DNA of 64,000 bases, from NCBI GenBank assembly GCA_031459875.1, contig JAVKHQ010000011.1:17500-81499 (forward strand), in the 5' to 3' direction. Source of the DNA: Candidatus Fervidifonticultor sextus. Lineage in GTDB: Bacteria > Sysuimicrobiota > Sysuimicrobiia > Sysuimicrobiales > Humicultoraceae. How positions within the stretch are numbered: the first letter of the stretch is position 1; every line of letters begins with the position of its first letter. The notes below the pieces were generated by a model. It had not been told where the DNA came from. It saw only the letters and a list, made by a program, of their open reading frames with translations, and ran no database searches. Below, one piece after another: positions 1-64,000 of this stretch. The position numbers were made by a program, and so were the translations under genes.

Positions 1-690
1 CCCTCGTTTTCGGGCCAGGGCCTGTTTGCCCTGGGCCTGCTGGCGCTCCTGGTGGCAGGCCAGATCCCGCTCGGCTACGCGCTGCGCGGACTGCGGCCCA
101 TCGTCATCCTGGTGGGACTGACGGTCGTCCTCAACATCTTCTTCGCCGGGGGTGGGCCGGACGGCGGCCGGGTGTTGTTCCACCTCGGGCCGCTGGTGGC
201 GACGGAGAGGGGCCTGCTCACCGGCCTGTTCCTCGGCGTGCGGCTGGTCCTCCTGGTGGCCGTCACGTCGCTGCTCACGCTGACGACGTCGCCGATCGAA
301 TTCACCGACGGCCTGGAGCGACTGCTGCGGCCGCTGAGGCGGATCGGCGTCCCGGCCCACGAACTGGCCATGATGATGACCATCGCGCTGCGGTTCGTCC
401 CGACGCTGCTGGACGAGACCGAGAAGATCATGAAGGCCCAGATGGCGCGCGGCGCCGACTTCGGCCGCGGCCACGTGCTCCAGCGGGCGCGGGCGTTCGT
501 CCCGGTGCTGGTGCCGCTGCTGGTCAGTGCCTTCCGGCGCTCGGAGGACCTGGCGCTGGCCATGGAGGCCCGGTGCTACCAGGGCGGGGAGGGCCGCACG
601 CGGATGAACGAACTGCGCTGGCGCGCCGCCGACGCCGCCGCGGCCATCGTGGTAGCTGCCGCCTCGCTCGCCCTGCTCCGCGTGCGGTAG
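1..690 (+). CDS. ecfT: ECF transporter transmembrane component T (5' end outside window)
   Basis: Hydrophobic protein with 'IALRFVPTL', 'AQMARG' and 'AMEARCY' motifs; upstream of truA as is typical. Confidence 0.92.
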   Translation, partial: PSFSGQGLFALGLLALLVAGQIPLGYALRGLRPIVILVGLTVVLNIFFAGGGPDGGRVLFHLGPLVATERGLLTGLFLGVRLVLLVAVTSLLTLTTSPIEFTDGLERLLRPLRRIGVPAHELAMMMTIALRFVPTLLDETEKIMKAQMARGADFGRGHVLQRARAFVPVLVPLLVSAFRRSEDLALAMEARCYQGGEGRTRMNELRWRAADAAAAIVVAAASLALLRVR

Positions 691-696
691 CGATCC

Positions 697-1473
697 ATGC
701 GCCGCGTGGCCCTCGTCCTGGAGTACGAGGGGACCTCGTACGCCGGGTGGCAGCGGCAGCCGCAGGCCCCCACGGTCCAGGCCGCGGTCGAGGACGCCCT
801 GGCGCGCCTCGTGCAGGCGCCGTGCCGGGTCGTCGGCTCCGGCCGGACCGACGCCGGCGTGCACGCGCTCGGCCAGGTGGCCCACGCTGACCTCGACACC
901 GGGTTGTCGGTCCGCCAGATCCGCGACGGGCTGAACGCGCTGCTCCCCCCGGATGTCGCCGTCCGCGCGGTCTGCGACGTCGCGTCGGACTTCCATGCCC
1001 GCCGCGATGCGCGGGGGCGCGTCTACCGGTACCTGATCCTGGCCCGGCCGCACCCTTCGGCCCTGCTGCGCCGCTACGCGCATCACGTGCCCGACCCGCT
1101 GAATCTGTCGGCGATGGCCTCCGCGGCCGCGGCGCTGCTCGGCCGGCACGACTTCGCCGCCTTCCGCATCACCGGGACGCCGACGGCAACCACGATCTGC
1201 CACGTGCGGGCACTGCGGATCACCTCACGCGGCCCGCTGCTGGTCGTCACGGTGGCCGCCGACCGGTTCCTCCGCCAGATGGTCAGGCGGATGGTCGGGT
1301 CCCTGCTGCTGGTGGGACGCGGCCGCCTGCCGGCAGACGCGATCGCGCCGATCCTGGCGTCGAGGGATCCTCAGCGGGCCGGTCCGGCTGCGCCCGCCTG
1401 CGGCCTGTACCTGGTGCGCGTCGTCTATCCACCGGATCGCCTCCGGGTCGTCCCCGAAGACCCTGTGCTATAA
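697..1473 (+). CDS. truA: tRNA pseudouridine(38-40) synthase
   Basis: 'YEGTSYAGWQRQ', 'GRTDAGVHA', 'FLRQMVR' motifs. Confidence 0.97.
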   Translation: MRRVALVLEYEGTSYAGWQRQPQAPTVQAAVEDALARLVQAPCRVVGSGRTDAGVHALGQVAHADLDTGLSVRQIRDGLNALLPPDVAVRAVCDVASDFHARRDARGRVYRYLILARPHPSALLRRYAHHVPDPLNLSAMASAAAALLGRHDFAAFRITGTPTATTICHVRALRITSRGPLLVVTVAADRFLRQMVRRMVGSLLLVGRGRLPADAIAPILASRDPQRAGPAAPACGLYLVRVVYPPDRLRVVPEDPVL

Positions 1474-1474
1474 T
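1464..1474 (+). promoter_or_regulatory. Extended -10 promoter element (TGTGCTATAAT) for the tRNA-ireB-murA unit
   Basis: TGnTATAAT overlapping the truA stop codon, 8 nt before the tRNA 5' end. Confidence 0.8.
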
Positions 1475-1482
1475 CGTCGCGC

Positions 1483-1558
1483 GGGCCCGTAGCTCAAGTG
1501 GTAGAGCAGCGCCCTCATAAGGCGCCGGTTCCTGGATCGAAGCCAGGCGGGCCCACCA
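1483..1558 (+). tRNA. tRNA with CAT anticodon, most likely tRNA-Ile2 (lysidine type)
   Basis: Cloverleaf with GGGCCCG/CGGGCCC acceptor stem, anticodon arm GCGCC-CTCATAA-GGCGC and encoded CCA. It has C4:G69 and C5:G68 (TilS determinants) and lacks the initiator C1:A72 mismatch and GGG/CCC anticodon stem. Confidence 0.9.
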
Positions 1559-1599
1559 GCGGTCTGCCTGGCTGGCAAAGTGTGGGGCTGGAGGTGAGG

Positions 1600-1875
1600 G
1601 TGGTGGACGACCGAGAGCGGACCGGCGTCTTCGAGTTCGGCGAGGTGACCGCCCGGGGCGTGCAGGACATCTTGAGCTACGTGTACCGGCGGTTGGAAGA
1701 GCGGGGTTACAACCCCGTGGATCAGATCGTCGGGTATCTCCTGTCCGGAGATCCCACGTACATCACCAGCCACGGTGATGCGCGCAAGGTCATCCGTCAG
1801 GTGGACCGGTTGGCGCTGATGGAAGAACTGGTCCAGGCCTACGTGGAGACCCGGCTGCGCGCCACCACGCCGTAG
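1600..1875 (+). CDS. ireB: IreB/ReoM family regulatory phosphoprotein (UPF0297)
   Basis: 'LEERGYNPVDQIVGYLLSGDPTYIT' signature; GGAGGTG RBS before GTG at 1600 or 1603. The ORF-track start at 1498 lies inside the tRNA. Confidence 0.92.
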   Translation: MVDDRERTGVFEFGEVTARGVQDILSYVYRRLEERGYNPVDQIVGYLLSGDPTYITSHGDARKVIRQVDRLALMEELVQAYVETRLRATTP

Positions 1876-1909
1876 CAGCAGACGTCGCAGGCCGGTCAGG
1901 AGGGCTGCG

Positions 1910-3184
1910 GTGAGCAGGCTCATCATCACAGGCGGCCGCCGCCTGCGCGGGGCGGTCCGGGTCGCCGGAGGGAAGAACAGCTCGCTCGCCGTGATCGCCG
2001 CCGCCGCCCTGGCCGCCGATATTTCCGTCCTCGAGAACGTACCCGACTGCCGGGATGTCGCCACGTTGGTCGCGATCCTCGAAGCCCTCGGCGCCCGCAT
2101 CACCCGGACGGCGGGCCGCCTGACCATCGACGCCCGGACGCTGGTCGGCCACGTGGCGCCCTACGACCTGTGCCGGACCATGCGGGCTTCCTTCTACGCT
2201 GCGGGGGTCCTGCTGGGCCGCATGGGGAAGGCGCAGGTTCCGCTCCCGGGGGGGTGCTCGATCGGCGCGCGGCCGGTGGACTTCCACCTCCGCGGGTTTT
2301 CCACGCTGGGGGCGAAGGTGGTCACCGAGCACGGCTACATGAAGGCCTCCGCGCGGCGGCTGCGGGGCGCGCCGTTCTACGTGCCGCGGAGCAGCGTCGG
2401 GACCACCATCAACCTCATGATGGCGGCCAGCACAGCCCGCGGCACCACGGTCCTGCAGAACGCCGCCCGCGAGCCCGAGGTGGTGGACTGCGCGGTCTTT
2501 CTCAACCTCATGGGCGCCAGGATCCGGGGAGCCGGCACCGATACCATCACCATCGAAGGCGTGCGCGCCCTCCACGGCCACACCTATACCATCATCCCCG
2601 ACCGGCTGGAAGCGGGGACCTACCTGCTGGCCGGTGCGGCTACCGGCGGCGACGTCCTGGTCGAGGGCATGATCCCCGAACACCTCACGGCGCTGCTGAC
2701 CAAGCTCGCGGAAGCCGGCGTGGAGGTTGTCCGCGACACCGACGGCGTCCGGGTGCGGGGCGGAGGCGAGCTCCGGGCCGTGGACATCGACACTGCCCCG
2801 TATCCCGGTTTCTCGACCGACCTGCACCCCCAGATGGCTGCCCTCCTCACCACGGCGCGCGGGGTCTCCAAGATCCGCGAGACGATCTTCGAAGCCCGGT
2901 TCGCCTACACCGATGAACTCCGGCGCATGGGCGCCGACATCACGGTGGACGGCGATACCGTCCATGTCACCGGTGTCCCGCGCCTGACCGGGGCGCCGGT
3001 GGAAGCGCCGGACATCCGCGGCGGCGCGGCGGTGGTGATCGCGGCCCTGGCAGCCGAAGGCAACACCGAGATCTCCAATCTGGAGAACATCGACCGGGGG
3101 TACGAGGGGCTGGAGCGCAAGCTGGCGCTGCTGGGCGCCCGTCTGGTCCGGGACGGGGCCGCCGGGGCCCGCGACGTCGGCTAG
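1910..3184 (+). CDS. murA: UDP-N-acetylglucosamine 1-carboxyvinyltransferase
   Basis: 'GGKNS', 'MRAS', '[15 protein letters not shown]' (catalytic Cys), 'NAAREPE', 'IDRGYE'. Confidence 0.97.
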
Positions 3185-5092
3185 TCAGTCCCCGGGCGAC
3201 TCCATGGCGTCTGCCGGACCGCGACCTCCCAATCCGTCCGGCGAGAGGCCGCCGCTGCGCCAGATGGTGAGCTGGATCTCCAGTGGCGACATGGTCTCGA
3301 TCAGCCGGAGCAGCGCGTCCACCACGGCGGGGTCCAGGGCACTCCCTGCCATCCGCTTGAGCTCGACCTTGGCCTCCTCGAGGGTCTTGCGCGGGCGGTA
3401 GGCGCGGTCGGACAGCATAGCCTCGAAGGCATCCGCCACCCGGATGATGCGCGACCCCAGCGGGATCTCGTGACCGGCCAGGCCGTCGGGATACCCGCTC
3501 CCGTCGAAGGATTCCTGGTGGTACAGGATGAGATCGACCAGGTGGGAGAAGGGCCTGGCGTCCTGCAGCATCGCTGCGCCCCGCTCGGGGTGCTTCCTGA
3601 CGACATGCCACTCCTCGCGCGAGAGCGGCCCGGGTTTCTTGAGGATGGACTCCGGCACGGCCAGTTTGCCCAAATCGTGGAGGAGGGCGGCCAGTTTGAT
3701 CCGCTCGATCTCGTGCGCCGGGAGGTTGAGTTCCGTCGCGATGGCGACCGCGGTGCCAGCCACCCGCTGGCAGTGGGCCACGGTCTCGGGGTCCTTGGCC
3801 TCGAGGGCCGCGGTGAGGACCTTCACGCTGCTGTGGAGGAGGGTCCGGAGTTCCTCCTGGAGCTGCGCGTCTTTCCCCCATGCCTCCCAGCTATCGACCA
3901 TGGTGCGCGCGGGCGGCGGTCGGAAGACATCGACCCCCGGGGGAGGTGCGCCGGTCCAGGGGCCGATGAGCGCAGGCCCTTCGGTCGGCTCCGCATCGGG
4001 GAGGGCCTGCACGGGCTCCGGCATGGGGTCCCGGAAGACCACCCGGTTCTTCCCCTGCTTCTTGGCTTCCAGGAGGGCCGCGTCGGCGTGTTCGAGCAGG
4101 AGGTGCGCCGAGAGGCGCCCGTGCTCCTTGAACCGATAGGTGGAGGCCCCCAGGCTGACCGAGATCCGGAAGGAGCCTTCAGCGGTGGGGATCTCGGTCT
4201 CCTCGATGGTCCGCCGCAGCCACTCGGCCCGCTCCAGCAGCGCCTGGCGGTCTGAGCCCGGCAGCAGCCACACGAACTCCTCGCCCCCGTAACGGCAGAC
4301 GGCCTCGTCCCCGCGGCGGCCGTCGACCAGCACCTTGGCGATCTGGCGCAACACGTCGTCGCCGACCTGGTGACCGTAGCGGTCATTGATGGTCTTGAAC
4401 CAGTCGATGTCCAGGATGAGGCACGAGAGGGGCTGGTAACTGCGCATCGCGCGTTCCATCTCCAGGTGCAGGCGGTCGATGAAGGCGCGGCGGTTGAGGA
4501 GGCTGGTCAGCGGGTCGCTGGCCGCCAGTTCTTCGAGGAAGGCGACCCGGCGACGCAGCAGGTCCTCACGGGTCTTCACCCTCAGGACGGCCCGAATCCG
4601 GGCGGTCAACTCCGGGACGCCGACCGGGTTCCTGACGAAACAGTCGGCGGCGCCTTCTTCCAGGATGCGTACCCGGGCGTGCACGTCGTCCGTGGCGCTC
4701 AAGACGATGACCGGAATCGAATGCGTCGCCGAGTCCTTCTTGAGGGCGCGGAGGGCCCTAAGGCCGTGGAGGTCGGGCACGGACTGGTCCAGCAGGATGA
4801 GGTCGGGCGCCAGCGCCCGGGCGTGCTCCATCAGCCCACGCCCGGAATCCAGGGTGTGCACCTGGGCACCCAGCGCCTCGAGGCGGCGCTGGAGGCCCCA
4901 CCCGCTGTGCTCGGCCGCCACCATCAGGATCCGCGCCGGGCGCGAGCCCGCCTCAAGCTTGGTCGGCGAGGCAAACGCCAGCCCCCGAGGTGGCGGCCCA
5001 TCCTCGTTGGTCAAGTACGGGCTCCTGACCGCTCGCATCCTCCACTCGACGCGCCGGTTCCTGCGGGAAGACTCACCGGGATTCTTCCCCAC
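3185..5092 (-). CDS. REC-GGDEF-HD-GYP hybrid c-di-GMP turnover protein (start uncertain, possibly 5038)
   Basis: Receiver-like N-terminus ('ILLDQSVP'), 'DPLTSLLNRR...DIDWFKTINDRYGH...RYGGEEF', then 'HDLGK...GSGYPDGL'. Confidence 0.92.
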   Translation of the reverse strand: MGKNPGESSRRNRRVEWRMRAVRSPYLTNEDGPPPRGLAFASPTKLEAGSRPARILMVAAEHSGWGLQRRLEALGAQVHTLDSGRGLMEHARALAPDLILLDQSVPDLHGLRALRALKKDSATHSIPVIVLSATDDVHARVRILEEGAADCFVRNPVGVPELTARIRAVLRVKTREDLLRRRVAFLEELAASDPLTSLLNRRAFIDRLHLEMERAMRSYQPLSCLILDIDWFKTINDRYGHQVGDDVLRQIAKVLVDGRRGDEAVCRYGGEEFVWLLPGSDRQALLERAEWLRRTIEETEIPTAEGSFRISVSLGASTYRFKEHGRLSAHLLLEHADAALLEAKKQGKNRVVFRDPMPEPVQALPDAEPTEGPALIGPWTGAPPPGVDVFRPPPARTMVDSWEAWGKDAQLQEELRTLLHSSVKVLTAALEAKDPETVAHCQRVAGTAVAIATELNLPAHEIERIKLAALLHDLGKLAVPESILKKPGPLSREEWHVVRKHPERGAAMLQDARPFSHLVDLILYHQESFDGSGYPDGLAGHEIPLGSRIIRVADAFEAMLSDRAYRPRKTLEEAKVELKRMAGSALDPAVVDALLRLIETMSPLEIQLTIWRSGGLSPDGLGGRGPADAMESPGD

Positions 5093-5185
5093 GCGTCGAG
5101 GGATTAGTCCGCCCGCCGGCGCGGCGTGCTGATCCGGCAGGCAGCCGGGAGGATCGCGGGGGCCCCTGGGAGGAGGCCTATGGCC

Positions 5186-7612
5186 CTACGCGCCGTAGGG
5201 CACCCAGATGTTTTTGACCTGGACGGCGTGGCGGAGGACCTCCTCGCCGTCCAGCCACGGCCCCGTCCAGTCGAGGCGGCGGCCGTAGCTCACCCAGGTC
5301 CGCTTCATGTTCGTCGCCGACTCGAACTCTACCATCTGGCTGCCCTCGGCGGACCCGAAGTACCACAGGGCGTCCACGTCGTCGTGCTGGGCCAGTACCT
5401 TCGCCAGGTCGTCACGGCCCCCCGTCACGATGTTCACCACGCCGCCGGGAAGATCGGAGGTGTCGAACACCTGATAGAGGTCGGTGGCCGCCAGGGGGTG
5501 CGCCTCCGAGGGGACCACGACGACCGTGTTGCCCATCGCCACCGCCGGGGCGACCAGGGAGACGAACCCGAGCAGAGGGTACTCGTCGGGACAGGCGATG
5601 CCGATCACGCCAACCGGTTCGTGGATCGCGATGGTCAGGTCCCGATGCGCGACGTTAACGCTGTGGACGAGGCCGTCGTACTTGTCCGCCCAGGCCGCGT
5701 GAGTGAACAGGCGGCCGATCGCGCCCCGGACCTCCTGACCGGCGTCATCGACCGAGCGGCCGGTCATCGTGGCGATCCGCCGGGCGAATTCCGCCGATCG
5801 CGTCTCCAGGTTCTCGGCGATGTAGTACAGGACCTGGGCGCGCGTGTGGGCGGTCGCCTGCGCCCACGCGGCGGCGGCATGCGCGGCCTCGACGGCGTTG
5901 CGGATGTCCTTGCGGGCGCCTTCGGCCACCTCGCCCAGCAGCCGCCCGTCAGGATCGTAGACCAGGCGGGCGTAGCCCTGGTCGGGACGCACCTGCTGGC
6001 CGCCGATGTACAGCTTGGGCGAGCGGTCGATGGACTGGCGCTCATCGGCGGCGGATGCGCGGTGGAGGCCGGCGTAATCGGGCACGGAGAACACGCGGGC
6101 CGCCCCGGCCTCGGGCCGCCCCGGGGCCGCGTCCGGTAACACCGGCTCGACGAGCGGCTTCAGGTACTCGACCATGCCCTCCCGGCCGCCCTCGCGGCCG
6201 AACCCACTCTCCCGGTACCCGCCGAAGCCCGACGCCCCGTCGAACAGGTTCGTGCAGTTGACCCAGACCGTGCCGGCCTTGACCTGCCGCGCCACATCCA
6301 GCGCCAGGTTGATGTCCTCGCTCCAGACGCTGGCGGCCAGTCCGTAGCGCGTGTTGTTGGCCAGCGCGACGGCCTCGGCCGGCGTGCGGAAGGTCATGCT
6401 GACCAGCACCGGTCCGAAGATCTCCTCCTGGGCGATGACCGACGAGGGTGCCACATCCGTGAAGAGGGTGGGGGGAAAGAAGAAGCCGTCCTGGGGGCAG
6501 GCCCACGAGGGCTGCCACATCTTCGCACCTTCCTGAATTCCGACCTCGCACAGCCGCCGGATCCTCTGGAGTTGGACCGGCGCGATGATGGCGCCGATGT
6601 CGATCGCCTTGTCCAACGGGTCCCCCACCCGCAGCGTCTCCATGCGCGCCCGCACCTTGGCGATGAGGCGGTCGGCGATGCTCTCCTGGACCAGCAGGCG
6701 CGAGCCGGCGCAGCAGACCTGCCCCTGGTTGAACCAGATGGCGTCGACGACCCCTTCGACCACGCTGTCCAGGTCCGCGTCGTCGAACACGATGAAGGGG
6801 GACTTGCCCCCCAACTCCAGCGAGAGCCGCTTGCCCGTCCCGGCCGTCGCCCGGCGGATGATCCGGCCGACCTCGGTGGAGCCGGTAAAGGCGATCTTGG
6901 CGACCCCGGGGTGCCGGACGATCAACTCGCCCACCCTGCCGTCGCCCGTCACGATGTTCACCACGCCCGGCGGCAGGCCAATCTCCTGCAGGAGTTCGCA
7001 GAACGCCATGGCGGTCACCGAGGTGAACTCCGCGGGCTTGAGGACTACCGTGTTCCCTGCCGCCAGCGCGGGCGCGACCTTCCAGGCCAGCATCAGCAGC
7101 GGGAAGTTCCAGGGGATGATCTGGCCGACGACGCCCACCGGCCCGTAGCCGGGAAACGCCTGTTCTGCCAGCTGCGCCCAGCCGGCGTGGTGGTAGAAGT
7201 GCCTGGCCACCAGGGGGATGTCGATGTCGCGCGTCTCGCGGATGGGCTTGCCGTTGTCCAGCGACTCCAGGACCGCAAGCAGGCGCGAGTGCTTCTGCAC
7301 CTGGCGCGCGATCGCATACAGGTAGCGGGCCCGGACGTGGCCCGGCGTGCGGCGCCACGTCTCGAATGCCGCGGCGGCAGCCGCGACGGCCGCGTCCACG
7401 TCCTGGGGGGCGGCCTCCGCAATCTGAGCCAGGGGCCTGCCCGTGGCCGGGTTCAGCGTGTCGAAGAAGACGCCGTGCGCCGGCTCCACCCACCGGCCGT
7501 TGATGAAGAGCCGGAAGCGGCGGCCGTGGGCGTCAAGCCACGCCAGCGCCGGCCCCGCGGCCTCTGGCGCAGGACCATACTCCATCGTCTTGAGAATTTC
7601 GGCCACGCCCAT
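5186..7612 (-). CDS. Two-domain aldehyde dehydrogenase (ALDH16-like)
   Basis: 'IIPWNFP', 'FTGSTEVG', 'LELGGKSP', 'NQGQVCCAG', followed by a second truncated ALDH-like domain. Confidence 0.92.
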   Translation of the reverse strand: MGVAEILKTMEYGPAPEAAGPALAWLDAHGRRFRLFINGRWVEPAHGVFFDTLNPATGRPLAQIAEAAPQDVDAAVAAAAAAFETWRRTPGHVRARYLYAIARQVQKHSRLLAVLESLDNGKPIRETRDIDIPLVARHFYHHAGWAQLAEQAFPGYGPVGVVGQIIPWNFPLLMLAWKVAPALAAGNTVVLKPAEFTSVTAMAFCELLQEIGLPPGVVNIVTGDGRVGELIVRHPGVAKIAFTGSTEVGRIIRRATAGTGKRLSLELGGKSPFIVFDDADLDSVVEGVVDAIWFNQGQVCCAGSRLLVQESIADRLIAKVRARMETLRVGDPLDKAIDIGAIIAPVQLQRIRRLCEVGIQEGAKMWQPSWACPQDGFFFPPTLFTDVAPSSVIAQEEIFGPVLVSMTFRTPAEAVALANNTRYGLAASVWSEDINLALDVARQVKAGTVWVNCTNLFDGASGFGGYRESGFGREGGREGMVEYLKPLVEPVLPDAAPGRPEAGAARVFSVPDYAGLHRASAADERQSIDRSPKLYIGGQQVRPDQGYARLVYDPDGRLLGEVAEGARKDIRNAVEAAHAAAAWAQATAHTRAQVLYYIAENLETRSAEFARRIATMTGRSVDDAGQEVRGAIGRLFTHAAWADKYDGLVHSVNVAHRDLTIAIHEPVGVIGIACPDEYPLLGFVSLVAPAVAMGNTVVVVPSEAHPLAATDLYQVFDTSDLPGGVVNIVTGGRDDLAKVLAQHDDVDALWYFGSAEGSQMVEFESATNMKRTWVSYGRRLDWTGPWLDGEEVLRHAVQVKNIWVPYGA

Positions 7613-7636
7613 AGGTGCTCCCCGAAGGTCCGACGT

Positions 7637-8620
7637 CTACGGCATCGGCTGGTGATGGGCCGCCGCGTAGTGTCCGGTCAGCGTGTGCGACAACTGCCGC
7701 TCGATGTCGGTCAGCAGGGTACTGGCGCCGATGCGGAACCGCTCGGGCCGCAGCCAGTCTGCGCCCAGTTCTTCCTTGACGAGCAGCATCCAGTCCAGGG
7801 CCTGTTTGGCCGCCCGGATGCCGCCGGCCGGTTTCAGCCCGACCCGGTAGCCCGTGGCCTCGGCGTACTCGCGGATCGCCCGGGCCATCACCAGGCCGAA
7901 AGGCATCGTGGCGTTGACGGCCTCCTTCCCGGTGGAGGTCTTGATGAAATCCGCACCGGCCATCATGCAGACCCAACTCGCGGCCGCCACATGGCGCAGC
8001 GTGCCGAGTTCCCCGCAGGCCAGGATGGCCTTGAGGGATGCCTGGCCACAGGCCTCGCGGAAGGTGCGCACCTCATCGTAGAGGGCCATCCAGTCGCCGG
8101 TGAGCACGTGCGCGCGGGAGATCACGATGTCGATCTCTGCAGCCCCGGCCGCCACCGACTCCCTGATCTCCTCGACCTTGAGACGGAACGGCGTCTGACC
8201 CGCTGGAAAGCCCGCGGAGACCGCGGCCACGGGAATGCCCGACCCACGCAGGGCGTCGACGGCGGATGGCACCATGGCGTGGTAGACGCAGAGGGCCGCG
8301 ACTCGCACCTGGCCCGGATCGAGCCCGTAGCCCCGGAGGACTTCGGGCCGCACCGGCTGCCGGGCTTTGGCCGCGAGCCGGCGCACCGTGCCCGGCGTGT
8401 CGTCGCCGGCCAGCGTCGTCAGGTCGAGACACTGGACCGCGCGGATCAGCCAGGCCGCCTGCCACTCCCGCTTGACCGTGCGCCGGGTGGGAAGGGTCGC
8501 CGCCCGGCGCTCGACGGCGCTGCGGTTAACGCGGAGGTCGCGGATCCGGCCGGGATCGAAGGGGATCCCTGGGTTGCGGACGTCCACCCTCGGCTCAATT
8601 CGGGGCGTCAGGATGGCCAT
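7637..8620 (-). CDS. deoC: Deoxyribose-phosphate aldolase (long type with N-terminal extension)
   Basis: 'CLDLTTL', 'GAAEIDIVI', 'ADFIKTSTGK', 'KPAGGIR', 'RIGAS'; ATG at 8620 chosen because a -10 box lies just upstream. Confidence 0.95.
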   Translation of the reverse strand: MAILTPRIEPRVDVRNPGIPFDPGRIRDLRVNRSAVERRAATLPTRRTVKREWQAAWLIRAVQCLDLTTLAGDDTPGTVRRLAAKARQPVRPEVLRGYGLDPGQVRVAALCVYHAMVPSAVDALRGSGIPVAAVSAGFPAGQTPFRLKVEEIRESVAAGAAEIDIVISRAHVLTGDWMALYDEVRTFREACGQASLKAILACGELGTLRHVAAASWVCMMAGADFIKTSTGKEAVNATMPFGLVMARAIREYAEATGYRVGLKPAGGIRAAKQALDWMLLVKEELGADWLRPERFRIGASTLLTDIERQLSHTLTGHYAAAHHQPMP

Positions 8621-8626
8621 ACACGC

Positions 8627-8632
8627 ATAGTA
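8627..8632 (-). promoter_or_regulatory. -10 box (TACTAT) of a probably leaderless deoC transcript
   Basis: Minus strand reads TACTAT-gcgtgt-ATG with no Shine-Dalgarno sequence. Confidence 0.6.
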
Positions 8633-8789
8633 TCGCGGGGAATCCGCCGCCCCGCAACTGGCCCGGCAGGGGTCCAGCAGGGATTGGCAGGCCAGGCGTC
8701 GAGGGGCTTCCTCCCACGACGCCATCAGGCCCCGGCGAGCGTCTCCTTCCGCAGGCGAGGCCTCCGCCCCGGAGTGCCCTCAGATGCTC

Positions 8790-9206
8790 CTACACGCCGC
8801 GCACGGTGAGACCGCGCGACACCGCCGCGGTGGCCTGACGGTCGTCGTGGGTCCAGAACTCCAGCGGTTCCCCGGGCGCCTCCGCAGCGAGCATCTCCGC
8901 GGTCGCGACATGGATCGCGTCCATCGCGCGGGCGATCACCGCGAACGAGCTCTTCGCCCCTGCGATGACGCGTTCGTCGACCAGCGCGAGATCCATCATG
9001 GAGAGCAGATCGATCAACTCCTTACGCTTGACCGCCGTTTCCACATCGTCGAGGCGGCCCATCAACCGCTCGCGGTCCACCGCTCGAAAGGTTTCCACTT
9101 CCACGACTTGGGAGGAGACAATCCGGTCGCCGGCATCGAGCGGGACGGTGGGTCCCGGCTCAAAGAAGAGCACACGCAGGACGGCGCTAGCGTCGACGTA
9201 CTTCAC
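8790..9206 (-). CDS. vapC: PIN-domain (VapC-type) toxin
   Basis: 'KYVDASAVLR...E...AMDAIHVATA...FWTHD' PIN acidic residues; GTG start overlaps the antitoxin 3' end. Confidence 0.88.
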   Translation of the reverse strand: MKYVDASAVLRVLFFEPGPTVPLDAGDRIVSSQVVEVETFRAVDRERLMGRLDDVETAVKRKELIDLLSMMDLALVDERVIAGAKSSFAVIARAMDAIHVATAEMLAAEAPGEPLEFWTHDDRQATAAVSRGLTVRGV

Positions 9207-9477
9207 TGGGATCCTCGCGGACCGCATCGAGCGATGCCTGGATGTCCACGCGCCGGCCGAGCCTGGAGATCTTGAGGGCGCTCCAGTTCTGGGTTCCCGG
9301 CCGAAGCCGCCCCGCCCGTGCCAGACGTTCGTGCCACGACAGCACGGCGTCCGGCGGCGGGCCAATCTCTGCGACTGGCTCGTCCCTGTCCCTCACGATG
9401 ATCCGGGATCCACGCGAAGCCATGCGGAGATACTTGCTGAGACGAGCTTTGAGTTCGCTCACGTTGACGTCCTTCAT
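9187..9477 (-). CDS. Phd/YefM family antitoxin
   Basis: 'MKDVNVSELKARLSKYLR...IIVRDRDEPVAEI' Phd signature, upstream of the PIN gene. Confidence 0.9.
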   Translation of the reverse strand: MKDVNVSELKARLSKYLRMASRGSRIIVRDRDEPVAEIGPPPDAVLSWHERLARAGRLRPGTQNWSALKISRLGRRVDIQASLDAVREDPSEVRRR

Positions 9478-9512
9478 GGCCGTATCATAAGGCCATGAAG
9501 GTCTCAATGCAA
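9471..9512 (-). promoter_or_regulatory. Toxin-antitoxin promoter with palindromic operator
   Basis: -35 TTGCAT (9507-9512), 17-bp spacer, -10 TATGAT (9484-9489); perfect 11-bp inverted repeat CCTTCATGGCC-N9-GGCCATGAAGG (9471-9501) brackets the -10 box. Confidence 0.8.
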
Positions 9513-9615
9513 CGGTCTTTCCTTCGCGGCGCCGCGAAGGGCCGTTCGGTCCCTTCGGCCGTCCTCCGGCCTCCCCCGGCAGCATGGGAGGAGGGCTTGG
9601 ACACGACCTCGGGTC

Positions 9616-9690
9616 TGGTGGGCGAGGAGGGTGTCGAACCCCCGACCTCCTCCGTGTAAAGGAGGCGCTCTCCCGCTGAGCTACTCGCCC
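9616..9690 (-). tRNA. tRNA-Val(TAC)
   Basis: Reverse complement GGGCGAGTAGCTCAGCGGGAGAGCG-CCTCC-TTTACAC-GGAGG...GGTTCGACACC...CGCCCACCA. Confidence 0.96.
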
Positions 9691-9695
9691 GCGTC

Positions 9696-9704
9696 AGTAT
9701 AGCA
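9696..9704 (-). promoter_or_regulatory. Extended -10 (TGCTATACT) for tRNA-Val
   Basis: TGnTATACT 5 nt before the tRNA 5' end. Confidence 0.7.
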
Positions 9705-9996
9705 TGGGTCTCTCCGGGCGGGAGCAGGGCCTGTCTTGGGCAGGGTCATCCCCTGCGAATTTCCTGTGGAAAAGATGCGGTCCCGTGCGTGCGTGGCCAA
9801 AGTCTGACTGAATAATATATTTCTAAATAACTTTAATCCGAGAATCCGGCGGCAGACCGCAATGCGCACTTTTTCGACCAAACCGAAGGGAAAATACCGG
9901 CGGCGCGCGAATTTTGGCTTTTTGAACCCAATGGCCAGGGGCGATTCCGGGAGGAGGCCTTCCCCGGGACGAGACCAGCCGGCCGAGGTGACGCCC

Positions 9997-10734
9997 TTGA
10001 AGAAGACGAATCCGGCGCAGGCTGACCTGTTGGTGCGCCTCATGGAACTGGCCGATGCCCCCCATAACCTGGAGGCCATGCAGTATGTGGTCTTCCAGTT
10101 CGATTTCAAGGACTACGAGCAGTTCATCATTGAGTGTCCGCCCGGCAGCATCCGGTTCAACAACGTGTTGCGGGTGGCGGTCTTCTGCGACAACCTCGGG
10201 TACCTCGTCGAGACCGAGGCGGTGGATCGCGAGGCGGTCTACGAACTCTTCCCGATCCCGTGGGCGAAGGTCGAGCCGATCATCCAGGGGATGCGCCGCG
10301 AACTGGACTGGCCCGATGCCTTCGACTACTTCGAGCGCCTCGGGCGCGACTACATGAAGTGGTGGGAGGCCAAGCGCAAGCGGATCAAACCGCTTCCACC
10401 GCTGCCCCAGACTTCCAGTACGCCGCGCGCCCTGACCGTGGCCCGGACGCGGGCGCCCCTGCCCGTCAGGCCTCCGGTGCCGCCCCGGCCGGCCGCATCG
10501 CCGGCGGCGGCGCCCGCGGCCAGGACGGCCTCGCCCGCCACACCCGCCGCCAAGCCTCCCCTGAGGGTCCTGGCCAAGCCTCCGCTGCAGCTGGCCAGGA
10601 AGCCGGTGAAGGTGCTCAAGACCAGGGCCGGGAGCCGACCTGCGGCAAAGGGCACGCCAAAGAGCAAGGCCAGGCCAAAGTCAGGAGCCCGGGCCGGGCC
10701 GAAGGCCAGGGCCACGTCGTCAAGGCGCCGATAG
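9997..10734 (+). CDS. Hypothetical protein: helical DUF4760-like domain plus Pro/Ala/Lys/Arg-rich basic tail
   Basis: GAGGTG RBS then TTG at 9997; 'FCDNLGYLV...W.KVEPII..MR...FDYFE.L' pattern; host-like codon bias. The family call is from recall. Confidence 0.7.
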   Translation: MKKTNPAQADLLVRLMELADAPHNLEAMQYVVFQFDFKDYEQFIIECPPGSIRFNNVLRVAVFCDNLGYLVETEAVDREAVYELFPIPWAKVEPIIQGMRRELDWPDAFDYFERLGRDYMKWWEAKRKRIKPLPPLPQTSSTPRALTVARTRAPLPVRPPVPPRPAASPAAAPAARTASPATPAAKPPLRVLAKPPLQLARKPVKVLKTRAGSRPAAKGTPKSKARPKSGARAGPKARATSSRRR

Positions 10735-10923
10735 CGACCTTCGCGAGCCTGCGGGCACGCCGGCGCCCGCCGCGAGCGGTTTACGCGGAGGGGCGCTCCG
10801 CTTCGTCCCGCTCACGGAGACGCCGGCAGTCTCCTTATACAGGAGCGCAGGCGTCTGGTCCACCCCGGCGGCCTCGCATCGCCAGGGATGGCCGTGGACA
10901 GGCGCGAAGTGACGAAGGTCGGA

Positions 10924-11634
10924 ATGAGCGTCTCGCGTCTGTTCGAACTCCAGCAGATCGACCTCGCCCTGACGAGGGCCATCGCGCAGCGGCAGGCCCT
11001 CGACGATGGCAGCGGCGCGCAGGCGGCCGCCCGGGCTGCGGCCGAGTTCCTGGCCGGCCTGCAGCAGCAGATCGCGGAGGGTCAGGGCCGCCTGCGCACC
11101 CTGGACCTTGAGATCAAGTCGGTGGAGGCCAAGCGGACGAAGGTCGAGCGGGAACTCTACAGCGGGCGGATCGGCAATCCCAAGGAACTGGCCGCGATGC
11201 AGGAGGAGGTCGCGGCCCTGCGCCGGCGCCGGGGGACGCTGGAGGACGAGGTACTGGCATTGATGGAGCGCGCCGAGCACCTGGAGGCACAGGTCCGCGA
11301 GGCCCGGCGGCAACTGGAGGAGGCGGAGGCCGACCTGGCACGGAGGGTTGAGGCATTCCGCCAGGCCGCGGAGGCCTCGGATCGCGAGATCGCCGATTTC
11401 GCCGCCCGCCGCGAAGCGCTGGTCGCGGACCTCGACGAGGACCTGCTGCGGCGATACACGCGGCTGCGGGACCAGAAAGGAGGCATCGCGGTCGTCGCCG
11501 TGCGCCACGGTGTCTGCGGCGGATGCCATGTCGTGATCCCGCAGCGCCTCCTCAGCCGGCTCGAGCGTGATCCGGAGCTCCTGGCAGCCTGCGATGGCTG
11601 CGGGCGCCTGCTGGTGGTCCGGCCGGAAACGTGA
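10924..11634 (+). CDS. Coiled-coil protein with C-terminal C4 zinc ribbon (DUF164/CT398-like)
   Basis: 'LFELQQID', long coiled coil, 'CGGCH...CDGCGRLL'. Confidence 0.88.
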   Translation: MSVSRLFELQQIDLALTRAIAQRQALDDGSGAQAAARAAAEFLAGLQQQIAEGQGRLRTLDLEIKSVEAKRTKVERELYSGRIGNPKELAAMQEEVAALRRRRGTLEDEVLALMERAEHLEAQVREARRQLEEAEADLARRVEAFRQAAEASDREIADFAARREALVADLDEDLLRRYTRLRDQKGGIAVVAVRHGVCGGCHVVIPQRLLSRLERDPELLAACDGCGRLLVVRPET

Positions 11635-11661
11635 GGACCGACAGGCTCTCCAGGATGGCCG

Positions 11662-12081
11662 ATGAAACTCCGCCTCTTCATTGATGGGGCCTCTCGGGGG
11701 AATCCCGGCCCTGCCGGCATCGGTGTGGTCGTGCAGGATGCCCGCGGGCGCACCATCGCCGAGGTCAGAGAGTTCCTGGGCGAGGCCACGAACAACGTGG
11801 CCGAGTACCAGGCACTCCTGCGCGCATTGAGCGAGGCCGAAGCACGGGGGGCGGATGACCTGGAGATCTACGCCGACAGCGACCTGCTGGTCCGGCAGAT
11901 CCAGGGGACCTATCGCGTCAGGCGCGCGCATCTGGTGCCCCTGCACGCCCGGGCCCTGCGGGCGCTGCAGGGGTTTCGCCGCTGGCAGATCGCCCACATC
12001 CCGCGCGAGAAGAACGCCGGCGCCGACGCCCTGGCCAACCGCGCCCTCGACGAATCCGAAGGGTCGGTCCGGCCACGCTGA
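11662..12081 (+). CDS. rnhA: Ribonuclease HI
   Basis: 'DGASRGNPGPAG', 'TNNVAEY', 'DSDLLV', 'REKNAGADALAN'. Confidence 0.93.
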   Translation: MKLRLFIDGASRGNPGPAGIGVVVQDARGRTIAEVREFLGEATNNVAEYQALLRALSEAEARGADDLEIYADSDLLVRQIQGTYRVRRAHLVPLHARALRALQGFRRWQIAHIPREKNAGADALANRALDESEGSVRPR

Positions 12082-12122
12082 GCCTGGTCCACCCGCCCGG
12101 GGAAGCGAAGGCAGCCTGTACT

Positions 12123-12152
12123 TTGACCCGATGCGCGCGCGAATGATACCAT
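12123..12152 (+). promoter_or_regulatory. Sigma70-type promoter of rnpB
   Basis: TTGACC (12123-12128), N18, TACCAT (12147-12152) with TG extension, 5 nt before the RNA. Confidence 0.7.
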
Positions 12153-12157
12153 GAGGC

Positions 12158-12521
12158 GGGAGCAGGCCGGGCGGTCGCGGCGCACTGCGCCGAGGAAAGT
12201 CCGGGCTCCGCAGGGCAGGGTGCCGGGTAATCCCCGGCGGGGGCGACCCCAGGGACCAGTGCCACAGAAACATACCGCCGGTCGGCTTCATCCGGCCGGC
12301 AAGGGTGCAACGGCGGGGTAAGAGCCCGCCGGCGGTCCGGCGACGGACCGGCCAGGCAAACCCCACCAGGAGCAAGGCCAGATAGGGGGAGATGAGGTGG
12401 CCCGCCGATCCCCGGGTAGGCCGCTTGAGGTCCCGGGCAACCGGTGACCCCAGAGAGATGATCGCCGACCGGGCGCCCGAGAGCGTCCGGCGCACAGAAC
12501 CCGGCTTACAGGCCTGCTCCC
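12158..12521 (+). ncRNA. rnpB: RNase P RNA (bacterial type A)
   Basis: GAGGAAAGTCC (12192-12202) and ACAGAACCCGGCTTA (12494-12508) conserved motifs; P1 ends GGGAGCAGGCC/GGCCTGCTCCC. Confidence 0.97.
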
Positions 12522-12533
12522 GGCCAGCCTTCC

Positions 12534-13748
12534 CTACGGATAGATGAGGTAGGGACTCCGGAGCATCTGGAACCGACGCAGTTCCGGCTCCCAGCGCGCC
12601 GCGATGGCGTGCGCCGGCGCGCCGCGCAGAATCTCCTTCCGGATTCGGTTCGTCCCCCACACGAAGTCGAAGACGAAGCGGCCGCCGCGCTGGACGAACT
12701 CCAAGCGGTCGCCGTGGAGCCGCCGGACCTCAACCAGGATGTACACCGCCGTCGTGGCCGGCCTGAAGCGCAGCGGCTCGTGAATCACCAGCCGGACGGC
12801 TCGACGCGGTCCCCCGCTGCGCCCGAGGTCGGACGCTTCGAACACGACGCCTGGCAGCCCGATGAGGTTGAGTCGCGCAGCAAGGCGATCCCCGTCGAGC
12901 CACGGGCTGGACACGACCTGGAAGGGTGAGACGGGGCCGGGTCCGACCACTAGGTTCGTGCCGTCAAGGACACCCGTGGCCGCATAGTAGAACGGCGTGG
13001 TCATCGTGGCGATGTTCGGCGATGGCCGCACCCACGGCAGCCCCGTCTCCTCCCACACCATCCGCCGCGTCCATCCCCGCATGGGCACCACCGTCAGGTC
13101 GGCGTTGATGTCGAACAGGCCATTGAAGAGCTGGGCCAGTTCCCCGATGGTCATCCCGTGCACCAGGGGGATGGCAAACATCCCGATGAACGAGCGAAAC
13201 GCCGGGTCGAGCACCGGGCCGTCCGTCTGCCAGCCGCCCAGCGGGTTGGGCCGGTCCAGCACCACGACCGGCTTTCCGGCTTCACGGGCCGCCTGCATCA
13301 CCAGGGCCATGGTGGACGTGTAGGTATATGCCCGCGCCCCCACATCCTGGAGGTCCACCACGAAGACGTCGACCTGCGCCATCATCTCGGCCGTCGGCCG
13401 GCGTGTCGTATTGTAGAGGCTGTAGACCGGCACGCTGCCGGGGGCGTCCGGGACCGGCTGGCCGGCCGGGACCGTGCCCAGCAGGCCGTGCTCGGGGGCG
13501 AAGAGGGCACTGACCACAAAGCGCGGGTCGCGGGCGAGGGCGGTCGAGGTCGGGACGCCAGCGCTGGTGAGCCCGGCGGCGTGGGTGACCAAACCGATTC
13601 GGCGGCCCTGAAGGAGGCCCGGGGACTCCAGGAGAACATCCACGCCGGGTCGGGTGGGGCCCGATGGCTGGGCGCGAGCGACATCGGCTCCACGGGCCAC
13701 GAGCACCAGACCGGCCAGGAGGAGTACCGACAGGATCCTCACGATCAT
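12534..13748 (-). CDS. namZ: Exported exo-beta-N-acetylmuramidase NamZ (DUF1343) family
   Basis: Signal peptide, 'LFAPEHG', 'DLQDVGARAYTY', 'LDRPNP', 'HGMTIGELA', 'PSPN'. Confidence 0.9.
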   Translation of the reverse strand: MIVRILSVLLLAGLVLVARGADVARAQPSGPTRPGVDVLLESPGLLQGRRIGLVTHAAGLTSAGVPTSTALARDPRFVVSALFAPEHGLLGTVPAGQPVPDAPGSVPVYSLYNTTRRPTAEMMAQVDVFVVDLQDVGARAYTYTSTMALVMQAAREAGKPVVVLDRPNPLGGWQTDGPVLDPAFRSFIGMFAIPLVHGMTIGELAQLFNGLFDINADLTVVPMRGWTRRMVWEETGLPWVRPSPNIATMTTPFYYAATGVLDGTNLVVGPGPVSPFQVVSSPWLDGDRLAARLNLIGLPGVVFEASDLGRSGGPRRAVRLVIHEPLRFRPATTAVYILVEVRRLHGDRLEFVQRGGRFVFDFVWGTNRIRKEILRGAPAHAIAARWEPELRRFQMLRSPYLIYP

Positions 13749-13875
13749 CAGATGATTCGGGCCGGGGCTACCGATTCCTTGGGTGGGATCGTGGGGCCCG
13801 GCTCCACGACGCCGGTGGACTGAGCCGGCAGTCCGCCACCTCCGAGGCGGACCTGTGACCACGATTGCGACACAG

Positions 13876-15582
13876 ATGAGCGACGACATGGAGGCGAGGG
13901 GCGGCTTCCTGGCGCTGATGCGCCACCGCAACTACGCCTGGCTGTGGTCCGCGCAGCTCATTTCCCTCATCGGGGATCGCTTCCACTGGGTGGCAATCTC
14001 GCTGTGGGTCTTCGCCCAGACAGGCTCCGCGCTGTCCGTGTCCTACGCCATCATGGCGCTCCTGATCGCGCCGGCCCTGGTGGGGTTCTACGCGGGGGTG
14101 CTCGTCGATCGGATGGATCGGCGCCGGATCATGGTGGCGGCGGATCTCGTCCGGGCCGGACTGGTCGCCGCGATTCCTTGGTTGATGGAGCAGGGGATCG
14201 GATGGGTCTATCTCGACCTGTTCCTGATCTCCTCGGCGTCCGCCTTCTTCCGGCCTGCGATGTTCGCGGCCATCCCCCAGTCTGTGCCCAAAGCCCGACT
14301 CCTGCAGGCCAACGCCTTCTTCGCGTCCATGGACTCGAGCACCGAGGTCTTCGGGCCGGCGCTGGCCGGGCTGGTGGTGGGCTCGCTGGGCTATGCCGCG
14401 GCGATGTACGTGGACGCGGCCAGCTATCTAATCTCGGCTGTCTTCATCGCGATGCTGCGGCTTGACCGCGTGGAGCCGTCCGGCGCGGAGACCGCCCGCC
14501 GCTCCCAATCCGCCGCCGCTCCCGTCGTGGGGGCACGGGGCGTGGTGCTACCGGCCAGGGCGTACCTGTCGGCGGTCGCGCAGCAGGGGGGAATCCTCCA
14601 CTCCCTGCGCGAGGGCCTCAGGTACATCCGCGGCGACCGGATTCAGGTGGCGCTCGTGGCCCTCCTCGTCGGCGGGTTCTGGGTGGCCGGGCTGAACTCG
14701 CTCCAGACCCCGCTGGCCAAGGGGGTGCTGGGGGTCACCGACCGGCAGTTCGGGTGGTTCCAGAGCGTCTGGGGCATGGGGTTCATCGCGGCTTCGCTCT
14801 TGCTGGCCTGGTTTGGCGGCCGGTTCCCCAAAGGGCAGGCGATCGTGTTCGGGTACCTGCTGTGGGCGGTGGCCGCCGGCGCCACGGGGCTGAGCCCAAA
14901 CTACGGGATGCTCATCGTGTCGGGCTTCTGGGTCGGATTTGCCAACATGCTGGTCTTTGTCAACGTGGCCACCCTGATGATGGAACACACGCCCGAAGAC
15001 ATGATGGGCCGGGTGGTCACGGCCCGCCAGATCCTGGTGGCGTTGATCCGGGTGGCGGCGCTGTTGGGGTTTGGAGCCCTGGCCGATCTCTTCGGGCCAC
15101 AGACCGGCCCGCGCGCCGCGATCCTGGCCATGGCCGGGATTTCACTTGTCGGTACCTTCGTGGCAGCCGCCAGGTTCCCGGTGCTGTGGCGATACCGGAT
15201 CCCGATCCAGCCCCGCGTCGGCGAGACGGCCCCCGTCACCGCAGTGGCCGAGGGGCTGGCGCACCGGATCGCCCCGTTTGGGGCCATCATCCGCGTCCTC
15301 ATCGATCGGACGGACCCAGAGTTCGATCCTGCTGAACAGCGGTGGTTGAACGCGGCCACCCTCTTGATTGTCGGAGTTGGCTGGCTGGTACTCCTGATGG
15401 TCCAGCCGCCTCAGGCCTTCGGCATTGCCGCCGCCGTGGCGGTGTCGATCCTGATCGCCCACCTCGTGCGGGTCATGGCAGGGCGACTTTGGCCCTCGGC
15501 AGGCGGGCATGAGACAGGTGGGGCGGGGCAGGCCTCGCCAGGACAGGAGGAGGAAAAGTTGGGGAGGAGGCGAATACCCTAG
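13876..15582 (+). CDS. MFS transporter (MFS_3/DHA3-like) with C-terminal membrane extension; start uncertain
   Basis: 'LWSAQLISLIGD', motif A 'GVLVDRMDRRRIM', 12 or more hydrophobic segments. Confidence 0.88.
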   Translation: MSDDMEARGGFLALMRHRNYAWLWSAQLISLIGDRFHWVAISLWVFAQTGSALSVSYAIMALLIAPALVGFYAGVLVDRMDRRRIMVAADLVRAGLVAAIPWLMEQGIGWVYLDLFLISSASAFFRPAMFAAIPQSVPKARLLQANAFFASMDSSTEVFGPALAGLVVGSLGYAAAMYVDAASYLISAVFIAMLRLDRVEPSGAETARRSQSAAAPVVGARGVVLPARAYLSAVAQQGGILHSLREGLRYIRGDRIQVALVALLVGGFWVAGLNSLQTPLAKGVLGVTDRQFGWFQSVWGMGFIAASLLLAWFGGRFPKGQAIVFGYLLWAVAAGATGLSPNYGMLIVSGFWVGFANMLVFVNVATLMMEHTPEDMMGRVVTARQILVALIRVAALLGFGALADLFGPQTGPRAAILAMAGISLVGTFVAAARFPVLWRYRIPIQPRVGETAPVTAVAEGLAHRIAPFGAIIRVLIDRTDPEFDPAEQRWLNAATLLIVGVGWLVLLMVQPPQAFGIAAAVAVSILIAHLVRVMAGRLWPSAGGHETGGAGQASPGQEEEKLGRRRIP

Positions 15583-15731
15583 GGTACCGGACCGACAGCA
15601 TGGCAAGCGCGACACTCAACGTCGCAAAGTGAATACCGAGCCCCTCATAAGTCGACCTGCTCCTGGTCGACGGGCGACCTGACCCACCCCGAGTGCAGCG
15701 GCGCGCCCTAACCGCGTATCAGGGTGATCAG

Positions 15732-15803
15732 GTGAAACTGATTCGCGCGGTCAGCAACGCGATTGCTCGCGGGCTATTGCTGGGCGGCGACAGGGAGATG
15801 TGA
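15732..15803 (+). CDS. Putative 23-aa peptide MKLIRAVSNAIARGLLLGGDREM (not in the ORF track)
   Basis: AGGGTGA SD-like sequence at 15721-15727, GTG 15732, TGA 15801-15803; directly precedes the HD-GYP pair. Confidence 0.55.
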   Translation: MKLIRAVSNAIARGLLLGGDREM

Positions 15804-15833
15804 GCTGTCGGTCTGGTTTTCCTTTTCCTAGGC

Positions 15834-17120
15834 TTGATGCAGACTATCTCGCGCGAAGTCCGACTTCTGGTCTTAGTCGAAGTCTCGCTGGCCACGTTGG
15901 CGGTGGTGATCCACGCCGATTCGATCTCATGGTACGAGTGGCCACAAATGCTGTTGTTTTTCCTCGTTGTCGTTGTCGGTTTCTCAGTTCGCATTTCAGA
16001 TCCACGTGGTGGAGCAGTCACGCCAAGCACAGTGCTCTCGTATCTCTTGATCTACTTGTTTAATATACCGACAGCTCTCCTGATTGTCATGGCGGGGAGG
16101 ACAGCTGCATACATCGTCTCAAGAGGAGGGACCTTTTGGCGAGCCGTCGGTAACGGCTCGCTTATGGCCTTAAGCGTTGGCGCAGGAGGATTCGTGTTTA
16201 GGCTGCTGGGTGGTATGCCAGGGCAAATCGAGTTTTCTTCTGTTACTCTCCCGGCAATCATAGGAGGTCCTCTCGCTCACCAAGTCGCTAACAACTTTTT
16301 TGTCAGCTATGCTGCGAGCCGCTGGCGAGGAACACCCTTTCTTAGCAGCTGGTTCGATAGTTTCCGCGATCTGCTCTGGCCGAACCTTCTTAGCATCCCC
16401 ACGGCTGTATTCCTTGCTATTCTGTCAATCGACGTGCACCACATTGTGGTAATGGGATACTTAGCTCTCCTGCCCTTTCAGTGGCAGGCCCTCCGCCTAT
16501 ATCTCAAGCGACGACAACTATACACGCAAATCGTCGATGGGTTGGTGGTGGCCGCCGACGTGAATTTCCCCCTGGGCAAGGGACATGCGCGCCGTGTGGC
16601 TGACCTTGCGGTGGCGATTGCGCGTAAGATGCTCCTTAGCGAGTCGATCGTGGAGTCGGTGCAATTCGCAGCGCTGCTTCACGATGTTGGGATGATAGGG
16701 AAGGACGATTTGCTTGATCGCCCTGTCTTAACTATGGAGGATGCGGAGAATCTGCTTGATCATGTGCGTGTGGGCGCTGCAATGGCGCGTGAACTTCCCC
16801 GTAAGGAAATCGCTGAAGCGATCCTTTACCATCACGAACGGTTCGATGGAACAGGATACCCTGGTGGCCTCAGGGGTGGGGAAATTCCACTTCCAGCAAG
16901 GATCATAGCTCTTGCTGAGGCCGTCGACAGTATGGCATTCGGGATCTTCCCGTACTCCCCGGTGTCCACACGGTCGGCGATAGTCTCCGCCATCTTGAGC
17001 GAAAAAGGCAAATCGTTCGACCCGGAGGTTGTTGATGCGTTCATGAGGGCGGTTGAGGGGAGGAATGTTACTCTTGACTACGATACGGCGCGCCAAGCTG
17101 TCATGGGCCGCATCTCCTGA
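15834..17120 (+). CDS. Membrane-anchored HD-GYP protein (degenerate motifs)
   Basis: About 220-aa multi-TM N-terminus, then 'GHARRVA', 'HDVGM', 'HHERFDGTGYPGGL'. Confidence 0.88.
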   Translation: MMQTISREVRLLVLVEVSLATLAVVIHADSISWYEWPQMLLFFLVVVVGFSVRISDPRGGAVTPSTVLSYLLIYLFNIPTALLIVMAGRTAAYIVSRGGTFWRAVGNGSLMALSVGAGGFVFRLLGGMPGQIEFSSVTLPAIIGGPLAHQVANNFFVSYAASRWRGTPFLSSWFDSFRDLLWPNLLSIPTAVFLAILSIDVHHIVVMGYLALLPFQWQALRLYLKRRQLYTQIVDGLVVAADVNFPLGKGHARRVADLAVAIARKMLLSESIVESVQFAALLHDVGMIGKDDLLDRPVLTMEDAENLLDHVRVGAAMARELPRKEIAEAILYHHERFDGTGYPGGLRGGEIPLPARIIALAEAVDSMAFGIFPYSPVSTRSAIVSAILSEKGKSFDPEVVDAFMRAVEGRNVTLDYDTARQAVMGRIS

Positions 17121-17140
17121 ACTGGGGGACTGTAGGCAAG

Positions 17141-18421
17141 ATGGCGCTTGAACAGCAGTGGCGTGTCGGCCGGATTGTTCTTGTGGGCGCTGGAGGCATC
17201 TCCCTGGGTTTTGGGCTATCAGGGCTTGCGGAATTCGACCTAGCGTTGGCGGGATTCCTGCTCGTCTTGGCGCTGGCTGGGGAGTGGCTGGAGGTGCGGC
17301 TTCGCCCGCTTGGCAGTTTCACGTTGCGACCCGTCGTTGCTTTCATCGGCCTTTGGATTGCCGGTCCTACTCTCCTAATGTTTGCTGGTTTGCTTCCCAT
17401 TCTTATTATTGGCTTCCTGACAAAGAGAGCTTCTCTTCCGGGGTTGCTTTCTATCGCCGGAAGAGACTCGCTTTGTTTCTGGCTTGCTTTTGTGGCTTAT
17501 CGTGGGACTCTGGGTTTTCGCAACTTGCCATGGGAGATGACAGCTGGGAGCGCGGTGGCCGCCCAGCTCGCTGGCTTAGCCTCATTCTGGATCGCGCAAG
17601 TTCCTCTACAGGCCGTGGAGCTCTACCTCAGGGAAGGGATCCAATTCCGGGCAGTACTCCGGCATCTCGTCCAGCATACATGGGTGCACGCGGTTGCCCT
17701 GGTGCTCGCGGCTCTTGCGTTGAGCTACCTGGAAACAAATTTCGGCTTGGTCGTAATGGGCATTGCAGTCATCATGCTTGTTGAGACCTACTACCCTTGG
17801 AAACTCCTGGGGGAACAGGACGGGATATTGCTCGCTAGCATCCAAATGATGGCCCAGGCTGTAGATCTGAAGGACCCGTACACGTCTAAGCATTCCCAGA
17901 GAGTTTCGCAATTTTCAGTTCGTCTTGCCCGGGCAATGGGACTTGGCGAGGACGAAGTAGAGCGCATTCGGATTGGAGCGCTTATGCATGATATAGGGAA
18001 AATTGGGATAAGTGGACGAATTATCCGCAAACCAAGCAAGCTCACTGCTGAGGAGCATGCGATAATGCGGGAGCACCCATTAGTGAGCGCCGACATAATC
18101 GGACCACTGGAGATACTGGGAGAATCTGCGGAGATGGTTCGGCACCATCACGAAAATTGGGATGGAACTGGTTATCCGAATGGCTTGAAAGGCGAGGAGA
18201 TCCCCCTTGGCTCGCGAATCATCTTTGTCGCAGACGCGTTGGACGCTCTTGTTACGCATCGTCCCTACCGGATGGGAGTACCTTTGGCTGAGGCGTTAGC
18301 GATTATCAAGAAGAACGCAGGTACACAGTTTGATCCGGCCGTTGTGGAAGCGTTGGGTCGGATACCTGAATCTGTTTTGATCGCTATCGTCGCTGACCCC
18401 ACTTCTGCTGCTCAACTATAG
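17141..18421 (+). CDS. Membrane-anchored HD-GYP phosphodiesterase (canonical motifs)
   Basis: Multi-TM N-terminus, then 'KDPYTSKHSQRV', 'HDIGKI', 'HP', 'HHENWDGTGYPNGLKGEEIP', 'ADALDAL', 'RPYR'. Confidence 0.92.
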   Translation: MALEQQWRVGRIVLVGAGGISLGFGLSGLAEFDLALAGFLLVLALAGEWLEVRLRPLGSFTLRPVVAFIGLWIAGPTLLMFAGLLPILIIGFLTKRASLPGLLSIAGRDSLCFWLAFVAYRGTLGFRNLPWEMTAGSAVAAQLAGLASFWIAQVPLQAVELYLREGIQFRAVLRHLVQHTWVHAVALVLAALALSYLETNFGLVVMGIAVIMLVETYYPWKLLGEQDGILLASIQMMAQAVDLKDPYTSKHSQRVSQFSVRLARAMGLGEDEVERIRIGALMHDIGKIGISGRIIRKPSKLTAEEHAIMREHPLVSADIIGPLEILGESAEMVRHHHENWDGTGYPNGLKGEEIPLGSRIIFVADALDALVTHRPYRMGVPLAEALAIIKKNAGTQFDPAVVEALGRIPESVLIAIVADPTSAAQL

Positions 18422-18466
18422 GCCGACTCAAGGGTTGCGCGGGATTGGTGATGGAGGGCTCTCTCC

Positions 18467-21400
18467 ATGGCGAGGCTGCAGATTGGGCTTTTTGGGCGAT
18501 TCACTGTGGCCATTGAGGAAAGACCGATCAAACTCCAGACGGCCGCCGCGCGGCTTCTCGCTTATTTGGCTCTCGCCGGCGAGCGCCCCGTCTCTAGGGG
18601 GCGAATTGCCGGATCGCTGTGGCCAGAGTTGACCGAAGGACGTGCGCGGTCCAATCTCAGTACGGTATCATGGCGGTTGAGATCAGAGCTTTTGGACCAG
18701 GGATTCACGGGTGACGTCATATCCGCCTCGGGCACTCTCTTGTGCCTCAAGATGGCTTCGTGCGACGTGGATGTTGAGCAGTTCCGACAGTCTGCTCTCG
18801 TTCCCAGAGCCGAGGGCTACCCGCTGGAGGCTTTGAGCAGGGCAGTCGGGGCTCTAAGGCTTTACAGGGGTGACCTCTTGGAGGACTGGGATGCCGAGTG
18901 GTGCAACGTAGAAAGAGAGAACCTCCGCCGTAGGTACTTCGATACACTTCGGGCGCTGACGGATGCTTTCGAACAGCGCGGCCGGCTTGACCATGCCGTA
19001 CTTTATGCTCGAATGGCTGCAGGGGCTGAGCCCCTGGACGAGTCAGCACAGCGGACACTGATACGCCTCCTCTTTCTTACCGGCGACAAGGCATCGGCTG
19101 TGAACCAGTTCAACAAGTTCGCGAAGCTCGTTCGATCGGAGCTTGGAACGGAACCTGACGAGGAAACCCTGGCATTGTTTCATGAGATGCTGTCATCATA
19201 TAGGACGCAGCGCTCTCCGTATAGGTTTCAGGCTGGTCGAGACCTGTCAGTTCGTACAGAGAAGGTGCCGCTTCTTGGAAGGGTCGAGCCAAGGCGGCAG
19301 ATCGGTACTTTTCTCGATGCTGCCTACGCAGGCAATGGTGGGGGGTTCTTGCTGCTCGGAGAGGCTGGAATCGGCAAGTCCAAGCTTGCCGAGTGGGCGA
19401 TGGAAGAATGGGCGGCTCGTGGCGGCTCAAGCGTGCTAGGGAGGTGTATGGAGTTCAACGAGCCGGTCCCGTATCAACCTCTGCTCGACGCGCTCGCAGC
19501 CTACATCGAAGCGGCGGATCTTACTGCGTTCATCGGTGAGGGGAATTCCGTCTTGTCAGCGCTACGGATGGGCAACGGGGAGTCCGATCGGGCATTCGGG
19601 CAAACGAGTCGACCCGCCGCCTGGCCCACCGGTAAGTTGCGGCTTTTCCGCTGGCTTCGCGGGCGCCTGGAGGAGGTGAGCCGGAGCCGCCCGCTTCTCA
19701 TGGTCCTCGAGGACCTCCAGTGGGCTGACAAGGGGACCCTGGACTTCCTCACGTACCTCCTCGGAGGCGCCGGCACCATGCCCCTGGCCGTCGTCCTTAC
19801 ATCGCGCCCGGCACATCACCCGCCGAAAAGCCGGCTCGGCACGCAGCGACTCGGGCGCTACTGCTCAGGCACGATCCATCTTGGCCCCCTCAGCAGGGAA
19901 GAGACCTTTCAGTTGGTGCGGAGCCTCGTTGAGGATTGGCAGATTTCTCATGACGTGGCTGATTGGCTGTACAGGGAGACGGAGGGCAATCCACTATTTG
20001 TGATCGAGACCCTCCGGCTATTGCAGCAACAGGACAAGTTCGAATCACTGGCACGGGGTCGCTTGTTTGACGCTGCGCGTGGAGACGACCTGTCCGTGAG
20101 CTTCGAAATCCCGGACGGCGTGCGGTCGGCCGTCCGGCAACGACTCGACATGCTCGATGCTACCGCGCTCCTAATTGCTGAAATCGCATCCGTTTTGGGC
20201 CGGTCTGTCGACGAGGAGTTACTTGCGATGGTATCGGGTACCGGGCCGAACCGCCTCTCTCGGGCGATTGCGCATCTTTTGCGAGTGGGAGTGTTTGAGC
20301 GCGAGAAGGCCGGGTATAGGTTTTCCCATGACAAGATCCGGGCAGTTTGCTACGAAAGCCTGCCGGCCAGAGCTCGGAGGACCTACCACGCGCGGGCCGC
20401 GGCCGCCCTAGCCCAGATGCCGGAGGTACCGGCCCAGCGCCTCGCATGGCACCAGACCTGTGCGGGCCAATGGCATCTTGCCTCGGCCACCTGGGCAGCT
20501 GCCGGGGAGAGCGCTGTTGAGATACATGCCTACGACGAAGCGCTCCGGGCCTACCGCCATGCGATCTCCTGTGTCCGCCGGGACACGACTCGAAGTGCGC
20601 AAGAAAGGAACCTGGAAGAGACTAGGCTCCTCTGTAGGATCGATGAGGTACTCGCGGTGACGGGGAGGCCCGCAGAGCGACGAATAGTACTGGAACAGAT
20701 GGCCCTAGCGAGTCGTCGGGCCTGCCGCGCGCACGCTCAGGCCCTTTGGTTCATCCGCAGGGCCCTATTCGAAGAGCATGAGGCGAATTTCCTTACGGCC
20801 GCCCGGCTTGCACGCAAGGCTTGGTGTATCGCACGAGATGAGGGTGATTCCCTTACAGAGGTGGAAGCCTTGCGCATCATTGCATGGGCGCTGAACCGAC
20901 AGGGGCGCCATGTGCGGTCGTTGGCAGTCTCAAGTCTGGCCTTCAGGAAGGCTGGAAGCCATTCCTCTACGTCGAAGGCGGCCATTTTGCAGGAGGCAGC
21001 TGTTGTTCGTATCAAGTTGAACGACTATGCACTAGCACTATCTTACCTTGAATCGGCTAGGAGGATTCTGACCGATCTGGGTCATGAAGACGACCACCCA
21101 TTGATATTGGCGACTGAGGCCGTAGTGCACAAATGGTCGGGCGACCTAGCCTCCTGTCGATCGTGCCTCACGCGGGCCATTCAGTCTGCAGAGCAAATCG
21201 GAGATGCCGTCACCGCAGCCAGGGTCTCGTTCCAGCTCGTCACCGTTGATGCACTGGAAGGCAGGCTTGGAGATTCCTTGCGGAGGCTTAGAAAGGCAAT
21301 CGTCGCCAGTCGGTCGGCCGGCTACCAACGCACCGGGATTTCCTGCCTGAATGAGGTGGCGAACGGGATCGGCCGCCTGATCGGCAACTATAGATGGGCA

Positions 21401-22081
21401 TGGGATGCGTCTGCCCGGGCCCTTCGAATGGCGCATGCCGCCGGGAATGACCTCTTGACTGCAGTTTGTCGGGATTCCCAAGCGCAGCTGCTTATGGAGG
21501 AAGGCCGGACTGCTGAGGCGCTGTCGGCCATCGATGAGGTCCTCGGGCTACTAGAGCGCACACACACATCACTTGGCCCAAGCCAGGAATCACTTGCACG
21601 TCGTGGTGCCATCCTGCTGCAAATGGGTAACCTTCCGCAAGCCATCGCCGACCTCGAACGTGCCAGACGTACCCAGACAGAGACCGGCGACCGCCTCGTC
21701 CTGGTGGACACTTTGACCTATCTGGCGCTGGCCTACGCGAAACGTGGCGACGCCGACCGGGGTCTGGCGACCTCCGAAGAGGCGCTCCGCCTGCTCGAAC
21801 AGATCGGCTTCGCGAACTACCAACCCCAACGCATCTTCTGGCACCACTACCTCATTCTCGAGATGCTCGATCGCCAGCCGTGCCTGGACTACCTAAGGAG
21901 AGCCGTTGAGTTCATTGAGGCACAGGCCTTGACACTGTCCAGGGCACAGGCGTGGCGGCTACGGACCCGTGTCCCCCTCAACCGCGAGATCCTGGCGGCG
22001 TGGGAGCGACACCGCCAGGCTCCAGACTCAGAGCAACGGATGGGAGAGCCCCAGGCTGTGCAGGCCGTTGGCCTCCTGTGA
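18467..22081 (+). CDS. SARP/BTAD - P-loop NTPase (STAND-like) - TPR transcriptional regulator
   Basis: Winged-helix-like start, BTAD-like 'LYRGDLL..W..EW..ERE...EPLDE', Walker A 'GEAGIGKS', Walker B 'MVLEDLQWAD', 'TEGNPLF', helical-repeat C-terminus; GGAGG RBS. Confidence 0.88.
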   Translation: MARLQIGLFGRFTVAIEERPIKLQTAAARLLAYLALAGERPVSRGRIAGSLWPELTEGRARSNLSTVSWRLRSELLDQGFTGDVISASGTLLCLKMASCDVDVEQFRQSALVPRAEGYPLEALSRAVGALRLYRGDLLEDWDAEWCNVERENLRRRYFDTLRALTDAFEQRGRLDHAVLYARMAAGAEPLDESAQRTLIRLLFLTGDKASAVNQFNKFAKLVRSELGTEPDEETLALFHEMLSSYRTQRSPYRFQAGRDLSVRTEKVPLLGRVEPRRQIGTFLDAAYAGNGGGFLLLGEAGIGKSKLAEWAMEEWAARGGSSVLGRCMEFNEPVPYQPLLDALAAYIEAADLTAFIGEGNSVLSALRMGNGESDRAFGQTSRPAAWPTGKLRLFRWLRGRLEEVSRSRPLLMVLEDLQWADKGTLDFLTYLLGGAGTMPLAVVLTSRPAHHPPKSRLGTQRLGRYCSGTIHLGPLSREETFQLVRSLVEDWQISHDVADWLYRETEGNPLFVIETLRLLQQQDKFESLARGRLFDAARGDDLSVSFEIPDGVRSAVRQRLDMLDATALLIAEIASVLGRSVDEELLAMVSGTGPNRLSRAIAHLLRVGVFEREKAGYRFSHDKIRAVCYESLPARARRTYHARAAAALAQMPEVPAQRLAWHQTCAGQWHLASATWAAAGESAVEIHAYDEALRAYRHAISCVRRDTTRSAQERNLEETRLLCRIDEVLAVTGRPAERRIVLEQMALASRRACRAHAQALWFIRRALFEEHEANFLTAARLARKAWCIARDEGDSLTEVEALRIIAWALNRQGRHVRSLAVSSLAFRKAGSHSSTSKAAILQEAAVVRIKLNDYALALSYLESARRILTDLGHEDDHPLILATEAVVHKWSGDLASCRSCLTRAIQSAEQIGDAVTAARVSFQLVTVDALEGRLGDSLRRLRKAIVASRSAGYQRTGISCLNEVANGIGRLIGNYRWAWDASARALRMAHAAGNDLLTAVCRDSQAQLLMEEGRTAEALSAIDEVLGLLERTHTSLGPSQESLARRGAILLQMGNLPQAIADLERARRTQTETGDRLVLVDTLTYLALAYAKRGDADRGLATSEEALRLLEQIGFANYQPQRIFWHHYLILEMLDRQPCLDYLRRAVEFIEAQALTLSRAQAWRLRTRVPLNREILAAWERHRQAPDSEQRMGEPQAVQAVGLL

Positions 22082-22156
22082 GAGGGCTCTGAGAGACTCC
22101 CTGCCTACGCTTCGGTCATCCGGAGGAATTGCGCCCGTGGCGCGGGTGAAGAGGCC

Positions 22157-22987
22157 ATGGCAGGCCGAATCGTCGCTCGGTTCTTGGTGGACCGCCCGGT
22201 GCGGCCCGGGATGGTGCGGGCCATCCTCGACACCCTCTCGGCCCAGGGCGGTGCGTACGAGCCACAGCTCATCCGGCGTGCGACAGACGAAGGACCGCGG
22301 CGGATCACCTGGAGCCGGATGGCCGGGCTCCTCGACGACATCGGACAGGCTGGGCTCCGGACTACCTTCCTGAGGGTGTCCGACGGTCGCCCGGAGCCGG
22401 TGCTCTCCTTCTCGATGAGCGCCTCACCTCGCAGCGATCCGAGCCGGGTCACCATGACGATCCCAGCAGCGGCGCTGGCCGCCAGTAGCGATGTCGAGCA
22501 GGTCCTCGGCGTGTGCAAGGGGTTGTACCTGTTCCTGGAGTCCCCCTGGGGCACCGTAGAACTCGAAGACGCTGCAGGGTCTTCTGAGGAGCAGTTGCGG
22601 ACGGATCCATCGCCTCCGGCCGTGACGCGTCCGGGTGCCGCGGCGTCGCCCGCGCCCTCGGGGGATGCGCCTACGTTCCTCCGCTGGGCCAACTTCTTCG
22701 GCCCCCAGGTGATCGCGCGGGTCGGGCCGGCACGCCTGCTGACATCGATGGCATTCATCGTCGAGATTCTCCCCGACGGGGGGATCATGCTGGTCACCCA
22801 TCCGTCTCCTCAGATGGCGGCGACCCCAGAAGGCCGGGCCCTCCAGCGGCAGATCGAAGACTCGACGGGGATCGGCGGGGCACTATCCGCCTTCAGCGGA
22901 GGGAGGCGAAGGCCTCCTTCACCTTCCCGTCTGCCTCGCACCACGGGACGGCGCCGCCTATCGGGGCACGAGGACGAAGACCCCTGA
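22157..22987 (+). CDS. Hypothetical protein
   Basis: GAGG RBS, host-like codon usage, fills the gap before mraZ. Confidence 0.7.
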   Translation: MAGRIVARFLVDRPVRPGMVRAILDTLSAQGGAYEPQLIRRATDEGPRRITWSRMAGLLDDIGQAGLRTTFLRVSDGRPEPVLSFSMSASPRSDPSRVTMTIPAAALAASSDVEQVLGVCKGLYLFLESPWGTVELEDAAGSSEEQLRTDPSPPAVTRPGAAASPAPSGDAPTFLRWANFFGPQVIARVGPARLLTSMAFIVEILPDGGIMLVTHPSPQMAATPEGRALQRQIEDSTGIGGALSAFSGGRRRPPSPSRLPRTTGRRRLSGHEDEDP

Positions 22988-23137
22988 ACCACATCATGTA
23001 GTGGGCGCTTCGGTTGTCGCCCGCTAGATCTGCTCCACTCCTTCTCGGCGCTCGCTGGAAACCCGCATCCAGCAAGGGTCCCTGCGGCTGGCTTCCTGGA
23101 TTTTTTCTCTGCTGGCGATGCCTGGCAGGAGGAGTTT

Positions 23138-23183
23138 GTGGGAAGACGGAGAATAGCGTGGGACGAAGTGGGGATATGTGGGG
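23138..23183 (+). promoter_or_regulatory. MraZ-binding direct repeats (dcw boxes)
   Basis: GTGGG at 23138, 23158, 23168 and 23178 (10-bp phase) directly before the mraZ ATG. Confidence 0.8.
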
Positions 23184-23606
23184 ATGCTCAAGGGCGAGTT
23201 CCAGTACGCGCTGGACGACAAGGGCCGGGTGGTGATCCCGCCCAAGTTCCGGCGCGCACTGGGGGACCAAGTGGTCGCTACACGTGGGGTCGACCCCTGC
23301 ATCAGCGTGTACTCGCCGGCCGAGTGGGCCAGGGTTGAGGAGCGTCTCCGCAGGCTCTCGACGCGGCAGCGCGACGTCGTACGGTTCCTGCTGGCGGGCG
23401 CCGTGGACCTGGAACTGGACCGGCAGGGCCGGGTGACGCTGCCGCCGCACCTGCGGCAGCATGCCGGAATCGATCGGGACGTGGTGGTGGTCGGTCTGAT
23501 CAGCCGTCTTGAGATCTGGAGCCGGCCGGCTTGGCAATCGTACTTGGAGAAGGCCCAGAAGTCTGCCCCGCAGATCGCGGAGCAGATCGAGGAGCTGAGC
23601 ATATAG
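23184..23606 (+). CDS. mraZ: Division/cell wall cluster repressor MraZ
   Basis: 'LDDKGRVVIP' and 'LDRQGRVTLP' repeats, 'RLEIW'. Confidence 0.96.
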   Translation: MLKGEFQYALDDKGRVVIPPKFRRALGDQVVATRGVDPCISVYSPAEWARVEERLRRLSTRQRDVVRFLLAGAVDLELDRQGRVTLPPHLRQHAGIDRDVVVVGLISRLEIWSRPAWQSYLEKAQKSAPQIAEQIEELSI

Positions 23607-24703
23607 CCGGATCGGAGGCGGCCGCCGCCGGGCACGTCCCGGTGTTGCTCCAGGATGTGCTCGCCTGGCTCGACCCCAGGCCCGGCGGGGTGTATGTCGA
23701 TGCCACGATCGGGGCGGGCGGACACGCCGAGGCGATTCTGGAACGGATCGCCCCGACCGGGCGGCTGATCGGGATCGACCGCGACGCCGAGGCGCTGGAG
23801 GTCGCGGCGCAGCGACTGGCTCGATACGCAGCAAACGTCACACTTCGGCACGCAGACTTCTCGGCCATCCGCGAGGTGATCGCGGAGGCCGGCATCGGGG
23901 CGGTGGACGGCATCGTGATGGACCTGGGAGCCTCCTCGCTGCAGCTCGAGGGGCCGGACCGCGGGTTCAGCTTCCTGCGGCCGGGTCCGCTCGACATGCG
24001 CATGGATCGGTCCCAGCCGCTGCGCGCTGCCGACCTGGTCAACGAACTCCCCGAAGACGACTTGGCCGACATCCTCTGGCGGTACGGCGAGGAGCGCTGG
24101 GCGCGGCGGATCGCCCGCGAGGTCGTCCGGCGCCGGCCGATCGAGACCACGGACCAGCTCGCCGCGGTGGTCAGCGGCGCGATCCCGCGGCGGGCCTGGC
24201 CTCGATCGATCCATCCGGCCACGCGGACGTTCCAGGCTCTGCGCATCGCCGTCAACCGCGAACTCGATCAGCTGGAACGGGCGCTGCCCGAAGCGGTGGG
24301 GGCTCTCCGGGAGGGAGGTCGGCTCTGCGTGATCACCTTCCACTCCCTGGAAGATCGCATCCTCAAACACACCCTCCTGCGCCTCTCCCGTGGCTGCACC
24401 TGTCCTCCCGGGAGCCCCACCTGCACCTGCGGCGGCCGGCGGCTCATCCGCATACTGACGCGCAAGCCCATTGCGCCGTCGGCCGCCGAGGTCGCGTCCA
24501 ACCCCCGCGCGCGCAGCGCCAAGCTGCGGGTCGCGGAGCGTCTGCATCGCGATGAAGAGGCAACGCCAGATGCGTCGGAGGCCGGTCATCCCAGCGCTGA
24601 CTCCATCCTCCCCTTCGTCCCTCCTGACCACGTCTCTCCGGCACCCGGCCTCCGACGTGTTGGCTCTGATCCGCCGGGACTGTTCCCCCCGCGGGCGGCA
24701 TGA
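23603..24703 (+). CDS. rsmH: 16S rRNA m4C1402 methyltransferase (probable ATA start)
   Basis: 'HVPVLL', 'DATIGAGGH', 'DLGASS', 'LDMRMD', 'FQALRIAVN', 'NPRARSAKLR'. Confidence 0.95.
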   Translation: MAGSEAAAAGHVPVLLQDVLAWLDPRPGGVYVDATIGAGGHAEAILERIAPTGRLIGIDRDAEALEVAAQRLARYAANVTLRHADFSAIREVIAEAGIGAVDGIVMDLGASSLQLEGPDRGFSFLRPGPLDMRMDRSQPLRAADLVNELPEDDLADILWRYGEERWARRIAREVVRRRPIETTDQLAAVVSGAIPRRAWPRSIHPATRTFQALRIAVNRELDQLERALPEAVGALREGGRLCVITFHSLEDRILKHTLLRLSRGCTCPPGSPTCTCGGRRLIRILTRKPIAPSAAEVASNPRARSAKLRVAERLHRDEEATPDASEAGHPSADSILPFVPPDHVSPAPGLRRVGSDPPGLFPPRAA

Positions 24704-25176
24704 CCGGCATGATGGCGCCCGAGCGTCGCTCGCGGTTCTTTCCGGTCTGGCTGCCCGACCGTCCTCCCTGCGGGCAGCCCGCAGTCCGGCGCCGGGTACG
24801 CCTGCACCCGATGGCCGGCGCGATGGTGATGGCGGCGCTTCTCACCCTGCCGGCTTTGGTCTACGTGTGGCAACGTGCATACCGGATCGAGGCCGGCTAC
24901 ACGATCCTGCGCCTGCAGCGCGATGTGGCCCGGCTGCGCGCGGAACACGCGCGGCTGCAGCTGCAGGTGGCGGCCCTGAAATCGCCGCAGCGGATCGAAC
25001 ACTACGCCACCACAGAGCTGGGCATGGTGCCGCCCCGCCAGCGCCAGCTCGTCGCCATCACCGTCGGGCCGGCCATCGCGCAGGTCGAACAACCGTCCGG
25101 CCGCCGCGGCCTGCTGGACCAGCTCGCCGCGTGGTTCGGGAGGAGTGAGGCCGAGGCCAGAGAGCGACGGCGATGA
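24700..25176 (+). CDS. ftsL: Cell division protein FtsL
   Basis: Single TM plus leucine zipper, 'LKSPQRIEHYATTELGM'; lies between rsmH and the PBP gene. Confidence 0.85.
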   Translation: MTGMMAPERRSRFFPVWLPDRPPCGQPAVRRRVRLHPMAGAMVMAALLTLPALVYVWQRAYRIEAGYTILRLQRDVARLRAEHARLQLQVAALKSPQRIEHYATTELGMVPPRQRQLVAITVGPAIAQVEQPSGRRGLLDQLAAWFGRSEAEARERRR

Positions 25177-26966
25177 CTCCCCGGCGCCCACGCCGCCCGC
25201 CCGGGTGGGAGAGGCCTCCCGGGCGGCGTTCGTTTCGTTCTGCCGCCATGGCCGAGGCCGAGCATGCCCGGCTCATCCGCCTGCGCGCAGCGCTGCTCTT
25301 CGTCGGCCTGGGCATGGCCTTCTCCGCCCTCGGCGGCCGCCTGGTCACCCTCCATGTGGTGCACGCCCGTACCCTCGAGCGGATCGCGGAGCGCCAGCAA
25401 CACGCCGAGCTGGTGCTGGAGCCCCGGCGCGGCCGGTTGCTCGACCGCTGGGGCCGGCCGCTTGCGATCAACGTCGACGTGGAATCGGTCTACGCCGTGC
25501 CGTCGAAGATCGGCGATGCCAAGGCCTTTGCCCGGACCGTCGCGCCGATCCTGGGGGTGCGGGAGGAGGACCTGGCCCGCCGGCTGCGCCCGGACCGACA
25601 CTTCGTCTGGCTGGCCCGCAAGGTCCCGCCGCACGTGGCGACGGCGTTGCGGGCGAAAGCCCTGGGCGAACAGATCGGGTTCCTCCCCGAGGCCCGGCGG
25701 GAATACCCGAACGGCACGCTGGCCGCCCACGTCCTGGGGTTCGCGGGCATCGACAACCAGGGCCTGGCCGGGGCAGAACTCGCCTTCGACCAACACCTCC
25801 GTGGCCGGGCCGGGCTGGCGCGGATCGAGCGGGACGCCATGGGCCGGCCGCGCTTCGAGACCCGCACGGTCCTGCAGGAGCCGACGGACGGTGCCGATGT
25901 GGTCCTCACGATCGATCAGGTGATCCAGCACATCGCCGAGCGGGAACTCGACCGCGCCGTGGCGGAGACAAAGGCGGCGTGGGGGACGGTGCTGGTCATG
26001 GACCCGGAGAATGGCGAGATGCTGGCCATGGCGGTCTCTCCGCGGTTCGACCCCAATGCCTTCGAGCGGACGGAACCATCCGACTGGATCAACCCGGCGC
26101 TGTCGCTGGTCTACGAGCCGGGGTCGACCTTCAAGATCGTGCTGGCAGCCGCCGCGCTGGAGGCCGGCGTCACGGACGAACGGGAGGTCTTCTTCAACGA
26201 CGGGACCCTCCGGGTGCCTGGGGGCTACGTCATCAAAGAGGCCCGCGGCCGGACGTTCCCGCGCCAGACGCTGGGCGATATCATCCGCAACTCCTCCAAC
26301 GTGGGCGCGGCGATGGTGGCCGCCCGCCTGGGAGCCGAGCGGTACCACGCCGCCATCCGGCGGTTCGGCTTCGGGGAGCCCACCGGGATCGACCTGCCCG
26401 GGGAGGTTGCCGGCCTGGTGCCGCCCCCCTCCCAGTGGCAGGGGTCGACCGTGCATACCATGGGGTTCGGCCAGGGCATCTCGGTCACGCCGCTGCAGAT
26501 CCTGACGGCCGGCGCGGCCATCGCCCGGGGGGGCCTGCTCGTGCGGCCCCACGTCCTCCGGACGGTGCGCGATCCAGAGGGCCGGTCGCTGGCAGTCACC
26601 GTCCCCGCCTCCCGCGGGCAGGCGGTCTCACCGTCCGTGGCCCGGAAGGTGCTGGCCATGATGGAAGACAGCGTCCGGCGCGGGACCGGCACGCCGGCCC
26701 GCCTGGACGGCTACGCTGTGGCCGGGAAGAGCGGGACGGCCCAGAAACCCTCGCCATCGGGCGGCTACCTGCCCGATGCGTATGTCGCCTCCTTCGTGGG
26801 CGTCGTGCCGACGGATCGTCCGCGCCTAGTTATCCTCGTCGTGCTGGACGAGCCGAAGGGCCAGTACTTCGGAGGCGTGGTCGCGGCGCCGATCTTCCGG
26901 GCGGTGGCGTCGCAGGCGCTGTGGCACCTCCGCGTGGCGCCGGCGTCAGCTCCGGCCATGCGTTGA
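25173..26966 (+). CDS. ftsI: Class B penicillin-binding protein (FtsI-like)
   Basis: 'RRGRLLDR', 'YEPGSTFK' (SxxK), 'SSN' (SxN), 'KSGT'. Confidence 0.93.
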   Translation: MTPRRPRRPPGWERPPGRRSFRSAAMAEAEHARLIRLRAALLFVGLGMAFSALGGRLVTLHVVHARTLERIAERQQHAELVLEPRRGRLLDRWGRPLAINVDVESVYAVPSKIGDAKAFARTVAPILGVREEDLARRLRPDRHFVWLARKVPPHVATALRAKALGEQIGFLPEARREYPNGTLAAHVLGFAGIDNQGLAGAELAFDQHLRGRAGLARIERDAMGRPRFETRTVLQEPTDGADVVLTIDQVIQHIAERELDRAVAETKAAWGTVLVMDPENGEMLAMAVSPRFDPNAFERTEPSDWINPALSLVYEPGSTFKIVLAAAALEAGVTDEREVFFNDGTLRVPGGYVIKEARGRTFPRQTLGDIIRNSSNVGAAMVAARLGAERYHAAIRRFGFGEPTGIDLPGEVAGLVPPPSQWQGSTVHTMGFGQGISVTPLQILTAGAAIARGGLLVRPHVLRTVRDPEGRSLAVTVPASRGQAVSPSVARKVLAMMEDSVRRGTGTPARLDGYAVAGKSGTAQKPSPSGGYLPDAYVASFVGVVPTDRPRLVILVVLDEPKGQYFGGVVAAPIFRAVASQALWHLRVAPASAPAMR

Positions 26967-26977
26967 CCTGCGCGGAA

Positions 26978-27005
26978 TGGACCGGCCGCCGGCACGTACT
27001 ATAAT
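26978..27005 (+). promoter_or_regulatory. Internal dcw promoter before murE
   Basis: TGGACC-N16-TATAAT (27000-27005), followed by a GGAGGTG RBS. Confidence 0.6.
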
Positions 27006-27032
27006 GAGCCAGGATCGTGCGGAGGTGTCCGG

Positions 27033-28577
27033 ATGGAGTTGCGCGCGCTGCTGACGGACCTGGACGCGCCGTCGGTGGTGGGCAGCGTGGATCGGGAAAT
27101 CCGCGGGATCGCGTACGACTCCCGGGAGGTCGGCCCGGGGTTTCTGTTTGCGGCCCTGCGCGGCAGGACGTTCGACGGGCAGGCCTTCATCCAGGAGGCG
27201 GTGGGCCGCGGCGCGGTGGCCGTGCTGGTGGACCGCCCGGTGGGGGCGCCACCGGGCGTCACGCTGGTCCGCGTGGCCGAGGCGCGACGCGCGCTGGCAC
27301 AGGTCACTGCCGCGTTCTTCGGCCATCCCTCGCGCCGGCTGCACCTGATCGGGGTCACGGGCACCAACGGCAAGGGCGCCACCACGTACCTGGTGGAGGC
27401 GATCCTGCGGGCCGCGGGCCGGCCGTGCGGCATCATCGGGACCATGGGTCTCGTCACCGGCAGCGAGGTGGTCCCCACCGCGCGGACGACACCCGAAGCC
27501 CCGGACCTGCAGGCGGCGCTGCGGAGGATGGTCGACCGCGGCTGCCAGTACGTCGCCATGGAAGTCGCCTCGCACGCGCTGGCGCAGGAGCGCGTCACCG
27601 GCTGCCAGTTCCAGGTGGGGGTCTTCACCAACCTCACCCGCGACCACCTGGACTTCCACCGGAGCATGGAAGCCTACCGCGCGGCGAAGGTCCGGTTGTT
27701 CGCCATGCTCCCGCCGGAGGGGTGGGCGGTGCTCAACGCGGATGATCCGGCGGCTCCAGTGATGCGCGCGGTGAGTCCCGCGCGGCTGCTGACTTACGGC
27801 CTGCGCACGCCGGCGGACGTGCGCGGCCGCGACGTGCGACTGCACCTCGCTGGCTCCGAGTTCGTCGCCGATACCCCGGCCGGGTCGATTGCGGTCTCGC
27901 TGCGCCTGGCCGGCGGCTTCAACGTCGCCAACGCCCTGGCGGCTGTGGCGGTGGGGATCACGCAGGGGATTCCGCTGCCCACCATCGCCAGGGCCCTGGC
28001 CTCCGTCCCCGGCATCCCTGGCCGCTTCGAGGCCGTGGACGAGGGGCAGCCGTTTGCCGTGGTGGTGGACTACGCGCACACGCCCGACGGCCTGGACAAC
28101 GTCCTGCGCTCGGCCCGCGAGCTCACCGGTGGCCGGCTGATCGTGGTCTTCGGCTGCGGCGGCGACCGCGACCGCCTCAAGCGGCCGGTCATGGGGCGCA
28201 TCGCGGCAAAATGGGCCGATCACGTCATCGTCACGTCGGACAACCCGCGCAGCGAGGATCCGCAGGCCATCATCGAGGAGATCCGGCCGGGCGTCGAGAG
28301 CGGGGCCGCCGCCCGGGCATCGTCCGGCGGGCGGGGCCCGGTGCGGGTGGACATCGACCCCGATCGCCGCCGGGCGATCGCGGTCGCGATCGCCGCGGCG
28401 CGGCCCGGCGACCTCGTCGTGGTCGCCGGGAAGGGTCACGAGACCTATCAGGAGATCGCCGGCGTGAAGCATCCCTTCGACGACCGGCAGGTCGTGCGCG
28501 AGGCGCTGCGCGCGGCGGGTGTGGCCGCGGGCCGCCCACGTGCGGCCGGCCCACCCGTGCGGGGGCCGGCCCCGTGA
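27033..28577 (+). CDS. murE: UDP-MurNAc-dipeptide:meso-DAP ligase
   Basis: 'GVTGTNGK', 'TNLTRDHLDFH', 'DYAHTPD', 'SDNPR' (mDAP-type motif), 'GKGHETYQ'. Confidence 0.96.
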   Translation: MELRALLTDLDAPSVVGSVDREIRGIAYDSREVGPGFLFAALRGRTFDGQAFIQEAVGRGAVAVLVDRPVGAPPGVTLVRVAEARRALAQVTAAFFGHPSRRLHLIGVTGTNGKGATTYLVEAILRAAGRPCGIIGTMGLVTGSEVVPTARTTPEAPDLQAALRRMVDRGCQYVAMEVASHALAQERVTGCQFQVGVFTNLTRDHLDFHRSMEAYRAAKVRLFAMLPPEGWAVLNADDPAAPVMRAVSPARLLTYGLRTPADVRGRDVRLHLAGSEFVADTPAGSIAVSLRLAGGFNVANALAAVAVGITQGIPLPTIARALASVPGIPGRFEAVDEGQPFAVVVDYAHTPDGLDNVLRSARELTGGRLIVVFGCGGDRDRLKRPVMGRIAAKWADHVIVTSDNPRSEDPQAIIEEIRPGVESGAAARASSGGRGPVRVDIDPDRRRAIAVAIAAARPGDLVVVAGKGHETYQEIAGVKHPFDDRQVVREALRAAGVAAGRPRAAGPPVRGPAP

Positions 28578-29971
28578 GATTGCGCCTCGCCGTGCAGGAC
28601 CTGGTCGCGGCGACCGGGGGCCGCCTCGCGGTCCCGCCGGGTGCCTTTGTGCCCGACGTGATCACGGGGGTCACGACCGACAGCCGCCAGGCGGCGCCGG
28701 GAGATCTCTTCGTGGCCCTGCGCGGACCCCACACCGACGGACACCGGTTCGTCGCCGACGCCGCCCGGCGGGGGGCGGCCCTCGCGCTCGTCTCCGATCC
28801 CTCGGCGGCCGCCGGGCCGGCGCTGGTGGTTCCCGACACGCTGCGCGCGCTCGGCGCCGTGGCGGCGCTGTACCGGCGAAGCCTGACCCTCACGGTGATC
28901 GGCATCACCGGTAGCGTGGGCAAGACGACCGCGGTCGGGCTGTGCGCTGAGGTGCTCGCCGCCCGCTACCGCGTGGGCCGCTCGGCGGAGTCGTGGAACG
29001 CCGAGCTGGGCGTGGCGCTGACGTTGCTCGGGTTGCAGGCCTCCGATGAGGTGGCCGTGATCGAGATGGCGATGCGCGGAGCCGGCCAGATCCGCGAGCT
29101 GGTGGAGATGGCCCGCCCGCGGATCGGGGCGGTCACCGTGATCGGCGATAGCCACCTGGAGCTGCTGGGTTCGCGCGAGCGGATTGCGGCGGCGAAAGCC
29201 GAACTGCTGGAGGGACTGCCGCCAGACGGCGTGGCGGTCGTGAACGCCGACGACCCGCTGACCGCCCGGCTGGTCCGCGACGTCCGATGCGCGGTGGTCC
29301 GCTTCGGCCTGGGGCCGCAGGCCGACGTGCGCGCCTCCGGCATCACTCCGGCCGAGGGCGCCACAGGGTTCACCCTGCACATGGGAGGCGCGTCGCACGA
29401 GGTCTGCCTGCCGCTGGCGGGGGCGCACCAGGTCCGTAACGCCCTGGTCGCGGCTGCGGTGGCCGGGGTGATGGGCGTTGCCGGCCCTCAGATCGCCGCA
29501 GGCCTGGCCCGGGCGCGTCCGGCCACGATGCGCCAGGAAGTTACCATCGTGGGGGAGGTGCTCCTCGTCGACGATTCGTACAACGCCAGCCCGCAGTCCA
29601 TGACCGCCGCCTTCGAGGTCGTCAGGCAGGTGGGCGGCCAGCGTCGGCGCGTGCTGGCGTTGGGAGAGATGCGCGAACTGGGACCGCAGTCGCGCGAGTT
29701 CCACCGCCGGGTGGGGCAAGAGGCGGCGGGCCTGTCGCCCGCCTTCCTGCTGGCGGTGGGGCCGCACGCGGACTGGTACCTGGAAGGGGCCTCGGCTGCC
29801 GGACTGGCCTGGGAGGCCATGGCGCATGTGGGGACGGTGCACGAGGCCATCCCCATCCTGTGCCGGTTCCTGCGGGCCGGCGACGTGCTGCTGGTCAAGG
29901 GCTCACGGGCGATCGCGATGGAGCATCTGGTGGCCGCGCTTCGCGCCAGAGCCCCGGTGGGCCGGTCGTGA
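28574..29971 (+). CDS. murF: UDP-MurNAc-tripeptide:D-Ala-D-Ala ligase
   Basis: 'GITGSVGKTT', 'DDSYNASPQSM', 'LGEMRELG', 'LVKGSR'; GTGA overlap with murE. Confidence 0.94.
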   Translation: MRLRLAVQDLVAATGGRLAVPPGAFVPDVITGVTTDSRQAAPGDLFVALRGPHTDGHRFVADAARRGAALALVSDPSAAAGPALVVPDTLRALGAVAALYRRSLTLTVIGITGSVGKTTAVGLCAEVLAARYRVGRSAESWNAELGVALTLLGLQASDEVAVIEMAMRGAGQIRELVEMARPRIGAVTVIGDSHLELLGSRERIAAAKAELLEGLPPDGVAVVNADDPLTARLVRDVRCAVVRFGLGPQADVRASGITPAEGATGFTLHMGGASHEVCLPLAGAHQVRNALVAAAVAGVMGVAGPQIAAGLARARPATMRQEVTIVGEVLLVDDSYNASPQSMTAAFEVVRQVGGQRRRVLALGEMRELGPQSREFHRRVGQEAAGLSPAFLLAVGPHADWYLEGASAAGLAWEAMAHVGTVHEAIPILCRFLRAGDVLLVKGSRAIAMEHLVAALRARAPVGRS

Positions 29972-30954
29972 GCCCGCTGGCGTCCTGGCCGCTGTGGGCA
30001 CAACTCGCCGCCGCCGGCGGGACTGCGGGGGCGCTGGTCGCGCTCGCCGGTCCGCCGGCCGCCGCCCTGCTGGCCCGGTGGGGACACGGACAGCAGATCC
30101 GGGAGGATGCGCCGGGCCGGCACCATCAGAAGGCCGGGACGCCGACGATGGGAGGGGTGCTCATCGTCGGGGCCATCGGCGTGGCCGCCCTCCTCACCGC
30201 CGGCGCCCACCCAGTGGCGCGCTTCGTCGTGGCGGCCACGGCCACGTTCGCCGGTATCGGCCTGCTGGACGATCTCATCGCGATCCGCCGGGGCCGGAAC
30301 CTGGGACTGCGCGCCCGAGAGCGCCTGGTCCTGCAGGGGCTGGCCGGGGTCGTCCTGGGCTGGTACGCCAGCGGCCAGCCGTGGGCCGGCACGCAGGTCG
30401 CGCTCCCCTTTGCCGGCTCGGCGGATCCTGGCGAGCGGGGATACACGGTCCTGGCGGCCCTGCTGTTCGTCGGATTCGCCAACGCCGTCAACCTCACCGA
30501 TGGGCTCGATGGACTGGCCGCGGGCCTGGTGGCCATCGCCGGGCTGGGCTTCACGGCGCTCGCCGCGGTCAGCCTCCAACCGGCCGCCGCCGTCACCGGC
30601 GCGGCGGTGGTGGCGGCCGCCGCCGGGTTCCTGCGCGTCAACGCCCACCCGGCCAGGCTCTTCATGGGCGATGTGGGCTCCAATGCGCTGGGCGCGGCGC
30701 TGGCGGCCCTGGCCGTGGTCTCCAAGGCCGAGGTGGCGCTCTTCATCATCGGCGGCGTCTTCGTGGCCGAAGCCGCCTCGGTGATCCTGCAGGTAGCATA
30801 CTTTAAAGTTACCGGCGGCCGGCGCATCTTCCGCATGAGCCCCCTCCATCACCATTTCGAACTGGTCGGCTGGCCCGAGCCGCTGATCGTGCGGCGCTTC
30901 TATTGGGCCGGGTCCGCCTGCCTGCTGGCCGGGTTGCTGGTGGTTGCGACATGA
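29968..30954 (+). CDS. mraY: Phospho-N-acetylmuramoyl-pentapeptide transferase
   Basis: 'KAGTPTMGG', 'NAVNLTDGLDGL', 'FMGDVGS', 'PLHHHFE'. Confidence 0.96.
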   Translation: MSPLASWPLWAQLAAAGGTAGALVALAGPPAAALLARWGHGQQIREDAPGRHHQKAGTPTMGGVLIVGAIGVAALLTAGAHPVARFVVAATATFAGIGLLDDLIAIRRGRNLGLRARERLVLQGLAGVVLGWYASGQPWAGTQVALPFAGSADPGERGYTVLAALLFVGFANAVNLTDGLDGLAAGLVAIAGLGFTALAAVSLQPAAAVTGAAVVAAAAGFLRVNAHPARLFMGDVGSNALGAALAALAVVSKAEVALFIIGGVFVAEAASVILQVAYFKVTGGRRIFRMSPLHHHFELVGWPEPLIVRRFYWAGSACLLAGLLVVAT

Positions 30955-32447
30955 CGCCCGCGGCGGCGGCCCGGGTGGACGCCATGACGGCAAGGATGCG
31001 CGGCCGGCGCATCCACGTGCTGGGCCCGTCGGGGACCGAAGGCTCGACGGTCATCGACTTCCTGCTGTCGCAGGGGATCGGCACCATCACCGCGCACGAC
31101 CTGGCCCCGGCCGAGCAGTTCGCGACGACCCTGGAGCGCACGCACGGCTGGCTGGATCCCGAGGGCCTGGCCGCGCTGCTCGCGCGACTCCGGTCGGCGC
31201 CGATTGCCTGGCGGTGGGGGCCGGACTACCTGCAGGGCCTGGAGGAGGCCGAGGTCATCGTCGTGCCGCAGTCGTGGTTCCGCTACCCCCAGAACGCGCC
31301 GGTGCGCGCGGCTGCGGCGCGCGGGGTCCCCCTCTCCAGCATGACGCAACTCTTCTTTGAGACCTGGCCGGGACCGATCATCGGGGTGACGGGGACGAAC
31401 GGCAAGTTCACCGTCGTCACGCTGGCCGCCGCGATGCTCGAGGCCGCCGGGATCCCGGTGGTGGTTTCAGGAAACGACCGCACGCACGTCCCGGCCCTGT
31501 ATGCCCTGGACCGCGCGGACGAGCAGACGTGGCTGGTGCTGGAGATCAGCAACCGGCAGCTGGTGGGCCTGCCCTACAGCCCCCACGTGGCGGTGGTGAC
31601 CAACCTGGCGCCCCACCACCTGGACGACCACGGGTCCATGGACGCCTACGTAGACGCCAAACGGACCATTGTGCGCCACCAGTCCAGCCGCGATGTGGCC
31701 GTGCTCAACGCCGACGACCCGCTGGTGGCCGGATTCGCCCGCGGGACGGCCGCAGCGGTCCACTGGTTCAGCCGCAGCCGCGCTGTGGACCGGGGTGCCT
31801 TCATCGACGGCGGATGGGTCGTGCTGGCCGGATCGCCGCCGCGCCGCGTGGTGCCGATGGCGGACCTGGCCGTCCCCGGCGGCCACATGGTCGAAGACAT
31901 GCTGGCGGCCGCGGCCGCGGCCGCCGTGGCCGGGGCAGGGCCGCTGGCGATGGCATCCGTCCTGCGGGCGTTCCGCGGCCTGCCCTACCGCTGCCGGCTC
32001 GTGGCCGAGCGCGACGGGATCGCCTTCTACGAAGACTCCCTGGGCACGAACCCGACGGCTGCCGCGGCAGCGATCAGAAGCATGACGCGGCCGTTCTGCC
32101 TGATCGCCGGCGGCCTGCGCAGGGGGGCGAGGCCCGAGGACTTCGCCCCGATGACACACGCCCTGGCCGCCTCACCGGTTCGGGCCGTCTATCTGATCGG
32201 CTCGACCGCCGGGGTCCTGGCCGAAGCGATCACCGCCGCCTCGCCGGCCCCGGCGGTCCATAAGGCCGGGACGCTCGAGGTCGCCGTGGCCGCAGCCTGG
32301 GACGCCGCCTCGCCCGGTGAGGCCATTCTGCTCTCCCCTGGCTGTGAGAGCTTCGATCAGTTCGCCGACTACCGGCAGCGCGGCGACCGCTTCTGCGAGT
32401 TGATCGGCGTGCTGCCCTCTCGCGCGCAGCGGGGGGCGGCCCGATGA
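30951..32447 (+). CDS. murD: UDP-MurNAc-L-Ala:D-Glu ligase (divergent)
   Basis: 'GVTGTNGK', 'NLAPHHLDDH', 'LLSPGCESFDQF..Y..RGD.F'; position between mraY and ftsW. Confidence 0.88.
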   Translation: MTPAAAARVDAMTARMRGRRIHVLGPSGTEGSTVIDFLLSQGIGTITAHDLAPAEQFATTLERTHGWLDPEGLAALLARLRSAPIAWRWGPDYLQGLEEAEVIVVPQSWFRYPQNAPVRAAAARGVPLSSMTQLFFETWPGPIIGVTGTNGKFTVVTLAAAMLEAAGIPVVVSGNDRTHVPALYALDRADEQTWLVLEISNRQLVGLPYSPHVAVVTNLAPHHLDDHGSMDAYVDAKRTIVRHQSSRDVAVLNADDPLVAGFARGTAAAVHWFSRSRAVDRGAFIDGGWVVLAGSPPRRVVPMADLAVPGGHMVEDMLAAAAAAAVAGAGPLAMASVLRAFRGLPYRCRLVAERDGIAFYEDSLGTNPTAAAAAIRSMTRPFCLIAGGLRRGARPEDFAPMTHALAASPVRAVYLIGSTAGVLAEAITAASPAPAVHKAGTLEVAVAAAWDAASPGEAILLSPGCESFDQFADYRQRGDRFCELIGVLPSRAQRGAAR

Positions 32448-33625
32448 GCGGGCCGATGGCGGTCCTGCATCGCCGCTCGGGCGACGCCGTCCTGTTCGCA
32501 ACGGTGCTGGCGCTGGTCGCGATCGGCCTGGTGATGGTCTACAGCGCCAGCAGTGTCGTGGCCTACGAGCGGCTCTCCGACAGCGCCTACTTCTTCAAGC
32601 GGCAGGCCGCCTGGGCGGCGCTGGGGCTGGCCGCGATGTGGGTGGCGCGGAGCGTCTACCACCAGCGCCTTCGCCGGCTCGCGGCCCCGCTGCTGCTGGT
32701 CGCCATCCTGTTGCTCGTCGCCGTCCTCATCCCCGGCGTCGGCCGGGTGGCGGGGGGCGCCCGCCGCTGGATTGCCGTGGGAGCGGCCAGCTTCCAGCCG
32801 GTCGAGGTGGCGAAGGTGGCGGTTCTGGTGTACATGGCACACTTTGCAGCGCAGCGCGGCCTGGCGATCCGCGACTGGAGGCGCGGCATCGTCCCGCCGC
32901 TGGTGGTCATCGGGCTGTGCGCGGGCTTGGTGCTCCAACAGCCCGACATGGGCTCCGCGGTCATGCTCGCGGCGGTCGTGCTGCTGGTGCTGTTCCTTGC
33001 CGGTGCCCGGGTGCTCCACCTGGCCCTGGTTGCGCTGGCGGCGCTCCCCGCCGCTGCCGTGGCGGTCGTCGCGGCCCACTACCGGCTGCAGCGCGTGCTC
33101 GCCTTCCTGGACCCGTGGAGCGACCCGCAGGGTCGCGGCTTCCACGTCATCCAGTCGCTGCTGGCGTTCGGGTCCGGAGGCCTGTGGGGGGTGGGGCTGG
33201 GCGGAAGCAGCCAGAAGTTCTTCTACCTGCCGGAGCGGCACACCGACTTCATCTTCGCCATCATCGGTGAGGAACTGGGATTGCTGGGCACGATGTCCCT
33301 GCTGGGGCTATTCGCGCTGTTTGCCTACCGAGGATTCCGCATCGCGCGCGCGGCGCCCGACCGGTTCAGCGCGTTGCTGGCTGCTGGCATCACCGCGACG
33401 ATTGCCGGTCAGGCCCTGCTCAACATGGGCGTGGCCACCGGGTTCCTGCCCGTCACCGGCGTGCCGTTGCCGTTTGTGAGTTTCGGCGGATCGTCACTGG
33501 TGATGACGATGATCCAGGTGGGGATCCTCTTGAATATCTCCCGGTACGCGCACCGCGAGGCTCCCCCGGTTCCGGCGCGCCGGCCCGTGGCCGGGCAGCC
33601 GGCGCGGGCGTGGGAGGCCCGATGA
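32444..33625 (+). CDS. ftsW: SEDS peptidoglycan glycosyltransferase FtsW
   Basis: 'MVYSAS', 'GARRWI', 'QPDMG', 'LPERHTDFIF', 'LPFVSFGGSS'. Confidence 0.96.
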   Translation: MSGPMAVLHRRSGDAVLFATVLALVAIGLVMVYSASSVVAYERLSDSAYFFKRQAAWAALGLAAMWVARSVYHQRLRRLAAPLLLVAILLLVAVLIPGVGRVAGGARRWIAVGAASFQPVEVAKVAVLVYMAHFAAQRGLAIRDWRRGIVPPLVVIGLCAGLVLQQPDMGSAVMLAAVVLLVLFLAGARVLHLALVALAALPAAAVAVVAAHYRLQRVLAFLDPWSDPQGRGFHVIQSLLAFGSGGLWGVGLGGSSQKFFYLPERHTDFIFAIIGEELGLLGTMSLLGLFALFAYRGFRIARAAPDRFSALLAAGITATIAGQALLNMGVATGFLPVTGVPLPFVSFGGSSLVMTMIQVGILLNISRYAHREAPPVPARRPVAGQPARAWEAR

Positions 33626-34752
33626 GGGTTGCCATCGCCGCCGGCGGCACCGGGGGGCACCTCTTCCCCGGCCTGGCGATCGCCGAAGCCCTCCGGCGGC
33701 AGTCGCCGGCGATCGAGGTGATGATCGTCGGCGGCGGCCGGCTGGAATCGCGCCTGGTCCCGCAGGAGGGCTGGCCCTTCCGGGCCGTCGCCGGGCGCGG
33801 CCTCCCGGCCCGGCCCGGGTGGCGGACCGTCGCGGCGCTGGCGAGCCTGGCGTGGGGCGGCTGGCAGGCGCTGCGGCTGCTGTGGGCCTGGCGGCCCGAT
33901 GTGGTCGTGGCCACGGGCGGGTACGTATGCGCGCCGGTCGGGGCCGCAGCGGTGCTCTTGGGCCTGCCCCTGGTCCTCCAGGAGCAGAACCTGTCCCCCG
34001 GCCTGGCCAACCGCGTGCTCGCGCGCTGGGCGAGATGGATCTCGGTGCCGCACGAGGATGCGGCATCCCGGTGGCGTGCGCGGCGCGTGGAGGTCACCGG
34101 GGTCCCGCTGCGCACCCGCGCCGTCTGGGGTGATCGTCGTCGCGGCATGAGCCGGTGGGGCCTGGAGGAAGGTCGGGTGACGGTGCTCGTCGTCGGCGGC
34201 AGTCAAGGCGCGCACAGCCTCAATCGGGCCGTCTGTCGGGCGGCGGACCTGCTGATGTACGAGCCCGGGCTCCAGATTCTCCACCAGACCGGGCCCGAGC
34301 ACCTGCACTGGGTGCGCGAGGCGATCGGGCGCCGTGAGCACCTCAGACCGCCGGCACTGCGGCACGTGGCCGTCCCCTTCCTCGATCCGATCGGCGATGC
34401 CTACGCGGCAGCCGATCTGGTCCTCTGCCGGGCCGGGGCCTCCACCCTGGCCGAAGTCACGGCGTGGGGGCTGCCCGCCATCGTGGTGCCCTACCCGCAT
34501 GCGGCCAGGGCCCACCAGGAGGAGAACGCGGCGGTCCTGGTGCGCGCAGGCGCGGCCGTCCACCTCGCGGACTCGGATCTTGACGGGACCAGGCTGGCAG
34601 ACGTGCTGGGGATCCTGGTGCGGGATGCCCCCCGGCGCGCGGCCATGGCGGCGGCCAGCCGGACCCTGGGCCGCCCCGGGGCCGCCGACGTCGTGGCCGG
34701 GCTCATCCTGGCGGTGGGCCCGGCACACGCGGCCCAGGAGGTCCGCGCGTGA
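33622..34752 (+). CDS. murG: Lipid II GlcNAc transferase
   Basis: 'GGTGGHLFP', 'GGYV', 'EQN', 'GGSQGA', 'RAGAST', 'HQEENA'. Confidence 0.96.
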   Translation: MRVAIAAGGTGGHLFPGLAIAEALRRQSPAIEVMIVGGGRLESRLVPQEGWPFRAVAGRGLPARPGWRTVAALASLAWGGWQALRLLWAWRPDVVVATGGYVCAPVGAAAVLLGLPLVLQEQNLSPGLANRVLARWARWISVPHEDAASRWRARRVEVTGVPLRTRAVWGDRRRGMSRWGLEEGRVTVLVVGGSQGAHSLNRAVCRAADLLMYEPGLQILHQTGPEHLHWVREAIGRREHLRPPALRHVAVPFLDPIGDAYAAADLVLCRAGASTLAEVTAWGLPAIVVPYPHAARAHQEENAAVLVRAGAAVHLADSDLDGTRLADVLGILVRDAPRRAAMAAASRTLGRPGAADVVAGLILAVGPAHAAQEVRA

Positions 34753-36170
34753 TTCCCCGGGGCGCCCGGCTGCACTTCATCGGGATCGGCGGGGCCGGGA
34801 TGAGCGCGCTGGCCACGGTGCTGCTCCACCGAGGGTTCACCGTCTCGGGTTGCGACCTGCGCGACTCCGAGACCGTGCGCCGGATCCGCGATGCTGGCGG
34901 TGAGGTGCTGATCGGGCACCACCCGGTGCATCTTGATGGGGCGGACGTCGTCGTGGTCTCGCGCGCGGTCGCGCCCGACACCGGGGAGGTCCGCGCCGCG
35001 CGGGCGCGGGGGCTGCCGACGCTGCACCGCGCGCAGGTCCTGGGGGAGGTCATGGGATCCGGCTGCGGGGTCGCCATCGTCGGGACCCACGGGAAGACCA
35101 CGACCACCGCCATGTTGACGCGGGTGCTGGTGGCCTCCGGATACGACCCGACGGCCCTCATCGGGGCCGATGTGGCAGACCTGGGCGGTAACGCGCGCGC
35201 CGGAGCCGGGCGCTGGATCGTGGCGGAGGTGGACGAAAGCGACGGATCGCTGCTCCACATCGCACCGCATGCCGCAGTACTCACCAGCCTCGATGTCACC
35301 GACCACCGCGACTATTACACGTCGGCTGCACACCTCGAGCAGACCTTCGCGCGATTCCTGGGCGGCGTGTCCCCCGACGGCTTCATTGCGGCGTGCACCG
35401 ATCATCCTGGCGTCCGGGCCCTCTGTGAGGGATTGGGCCGCCCGGTCGTAACCTACGGCTTCGATGAGGCGGCAGCCATTCGCGGGGAGATCCTGACCCA
35501 AGACGGCCGGACGATCCGGGCGAGGGTCTGGACCGACGGCCGGCCTGCCGGCGAGCTGGTCCTCCAGGTGCCGGGCCGCCACAACGTCAGCAACGCCCTG
35601 GCGGCCGTGGCGGCAGCCGGGCGCATCGGGGTGCCGCTGCCGGCCGCGCTGGATGCCCTCGCCGGATTCCGAGGGGTCAGCCGGCGCTTCGAGGTGCGCG
35701 GAGAGGCCGACGGCGTGCTGGTGGTGGACGACTACGCCCACAACCCGGTCAAGGTGGCCGCGGTGTTGCGTGCGGCCCGCGAAGGCTGGCCCGACCGGCG
35801 CCTGATCGCGATCTTCCAGCCCCACCGCTTCTCCCGCACGCGGACGACCCACGCGGAGTTTGCGCGGGCTTTCGACCTTGCCGACGAGGTGATCGTGACC
35901 GAGATCTACGCGGCCGGCGAGCCTCCGCAACCCGGGATCAGTGCCCGGCTGATCGTCGACGCCATCGCCGCCCACCGGACGGTGCACTACCGGCCGACCA
36001 CCGGGAAAGCCCTCGAGCTGGCTGAAGCCCTGGCCGCCCCCGGGGCGATCGTGCTCACCCTGGGCGCCGGCGACATCGGCGGTGCGGCCGGCGCGCTGCT
36101 GGCGCGGCTTGCCGCGCGGGGATCTGCGGGCGTGGGGTCGGATCACCGACGGCCGGGAGGGAGCGCGTGA
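34749..36170 (+). CDS. murC: UDP-MurNAc:L-Ala ligase
   Basis: 'FIGIGGAGMS', 'GTHGKTTT', 'DESDGS', 'DDYAH', 'FQPHRFSRT'. Confidence 0.96.
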   Translation: MIPRGARLHFIGIGGAGMSALATVLLHRGFTVSGCDLRDSETVRRIRDAGGEVLIGHHPVHLDGADVVVVSRAVAPDTGEVRAARARGLPTLHRAQVLGEVMGSGCGVAIVGTHGKTTTTAMLTRVLVASGYDPTALIGADVADLGGNARAGAGRWIVAEVDESDGSLLHIAPHAAVLTSLDVTDHRDYYTSAAHLEQTFARFLGGVSPDGFIAACTDHPGVRALCEGLGRPVVTYGFDEAAAIRGEILTQDGRTIRARVWTDGRPAGELVLQVPGRHNVSNALAAVAAAGRIGVPLPAALDALAGFRGVSRRFEVRGEADGVLVVDDYAHNPVKVAAVLRAAREGWPDRRLIAIFQPHRFSRTRTTHAEFARAFDLADEVIVTEIYAAGEPPQPGISARLIVDAIAAHRTVHYRPTTGKALELAEALAAPGAIVLTLGAGDIGGAAGALLARLAARGSAGVGSDHRRPGGSA

Positions 36171-37087
36171 GCGCGCCCACGCAGGCGCCGGTGGGGCTCG
36201 AACGTCGCCTGCGGGCTGCAGTCCGCGACGTGCGCCGCGACGAGCCGATGGCGCCACATGCCCAGTTCCGGATCGGTGGGCCGGCCGACCTCCTGGTGAT
36301 TCCGCGGAGCCAGGCCGAGTTGCGGGCCGCGCTGCACATCCTCTTCCGTGAGGGCATCCGGCCCGTCATTCTCGGTCAGGGATCCAACGTGCTCATCGGT
36401 GACCGCGGCATCCGCGGGGTGGTGGTGAAGATCGGGAAGGGCCTCGACCACGTCCGCTTCGATGGAGCCACCGTCACCGCCGAGGCCGGCGCCGGCCTGC
36501 CCGCGCTGGCGCTGCAGTGCGCCAGACGGGGCCTGGCCGGGCTGGAGTTCGCCGCCGGCATCCCGGGGTCGGTCGGCGGCGCGGTGGTGATGAACGCCGG
36601 CGCCCACGGCCACGCGATGGCAGAGGTCGTGGTGGCCGTGGACGTGCTGGGACCCGACGGCACGCGCCGCCTGACGCGCGAGGCCGTGGGGTTCGGGTAC
36701 CGGACGACCATCCTCCAGGACCGTCCCTGGGTCGTGACCCGGGCCACGCTCCTCCTCCACCCCGACGACCCCGCGGCGGTCCGTGCGCGCCTTGGGGCCT
36801 GGCTGGCACAGCGTGGCGCGACCCAGCCGGTCGGGCCGCCGAGTTCCGGGTGCATCTTCCGGAACCCGCCGGGCGATCACGCGGGCCGGCTGATCGACGC
36901 AGCCGGCGGCAAGGGCCTGGCGGTGGGAGGGGCCCGGGTCTCGGCGCTGCACGCAAACTACATCATCAACGAGGGCGGCGCGACGGCGTCGGATGTGCTG
37001 GCCCTGGCCGAGCGGGTCCGCCGCCTGGTGGCGGACCACGCGGGTGTGATGCTCGACCTGGAGGTCAAACTGCTGGGCGAATTCTGA
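36167..37087 (+). CDS. murB: UDP-N-acetylenolpyruvoylglucosamine reductase
   Basis: 'RIGGPA', 'LGQGSN', 'GIPGSVGGAVVMNAGA', 'SSGCIFRNP', 'HANYIIN'. Confidence 0.96.
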   Translation: MSAPTQAPVGLERRLRAAVRDVRRDEPMAPHAQFRIGGPADLLVIPRSQAELRAALHILFREGIRPVILGQGSNVLIGDRGIRGVVVKIGKGLDHVRFDGATVTAEAGAGLPALALQCARRGLAGLEFAAGIPGSVGGAVVMNAGAHGHAMAEVVVAVDVLGPDGTRRLTREAVGFGYRTTILQDRPWVVTRATLLLHPDDPAAVRARLGAWLAQRGATQPVGPPSSGCIFRNPPGDHAGRLIDAAGGKGLAVGGARVSALHANYIINEGGATASDVLALAERVRRLVADHAGVMLDLEVKLLGEF

Positions 37088-37105
37088 ATCATCCGGGATC
37101 CCATC

Positions 37106-37936
37106 GTGCCCTCCACCGACCCTTCGCCGCGCCGACCGCCGTCTCTGATCCTGGGGACCCTCTCGCGCTTCGCGGTCATCATGGCGGCGCTGTTGGCCGC
37201 GGCCGTGTTCCCGCAGTCCGCGCTGTTCACCATCGAGCGGATCGAGGTGAGGGGGGCCCGCAGCCTGCCTGATGCGGCTGTGGCCGCCCTCGCGGGACTG
37301 GAGCCGGGCATGCGGCTCTTCGCGGTCGACGCCGATGCCGTGGCGAGACGTCTACGCGCCGATCCCCGCATCAAGGACGCCGATGTACGCCTGCGGCCCC
37401 CCCACACGGTCGTGCTGCGCATCACCGAGCGGCGTCCGGTCCTGGCCCTGGGCCTGGGTGACCGGTTTGCGCTCCTGGATGACGACCTGGTGGTCGTGGC
37501 GCTGACGGCCGATGCGGCAGGCGCCCCCGAAGTGGTTGACGGCCTCGGCGGGACCCCATGGGTTCGGGTGGGGGCGCGGGTGGCCTCGCCGGCCGCACGC
37601 ATCGTGCTGGCCGGCCTTGCCGATATCCCGCAGCCGCTGCGGGCCGAGCTGCGCCGGATCACGGTGACGCCGGGGCCGGACCTGACGCTCCTGCTGCGAT
37701 CCGGCCTGGAAATCAAAGCCGGCGCTCCCGCCGGACTGGCGGAACGCCTGGCCCAGGTTCCCGGCGTCCTGACCGCACTGCGCGCCCGCGGGATCGTCCC
37801 CCGGACCCTGGATCTCCGATACGTCGGCTCGATCGCCGTTCGGAGGGCGCCTCCGGCTCCCGTGGAGGGCGGCACGGCGGGGGCCGGCGCGCCGGACGGG
37901 GGGCACAGATCTGCTGGAGGAGGAGAAGGCCGGTAG
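37106..37936 (+). CDS. ftsQ: FtsQ/DivIB
   Basis: Single TM, POTRA-like 'F.IERIEVRG...ITER', C-terminal 'LDLRY'. Confidence 0.88.
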   Translation: MPSTDPSPRRPPSLILGTLSRFAVIMAALLAAAVFPQSALFTIERIEVRGARSLPDAAVAALAGLEPGMRLFAVDADAVARRLRADPRIKDADVRLRPPHTVVLRITERRPVLALGLGDRFALLDDDLVVVALTADAAGAPEVVDGLGGTPWVRVGARVASPAARIVLAGLADIPQPLRAELRRITVTPGPDLTLLLRSGLEIKAGAPAGLAERLAQVPGVLTALRARGIVPRTLDLRYVGSIAVRRAPPAPVEGGTAGAGAPDGGHRSAGGGEGR

Positions 37937-38002
37937 GCGTGGAATAGCGCGACCGAACAAGATGTAGAGGTCGACCCAGCGGCAGGCCACAACAGGTAGC
38001 GC

Positions 38003-39241
38003 ATGACGCGGCGGAATACGATTACAGGCCTCGACATCGGCACCACCAAGGTCTGTGCCGTCGTCGGTGAGGTGGACGAGGACGGGGACGTTCACATCAT
38101 TGGGGCAGGCACCGCGCCGTCCGTCGGGCTGCGCCGCGGCGTCGTGGTCGACCTGGACTCCACCGCCCGGGCCATCGAGCAGGCGACCGCTCACGCCGAG
38201 CGCATGGCCGGCGTGAGCATCACGGCGGTCCACGTGGCCGTGTCCGGCGAGCACATCTCTTCCTCCGACAGCCGGGGCGTTGTTGCCGTGGCGCGAGGCG
38301 ATCACGAGATCGGCGATGCCGACGTGGCGCGCGTCATCGATGCCGCCCGCATGGCCGCGCTGCCGTCGTCCGAGCGCGAGATCATCCACCTTCTGCCACG
38401 GGATTTCGTCGTGGACGGCCAGGACGGCGTGAAGCGACCGGTGGGGATGTACGGCGCGCGCCTGGAGGTCGAGGCCCACATCGTCACCGGCGTGGCCACC
38501 GCGCTGGCCAACGTGGCCAAATGTGTGCAGAAGGCGGGGCTCGAGGTCACCGAGATGGTGTTGGAGCCGCTGGCGTCCGCCGAAGCGGTGCTGGCGCCGG
38601 CGGAGCGCGACCTGGGTGCCGTCCTGGCCGACATTGGCGGCGGCACCACCAGCGTGGGGATCTTCGCCAACGGCGGGCTGTGCCACGTGGCGATTCTCCC
38701 GGTGGCCGGCGGCCACCTGACCCACGACATCGCCGTGGGCATGCGCACGTCGGTGGCGGAGGCGGAGAAGCTCAAGGTGCGGTGGGGCGCTGCGACCCCG
38801 CAGGCCGTCTCCGAGGGCGAGATGATCGAGGTCTTTACCGTGGGCGGCCGCGCGCCCCGCGTGCTGCCGCGCCGGGTGCTGGCGGAGTTCATCGAGCCGC
38901 GCGTAGATGAGATCTTCTCGCTGATCCAGGGGCAGATCCGACGGAGCGGCTACACCCACCGCATCCCATCCGGCCTCATCCTGACCGGCGGGACCTCCAT
39001 GCTGGAAGGCCTGGTGGACTACGCGGAGACGCGCCTGGGCCTGCCGGTCCGCCTGGGCGCACCCGAGCACCTGGCCGGCCTCGTGGACGCGGTGCGCAGC
39101 CCGGCGTACGCCACCGGAGTCGGCCTGGTGCTCTACGGCGCCCGGGCGCGCGGTGGGGCCGGCGTCATGCACCGCAACGGGACGAGTTCCTTCTGGGAAC
39201 GCACCAGGATGTGGATTCGCGATCTCCTGCAGGGCGCATAA
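38003..39241 (+). CDS. ftsA: Cell division protein FtsA
   Basis: 'GLDIGTTKV', 'DIGGGTT', 'LTGG', 'YATGVGL'. Confidence 0.97.
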
Positions 39242-39267
39242 GCACGCCGATCGAAGGGGGAGCCTCC

Positions 39268-40323
39268 ATGGCAAGCACAGAGCGGGATCTTCGACGGTAC
39301 GCGGCAATCAAGGTGGTGGGGGTGGGCGGGGGCGGCAGCAACGCCGTCAACCGCATGATCTCCGCCGGGCTCCGAGGGGTCGAGTACATCGCCGTGAACA
39401 CCGACGCCCAGGCGCTGGCGCTCTCCTCGGCCGACAAGAAGATCCACATCGGCGCGAAGGTCACCAAGGGGCTGGGCGCCGGCGGCGATCCTCAGGTCGG
39501 CCGCCAGGCCGCCGAGGAGAGCCGCGAGGAACTGCGCGAGGCGCTGGGCGGCGCGGACATGGTCTTCATCACGGCCGGGATGGGTGGGGGGACCGGCACC
39601 GGGGGCGCACCGATCATCGCCGAACTCGCCCGCGAGCACGGCTCGCTCACGATCGGCGTCGTGACCCGGCCGTTCGGCTTTGAGGGCAAGCGGCGGGCGC
39701 AGACCGCCGAGGAGGGGGTGCGGACGCTGCGGCAGAAGGTCAGCACGCTCATCACGATTCCCAACGACCGGCTGTTGCAGATCATCGACCGCCAGGCCAC
39801 GGTCATCGAGGCCTTCCGCACCGCCGACGACGTGCTGCGCCAGGGCGTCCAGGGCATCGCGGACCTGATCACGGTCCCGGGCCTGATCAACCTGGACTTC
39901 GCCGACGTGCGGGCCATCATGGCCGAGGCCGGCTCGGCACTGATCGGCATCGGCGTGGCCTCGGGCGACGATCGCGCCACGCGGGCCGCCCAGGCCGCCA
40001 TCAGCAGCCCGCTGCTGGAGACCAGCATGGACGGGGCGCGCGGGGTGCTCATCAACGTGACCGGGGGGACCGACCTGGGCCTCCTCGAGGTGAGCGAGGC
40101 CGCCCGGATCGTGGCAGAGGCCGCCGATCCCGAGGCGAACATCATCTTCGGGGCGGTCATCGACGAGAAGGTGCGCGACGAGGTGCGGATCACGGTCATC
40201 GCCACCGGCTTCGACGCCGCCCGCCGCAGCGAGGACGGCGCGGGCACGCACGATGATCGGGCCAAGGAACCGGTGAAGCTCATCGACGACCTCGACATTC
40301 CGGCTTTTCTTCGGAGGCGGTAG
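39268..40323 (+). CDS. ftsZ: Cell division protein FtsZ
   Basis: '[10 protein letters not shown]', 'GMGGGTGTG', 'NLDFAD', C-terminal 'DIPAFLRRR'; GGGGGAG RBS. Confidence 0.98.
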
Positions 40324-40340
40324 CGCCCTACAGTAGAAGC

Positions 40341-41465
40341 GTGGGGTTTGGAGAACCGACGACCGGCGCCGGCGGCGAACCGCCCGACCTGGCGGAGCGC
40401 CTGGAGCAGGCCCGGCAGATCGTCACGACCCTCATCCCGGGGGCCGTTGCGGATGAGGGCACCCACCCGGCGATCTGGGTGCCTTCGGCGGACGGACTGC
40501 GGGAGCGGTTTCTAGAACTCCAGCGCCGGCTGGGGCCGCTGGGGTTGCTGCCTCTGCTGCGGATGCGGGACGGTCGCCCTGCAATGCTCCTGGTGCCCAA
40601 GCCGCCCCCGGGCCGGTGGGCCTGGCAGACGAACCTTCTGCTGTTCCTGGCGACGGTCGGAACGACGTTTGCGGCCGGCTACCTCCAGTCGCAGGGGCTG
40701 GTGCAGTTGGGCTTCATGGATAGCCCGGTCACCGGTGGCCTGGCCTTCTCCCTGTCGCTGCTATTCATCCTCGGGGCGCACGAGATGGGGCACAAATTCG
40801 TCGCCGTCCGGCGGGGGATCGATGCCAGCCTGCCGTACTTCATCCCCATCCCCCCGGTGCCGCCATTCGTGATTGGCACCATGGGAGCCGTCATCGTCAC
40901 CAGGACCCCTTCGCCCAACCGCGACAGCCTGATGGAGCTGGGCGCCTCGGGTCCCATTGCCGGCTTCCTCGCCGCGATTCCGGTGCTGATCTACGGGGTG
41001 ATGCACTCGTTCCCGATCCAGCCCGGGCAGGTGGAGGGCGTCGTGGTGTTTCCAGACCCGCTGCTGGTCCGGTGGCTCGTCCGCTGGTTGCGCGACCTCC
41101 CGCCGGGCACCGACCTCCTCATGCACCCGGTCATGTTCGCAGGCTGGATCGGCCTGCTGGTGACCAGTCTCAACCTCCTCCCCTCAGGCATGCTCGATGG
41201 CGGCCACGCGGTCCGCGCCGCGGCCGGCGCCCGCTGGCACCAGGGCATCTCGGTCGCGGGCGTCATGATCGCCGTGGTGATCGGCGCCTGGTTGATGGCG
41301 ATCCTCATGCTCCTGCTCCTGCGCCGGGGACACGTGGGCCCCCTCGACGACCTCACGCCGCTCAGCCCGTCGCATCGGCTGATGGGGCTGGCGCTGGCGG
41401 CCATCTTCGCCCTGAGCGTCTCCGCCCTGTTCCCGCTCACGTCGATCCCGGACCTGTTCCGGTAG
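40341..41465 (+). CDS. Site-2 protease (M50) family metalloprotease
   Basis: 'HEMGH' and 'NLLPSGMLDGGH' in a multi-TM protein. Confidence 0.9.
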   Translation: MGFGEPTTGAGGEPPDLAERLEQARQIVTTLIPGAVADEGTHPAIWVPSADGLRERFLELQRRLGPLGLLPLLRMRDGRPAMLLVPKPPPGRWAWQTNLLLFLATVGTTFAAGYLQSQGLVQLGFMDSPVTGGLAFSLSLLFILGAHEMGHKFVAVRRGIDASLPYFIPIPPVPPFVIGTMGAVIVTRTPSPNRDSLMELGASGPIAGFLAAIPVLIYGVMHSFPIQPGQVEGVVVFPDPLLVRWLVRWLRDLPPGTDLLMHPVMFAGWIGLLVTSLNLLPSGMLDGGHAVRAAAGARWHQGISVAGVMIAVVIGAWLMAILMLLLLRRGHVGPLDDLTPLSPSHRLMGLALAAIFALSVSALFPLTSIPDLFR

Positions 41466-41473
41466 CCCCGGCC

Positions 41474-42682
41474 GTGGCGGCCTCTATTGCACACCGGCGG
41501 GTCGGCCTTCGACGGTGGCGGCGCATCGTGCTTGCGGTGTTCCGCAAGGAGATGGTCGAGACGCTGCGCGACCGGCGCACGCTCCTGGCGGCTGTGGTGC
41601 TGCCTGCGCTGACGATGCCGCTCGTCGTGCTCGCCGTCCCCCTCCTGATTGACCGGCAGCAGCGGGCCCTCCGGGATCAGCCGGTCCGCGTGGCGGTGGC
41701 GGGCGGTGAGATCCCGGAACTGGTCGAGGCCGGGGTGCGCGACGGGATCTTCGCGCCTGTGGCTGCGGCGGCCCCCGTGCAGGCCCTGCAGCGCGCCGAG
41801 GTGGACGCGGTCCTGGCCCCGCAGCCGGCGGTCCCCGGCCAGCCGCATCTGGTCGCCGTGCTCTACGATGGAACCCGCCCGGCCTCGCGCGCGGCCATCG
41901 AGAAGATCACGCGGGTCGCGGCCGCTCTCGCCCAGCGCGACCTGGAGGCCGCCCTGCGCGCGGGCGGCGCATCCGCTGGTCCCGTGATCCGAATCCTGGT
42001 GGATCCCCAAGACGTCGCCCCCGCAACCCGCACCGGGGGCGCGCTGCTGGCCACGGCGCTCCCCTTCTTCCTCGCCGTCTGGTTGCTGCTTGGCGGCCAG
42101 TATGCGGCGCTGGACGTGGGGATCGGCGAACGGGAGCGTGGGACCTTCGAGGGACTCCTGGCCGCCCCCCCGAGCCGCTCGGCGCTGGTGGCCGGCAAGT
42201 TCCTGGCGGTGCTGGCTCCGGCGCTGCTGGCACTCCTGGTCATGCTGGCGAGCGCCATGCTGGCGATCCGGCTGGGCGGCCGGTCGCTCGTCCCCGGGGC
42301 GGTGAGGGTCGGTCTCCCCCTCGCATCGATCCCCTGGCTCCTGCTCGCCGGCACGGCCCTGGGCGGCTTTCTGTCAGCCGCCCAACTGGCCCTGAGCCTG
42401 GCTGCCAGGACCCTGCGGGAGGCCCAGCAGGCTTTTACCGCCCTCTACCTGCTGGTGGCGGTCCCGGTGATCCTGGAGCCCCTCCTGGCCGGGAGCCTGG
42501 ACGCGCCCCAAACGGCCCTGGTGCCGGTGCTCAACGCGGTCTGGACGATCAGGCGGGTGCTGCTGGCCGAGAGCCAGCCCTGGGAGGCGGCCCTCACGGC
42601 GGCCTCGCTGGCCGCCGCCACGCTCGTGGTGCTCGTCGGGGCGATCCGCGCCCTGGAGGCGGAGATCCGCCGGATTCGCTGA
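41474..42682 (+). CDS. ABC-2 type (NatB-like) permease
   Basis: 'VFRKEMVETLRDRRTL', 'GERERGTFEGLL..P', 'GKFLAV'; no adjacent ATPase gene. Confidence 0.85.
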   Translation: MAASIAHRRVGLRRWRRIVLAVFRKEMVETLRDRRTLLAAVVLPALTMPLVVLAVPLLIDRQQRALRDQPVRVAVAGGEIPELVEAGVRDGIFAPVAAAAPVQALQRAEVDAVLAPQPAVPGQPHLVAVLYDGTRPASRAAIEKITRVAAALAQRDLEAALRAGGASAGPVIRILVDPQDVAPATRTGGALLATALPFFLAVWLLLGGQYAALDVGIGERERGTFEGLLAAPPSRSALVAGKFLAVLAPALLALLVMLASAMLAIRLGGRSLVPGAVRVGLPLASIPWLLLAGTALGGFLSAAQLALSLAARTLREAQQAFTALYLLVAVPVILEPLLAGSLDAPQTALVPVLNAVWTIRRVLLAESQPWEAALTAASLAAATLVVLVGAIRALEAEIRRIR

Positions 42683-42753
42683 TCCGGACTCGCCCGGCCG
42701 AGAAAATCGGCGTCCTGCCGGCCCGCTGCGGGCCCCATCCGGCAGGGGAGCCG

Positions 42754-42782
42754 TTGACATACCACATCTTGGGCCCTAGACT
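42754..42782 (+). promoter_or_regulatory. nrdR-nrdJ promoter with overlapping NrdR box
   Basis: TTGACA (42754-42759), N17, TAGACT (42777-42782); ATACCACATCTTGGGC (42759-42774) resembles the acaCwAtATaTwGtgt NrdR box. Confidence 0.78.
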
Positions 42783-42812
42783 TATCGTTGCCTCAACGGC
42801 TGGGGTCTGCCG

Positions 42813-43334
42813 ATGCGATGCCCCGTATGCGGCCACGAAGAGAGCAAGGTCTTAGACTCCCGACCGGTCCTTGACGGACGGGCCATCCGGCGCCGCCGCG
42901 AGTGTCTGGGTTGCGAGCGGCGCTTCACCACCTACGAGCGCCCCGACCTGGCGCCGGTGATGGTGGTCAAGCGCGACGGCCGGCGCGAGCCCTTCGACCG
43001 GGCCAAAGTCCTGGCCGGAGTGACCCGAGCCTGCGGCAAGCGTCCCCTCTCGATGGAAAGCCTCGACGCCCTCGTGGACGAGGTGGAACGAGAGATCCGC
43101 CAGCTCGGCGCCCAGGAAGTCCCCTCGGCCACCATCGGCGAGCTCGTCATGGATCGCCTCCGACGGCTTGACGACGTGGCCTATGTCCGCTTTGCCTCCG
43201 AACACCGGCGGTTTCGCGACATCGATTCGATCGCGGAAGAGATCGAGACCCTCAAGGAGCGCAAGCGCCGGGAAGACGCGCTCCGCGACCAGGTCCCCCT
43301 GATCACGCTGCCCGACCCGCATCGCGCACGGTAA
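42813..43334 (+). CDS. nrdR: Transcriptional repressor NrdR
   Basis: 'MRCPVC', 'IRRRREC..C..RFTTYE', ATP cone, 'VAYVRFAS'. Confidence 0.97.
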
Positions 43335-43359
43335 CCACAGACGCCTGGAGGTGACCCGG

Positions 43360-45879
43360 ATGGAAGGCGCATCGTCCTTTTCGACTCCACCCCCGGCCCC
43401 GCGCCAGACCGCGGCGGGGCCCGCCGTCGCACCAGACCTGCCTGCGGAGACGCTCGCCGCCTTCGGCGGGGACGAGTTGCGCGCCCGCGTCTTCCACGAC
43501 AAGTACGCCCTGCGGGACCGTGACGGGACCGTCGTGGAGCGGACGCCCGACCAGATGTGGCGCCGCATCGCCCGGGAACTGGCGTCGGTGGAAGCCACCC
43601 CGGAGATGCGCCGGCAGTGGCAGGAGCGGTTCTACTGGCTGCTGGAGGACTTCCGGTTCATCCCGGGCGGGCGGATCATGCATGCCGCCGGCAACCCGCG
43701 CCGGGTCACGGCGCTGAACTGCTATGTCGTGCCCGTCAAGGAGGATTCCATCGAAGCCATCTTCGAGTGGATGAAGGAGGCCGCGCGCACCTATTCGTTT
43801 GGCGGCGGCGTGGGGACGGACATCTCCGTGCTGCGGCCCCGCGGGGCGCCGGTGAACAACGCGGCCCGCAGTAGCACCGGCTCGGTGTCCTTCATGGAGC
43901 TCTTCTCGCTCACCACGGGTACCATCGGCCAGTCGGGCCGCCGGGGGGCGCTGATGATCACCATCGCCGACGACCACCCCGACCTCCTGGACTTCGTCAG
44001 GGTGAAGCGCAACCTCAACAAGGTTCGCTACGCCAACATTAGCGTCCGCGTCTCTGACGCCTTCATGCGGGCCGTGGAGGAGGACGGCACCTGGGACCTG
44101 GTGTTTGAGAACGAGCGGGCCACGGTGCGCCGCACGCTGCGGGCGCGTGAGGTCTGGCGCGAGTTGATCAACGGCGCCCGCGACTACGCCGAGCCCGGTG
44201 TCATCTTCTGGGACACCGTCAAGCGGTGGTCCACCTCCGAGTACAACGGGATGGGCGTCATCACCACCAACCCCTGCTCGGAGATCCCGCTGGAGGCCTA
44301 TGGATGTTGCTGCCTCGGCAACCTCTGCCTCCCGCGATTCGTGCGCGATGAGTTCACCAGCCAGGCACGCGTGGAGTGGGAGTCCCTGGAGCGCGCGCTG
44401 CGGTATGCGACGCGCTTTCTGGACAACGTGCTGGACTACAACGCCGATCGGCATCCCCTGCCCGAGCAGCGGCAGGCCAGCCTGTACTCGCGCCGGATCG
44501 GGGTGGGCTTTACCGGATTGGGGGATCTGCTCATCATGCTCGGGCTGCGCTACGACAGCGAGCAGGCCATCGCCTTCGTCGACGGACTCTTCGACCGGAT
44601 CAAGAACATCGTCTACGATGAGAGCGTCAACCTGGCCATCGAGAAGGGGACCTTCCCCGGCTACGACCGCCGGGCCCACCTGGCCTCGCCGTTCATCCAG
44701 ACCCTGGCCCCCCGGGTCAGGGAGCGCATCGAGCAGCACGGGCTGCGCAACGTGGCGCTGCTGACGGTGCCGCCGGTGGGCAGCGGCGCGGCGCTGGCCG
44801 GGGTGACCAGCGGCATCGAGCCGATCTTCGACCTCTCGTACATCCGGCGGTCGGAGTCGCTGTCGCAGGAGGTCTTCACCGTCTACCATCCGCTCGTCCG
44901 CGAGTACATGGTGCGCTTCGGGGTGGAGCGCCAGGAGGATCTGCCGGCCTATTTCGTGACGGCCCACCAGATCCGGCCCGAGATGCGGGTGAAGATGCAG
45001 GCGACCATCCAGCGCCATATCGATCACTCGATCTCGTCCACCGTGAATCTGGCGCACGATGTGGCGTCCGAGGAGGTGGAGCGGATCTACTTCCTGGCCT
45101 GGAAACTCGGCGCCAAGGGCATCACCGTCTACCGCGAGGGCAGCCGGGAAGGCATCCTCATCACCGAGGCGCAGGCCAAGGGCCAGGCCGGGCCGCCCCC
45201 GGCCGCCGCGGCGCCGGCTGCGCCCCAGCGGACGACGCCCCGCCCCCGGCCCAAGGTCACCACCGGTCGGACCGAGCGCATCGAGACCCCACGCGGCCGC
45301 GTCTACGTGGTCATCAACGAGGACGAGATGGGCCTCTGCGAGGTCTTCGTCCACTCGCTGGACGTGGAGGCCGAGGCCATCGGCCGTATGGCGTCGCTGG
45401 CCCTGCGGGGCGGGATCGACGCGCGCGACGTCATCGAGCAACTCTGGCGCGTGCAGAGCAAGGAGGTCGCCTTCGACCGGTCGGCGGACGGCACCGTAGT
45501 GCGCGTCTCGACCATCGCGCAGGCGGTGGCGCTGGCGCTGGGGCGTGCGCTCTATGGCGATTCGTTCCGGCCCGACAAGGCCTTCCCGCGGGCGGACGCG
45601 CTCCCGGAGCCCGGTCCCCGGGCCCGGCAGGAGGTGCTGCGGTTCGGCCCGGCCCCGCACCCCTCGGATCCGGTGGGGGCGGCGGGAGGGATGGCCGGTC
45701 AGGAGCCGGCGCTGCTGCCGGTCGCCGGGGGCAACGGCGTCCCGGAGGACGGGAACGGCTGGACGCCGGAGGCGGCCATCGGGCTGGAGTTCATCGGCAT
45801 CTGCCCGGACTGCGGGGGCTCGTTGGTGCACGAGAACGGGTGCGCTACCTGCCGGCAGTGCGGGTATTCCCGCTGCTAG
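43360..45879 (+). CDS. nrdJ: Class II (adenosylcobalamin-dependent) ribonucleotide reductase
   Basis: 'LNCYV', 'GGGVG', 'TNPCSEIPL', 'SGIEP', 'KGITVYR', C-terminal Cys-rich ribbon; no small-subunit gene; GGAGGTG RBS. Confidence 0.93.
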   Translation: MEGASSFSTPPPAPRQTAAGPAVAPDLPAETLAAFGGDELRARVFHDKYALRDRDGTVVERTPDQMWRRIARELASVEATPEMRRQWQERFYWLLEDFRFIPGGRIMHAAGNPRRVTALNCYVVPVKEDSIEAIFEWMKEAARTYSFGGGVGTDISVLRPRGAPVNNAARSSTGSVSFMELFSLTTGTIGQSGRRGALMITIADDHPDLLDFVRVKRNLNKVRYANISVRVSDAFMRAVEEDGTWDLVFENERATVRRTLRAREVWRELINGARDYAEPGVIFWDTVKRWSTSEYNGMGVITTNPCSEIPLEAYGCCCLGNLCLPRFVRDEFTSQARVEWESLERALRYATRFLDNVLDYNADRHPLPEQRQASLYSRRIGVGFTGLGDLLIMLGLRYDSEQAIAFVDGLFDRIKNIVYDESVNLAIEKGTFPGYDRRAHLASPFIQTLAPRVRERIEQHGLRNVALLTVPPVGSGAALAGVTSGIEPIFDLSYIRRSESLSQEVFTVYHPLVREYMVRFGVERQEDLPAYFVTAHQIRPEMRVKMQATIQRHIDHSISSTVNLAHDVASEEVERIYFLAWKLGAKGITVYREGSREGILITEAQAKGQAGPPPAAAAPAAPQRTTPRPRPKVTTGRTERIETPRGRVYVVINEDEMGLCEVFVHSLDVEAEAIGRMASLALRGGIDARDVIEQLWRVQSKEVAFDRSADGTVVRVSTIAQAVALALGRALYGDSFRPDKAFPRADALPEPGPRARQEVLRFGPAPHPSDPVGAAGGMAGQEPALLPVAGGNGVPEDGNGWTPEAAIGLEFIGICPDCGGSLVHENGCATCRQCGYSRC

Positions 45880-45975
45880 AGGCGGCGCCGACCAAGGACT
45901 CTGGACCCCGGCGTAGAATTTCCCGGTCTAACGCGCGGCTGGCCTTGGCCGCGCGTGCAAAGGGGGTTGTCTGTC

Positions 45976-46500
45976 ATGACGTGGCGGATCGGACTCGGCA
46001 TGGTGCTTGTACTGCTCGCGGCTCTGGCTCCGGCGGGGGCGCAACCCACCCAACCGGCGGGACCGGCCAACTACATCATCGTGCCCGGACACGCGGTCGG
46101 CGACATCCAGCTGGGGATGACCCAGCAGCAGGTGCTCAACCGGCTGGGCATGCCCGATGAGATCTCCAACGACCGGAGCAGCGACGGGGGCCTGAACGTC
46201 TACTGGATCTACCCGCAGACCGAGCGCACGGTCCTCGTGGTCTCGTGGACGAAGCGGCAGGGGGCCGCCGGCGGCGTGGACTTCATCTTCACCGACGCGC
46301 CCAACTACGTGACCAGCCGCGGCGTGGCCATGGGGAACTCGTCCTTCCGGGATATCCTGCAACACTACGGTGCCCCGGAGCGGCTGGCCGGCGCCGGACG
46401 CGGCTCGGTGATGCTCTACTACGAGTCGATCGGGATCCGATTCCGCGTCGAAGGGGAAGGCGGCCGGGTGACGGCGATCACGGTGGTCCCGCGCAAGTAG
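45976..46500 (+). CDS. Exported hypothetical protein
   Basis: Signal peptide with AxA site; internally repeated 'G..lG....v...G.P' pattern. Confidence 0.75.
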   Translation: MTWRIGLGMVLVLLAALAPAGAQPTQPAGPANYIIVPGHAVGDIQLGMTQQQVLNRLGMPDEISNDRSSDGGLNVYWIYPQTERTVLVVSWTKRQGAAGGVDFIFTDAPNYVTSRGVAMGNSSFRDILQHYGAPERLAGAGRGSVMLYYESIGIRFRVEGEGGRVTAITVVPRK

Positions 46501-46576
46501 CGGGGCGACCGCAGTCCTGCTATCCTGGGAGAGGGGCGATGGATTTCCCGGAGCGGGCGAACCCGCTCCCTGGGAG

Positions 46577-47527
46577 GTGGCCGGATTGAGCAGGAATGTT
46601 CGATGGATGGCGTTGACGACCGTGCTCGCGGTCGCCCTGGCCATCGGCGGGATCGCGGCACCCCCGGCGGCGGGTCAGACAAGCCTGGTGCTGGCCTTTG
46701 TGCCGTCGCTGGATGCGACGAGGGTGCTGGCCACAGGGAGCACGCTGGCCAGGATGCTGGAGGTGGCCACGGGGTACCGGATCCGGGCCGAGGTGCCCAC
46801 CTCCTACGCGGCGACCGTGGAGGCGATGTGCGCCGGGCGCGTGGACATCGCCTACCTGGCGACCGTCGCCTACGTCCTGGCCAACCAGCGGTGCGGCGTC
46901 GAGGCCCGCTTGGTGGCCATCCGTAACGACGAATGGTGGTACGTCTCGCAGATCCTCTACCGCGCCGATCTGCCCATCCGCACGCTGGCCGATCTGCGTG
47001 GGAAGAAGTTCGCGTTCGTGGATCCCGTGTCCACGTCGGGGTACATCTTCCCGAATGCGCTGCTCCGGCGGCACGGCATCGACCCCGACCGGTTCTTCAG
47101 CGAGGTGGTGTTTGCCGGCGGGCACGACAAGGTGGTTCTGGCGATCTACACCGGGCGGGTGGATGCCGGCGCGACGTTCGGCCACAGGACCAATCCCGTC
47201 TTCGAGGCGCGGGATCGGGTGAAGGCAGCCTATCCGGACGTCAGGGAGAAGGTCAAGGTCCTGATGTACACCGATGACATTCCCAACGACACCGTGTCGT
47301 TCCGCCGAGACCTGCCTGAGGAGGTAAAGGACAAGGCCACGAAGGCCCTCCTGCGCATTGCGGCCACCGGTCCCGGGAAGGAGACGATCTTCGCGCTCTA
47401 CCAGCACACCGGCTACGCCGACCTGGAGACGTTGAGGACCACCTACAGGATGCAGCGGCTGGGCTCCATCGACGATCTCTACGCTCCTGTGCGTGAGGCT
47501 GCCAGGTTGCTGGGGCTCAAGCTCTAG
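46577..47527 (+). CDS. phnD: Phosphate/phosphite/phosphonate ABC transporter binding protein
   Basis: Signal peptide, 'SYAATVEAM', 'DPVSTSGYIFP', 'GGHD', 'IPND'. Confidence 0.88.
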   Translation: MAGLSRNVRWMALTTVLAVALAIGGIAAPPAAGQTSLVLAFVPSLDATRVLATGSTLARMLEVATGYRIRAEVPTSYAATVEAMCAGRVDIAYLATVAYVLANQRCGVEARLVAIRNDEWWYVSQILYRADLPIRTLADLRGKKFAFVDPVSTSGYIFPNALLRRHGIDPDRFFSEVVFAGGHDKVVLAIYTGRVDAGATFGHRTNPVFEARDRVKAAYPDVREKVKVLMYTDDIPNDTVSFRRDLPEEVKDKATKALLRIAATGPGKETIFALYQHTGYADLETLRTTYRMQRLGSIDDLYAPVREAARLLGLKL

Positions 47528-47579
47528 CAGGATGCGGGACGGTGCGGCCTCTGTAGATGGGTCGCTCGCGTGAAGGACG

Positions 47580-47617
47580 GGCAGACGGGGAGAAGCGTAC
47601 GCCTCTCCCCGTTTGCC
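47580..47617 (+). other. Intergenic stem-loop between phnD and phnC (mRNA stabiliser or partial terminator)
   Basis: GGCAGACGGGGAGA ... TCTCCCCGTTTGCC inverted repeat with no U tract. Confidence 0.6.
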
Positions 47618-47629
47618 TGAGGGGGTGCG

Positions 47630-48400
47630 ATGGGCGGAGCTTCGGTGCGGGTGGAGCACCTGACCAAAGTCTACCCTGATGGGACCCGGGCCCTGAACGA
47701 CGTCTCCTTCACCGTGAACCCCGGGGACTTCCTGATCGTCATCGGTCTGTCGGGCTCAGGCAAGTCCACCCTGATGCGGTGCATCAACCGGCTGGTGGAG
47801 CCCACTTCCGGCAGGGTGTACGTGGACGACGTGGACGTGACAGCCCTGCCGCTGGACGAGCTGCGAAAGGTGCGCCGCCAGATCGGCATGATCTTCCAGC
47901 AGTTCAACCTGGTGAAGCGGTCCTCGGTGCTCACCAACGTGCTGGCCGGCCGGCTGGGCTACGTCCCGCCGGTATGGGCGCTGTACAACTACTTCCCGCG
48001 CGAGCTGCGGGAGCGGGCGCTGGCCCACCTGGCCACGGTGGGCATTCCCGAGAAGGCCCACACGCGCGCCGACCAGCTCTCGGGGGGCCAGCAGCAGCGG
48101 GTGGGGATCGCCCGAGCGCTGATGCAGGATCCCAAGTTGATCCTGGCCGACGAGCCGGTGGCCAGCCTGGATCCGGCCACCTCACATTCGGTGTTGCGCT
48201 ACGTCGAAGAGTTGAACCGGCGCGAGGGCATCACCGTCATGTGCAGCCTGCACTTCCTCAGCCTTGCGCGGCGGTACGGGACACGCCTCATCGCGTTGAA
48301 GGCTGGCGAGATTGTGTTCCAAGGTCTGCCCGGCGATATCGACGAGCAGCGCTTCAAAGAGATCTTCGGCGAGGAGGCTGTCGAGGTCGAGATCGCCTGA
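47630..48400 (+). CDS. phnC: Phosphonate-type ABC transporter ATPase
   Basis: 'GLSGSGKST', '[15 protein letters not shown]', '[10 protein letters not shown]'. Confidence 0.93.
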
Positions 48401-48434
48401 CCCTGTCGGCGACGCGGAGAGGGAGCGCGGCCCC

Positions 48435-49601
48435 ATGGGCGAGAACGCCACCACCCCGATGCCTCGTGCGCCGGAGGTTCCGCGGCCGGCCGCCGGCGTG
48501 CTTCGGGTCTTCTTGTGGATGGTCTTGCTGGGGGTGATCTACGCCTACGGCTGGCAGGTGACCAAGATTGACCTGGGGGAACTCGCCCGGAAGGCGTACC
48601 TGATCACGCCCTTGCTGCGCGAATTGGTCCGGCCCGACCTGGTGGAGCGCCAGCCCCGGCTCCAGGTGGCGGATGCCGGCATCGGGCTGGACGGTGAGGC
48701 GCCGCCACCAGCGCTCCGGACCCGGGGGCCAGGGCGCATCACCCTGACCCCCGCGTCCACGAAGGCCGGAGAGCCCGTGACCGTCACCGGGGAGGGGTTC
48801 GAGCCTACCCGCCCGGTCCAGCTGATCTGGTTCGACCAGTCGGGCACCCGGGTGAGCCTGGGGGAGACGACCACCGACGCTGCGGGACGATTCACCGCCA
48901 CGTTCACCGTACCCAGCGTCATCGGCACACAGCACCACGTCATCGCCGAGGTGATCCTCGAGGGAACCACCCTGCGGCCCAGCAACACGCTGCGCCTGAC
49001 GACCCTCCGCATGATCGAGACGGTCTTCCTGGCTCTGATGGGCACCACCATGGCGGTGCTGGTCGCAGTGCCCCTGTCGTTCTTGGGTGCCAAGAACCTG
49101 ATGGCCCGCAACCTGATTGGGACCGCCATCTACTATGTCATTCGGACGGTGTTCAACATCGCCCGGTCCATCGAGCCGCTGATCCTGGCCACGGTCTTCG
49201 CCGTGTGGGTCGGCATCGGGCCGTTTGCCGGCGTGCTGGCGCTGGGGATCCACTCCATCGCGTCACTGGGCAAACTCTACTCGGAGCAGATCGAATCCAT
49301 TGACCCCGGGCCGATCGAGGCGATCACCGCCACCGGGGCCTCGATGCTGCAGGTGGTGCGCTACGCGGTCGTCCCGCAGATCGTGCCACCGTTCATCGCG
49401 TTCACCATCTACCGGTGGGATATCAACGTGCGCATGTCCACGGTCATTGGCTTCGTCGGCGGCGGGGGGATCGGCTTCCTGCTCATGCAGTACATCAACC
49501 TGCTGCAGTGGAAGCAGGCGGCCACCGCGGTGTGGGCGATCACGGTCGTGGTGGCCGCGATGGACTACTTCAGCGCCGTGGTGCGTGAGAAGGTAGTCTA
49601 G
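48435..49601 (+). CDS. phnE: Phosphonate-type ABC permease with an inserted soluble domain
   Basis: 'GKLYSEQIE', 'YRWDINVRMSTVIGFVGGGGIG'. Confidence 0.9.
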   Translation: MGENATTPMPRAPEVPRPAAGVLRVFLWMVLLGVIYAYGWQVTKIDLGELARKAYLITPLLRELVRPDLVERQPRLQVADAGIGLDGEAPPPALRTRGPGRITLTPASTKAGEPVTVTGEGFEPTRPVQLIWFDQSGTRVSLGETTTDAAGRFTATFTVPSVIGTQHHVIAEVILEGTTLRPSNTLRLTTLRMIETVFLALMGTTMAVLVAVPLSFLGAKNLMARNLIGTAIYYVIRTVFNIARSIEPLILATVFAVWVGIGPFAGVLALGIHSIASLGKLYSEQIESIDPGPIEAITATGASMLQVVRYAVVPQIVPPFIAFTIYRWDINVRMSTVIGFVGGGGIGFLLMQYINLLQWKQAATAVWAITVVVAAMDYFSAVVREKVV

Positions 49602-49652
49602 ACCGGTCCGCCACCGGCCGGGAGAGCCCGGGGCTGCCGACGTCGAGACGCG

Positions 49653-50471
49653 ATGGACGGTCGTCTCCCCAAGCTGGCTGCAGACTGGCGCTGGGTCGTG
49701 CGCGACGGCCTGGCGTGCCTGGTGGCCGCGTCCCTGGCGGCCCTGGACGTGGTCCATGCGTTCACGACGCGGACAGGAGGGACCAGCGCTCCACCCTACG
49801 ACACGCTGAACCTCGGCCGCGGGGTCGGCGACCGCCCCGAGGCGGTGCGGGCGAACCGCGCCCGGGTGCTGGCGACGCTGGGCCGCGCCCCCGACGACCA
49901 CGTGGAAGCCTCGCAGGTCCACGGCGCGGCCGTCGCGGTGGTGGGCGCCGCCCAGCGCGGCCGGAAGGTCGCCGGGGTCGACGCTCTGGCGACGTGCGAG
50001 CGGTCCGTGGTGCTGGCCATGCACTGCGCCGACTGCGTGCCCGTCCTGCTGGCCGATCCGGTGCGGGGCGCGGTGGCGGCCGTGCACACCGGATGGCGGG
50101 GCACGGCGTCCGGGGCGGTGGTGGCAGCGGTCGCTGCGATGGCGCAGGCCTTCGGCAGCCGGCCGGCCGACCTGGTGGCGGCCATTGGACCGGCCATCGG
50201 GCCCTGCTGCTACGAGGTGGACGCACCGGTCCTGGCCGAATTCGCGGCCTGGCCGTGGCGCGACCGCGTCTTCCGGCCGTCGCGCCCGGACCGGTGGTCC
50301 CTCGACCTCCCGGGGGCCAACCGTCTGCAGCTGGTGGCCGCCGGGGTTCGGGACGGCGCCATCAGTACCGCAGGCCTGTGTACCTCCTGCCACGCCGCGC
50401 TGTTCTTCTCCCACCGCCGCGATGGCCGGACCGGCCGCATGGCCGCGTTGATCGCCCTCGGCGGTGTGTGA
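49653..50471 (+). CDS. pgeF: YfiH/PgeF family protein
   Basis: 'HAFTTRTGG', 'QVHG', 'ADCVPVLL', 'HTGWRG', 'FFSHRR'. Confidence 0.93.
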   Translation: MDGRLPKLAADWRWVVRDGLACLVAASLAALDVVHAFTTRTGGTSAPPYDTLNLGRGVGDRPEAVRANRARVLATLGRAPDDHVEASQVHGAAVAVVGAAQRGRKVAGVDALATCERSVVLAMHCADCVPVLLADPVRGAVAAVHTGWRGTASGAVVAAVAAMAQAFGSRPADLVAAIGPAIGPCCYEVDAPVLAEFAAWPWRDRVFRPSRPDRWSLDLPGANRLQLVAAGVRDGAISTAGLCTSCHAALFFSHRRDGRTGRMAALIALGGV

Positions 50472-51265
50472 CCACGGTGCCGCGGCGGGAATCTCGTCCC
50501 GACGACGAGCGGTCTGGTGCGGTGGACGTGGCGGATCGGCTGCAGGAGGTGCGGGCGCGGATGGCGGCCGCCGCCGCGCGGACCGGGCGAGATCCGGCGT
50601 CGGTCACGCTGGTCGGCGCGACGAAGGGGGTCGACGCTGCGCGGATCCGCGAGGCGCTCGCGGCGGGGCTAGTGGACTTCGGCGAGAACCGCGTCCAGGA
50701 GGCGCTGCCCAAGATCGCGGCGGTCGGCCCGGGGCCGCGGTGGCACCTGATCGGGCACCTGCAACGCAACAAGGCGCGGGCCGCCGCCGGGGCGTTCGCG
50801 GTGGTCCACTCCATCGACAGCGCCCGGGTCGCGCAGGCCCTGGATCGGGCTGCCCGGCTGGTGGGCCGGCGCATCCCGGTCCTGATCGAAGTCAACGTGG
50901 CCGGTGAGGCCACAAAGCACGGCGTGGCGCCGGAGGCCGCGGCGGTCGTCGTGGATGCCGTGCGCGCCTGCCCGACCCTGGAGCCGGTGGGCCTGATGAC
51001 CGTGGCGCCGATGGCCGGGGATCCGGAGGAGGTCCGGCCGGTCTTCCGCCGCCTCCGGCTCCTGCGGGATGCGCTGCGCGGCAGGGTCGGGGAGGGTTTT
51101 TGCGAACTCTCCATGGGGATGTCCGGCGATTTCGAGGTCGCCATCGAGGAGGGCGCCACGATCGTGCGGATCGGCCGCGCCATCTTCGGCGAGCGCATGA
51201 CGGGACCGACGGCCACGGGAGAGGCCGCAGTCACCAGGGAGGGGAGGGGAGAGCGGGAGGTGTGA
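50468..51265 (+). CDS. yggS: PLP homeostasis protein YggS/YlmE (start may be 50522)
   Basis: 'FGENRVQE', 'WHLIGHLQRNK', 'LSMGMSGDF', 'VRIGRAIFG'. Confidence 0.94.
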   Translation: MTTVPRRESRPDDERSGAVDVADRLQEVRARMAAAAARTGRDPASVTLVGATKGVDAARIREALAAGLVDFGENRVQEALPKIAAVGPGPRWHLIGHLQRNKARAAAGAFAVVHSIDSARVAQALDRAARLVGRRIPVLIEVNVAGEATKHGVAPEAAAVVVDAVRACPTLEPVGLMTVAPMAGDPEEVRPVFRRLRLLRDALRGRVGEGFCELSMGMSGDFEVAIEEGATIVRIGRAIFGERMTGPTATGEAAVTREGRGEREV

Positions 51266-51266
51266 G

Positions 51267-51665
51267 ATGGGCGCGATGCAGCGGCTGTGGGCATACCTGG
51301 GCTTCACCGACGAGGAGGCCGACGAGCCCGTCGCCGACGACGTGCAGGGGCGGCGCCGGGCTGCCGTCGTCAACCTCCCCACCACGCGCTCCCTGGAGAT
51401 CGTGGTGCTGGAGCCGAAGAGCCTTGAGGAGGCGCGTACTGGCGCCGACCACCTCAAGGCGCGCCGGCCGGTGATCGTCAACCTGCAGGAGGCCGACCGG
51501 GATCTGGCCCGACGGGTCGTGGACTTTACCTGCGGGGTGACCTACGCCATCGACGGGCAGATGCAGAAGGTGGGCGAGGAGATCTTCCTGTTCACCCCGA
51601 GCACGGTGACGGTCACCGCCGAGCCCGGACGGGACAGCGAACACGATCTGTTCCCGGTGCCCTAG
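51267..51665 (+). CDS. sepF: Cell division protein SepF
   Basis: 'PVIVNL', 'RRVVDF..G..YAIDG', 'IFLFTP'. Confidence 0.94.
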   Translation: MGAMQRLWAYLGFTDEEADEPVADDVQGRRRAAVVNLPTTRSLEIVVLEPKSLEEARTGADHLKARRPVIVNLQEADRDLARRVVDFTCGVTYAIDGQMQKVGEEIFLFTPSTVTVTAEPGRDSEHDLFPVP

Positions 51666-51700
51666 ACCCCGGCGCCCTCTGGCCTCCCATCGTCCAGCCC

Positions 51701-52777
51701 ATGCGAACGGTCTGGCTGGAAGACGGCGCGGTCCGCCTGGTGGACCAGACCAGGTTGCCCGACGACCTCGCGGTCGTCTCGTGCCCCACGCCGGAGGCGG
51801 TCGCCGAGGCCATCCGGACCCTGCGCGTGCGCGGAGCGCCGGCTATCGGCATCGCCGCGGCCTACGGCGTGGCCCTGGCGGCCGAGGGGGCCTCTGGTGG
51901 CTCCGGTCGCGAGGCCGAAGAGTGTCCTGCGCCAGCGCGAGTCCTGGCGGCTGTCGAGCAGGCGGCCGCGCTCCTGATCGCGGCCAGGCCTACGGCTGTC
52001 AACCTGAAGTGGGCCGTGGATCGGATGCTGGCGGTCGCGCGTCGCACGGTCGAGGCGGGAGCGGCGGCCCTCGCCGAGCGGCTGCGCCGGGAAGCCGACG
52101 CGATCGCCGCCGAGGACCTGGCGGCCAACCAGGCCATCGGCCGGCTGGGATCGGAGCTGGTCCGGCCGGGTGAGCGGATCCTCACCTACTGCCATACCGG
52201 CGGGCTGGCCACCGCGGGCTTCGGCACGGCGTTCGGCATCGTGCGTGCCGCCCATGAGGCCGGGAAGGCCGTCTGTGTCTTCGCGTGCGAGACCCGGCCG
52301 GTGCTGCAGGGCGCGCGCCTGACCGCCTGGGAGCTCCAGCACTATGGCATCCCCTTCGCGCTCATCACCGACAACGCCGCCGGCTCGTTCATGGCCCGGG
52401 GCGAGGTGGACCGGGTCATCGTGGGCGCGGACCGGATCGCGGCCAACGGCGATGTCGCCAACAAGATCGGCACCTACACGCTGGCGGTGCTGGCGCACGC
52501 CCACGACATCCCCTTCGTCGTGGCCGCGCCCACGTCCACCATCGACCTGTCTGCGGCCGACGGCAGCGCCATTCCCATCGAGGAGCGGCCAGGGCAGGAG
52601 GTGACCCACGTGGGGGGTCGGCGCCTCGCGCCCGAAGGCGTCCCGGTGCGCAATCCGGCCTTCGACGTGACACCGCACCGCCTCATCACCGCCATCGTCA
52701 CTGAGGCCGGCATCGCCCGGCCGCCGTATGACCGGAGCCTGGCCGCGCTGGTCGGGATGGCGGCGAGGAGCGCCTGA
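51701..52777 (+). CDS. mtnA: Methylthioribose-1-phosphate isomerase
   Basis: 'VRGAPAIG', 'RPTAVNL', 'ETRPVLQGARLT', 'GADRIAANGDVANKIGTY', 'NPAFDVTP'. Confidence 0.95.
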   Translation: MRTVWLEDGAVRLVDQTRLPDDLAVVSCPTPEAVAEAIRTLRVRGAPAIGIAAAYGVALAAEGASGGSGREAEECPAPARVLAAVEQAAALLIAARPTAVNLKWAVDRMLAVARRTVEAGAAALAERLRREADAIAAEDLAANQAIGRLGSELVRPGERILTYCHTGGLATAGFGTAFGIVRAAHEAGKAVCVFACETRPVLQGARLTAWELQHYGIPFALITDNAAGSFMARGEVDRVIVGADRIAANGDVANKIGTYTLAVLAHAHDIPFVVAAPTSTIDLSAADGSAIPIEERPGQEVTHVGGRRLAPEGVPVRNPAFDVTPHRLITAIVTEAGIARPPYDRSLAALVGMAARSA

Positions 52778-54105
52778 TGCGCACCCGCCCGGCCGCCGCC
52801 CGGCACCTGGTGCTCGCCTCGCTGGCGCTGCTCTGGGTCGGGCTGGTGATCCGCAGCATCAGCTACCGCGACGCCCTCTGGTTCCGATACTACGTGGTGG
52901 ACCTCGTCTGGCTGCAGTCCTTGTTTCTCGTGCTGGCCATCTTCGGCGGCACGGTGCTGCTCTTCGGGGTGGCCACCCGGCGCCCCCGGCCGGGCCGGTG
53001 GCCCAGCCCGCCATCGGTGAGCGTCATCATTCCGGCCAAGAATGAGGTCCGCGTCATCGAGGGCATCGTGCGGGACGCCTGCGGGCAGGCCTACCCGGGT
53101 CCGCTCGAGGTCATCGTGGTGGACGACCGATCCACCGACGGCACCGCGGACCTGCTGGAGCAGCTGCAGGCGGAGCTGCGGTTCACCGTCGTGCGGACCC
53201 CGCCGGGATCCATCGGCAAGGCTGCGGCGCTCCGGGCGGGGGTGGGATGCAGCCGCGGCGATCTGATCGCGGTGTTCGACGCCGACGCGCGGCTGGCGCC
53301 GGACGTCCTGGCCACGATGGTCCGCCACCTGGCCGAGCCGCACGTGGGCGCGGTGCAGGGGCGCCGCCTGGTGGGCAATTCGCGGCGGAACTGGCTGACC
53401 CGGGTGCAGGACGATGAATACCGGGTCTTCCAGACGCTGCTGCAGCGAGCGCGGCAGGCGGTCGGCGCCTTCGTCTGCCTCGCGGGCAACGGCCTGATCG
53501 TCAAACGGGCGGCGCTGGACGCCGTGGGTGGGTGGAACGACGAAGCGCTCACCGAGGACATCGACCTGACGGTCCGGCTCCACCTGCACGGGTGGGAGGT
53601 CCGGTACTGCTACGAGGCCCGGATCTGGGAGGAAGGGGTCGTCACGCTCCGCGACCTCGTCCGCCAGCGCGAACGCTGGTTTGAGGGCGCGCTCCACTGT
53701 CTGGGCGACTACCTGCCCGATATCCTGATCGGGAGGATGCCGCTACTGCGCCGGCTGGACGCGCTGTTCTTCCTCTCGGGGGCGCTGCTCTCGACCCTCG
53801 CCGCCTTCACCGGGTACTTCTATGGGATGCTGGGGCTCACCCACGCGGCGGTGGTCTTCGTTCACCTTCCAAGCCGCGTGATGGTCACGGCCTCAGCCGT
53901 GTTGACGGCCGCGCTCCTGGCCGCGGTGACCGCCGAGGTGGGCCTGCGGCCTGATCGGCTGGCGGGCGTGCTCGTCCGCTGGACGCTGTTCTCCCTCCAC
54001 ACGCTGCTCATCGTGCCGTTGGCCATTCGCCACTACGTCTACGGTGCGGTCACCGGCGCGCGCGACTGGCGCAAGACGGCCCACGAGGGGACCGGGATGC
54101 GCTAA
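52777..54105 (+). CDS. Membrane GT2 glycosyltransferase with processive-type motifs
   Basis: 'VDDRSTD', 'FDAD', 'TEDID', 'QRERW' (QxxRW) with flanking TM segments. Confidence 0.9.
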   Translation: MRTRPAAARHLVLASLALLWVGLVIRSISYRDALWFRYYVVDLVWLQSLFLVLAIFGGTVLLFGVATRRPRPGRWPSPPSVSVIIPAKNEVRVIEGIVRDACGQAYPGPLEVIVVDDRSTDGTADLLEQLQAELRFTVVRTPPGSIGKAAALRAGVGCSRGDLIAVFDADARLAPDVLATMVRHLAEPHVGAVQGRRLVGNSRRNWLTRVQDDEYRVFQTLLQRARQAVGAFVCLAGNGLIVKRAALDAVGGWNDEALTEDIDLTVRLHLHGWEVRYCYEARIWEEGVVTLRDLVRQRERWFEGALHCLGDYLPDILIGRMPLLRRLDALFFLSGALLSTLAAFTGYFYGMLGLTHAAVVFVHLPSRVMVTASAVLTAALLAAVTAEVGLRPDRLAGVLVRWTLFSLHTLLIVPLAIRHYVYGAVTGARDWRKTAHEGTGMR

Positions 54106-54114
54106 CCCCTCTAG

Positions 54115-55445
54115 CAGGATGCTGAAATTCGAATGTTGATGCAGACCATGCTTCCCGTCCGAGTCCGGGATCTCACGTCCGGTGGTCGTCCAGGCGCCTG
54201 TGAACCAGCCTATCGGCTGGCGTCTTCGCACCTTGACCCTGCTCAGCGGGGGCCATTCGCGTCATGCTCCGGCCTCACTGAGATTGCGGATGCGCAGCAG
54301 GTTGTAGACCGCCGTCGCGAAGACGAAGATCCAGTCGACCTTGGCTACTCCGCGATGGCGGACCTTGCGCAGCAGCCCCACGGTCTTCAGCCAGGCGAAG
54401 ATCTCCTCCACGCGCTTGCGAATTCGCTGGCTGATGGCATAACCTGGCTGGCGGGTCGTCCGCCCATCGATCGCGCTCGCCCGCCCGCCGGTATGCTGGG
54501 CCACATGCGGGGTGATGCCCAGCTCCCGGACCGCCTCTACGAAGTCCGTCGCATCGTACCCCTTGTCGGCGCCGAGGGTGATCCGCGTCCCTCTCGCCAC
54601 GCGGTGCGCCAACGTCACCCCCGTCTCCCGCGCGGCTGTGCCGGTCGAGGGCGTGACGCGGGCTGCGACGACCAGCCCATGCCGATTCTCCATCAGCACG
54701 TGGCCCTCATAGGCCAGCTTGGCTTCGCGCCCCACCCCGCGGCGAGCCAGCCGCGCTTCCGGATCCGTCGTCGAGGCATGCGTGGTGTTGCGCCGCCGCT
54801 CACCCCGGAAGTCGACCGTCGGGTTCCCCGGGTCGTCTGGCGGGGGCGCCTCATCCCGATCCTTCCGCCGGAAACTCTTCAGGCTGGCCCAGGCCTCGAT
54901 CAGCGTGCTGTCGACCGTGAAGTGCTCGTCCGAGAGCAGCCCCCGCATCTGGGCGTGGGCCAGGACGCGCTCGAAGAAGCGCTCCGCGATCTCGCCGTCG
55001 AGCAGCCGCTGGCGGTTCTTCGTAAACGTCGTGGGGTCCCAGACCGGGTCATCCATGTTCAACCCCACGAACCAGCGGAAGAGCAGGTTGTAGTCGAGTT
55101 GCTCCATCAGCAGCCGCTCGCTGCGCACCGTGTAGAGGACCTGGAGTAGCAGCGCTCGCAGCAGCTTCTCCGGCGGCACCGAGGGGCGCCCGGTGCGGGC
55201 GTAGAGCCGGTCGAACTCGGGCGACAGCTCGGTCAGCACGGCATCGACCATCTGTCGGATCGGTCGCAACGGATGGTCCTGAGGGACCCGGGCTTCGGGC
55301 GAGAGGTAGCTGAACATGGCGTCCTGTTTGAGGTCGTCTCCGCGCATCGGATGGGCTCCTATGAGAAGGTCACTGAACTGTGCGACGTCATCGGGCACGA
55401 AGATTCGCCGCTCGGCATCAGAACCCTGGGTTTTTCAGCATCCTG
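54115..55445 (-). mobile_element. Intact IS5-family-like insertion sequence (1331 bp)
   Basis: 13-bp perfect TIR CAGGATGCTGAAA (54115-54127 and 55433-55445) flanked by CTAG on both sides (54111-54114, 55446-55449). Confidence 0.93.
54262..55347 (-). CDS. DDE transposase (IS5/IS1182-like)
   Basis: 'VPQDHPLRPI', 'GRPSVPPE', 'VDSTLI', 'GADKGYD', 'RKRVEEIF'; AGGAG RBS. Confidence 0.93.
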   Translation of the reverse strand: MRGDDLKQDAMFSYLSPEARVPQDHPLRPIRQMVDAVLTELSPEFDRLYARTGRPSVPPEKLLRALLLQVLYTVRSERLLMEQLDYNLLFRWFVGLNMDDPVWDPTTFTKNRQRLLDGEIAERFFERVLAHAQMRGLLSDEHFTVDSTLIEAWASLKSFRRKDRDEAPPPDDPGNPTVDFRGERRRNTTHASTTDPEARLARRGVGREAKLAYEGHVLMENRHGLVVAARVTPSTGTAARETGVTLAHRVARGTRITLGADKGYDATDFVEAVRELGITPHVAQHTGGRASAIDGRTTRQPGYAISQRIRKRVEEIFAWLKTVGLLRKVRHRGVAKVDWIFVFATAVYNLLRIRNLSEAGA

Positions 55446-56432
55446 CTAGACCAGCTGCTCGTAGATCCTCCGGAGCCCCGCCCCGACTTCCTCCAGGGAG
55501 TGGGCGGCGGCAAACCGGCGCGCGGCCTCCCCCAGGCGCGTCCGGAGGTCGGGGTCGGCAGCCAGTCGCGCCAGGTGCGCGGAGAACTCCTCCGCGTCGG
55601 CGGCCATCAGACAGTTCCCCCCGCCGACGAAGCGGTCCGCGAAGCACTCGGCATCCCGGAGGACCAGCGGCCTGCCCGCCGCCGCCGCCTCGAGGACGGC
55701 GATCCCCTCGTTCTCGACGGCGCTGGGGAAGAAGAAGATGTCGCCCGCGGCGTACGCTTCGGTCACGTTCTCCACGTAGCCGGGGAAGCGCACGTTGGGC
55801 GGCGCGTCCTCGATCACGCGCAACGTCTCCGCCTTCACGGCCCGGTGAATCCGTCCAAACCAGACGAAGGTGAGGTGGGGGAGCAGCCGGGCGACCTCAC
55901 AGAACACGTCGACGCCCTTGCGCAGCAACACCAATCCCACCGCGAACACCACGATCCCGCGGAGCAGGTGGCGGCCTCGTCCCAGCGAGCGGGCGCGCCG
56001 CAGCGACTCGAACCGCCGGAGGTCCACCCCGTTGGTGAGGACCGCAATGGGCCGCTCCACGCCGTGGCGCTGCAGCACACGCTTCGTGTAGGTGGTCGGC
56101 GCGATCACCAGGTCCGCCTTGTTGTAGAAGCGGGTCAGCAGCCGGCCCAGCGGCGCGGCCAGCATGTCGCTCATGACGAACGAGTTGGCGAAGTCCTCGG
56201 CCGTGGTGTGGCCGTGGATGACCACCGGTCGCACGCCGCCGTACTTCTCGGCCAGGTAGTAGGACCGGGGTCCGAGGGCCTCCAGGTGGAGGACGTCAAA
56301 CGGCTCGTCCGGGTCGCTCGTGACCGAGACCCCGGCGGACCGGAGTGCTCGAACCTGGTTGTCGTACGCCTGGCGGATCCCGCTGCTCCACGAGGCGGGG
56401 TGGTTGTGCTCGAAGTACAGGCAGACCTTCAC
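55446..56432 (-). CDS. GT4 glycosyltransferase (possibly a glycolipid synthase)
   Basis: 'HGHTTAEDF', 'NGVD', 'RKGVD', 'ENEGIAVLEA' (EX7E). Confidence 0.88.
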   Translation of the reverse strand: MKVCLYFEHNHPASWSSGIRQAYDNQVRALRSAGVSVTSDPDEPFDVLHLEALGPRSYYLAEKYGGVRPVVIHGHTTAEDFANSFVMSDMLAAPLGRLLTRFYNKADLVIAPTTYTKRVLQRHGVERPIAVLTNGVDLRRFESLRRARSLGRGRHLLRGIVVFAVGLVLLRKGVDVFCEVARLLPHLTFVWFGRIHRAVKAETLRVIEDAPPNVRFPGYVENVTEAYAAGDIFFFPSAVENEGIAVLEAAAAGRPLVLRDAECFADRFVGGGNCLMAADAEEFSAHLARLAADPDLRTRLGEAARRFAAAHSLEEVGAGLRRIYEQLV

Positions 56433-56510
56433 AGGCCACTGTACCTCTCGGCTGGATGTCCACTGGAGGAATTCGGCCAAACCTCTGGTGAACCTCCCGG
56501 TTCGCCCGCC

Positions 56511-56540
56511 TGGACGCGGGAGGAGGGGGCGTGCTACACT
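56511..56540 (+). promoter_or_regulatory. Promoter of the ileS leader
   Basis: TGGACG-N18-TACACT with TG extension. Confidence 0.6.
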
Positions 56541-56547
56541 ACCGCCG

Positions 56548-56800
56548 TCATCCGGCGATGCGGGGGACGGGCCGGCGGATGCGCGCAGAGCGAGCCGGGG
56601 GCGGTGCGAGCCCGGCGGCGGGGATGCCGGGACCCCATCACCCCCAAGCCGCGGCCCGAGCGGATCGGATCCGGGTAGGCGCCGCCGGTGCTCCCCCGTG
56701 ACCGGGAGGCTTGAGGGCCGGGCGGCCGGTTGGCCGTCCGGAACCAGGGTGGTACCACGGGTGCATCCCGTCCCTACGGGGCGGGATGTCGTGCTTCTCG
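56548..56800 (+). promoter_or_regulatory. Ile T-box riboswitch
   Basis: Stem I motifs (GCGATG, AGCGA, GGTGCGAG), specifier ATC at 56637-56639, T-box AGGGTGGTACCACGG (56746-56760), downstream CGTCCCT and hairpin 56764-56788; boundaries approximate. Confidence 0.9.
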
Positions 56801-56835
56801 TGGCGCACGTTCGAGGAAGGGAGAGGTCGGTCTCG

Positions 56836-59800
56836 ATGCCGCAGTTCAAGCCGGTACCCACGAAGGTGGACTTCCCCGCCGTCGAGCGCCAGATCCTGGA
56901 TTGGTGGCGCGCCGAGGGGATCCTGACCCGCTACCTGCGCCGCAACGAGGGCGCGCAGCAGCGCTTCTCCTTCCTGGACGGTCCGATCACGGCCAACAAC
57001 CCGATGGGCATCCACCACGCCTGGGGCCGCACCTACAAGGATCTGGTCTGCCGCTACAAGACCATGCGCGGGTTCCGGCAGCGCTACCAGAACGGCTTCG
57101 ACGGGCAGGGCCTCTGGGTCGAGGTCGAGGTCGAGAAGGAACTGGGATTCAAGAGCAAGCGCGACATCGAGATCTTCGGCATCGGGGCGTTCGTCGAACT
57201 GTGCAAGCAGCGCGTCTTCCGCTTCGCCGACCTCATCACCCAGCAGTCGCTGCGCCTGGGCCAGTGGATGGACTGGGACCACTCCTATCACACCCTGGCC
57301 GACGAGAACAACTACACGATCTGGTACTTCCTCAAGCGCTGCTGGGAACGCGGGATGATCTACAAGGGCCACGACGTGATGCCCTGGTGCCCCCGCTGCA
57401 GCACGGGGATCTCCGAGCACGAGATCGTCACCGAGGGCTACCGAGAACTCACCCACCCGGGTCTGGTCGTCCGCTTCCCGCTCCTCGATGAGCCCGCGCG
57501 GGCGCTGCTGATCTGGACCACGACGCCGTGGACGCTGACCAGCAACGTGGCGGCGGCCGTGCATCCCGACCTGACCTACGTGCGGGTGCGCCAGGGGCAG
57601 GAGGAGTTCTACCTCTGTGAGGGGGCCGTGGGGATCCTCAAGGGGCCCTACGAGGTCCTGGAGGCCATCCCGGGCTCGGCGCTGGTGGGCCGGCGCTACC
57701 GCGGGCCCTTCGACGACCTGCCGGTCCAGCGGGACGTCGTCCACCGCGTCATCCCCTGGAAGGAGGTCAGCGCCGAGGAGGGCACCGGCGTCGTGCACAT
57801 CGCGCCGGGCTGCGGCGCCGAGGACTTCGCGCTGGGCAAGGAGTTCGACCTGCCGATCCTGGCGCCGCTGGACGAGTTCGGCGTCTTCGGCGCTGGCTAC
57901 GGCTGGCTGGAGGGCCGGTCCGTCTATGAGGTCGCCGGACCCATCGAGCGACGGCTGGCCGAGCAGGGGCTGCTCTACCGCTCCGACCCCTACACCCACC
58001 GGTATCCGGTCTGCTGGCGCTGCGGCAGCGAACTGATCTTCCGCCTGGTGGACGAGTGGTTCATCGCCATGGACCCGATCCGCGACGTCATGATGGAGGT
58101 CACCCGGCAGATCCGCTGGATCCCCGAGTTCGGGCTGGAGCGCGAGTTGGACTGGCTGCGCAACATGCACGACTGGATGATCAGCAAGAAGCGGTACTAC
58201 GGCCTGGCGCTGCCCATCTACGAGTGCCGGGCCTGCGGGAGCTTTGAGGTCATCGGGTCCCGGGAGGAACTGCGGACGCGCGCTGTCGAGGGGTGGGAGG
58301 TCTTCGAGGATCACTCGCCGCATCGGCCGTGGGTGGATGCCGTGAAGATCCGGTGCGCCACCTGCGGGGAGGTCGTCCCACGCATCGCGGATGTGGGGAA
58401 TCCCTGGCTGGACGCCGGCATCGTGCCGTTCTCGACCCTGGTGGATCCCGCCACCGGCAAGGTGTCCTACCTGGACGACCGGCGCTACTGGCAGGAGTGG
58501 TTCCCGGCCCACTTCATCACCGAGGCGTTTCCCGGCCAGTACCGCAACTGGTTCTACTCACTGTTGGTCATGAGCACCGTGCTGGAAGGCCGGCCGCCGT
58601 TCTTGACCTGCCTGGGCCACGCCATGGTCCGGGACGAACAGGGGCGGGAGATGCACAAGTCGTGGGGAAACGCCATCGACTTCGAGGAGGCGGCCGACCG
58701 CATCGGCGCCGACGTGGTGCGGTGGCTGTTTGCGGTGCAGAATCCCGCCCAGAACATCAACTTCGGCTACGGGCCGGCCGACGACGTGCGCCGGCGGTTC
58801 ATCCTCCTCTGGTGGAACGTCTACGCCTTCTTCGTGACCTACGCCTCGCTGGAGTCCGTGGACCTGGCCGCGCTGGCCGCCTCGCCGCCGCCGCTGCGGC
58901 TGCTGGACCGCTGGATCCTCTCGCGCCTGAACCGACTGGTCGCCACCATGCGCGCGCGCCTGGACGACTTCGACATCGCCGGCGCGGCGCGCCCTGTTGA
59001 GGAGTTCGTGGACGAGTTGTCCACCTGGTACGTCCGGCGCAGCCGGCGCCGCTTCTGGAAGAGCGAGGACGACGTCGACAAGCGCGCGGCCTACTACACC
59101 CTCTACCGCACCCTGAAGACGCTGACCCTGGCCGCCGCGCCGTTCGTCCCCTTCCTGACCGAGGCAATCTACCAGAACCTGGTGCGCCCGGTGGAGCCGG
59201 ACGCGCCGGTCAGCGTGCACCTGTGCGACTACCCCGAGCCCCAGGCCGAGGCCCTGGATGCTGACCTGGAGGCCTCCATGGCGTTGATCCGGGAGCTGGT
59301 GTCGCTGGGCCGCGCGGCACGGGCTGCGGCCCGCATCCGCGTCCGCCAGCCGCTCCCGGCGGTGCTCGTTGCCAGCCAGGATCGCACGCTCCGCGTGCAC
59401 CCCGAACTGGTCGAGCTCCTGGCCGACGAACTCAACGTCAAGGCCGTCCGGTTTGTTGACGATGTGTCAGGCTACGTCACGCCCGAGGTCAGGCCGCGCT
59501 TCGACCGGCTGGGACCGAAGTACGGGGGACGGGTCCAGGCGGTGGCCGCGGCCCTGCGGGCGCTGCCGGCCGCCGACGTGGCCGCGGCGCTGGCTAGGGG
59601 TGAGGGTCCCACCGTGGAGGTCGGCGGGGAGATCCTCCGGCTCGACCCCGACGAGGTGGACGTGCGCCTCAAGACCGCTCCCGGCTACGCCGCAGAGGGG
59701 GCCGGCGGTCACGTGGTGATCCTGGAGACCACCGTGGACGAGACGCTGGCGCGGGAGGGATGGGCCCGGGAACTGGTCCACCACATCCAGCAACTGCGCA

Positions 59801-60039
59801 AGGAGCGCGGCCTGGACGTCAGCGACCGGATCACGCTCTACCTGGACAGCGACCAGGACCTCCACGCGATCCTGGCGGCCCACCGCGCCTACATCATGGC
59901 CGAGACCCTGAGCGTTGCCATCGTCACCGACGCCCGGGCGCGCGAGGGGGCCAGGGAAGTTCGCCTGGACGGGCTCGTGGCCCGGATTGCCGTGGCACCG
60001 GTCAGGCGCAGTATTGCCAGCCAGGGGGATGCCGGGTAA
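56836..60039 (+). CDS. ileS: Isoleucyl-tRNA synthetase, type 2
   Basis: 'FLDGPITAN', 'WTTTPWTL', 'GTGVVHIAP', 'DWMISKKRY', 'WYVRRSRRRFW', IleRS2-type C-terminus; preceded by an Ile T-box. Confidence 0.96.
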   Translation: MPQFKPVPTKVDFPAVERQILDWWRAEGILTRYLRRNEGAQQRFSFLDGPITANNPMGIHHAWGRTYKDLVCRYKTMRGFRQRYQNGFDGQGLWVEVEVEKELGFKSKRDIEIFGIGAFVELCKQRVFRFADLITQQSLRLGQWMDWDHSYHTLADENNYTIWYFLKRCWERGMIYKGHDVMPWCPRCSTGISEHEIVTEGYRELTHPGLVVRFPLLDEPARALLIWTTTPWTLTSNVAAAVHPDLTYVRVRQGQEEFYLCEGAVGILKGPYEVLEAIPGSALVGRRYRGPFDDLPVQRDVVHRVIPWKEVSAEEGTGVVHIAPGCGAEDFALGKEFDLPILAPLDEFGVFGAGYGWLEGRSVYEVAGPIERRLAEQGLLYRSDPYTHRYPVCWRCGSELIFRLVDEWFIAMDPIRDVMMEVTRQIRWIPEFGLERELDWLRNMHDWMISKKRYYGLALPIYECRACGSFEVIGSREELRTRAVEGWEVFEDHSPHRPWVDAVKIRCATCGEVVPRIADVGNPWLDAGIVPFSTLVDPATGKVSYLDDRRYWQEWFPAHFITEAFPGQYRNWFYSLLVMSTVLEGRPPFLTCLGHAMVRDEQGREMHKSWGNAIDFEEAADRIGADVVRWLFAVQNPAQNINFGYGPADDVRRRFILLWWNVYAFFVTYASLESVDLAALAASPPPLRLLDRWILSRLNRLVATMRARLDDFDIAGAARPVEEFVDELSTWYVRRSRRRFWKSEDDVDKRAAYYTLYRTLKTLTLAAAPFVPFLTEAIYQNLVRPVEPDAPVSVHLCDYPEPQAEALDADLEASMALIRELVSLGRAARAAARIRVRQPLPAVLVASQDRTLRVHPELVELLADELNVKAVRFVDDVSGYVTPEVRPRFDRLGPKYGGRVQAVAAALRALPAADVAAALARGEGPTVEVGGEILRLDPDEVDVRLKTAPGYAAEGAGGHVVILETTVDETLAREGWARELVHHIQQLRKERGLDVSDRITLYLDSDQDLHAILAAHRAYIMAETLSVAIVTDARAREGAREVRLDGLVARIAVAPVRRSIASQGDAG

Positions 60040-60084
60040 GATAGGGGCGGTTTTGTGGCTGAAATCCGCGAAGGAGTGACCACC

Positions 60085-60669
60085 ATGCCGAGCAGGGCTG
60101 CCGGCAAGCCGCGCAAGAACCCCAGGGGATCGGTCAGGGCCGCTGGGTCGCGCGCCAGGACGCGGGCCAGGCCTGCACCGCCCGCCGGGAACACGAAGGC
60201 CAGGGCTGCGCGCGCGGTCCGCCTCAGCCTGAAGCCCGCGCCCACGCGGACCCCCAGGAGCGCCGTTCGTCCCTCCCCCAAGGCCCGGCCCCTGACCCGG
60301 CGTGAGGTGGAGGAGTTCCGCAAGATCCTCGAGGTCGAGCGCCAGCGCCTGGCCGAGGAACTGGAGCGGATCGAAGAGCACCTGCCGGAGGTCGAACCCG
60401 TCAGCGCCGACGCCGCCGGGGGCTATGACGAGGATCTGGCAGACGTGGCCAGCGACGCCTTCGAGCGCGAGAAGGGCATCGCCATCGAGAACAGCGTCCA
60501 GGAACTGCTGGACCAGGTGGAGGAAGCCCTGGGCCGGATCGAGGAAGGCACGTTCGGGACCTGCGAGGTGTGCGGGCAGCCGATCAGCATCGAGCGGCTG
60601 CGGGCCATCCCCTACGCCCGGCTGTGCATCGACTGCAAGGCGCGCGAAGAACAGGCGATCCCGCGATAG
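60085..60669 (+). CDS. dksA: DksA/TraR family C4 zinc finger protein
   Basis: 'DLADVA' (DxxDxA), 'CEVC...RL.AIP.A.LCIDC'; AAGGAG RBS. Confidence 0.85.
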   Translation: MPSRAAGKPRKNPRGSVRAAGSRARTRARPAPPAGNTKARAARAVRLSLKPAPTRTPRSAVRPSPKARPLTRREVEEFRKILEVERQRLAEELERIEEHLPEVEPVSADAAGGYDEDLADVASDAFEREKGIAIENSVQELLDQVEEALGRIEEGTFGTCEVCGQPISIERLRAIPYARLCIDCKAREEQAIPR

Positions 60670-60680
60670 GCCGCCCGGCT

Positions 60681-61154
60681 GTGCCCCGGCGGCGCACCTG
60701 GCGCGGCCCGGTGCTCGGCGCGGTGGCGGTCGCCGCCGCCGACCAGGCCGTCAAGGCCCTGGTGAGCCTGGCGCTCCCGCCATCGACCAGCGTGCCGGTG
60801 ATCCCGGGCGTCTTGAGCCTCACCCACGTCCAGAACACCGGCGTCGCCTTCGGGCTGTTCGCCGGCCTCTCGCCGGTGGTGACCGCCCTGGCCGCCTTGA
60901 CCCTGCTCTTGGTGCTCTTCTACAATAAGGGCCGCTGGCTGGCAGCCCGCACCGCCGGGGTCGGGGTGGCCGCGATGGCCGGCGGAGCGGCCGGGAACCT
61001 GTTCGACCGCGCACGCCTCGGGTACGTGGTGGATTACCTGGACCTGCACGTCTGGCCCGTCTTCAACATGGCCGACGTGGCCATCGTCATCGGCGCGGGG
61101 GTCCTGGTGCTGGCCCTGTCGCGCGAGGGGCGCGCGGGACAGGCCGGGAGGTGA
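60681..61154 (+). CDS. lspA: Lipoprotein signal peptidase II (start uncertain)
   Basis: 'DQAVK', 'NTGVAFG', 'GNLFDR', 'VVDY', 'PVFNMAD'. Confidence 0.94.
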   Translation: MPRRRTWRGPVLGAVAVAAADQAVKALVSLALPPSTSVPVIPGVLSLTHVQNTGVAFGLFAGLSPVVTALAALTLLLVLFYNKGRWLAARTAGVGVAAMAGGAAGNLFDRARLGYVVDYLDLHVWPVFNMADVAIVIGAGVLVLALSREGRAGQAGR

Positions 61155-61158
61155 TGGT

Positions 61159-61958
61159 GTGCGGCCGATCCTCTTCTCGCTGTGGGGGATCCCCATCTCG
61201 GCGTTCGGTGTCTTCCTACTGGCAGGCGGCGGGGTGGCGATCGCGATGGCCCGCCGCCGCGCGCAGACCGGGCTCGGGGTCGATCCCACCTGGACCCTGG
61301 ACCTCTCCCTGTACACCATCCTGGTCGCCATTGTCGGCGGCCGGCTCGGATACATCGTGGCGAATCCCTGGGAGTTTGTCGGCGCGCCGGCCCGGATGTT
61401 AACGATCTGGTCCAACGGCGGCCTCGTGTACTACGGCGCACTGGCCGCGGGGCTGTGGTATCTCCGGCAGGCTGTGCGCCGCCAGCAGCTCCCGTTCCGC
61501 CAGGTGCTCGACGTCTTCGCGGCTCCGCTGGTGCTGGGCTACGGGATTGCCATGATCGGTGCGCTCATGCACGGGCTCTTCGCCGGGAACCCCACCGGCG
61601 TGCCGTGGGCAGTCGAGCTGGCCCTGGCGCCCGGTCCGCGTCACCCGACTGCCGCCTACCTGCTGCTGGCGTCTCTGGGGATCCTGGCGATCCTGCGGGC
61701 ACAGCGCGACCGTGACCTTCCCGCTGGCGCCCTGTTCGCGCTGGCCGTGCTCCTCCAGGCGTTTGCGCGATTCATCGCAGACTTCTTCGTGGACCCGACC
61801 CTGTCGGCCGGCCCGGTGCTCAGACAGGCTCTCATGGTAGGCCCGGTGACATTGGGACAGGTGGCCAGCGCGATCGTCATGGGACTGGCGGCCGTCGTGC
61901 TGGTCAGGTGGCGGCGTGAGGAGGGCGTCCCGGAGCCGCCCGCCGAGGTGCCGGCCTA

Positions 61959-61959
<1 letters not shown>
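61159..61959 (+). CDS. lgt: Prolipoprotein diacylglyceryl transferase family protein (divergent)
   Basis: 'MRPILF', 'GGRLGY', 'GGLVYYG', 'GVPWA', 'RHPT', 'RFIADF'; next to lspA. Confidence 0.8.
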
Positions 61960-63568
<1,609 letters not shown>

Positions 63569-63877
63569 TTTGGGGTCCGCGGGCTCATCGGTCGCAGTGT
63601 GTTCCTTGTCGCCACAGAGGGCGCGGCTGCCACTGCTCATTCACGCAATGCACGACGGTAACGACGATGCTTGCCGTTGGTGCAACGGGTCATCGAGCAA
63701 GTACGCCGGCGGACGCTATCTGCTCACCAGTATGTGAATCACCTCGTCCTCTGCCACCGCGAATACGATCCCACGATATACGAGCAACTCCACGCCTTCT
63801 CTGTTCGTGGAGGTGCGGTCGGGAGGACCGTGTCGGGTTAGCACGGTTGCTCTCCCATCGCCCAGCCGCACTCCTAG

Positions 63878-64000
63878 CAGGATGCTGAAGAACGCATGTT
63901 GATGCACGAGCTTGCTGCCATCCCAGCCTCCTCGGTTATCTCCGCGGTGGGGTCATGCCTCGCCGACCGGGGTTGCTCCTCGATCTCTGCGGGGTGGTCT
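63878..64000. mobile_element. End of a second, related IS5-like element running off the window
   Basis: CTAG (63874-63877) then CAGGATGCTGAAgaacgcATGTTGATGCA, similar to the 54115 end CAGGATGCTGAAattcgaATGTTGATGCA. Confidence 0.75.

Follow-up and report, generated by a model that had tools for sequence, protein, structure and literature searches.

In our study, a micro-gene of 23 amino acid residues was found inside a structured leader RNA of 232 nt, upstream of two tandem membrane HD-GYP genes (HD1 and HD2) and a gene for a large regulator, in a window of 64,000 nucleotides (the whole stretch of DNA that was analysed). The best explanation for this arrangement, to which we give a little less than an even chance, is an RNA-gated micro-protein that controls the read-through into HD1 and also partners the sensor pair. 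A stationary-phase SigH-type promoter would give a short RNA whose ends are paired in a closing stem (P1) before a U-tract, and by default transcription would stop, or the RNA would be released, at about position 15820, with the ribosome site of the peptide masked in hairpin P4. When P4 is opened, a ribosome at the stop codon of the peptide would cover the 3' arm of P1 and allow read-through into HD1, which lacks a ribosome site of its own and the translation of which is probably coupled to that of the micro-gene. The 23-residue product itself would be functional: HD1 (pseudo-enzyme) and HD2 (enzyme) would form a complex, and the product, as a membrane-surface helix on their MASE9 domains, would tune c-di-GMP breakdown. 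The SARP-STAND regulator may be the co-inherited transcriptional output or an activator.

The preliminary description of this DNA had listed four co-oriented and closely spaced ORFs, and the re-read coordinates on the forward strand (15732-15803, 15834-17120, 17141-18421 and 18467-22081, with intergenic gaps of 30, 20 and 45 nt) were found to agree. Its domain calls were also borne out, with HD_5/HD in both HD-GYP proteins and BTAD, AAA_16 and TPR in the 1204-residue protein. The micro-gene (15732-15803, GTG start, MKLIRAVSNAIARGLLLGGDREM) is a mere tail of a 36-aa frame in the program-made ORF list, and its product has a basic amphipathic helix with a short acidic/hydrophobic tail. It was present upstream of the first HD-GYP gene in 28/28 loci of the phylum, i.e. 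in all those with upstream DNA, and showed a dN/dS of 0.24 over 15 equal-length copies. Of the 22 codons, 12 have an invariant second position and none has an invariant third position, and the amino acid changes are conservative along the whole amphipathic helix. As judged from these alignments, the ORF is a genuine gene whose product is a protein under purifying selection. The genome carries one copy.

The leader RNA (15586-15817, forward strand, fold z -3.27) is closed by the 14-bp stem P1, formed by 15586-15599 with 15804-15817. Among 3000 random genome windows, 0.2% had a 14-bp end-to-end helix, and in 25 of the 28 loci at least 8 pairs of P1 are contiguous. The pairing of P1 and P2 reached 90.6%, with both-sided changes at 7 pairs; none of the 500 shuffles was as high, and slid controls gave 20-39%. 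Hairpin P2 (15609-15625) has 5 bp and a conserved loop, and its compensatory change from A-U to G-C was seen in 7/20 sequences in one count and 4/15 in another. P1 is almost invariant in sequence with little covariation within the family, and this near-invariance suggests recognition by a protein. Hairpin P4 (15677-15733) pairs the Shine-Dalgarno site and start codon of the peptide, the ribosome site being 20% unpaired in the predicted fold; over 15 loci, its own partner did better than 95% of the shuffles in 9 and failed clearly in 3. The stop codon of the micro-gene abuts the 3' arm of P1, at a distance of not more than 4 nt in 23 of the 28 loci. A terminator-like U-rich tract (15818-15826) follows P1 directly, with 5-8 U per 9 nt in 28/28 loci. 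The geometry of a leader-peptide attenuator, in which a short ORF is placed for the ribosome to block a stem followed by a U-tract, was found in 23 of the 28. A simple terminator scan omits this site, the loop being 200 nt, and a long-range stem as an intrinsic terminator is unusual. The conserved ATG start of HD1 is at 15837 and has no Shine-Dalgarno site; anti-SD pairing is weak ahead of HD1 (between +1.8 and -5.6 kcal/mol over 11 loci) in comparison to about -7 kcal/mol for the peptide. Unmasking of the HD1 start by P1 opening was unsupported, its predicted accessibility being 0.61 whether the P1 arm was forced open or not. ARAGORN (tmRNA) and curated families (riboswitches, 6S, tmRNA) gave no match for the leader RNA, and Rfam gave none in the window, 18 clade loci and 20 Bacillota loci; among 18 loci of other phyla, its sole matches were two c-di-GMP-II riboswitches in Chloroflexia.

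A putative SigH-like promoter (AGGA, 17 nt, GAAT) lies at 15551-15575 on the forward strand, and from its position the leader RNA would start at or just before 15586. The pattern was present 3-16 nt 5' of the leader RNA in 19 of 28 loci against 0.4 expected from shuffles. The genome has a sigH gene above the TIGR02859 cut-off, and a sigma-70 promoter scan detected nothing on the forward strand. SigH promoters of C. difficile agree with the AGGA-17 nt-GAAT pattern (PMC7438776).

The stop codon against P1, the U-tract, the masked ribosome site and the lack of a Shine-Dalgarno site in HD1 would equally fit a purely cis-acting leader, in which the ORF matters only as a translated stretch for attenuation or coupling and the peptide has no partner. 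The swapping of receptors while the peptide stays constant also favours it: in one relative (G002) the peptide is 91% identical whereas HD1 residues 1-150 are 51% identical, and therefore there is no tight specificity pairing of peptide and receptor. However, the selection acting on the peptide over its whole helix is against such a role, the micro-gene has no regulatory codon run, and related loci keep the peptide in other settings. Three loci of one family (f5) have it with a local terminator only and no long stem, and in another locus (L114) the micro-gene is duplicated; because of these, the peptide matters apart from P1. A purely cis-acting leader is hence rather unlikely in our estimate.

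The catalytic motifs of HD-GYP domains are DxxD-YT-HS, HDxGK, HHE, GYP, DxxDA and RPYR. HD2 (17141-18421, forward strand, 426 aa) retains all of them, both in the window protein and in 17 complete orthologues. HD1 (15834-17120, forward strand, 428 aa from TTG) differs, in the window and in every one of 18 orthologues: HDxGK has become HDxGM/L, the first Asp of DxxDA is Glu, and RPYR and D-YT are lost. On this motif evidence, HD1 is catalytically degenerate in every orthologue aligned and HD2 is intact in every one; the preliminary description is corrected here for HD1. With 6 GGDEF matches in the genome, the substrate is likely to be c-di-GMP. HD1 makes up a discrete clade (10 of 1179 representatives at E<=1e-30). 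Both membrane domains are of MASE9 type by profile comparison: 5 of 7 HD1 orthologues scanned passed the PF20972 (MASE9) cut-off, and the HD2 N-terminal profile matched MASE9 alignments with 95.5-99% probability, the window HD proteins themselves giving no PF20972 match at E<=0.1. The domain was modelled with a pLDDT of 95 and is predicted to have the ligand-binding fold of ECF S-components; the fold search returned NikM (4m5c, Z 15.0, rmsd 3.3, 190 aligned) and CbiM (Z 14.1), the first unrelated entry having Z 8.0. The model resembles NikM, CbiM and RibU (PDB 4m5c, 5x3x, 5kbw) in membrane-domain fold, whereas the identity is about 10%, the window domain is fused to a signalling enzyme and no ECF ATPase is nearby.

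The regulator (18467-22081, forward strand, 1204 aa) contains a winged helix, BTAD, a P-loop NTPase and TPR, and its domain make-up is that expected of a SARP-STAND (AfsR-like) protein. BTAD (73 bits), AAA_16 (68 bits) and TPR_12 (44 bits) were over the cut-off, with Walker A (at residue 298) and Walker B present, whereas Trans_reg_C (21.4 bits) was under it and the AfsR equivalog far under. No RRNPP family was among the domain matches of the window proteins. Of 25 relative loci, 20 have the SARP gene next to the module and 3 lack it; the other 2 lie on contigs that are too short, which gives 20 of 23 informative loci. A conserved short ORF and a BTAD partner near homologues, the check proposed earlier, were both observed, and HD2 was present in every locus examined. 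These counts support the four genes being an inherited unit, and to this extent the self-contained circuit of the preliminary description stands. The GC content of 15801-22100 is 58.4% against 70.2 +/- 1.9% genome-wide, with 0 of 911 windows (6.3 kb) lower. The foreign composition noticed before is thus real as low GC, but a recent foreign island is ruled out by the same flanking genes, MFS and mraZ, throughout the order. The block is an old cassette with swapped alleles, without recent foreign arrival; the swap boundary lies at 15784-15815, and the final two peptide residues vary together with the receptors.

In other phyla, micro-genes were found 5' of MASE9 genes in 28 of 29 loci of the Bacillota phylum and 16 of 27 of the Actinomycetota phylum, and in 0 of 52 cases 5' of other HD-GYP genes; three Streptomyces loci (L138, L156, L159) keep the HD-GYP pair with no visible micro-gene. 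The micro-peptide of these phyla (hydrophobic, L-A-G-G-A) resembles a signal peptide followed by 3-6 residues. The window element and the L-A-G-G-A elements share position, span and P1 word; of 41 elements from two other phyla, 9 have the exact P1 core 8-mer (15589-15596). The window peptide scored 6.3 on the L-A-G-G-A profile (null mean 5.7, maximum 9.1, for very short sequences), and leader RNA homology was not detectable with nhmmer. When the 32-aa peptide of a relative was modelled with its own MASE9 domain, the complex scored 0.40 against 0.00 for the best control, with partner pLDDT 56-63; a score of 0.60 or less was also obtained for 18 of the 157 solved complexes and for the two false passes among 215. 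The model gives a faint indication that this peptide may bind its MASE9 domain, and it reaches the window peptide by analogy only because peptide and RNA homology to the L-A-G-G-A class are undetectable. In ESM Atlas a relative's peptide matched clusters of 31-33 aa, all of them unnamed, at 0.86-0.89. The earlier proposal of the peptide as a ligand or subunit of the membrane receptors gains support from the predicted fold and, weakly, from this complex model. Binding of the peptide to the TPR regulator, the other partner proposed there, gained no support, and three loci have no SARP gene. A wider claim, which we advance tentatively and with the chances leaning against it, is a multi-phylum class in which a micro-protein in an end-paired RNA would be the ligand or gating subunit of c-di-GMP-degrading MASE9 receptors (ECF-S-component fold), represented here by a pseudo-enzyme/enzyme heterodimer, with a SARP-STAND output and with specificity groups of swapped alleles.

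The peptide may instead be a secreted pheromone of agr/Phr kind, exported and trimmed after Gly-Gly, the tail being read outside by MASE9 or, once imported, by the TPR of the SARP. The agr-type systems have an AgrB peptidase, a Cys-containing AgrD and a histidine kinase, and Bacillus phr genes are driven from SigH promoters. The window shares with these an amphipathic or signal-like precursor beside a membrane sensor, an allele-swapped cassette and the SigH-like promoter pattern. The modelled S-component fold, the covarying last two residues, the constant MFS neighbour, the signal-peptide-like products in other phyla and the presence of DUF5317 beside the micro-gene in 17 of 30 Bacillota loci would suit such a system as well. 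However, the cleavable hydrophobic signal peptide of Phr type is absent, the window peptide having no signal-peptide-like hydrophobic core (maximum Kyte-Doolittle 1.34 vs 2.1-2.7), and most of it lies beyond the swapped segment. DUF5317 was not found in the 96% complete genome and occurs in 2 of 27 HD1-carrying genomes, which are kin and not independent; the SARP is missing from three loci. Aligned copies of the peptide have no conserved Cys, the neighbours of the module include no AgrB, AgrD-type Cys or histidine kinase, Rap is also lacking, and the predicted output is c-di-GMP turnover. A secreted pheromone is less likely than the RNA-gated micro-protein and improbable in our judgement, and a secreted form of the peptide cue envisaged earlier was not sustained. 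DUF5317, considered as a possible LspA-like peptidase, has two invariant Asp and no solved relative; its hhalign value with LspA was 0.26%, LspA was unlisted in two fold searches of a pLDDT-96 model, and no relevant paper was found in the literature searched, subscription journals being mostly outside its scope.

P1 may also be a stem cut by RNase III or bound by a protein, whereby a stand-alone small RNA or mRNA would be released and stabilised without attenuation. Its near-invariance, the 8-mer shared with two other phyla and the single RNase III gene of the genome agree with this, but the stop codon fixed at P1 and the immediate U-tract are left unexplained and Mini-III was not found in the genome, making it an improbable explanation. 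Mini-III processing was rejected, only one RNase III-domain gene being found. A type I toxin-like element, with a membrane-active peptide of function unrelated to its neighbours, is very improbable, since end pairing and hidden ribosome sites typical of hok/tisB-type mRNAs and a basic, amphipathic peptide are set against a single genomic copy, a constant place ahead of MASE9 genes and never of other HD-GYP genes, and absent antisense RNA evidence.

Among known systems, leader-ORF control is exerted by pyrBI-type attenuators. Salmonella mgtQ-mgtB likewise has a short ORF before the next gene (PMC8092293). In both, as in the window, translation of a short ORF would remodel the RNA before the next gene, whereas in the window the entire ORF lies in a 200-nt loop closed by the stem, the peptide is kept as a protein and regulatory codons are absent. 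In Streptomyces venezuelae, hdgA-hdgB (vnz24090/vnz24095) lie in tandem and probably share a transcript; both code for membrane HD-GYP proteins, of which one is intact and the other degenerate, and activating signals were suggested to be missing (PMC6205966). Compared by that description, the window pair is alike in adjacency and in having one intact and one degenerate gene, but the order is reversed, the degenerate gene being first, and a structured RNA with micro-gene is added 5' and a SARP-STAND gene 3'; the Streptomyces loci inspected have no micro-gene. The published Streptomyces pair, the leader RNA and the dead HD1 site were all missed in the preliminary description. In MASE9-HD-GYP proteins (PF20972) a membrane sensor is joined to HD-GYP, as described by Galperin and Chou (bioRxiv 10.1101/2021.11.05.467447), and the HD1 orthologues passing the cut-off conform to this; ligand, peptide, RNA and fold are not named in the sections available, and the window adds the S-component model. 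No paper on this RNA/micro-gene system was found in the literature searched (subscription journals mostly outside its scope), which otherwise gave only the MASE9 preprint and a GEMM motif passage. The conserved micro-protein and the uncatalogued structured RNA are two candidates for the input of MASE9 and HdgA/HdgB, and the predicted ligand-binding fold comes in addition to them. Should the peptide act on the receptors, there would be a direct tie between small-protein signalling and c-di-GMP turnover; the RNA, for its part, would be a new leader family with a whole gene inside the terminator loop.

A plasmid search with the HD1 membrane domain gave no match, and the one RNA run examined for expression had only short partial matches. 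A conserved 276-aa gene (22157-22987, forward strand) between the module and mraZ belongs to no known family, with no Pfam or NCBIfam match and homologues in close relatives only, and is probably a neighbour outside the module. The upstream MFS transporter gene (13783-15582, forward strand, MFS_1/MFS_3, likely start near 13879) adjoins the module in 19/19 and 6/6 relative loci and possibly belongs to it; its product has 31% identity to the DUF5317-fused MFS of a Chloroflexia MASE9 locus.

The four open reading frames of the locus, with their gaps and domains, were recovered by ORF reading and domain searches as given in the preliminary description, namely a micro-gene (15732-15803), the HD-GYP genes HD1 (15834-17120) and HD2 (17141-18421) and a SARP-STAND regulator gene (18467-22081), all on the + strand. 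The proposed co-occurrence was also borne out, as every one of the 28 loci whose upstream DNA is available has an ORF of 16-23 aa at the same position before HD1, and the SARP gene follows HD2 in 14 of the 19 fetched loci (missing in 3, where HD2 leads on to mraZ, and not to be judged in 2) and in 6/6 additional loci. HD1 orthologues were found in 18/40 relatives; across the phylum, 27/94 genomes carry one, the source genome counted. The order MFS-HD1-HD2 (MFS gene at 13783-15582) is conserved across the 19 fetched loci, one being inverted relative to MFS. This gene order and the SARP shared by relatives mark the module as an old one, placed by vertical descent. The supposed foreign composition holds for the low GC of the 6.3-kb block (58.4%, all 911 genome windows being higher, mean 70.2%) but not for a recent foreign origin. 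GC of the HD pair is below that of the MFS gene in 10/15 relatives, higher in 4 and equal in 1, so that low GC is common, not universal. The window also contains tRNA-Met (1483-1558) and tRNA-Val (9616-9690) genes, a GC dip to 63% at 9001-10000 and, upstream of mraZ, a gene (22157-22987) for a conserved protein of 276 aa that matches no known family.

Across the loci the micro-gene is enclosed in an element of 195-244 nt with paired ends (15586-15817 in the window), for which an Rfam search gave no match. The closing stem P1 (15586-15599 with 15804-15817) has 14 bp in the window, and an equivalent helix was seen in 0.2% of 3000 random windows. In 20 aligned copies, pairing in P1 and the hairpin P2 (15609-15625) reaches 90.6%, with both sides changed at 7/19 pairs; slid controls gave 20-39% and 0/500 shuffles attained this level, a test in which kin sequences can outscore shuffles and the structure was defined from the same sequences. 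RNAalifold by itself finds P1, plus P2 in the closer set, and did not recover P3 and P4, whose regions align poorly. The hairpin P4 (15677-15733) is predicted to pair the ribosome site of the peptide, the energy being -17.2 with its own partner versus -14.9 with partners of other loci; the own partner beats 95% of shuffles in 9/15 loci, and P4 is clearly absent in 3/15. In 23/28 loci no more than 4 nt separate the micro-gene stop codon from P1, 5-8 U follow P1 in 28/28, and the Shine-Dalgarno site of HD1 is weak or none in the 11 loci checked. Upstream of P1, an AGGA-(15-19)-G[A/T]A[T/A] pattern occurs in 19/28 loci (null mean 0.4, max 3), counted in the very loci from which it was derived. 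It resembles the SigH promoters mapped in C. difficile (PMC7438776). The source genome, although not from Bacillota, has a sporulation-type sigH that scores above the curated threshold (G000:C24:11816-12409, locus L178).

The micro-gene shows a dN/dS of 0.24 (15 equal-length copies) and has no paralogue elsewhere in the source genome. The window peptide is predicted to be a basic amphipathic helix with a hydrophobic moment of 0.73 and without a hydrophobic core. Both receptors have MASE9-type N-termini; by sequence comparison HD2 has the full set of catalytic motifs, and several of them are missing from HD1 in all its orthologues. The confident structure model of the HD1 membrane domain has ECF S-components as its closest structural matches (top 14 at Z 15.0 to 9.9, next 8.0), and Foldseek also ranks these first, though at E>=0.009. 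ECF S-components bind small ligands; the modelled fold does not by itself show function. MASE9 was defined without a known ligand in the available text (Galperin and Chou, bioRxiv 10.1101/2021.11.05.467447). A tandem HD-GYP pair with one intact and one degenerate member, as in HD1/HD2, has already been described in Streptomyces (PMC6205966).

On the most likely reading, at slightly short of an even chance, the RNA would gate expression and the peptide would associate in the membrane with the two receptors. Weak support comes from a complex modelled for a relative with a peptide of the hydrophobic class (0.40, against 0.00 for the best control). None of the results connects the peptide with the TPR domain. 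Unlikely is a leader acting only in cis, and rather less likely is a peptide secreted as a pheromone. The chance that the element is a processed stand-alone RNA is smaller still, and a type I toxin is very improbable.

Comparison with G002, a relative with swapped receptor alleles, bears on the putative peptide-receptor partnership. The flanks share 82-97% of their DNA sequence with G002, and RNA and peptide 93-94%; identity drops to 52-77% from about 15800 (left edge 15784-15815) across both HD genes and the start of SARP. Inside SARP it is 81-93% in the NTPase part and 61-66% in the TPR part, returning to 93% at 21600. This mosaic reflects allele exchange of the receptors. The peptide, differing in its last two residues, is 91% identical versus 51% for HD1 residues 1-150, and this near constancy argues against strict lock-and-key specificity. 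Among other rearrangements, the block from RNA to SARP is inverted relative to the flanks on both sides in L029 (G012), and SARP-STAND occurs in two tandem copies at L027:4543-11758, of which the downstream one seems to carry a frameshift near residue 1043. RNA and peptide are intact beside a broken second HD pair copy (L039, G037:C2) and a split HD1 (L095, G048).

MASE9, HdgA/HdgB of Streptomyces venezuelae, SARP-STAND and leader ORFs are already known parts. For the RNA, micro-gene and S-component fold, no published account was found in a literature search without most subscription journals and bioRxiv supplements. The locus with RNA and micro-gene is a real, conserved, undescribed variant.

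In a scan of named genomes, MASE9-HD-GYP loci turned up in Bacillota, Actinomycetota and Chloroflexota, among other groups. MASE9-type genes were found in 86/201 Bacillota and 92/201 Actinomycetota genomes, the latter tally including the unpublished G299, G346, G386 and G418, none among the analysed loci. Among the best 30 loci of each phylum, those with enough upstream DNA have a hydrophobic micro-gene, its product ending in L-A-G-G-A followed by 2-8 residues, before MASE9 genes in 28/29 (Bacillota) and 16/27 (Actinomycetota) cases; before HD-GYP genes without MASE9 it was found in 0/52. Most lie inside a long stem, about 210-250 nt from end to end, counted without a null, and the 8-mer of window 15589-15596 occurs exactly upstream of 9/41 L-A-G-G-A-type peptides. 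Peptide and RNA profiles detected no homology of this clade to these loci; the case for kinship is made by position, size and P1. DUF5317 lies beside 17 of the best 30 Bacillota loci, was not found in the 96% complete source genome and occurs together with HD1 in 2/27 genomes. The Sysuimicrobiota-clade module looks like a derived form of the MASE9 micro-gene locus, with no DUF5317 found, an amphipathic peptide, two receptors and SARP. In two Chloroflexia loci, a c-di-GMP-II riboswitch (L100:3481-3564, L101:3522-3604) precedes a micro-gene, which is followed by MASE9-HD-GYP and by a fusion of DUF5317 to MFS; the gene of an AAA/BTAD regulator lies upstream.

Family f5 loci (L049, L052, L061) carry a 32-aa hydrophobic micro-gene that has an ordinary terminator and is followed by MASE9-HD-GYP and DUF5317-SPOR; in L053 two repeats of a 13-aa ORF sharing its first five residues take its place. 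At L114:3500-3830 a tandem pair of micro-genes precedes one MASE9 gene. In loci of Bacillota and some of those of Actinomycetota (L098, L102, L103), the gene immediately upstream of the RNA encodes a protein of about 210 aa with a weak LeuA_dimer match. In actinomycetes (L105, L115, L116, L126, L138, L156), the series runs from Trp-tailed micro-genes through a remnant of 9 codons to Streptomyces, where none was seen.
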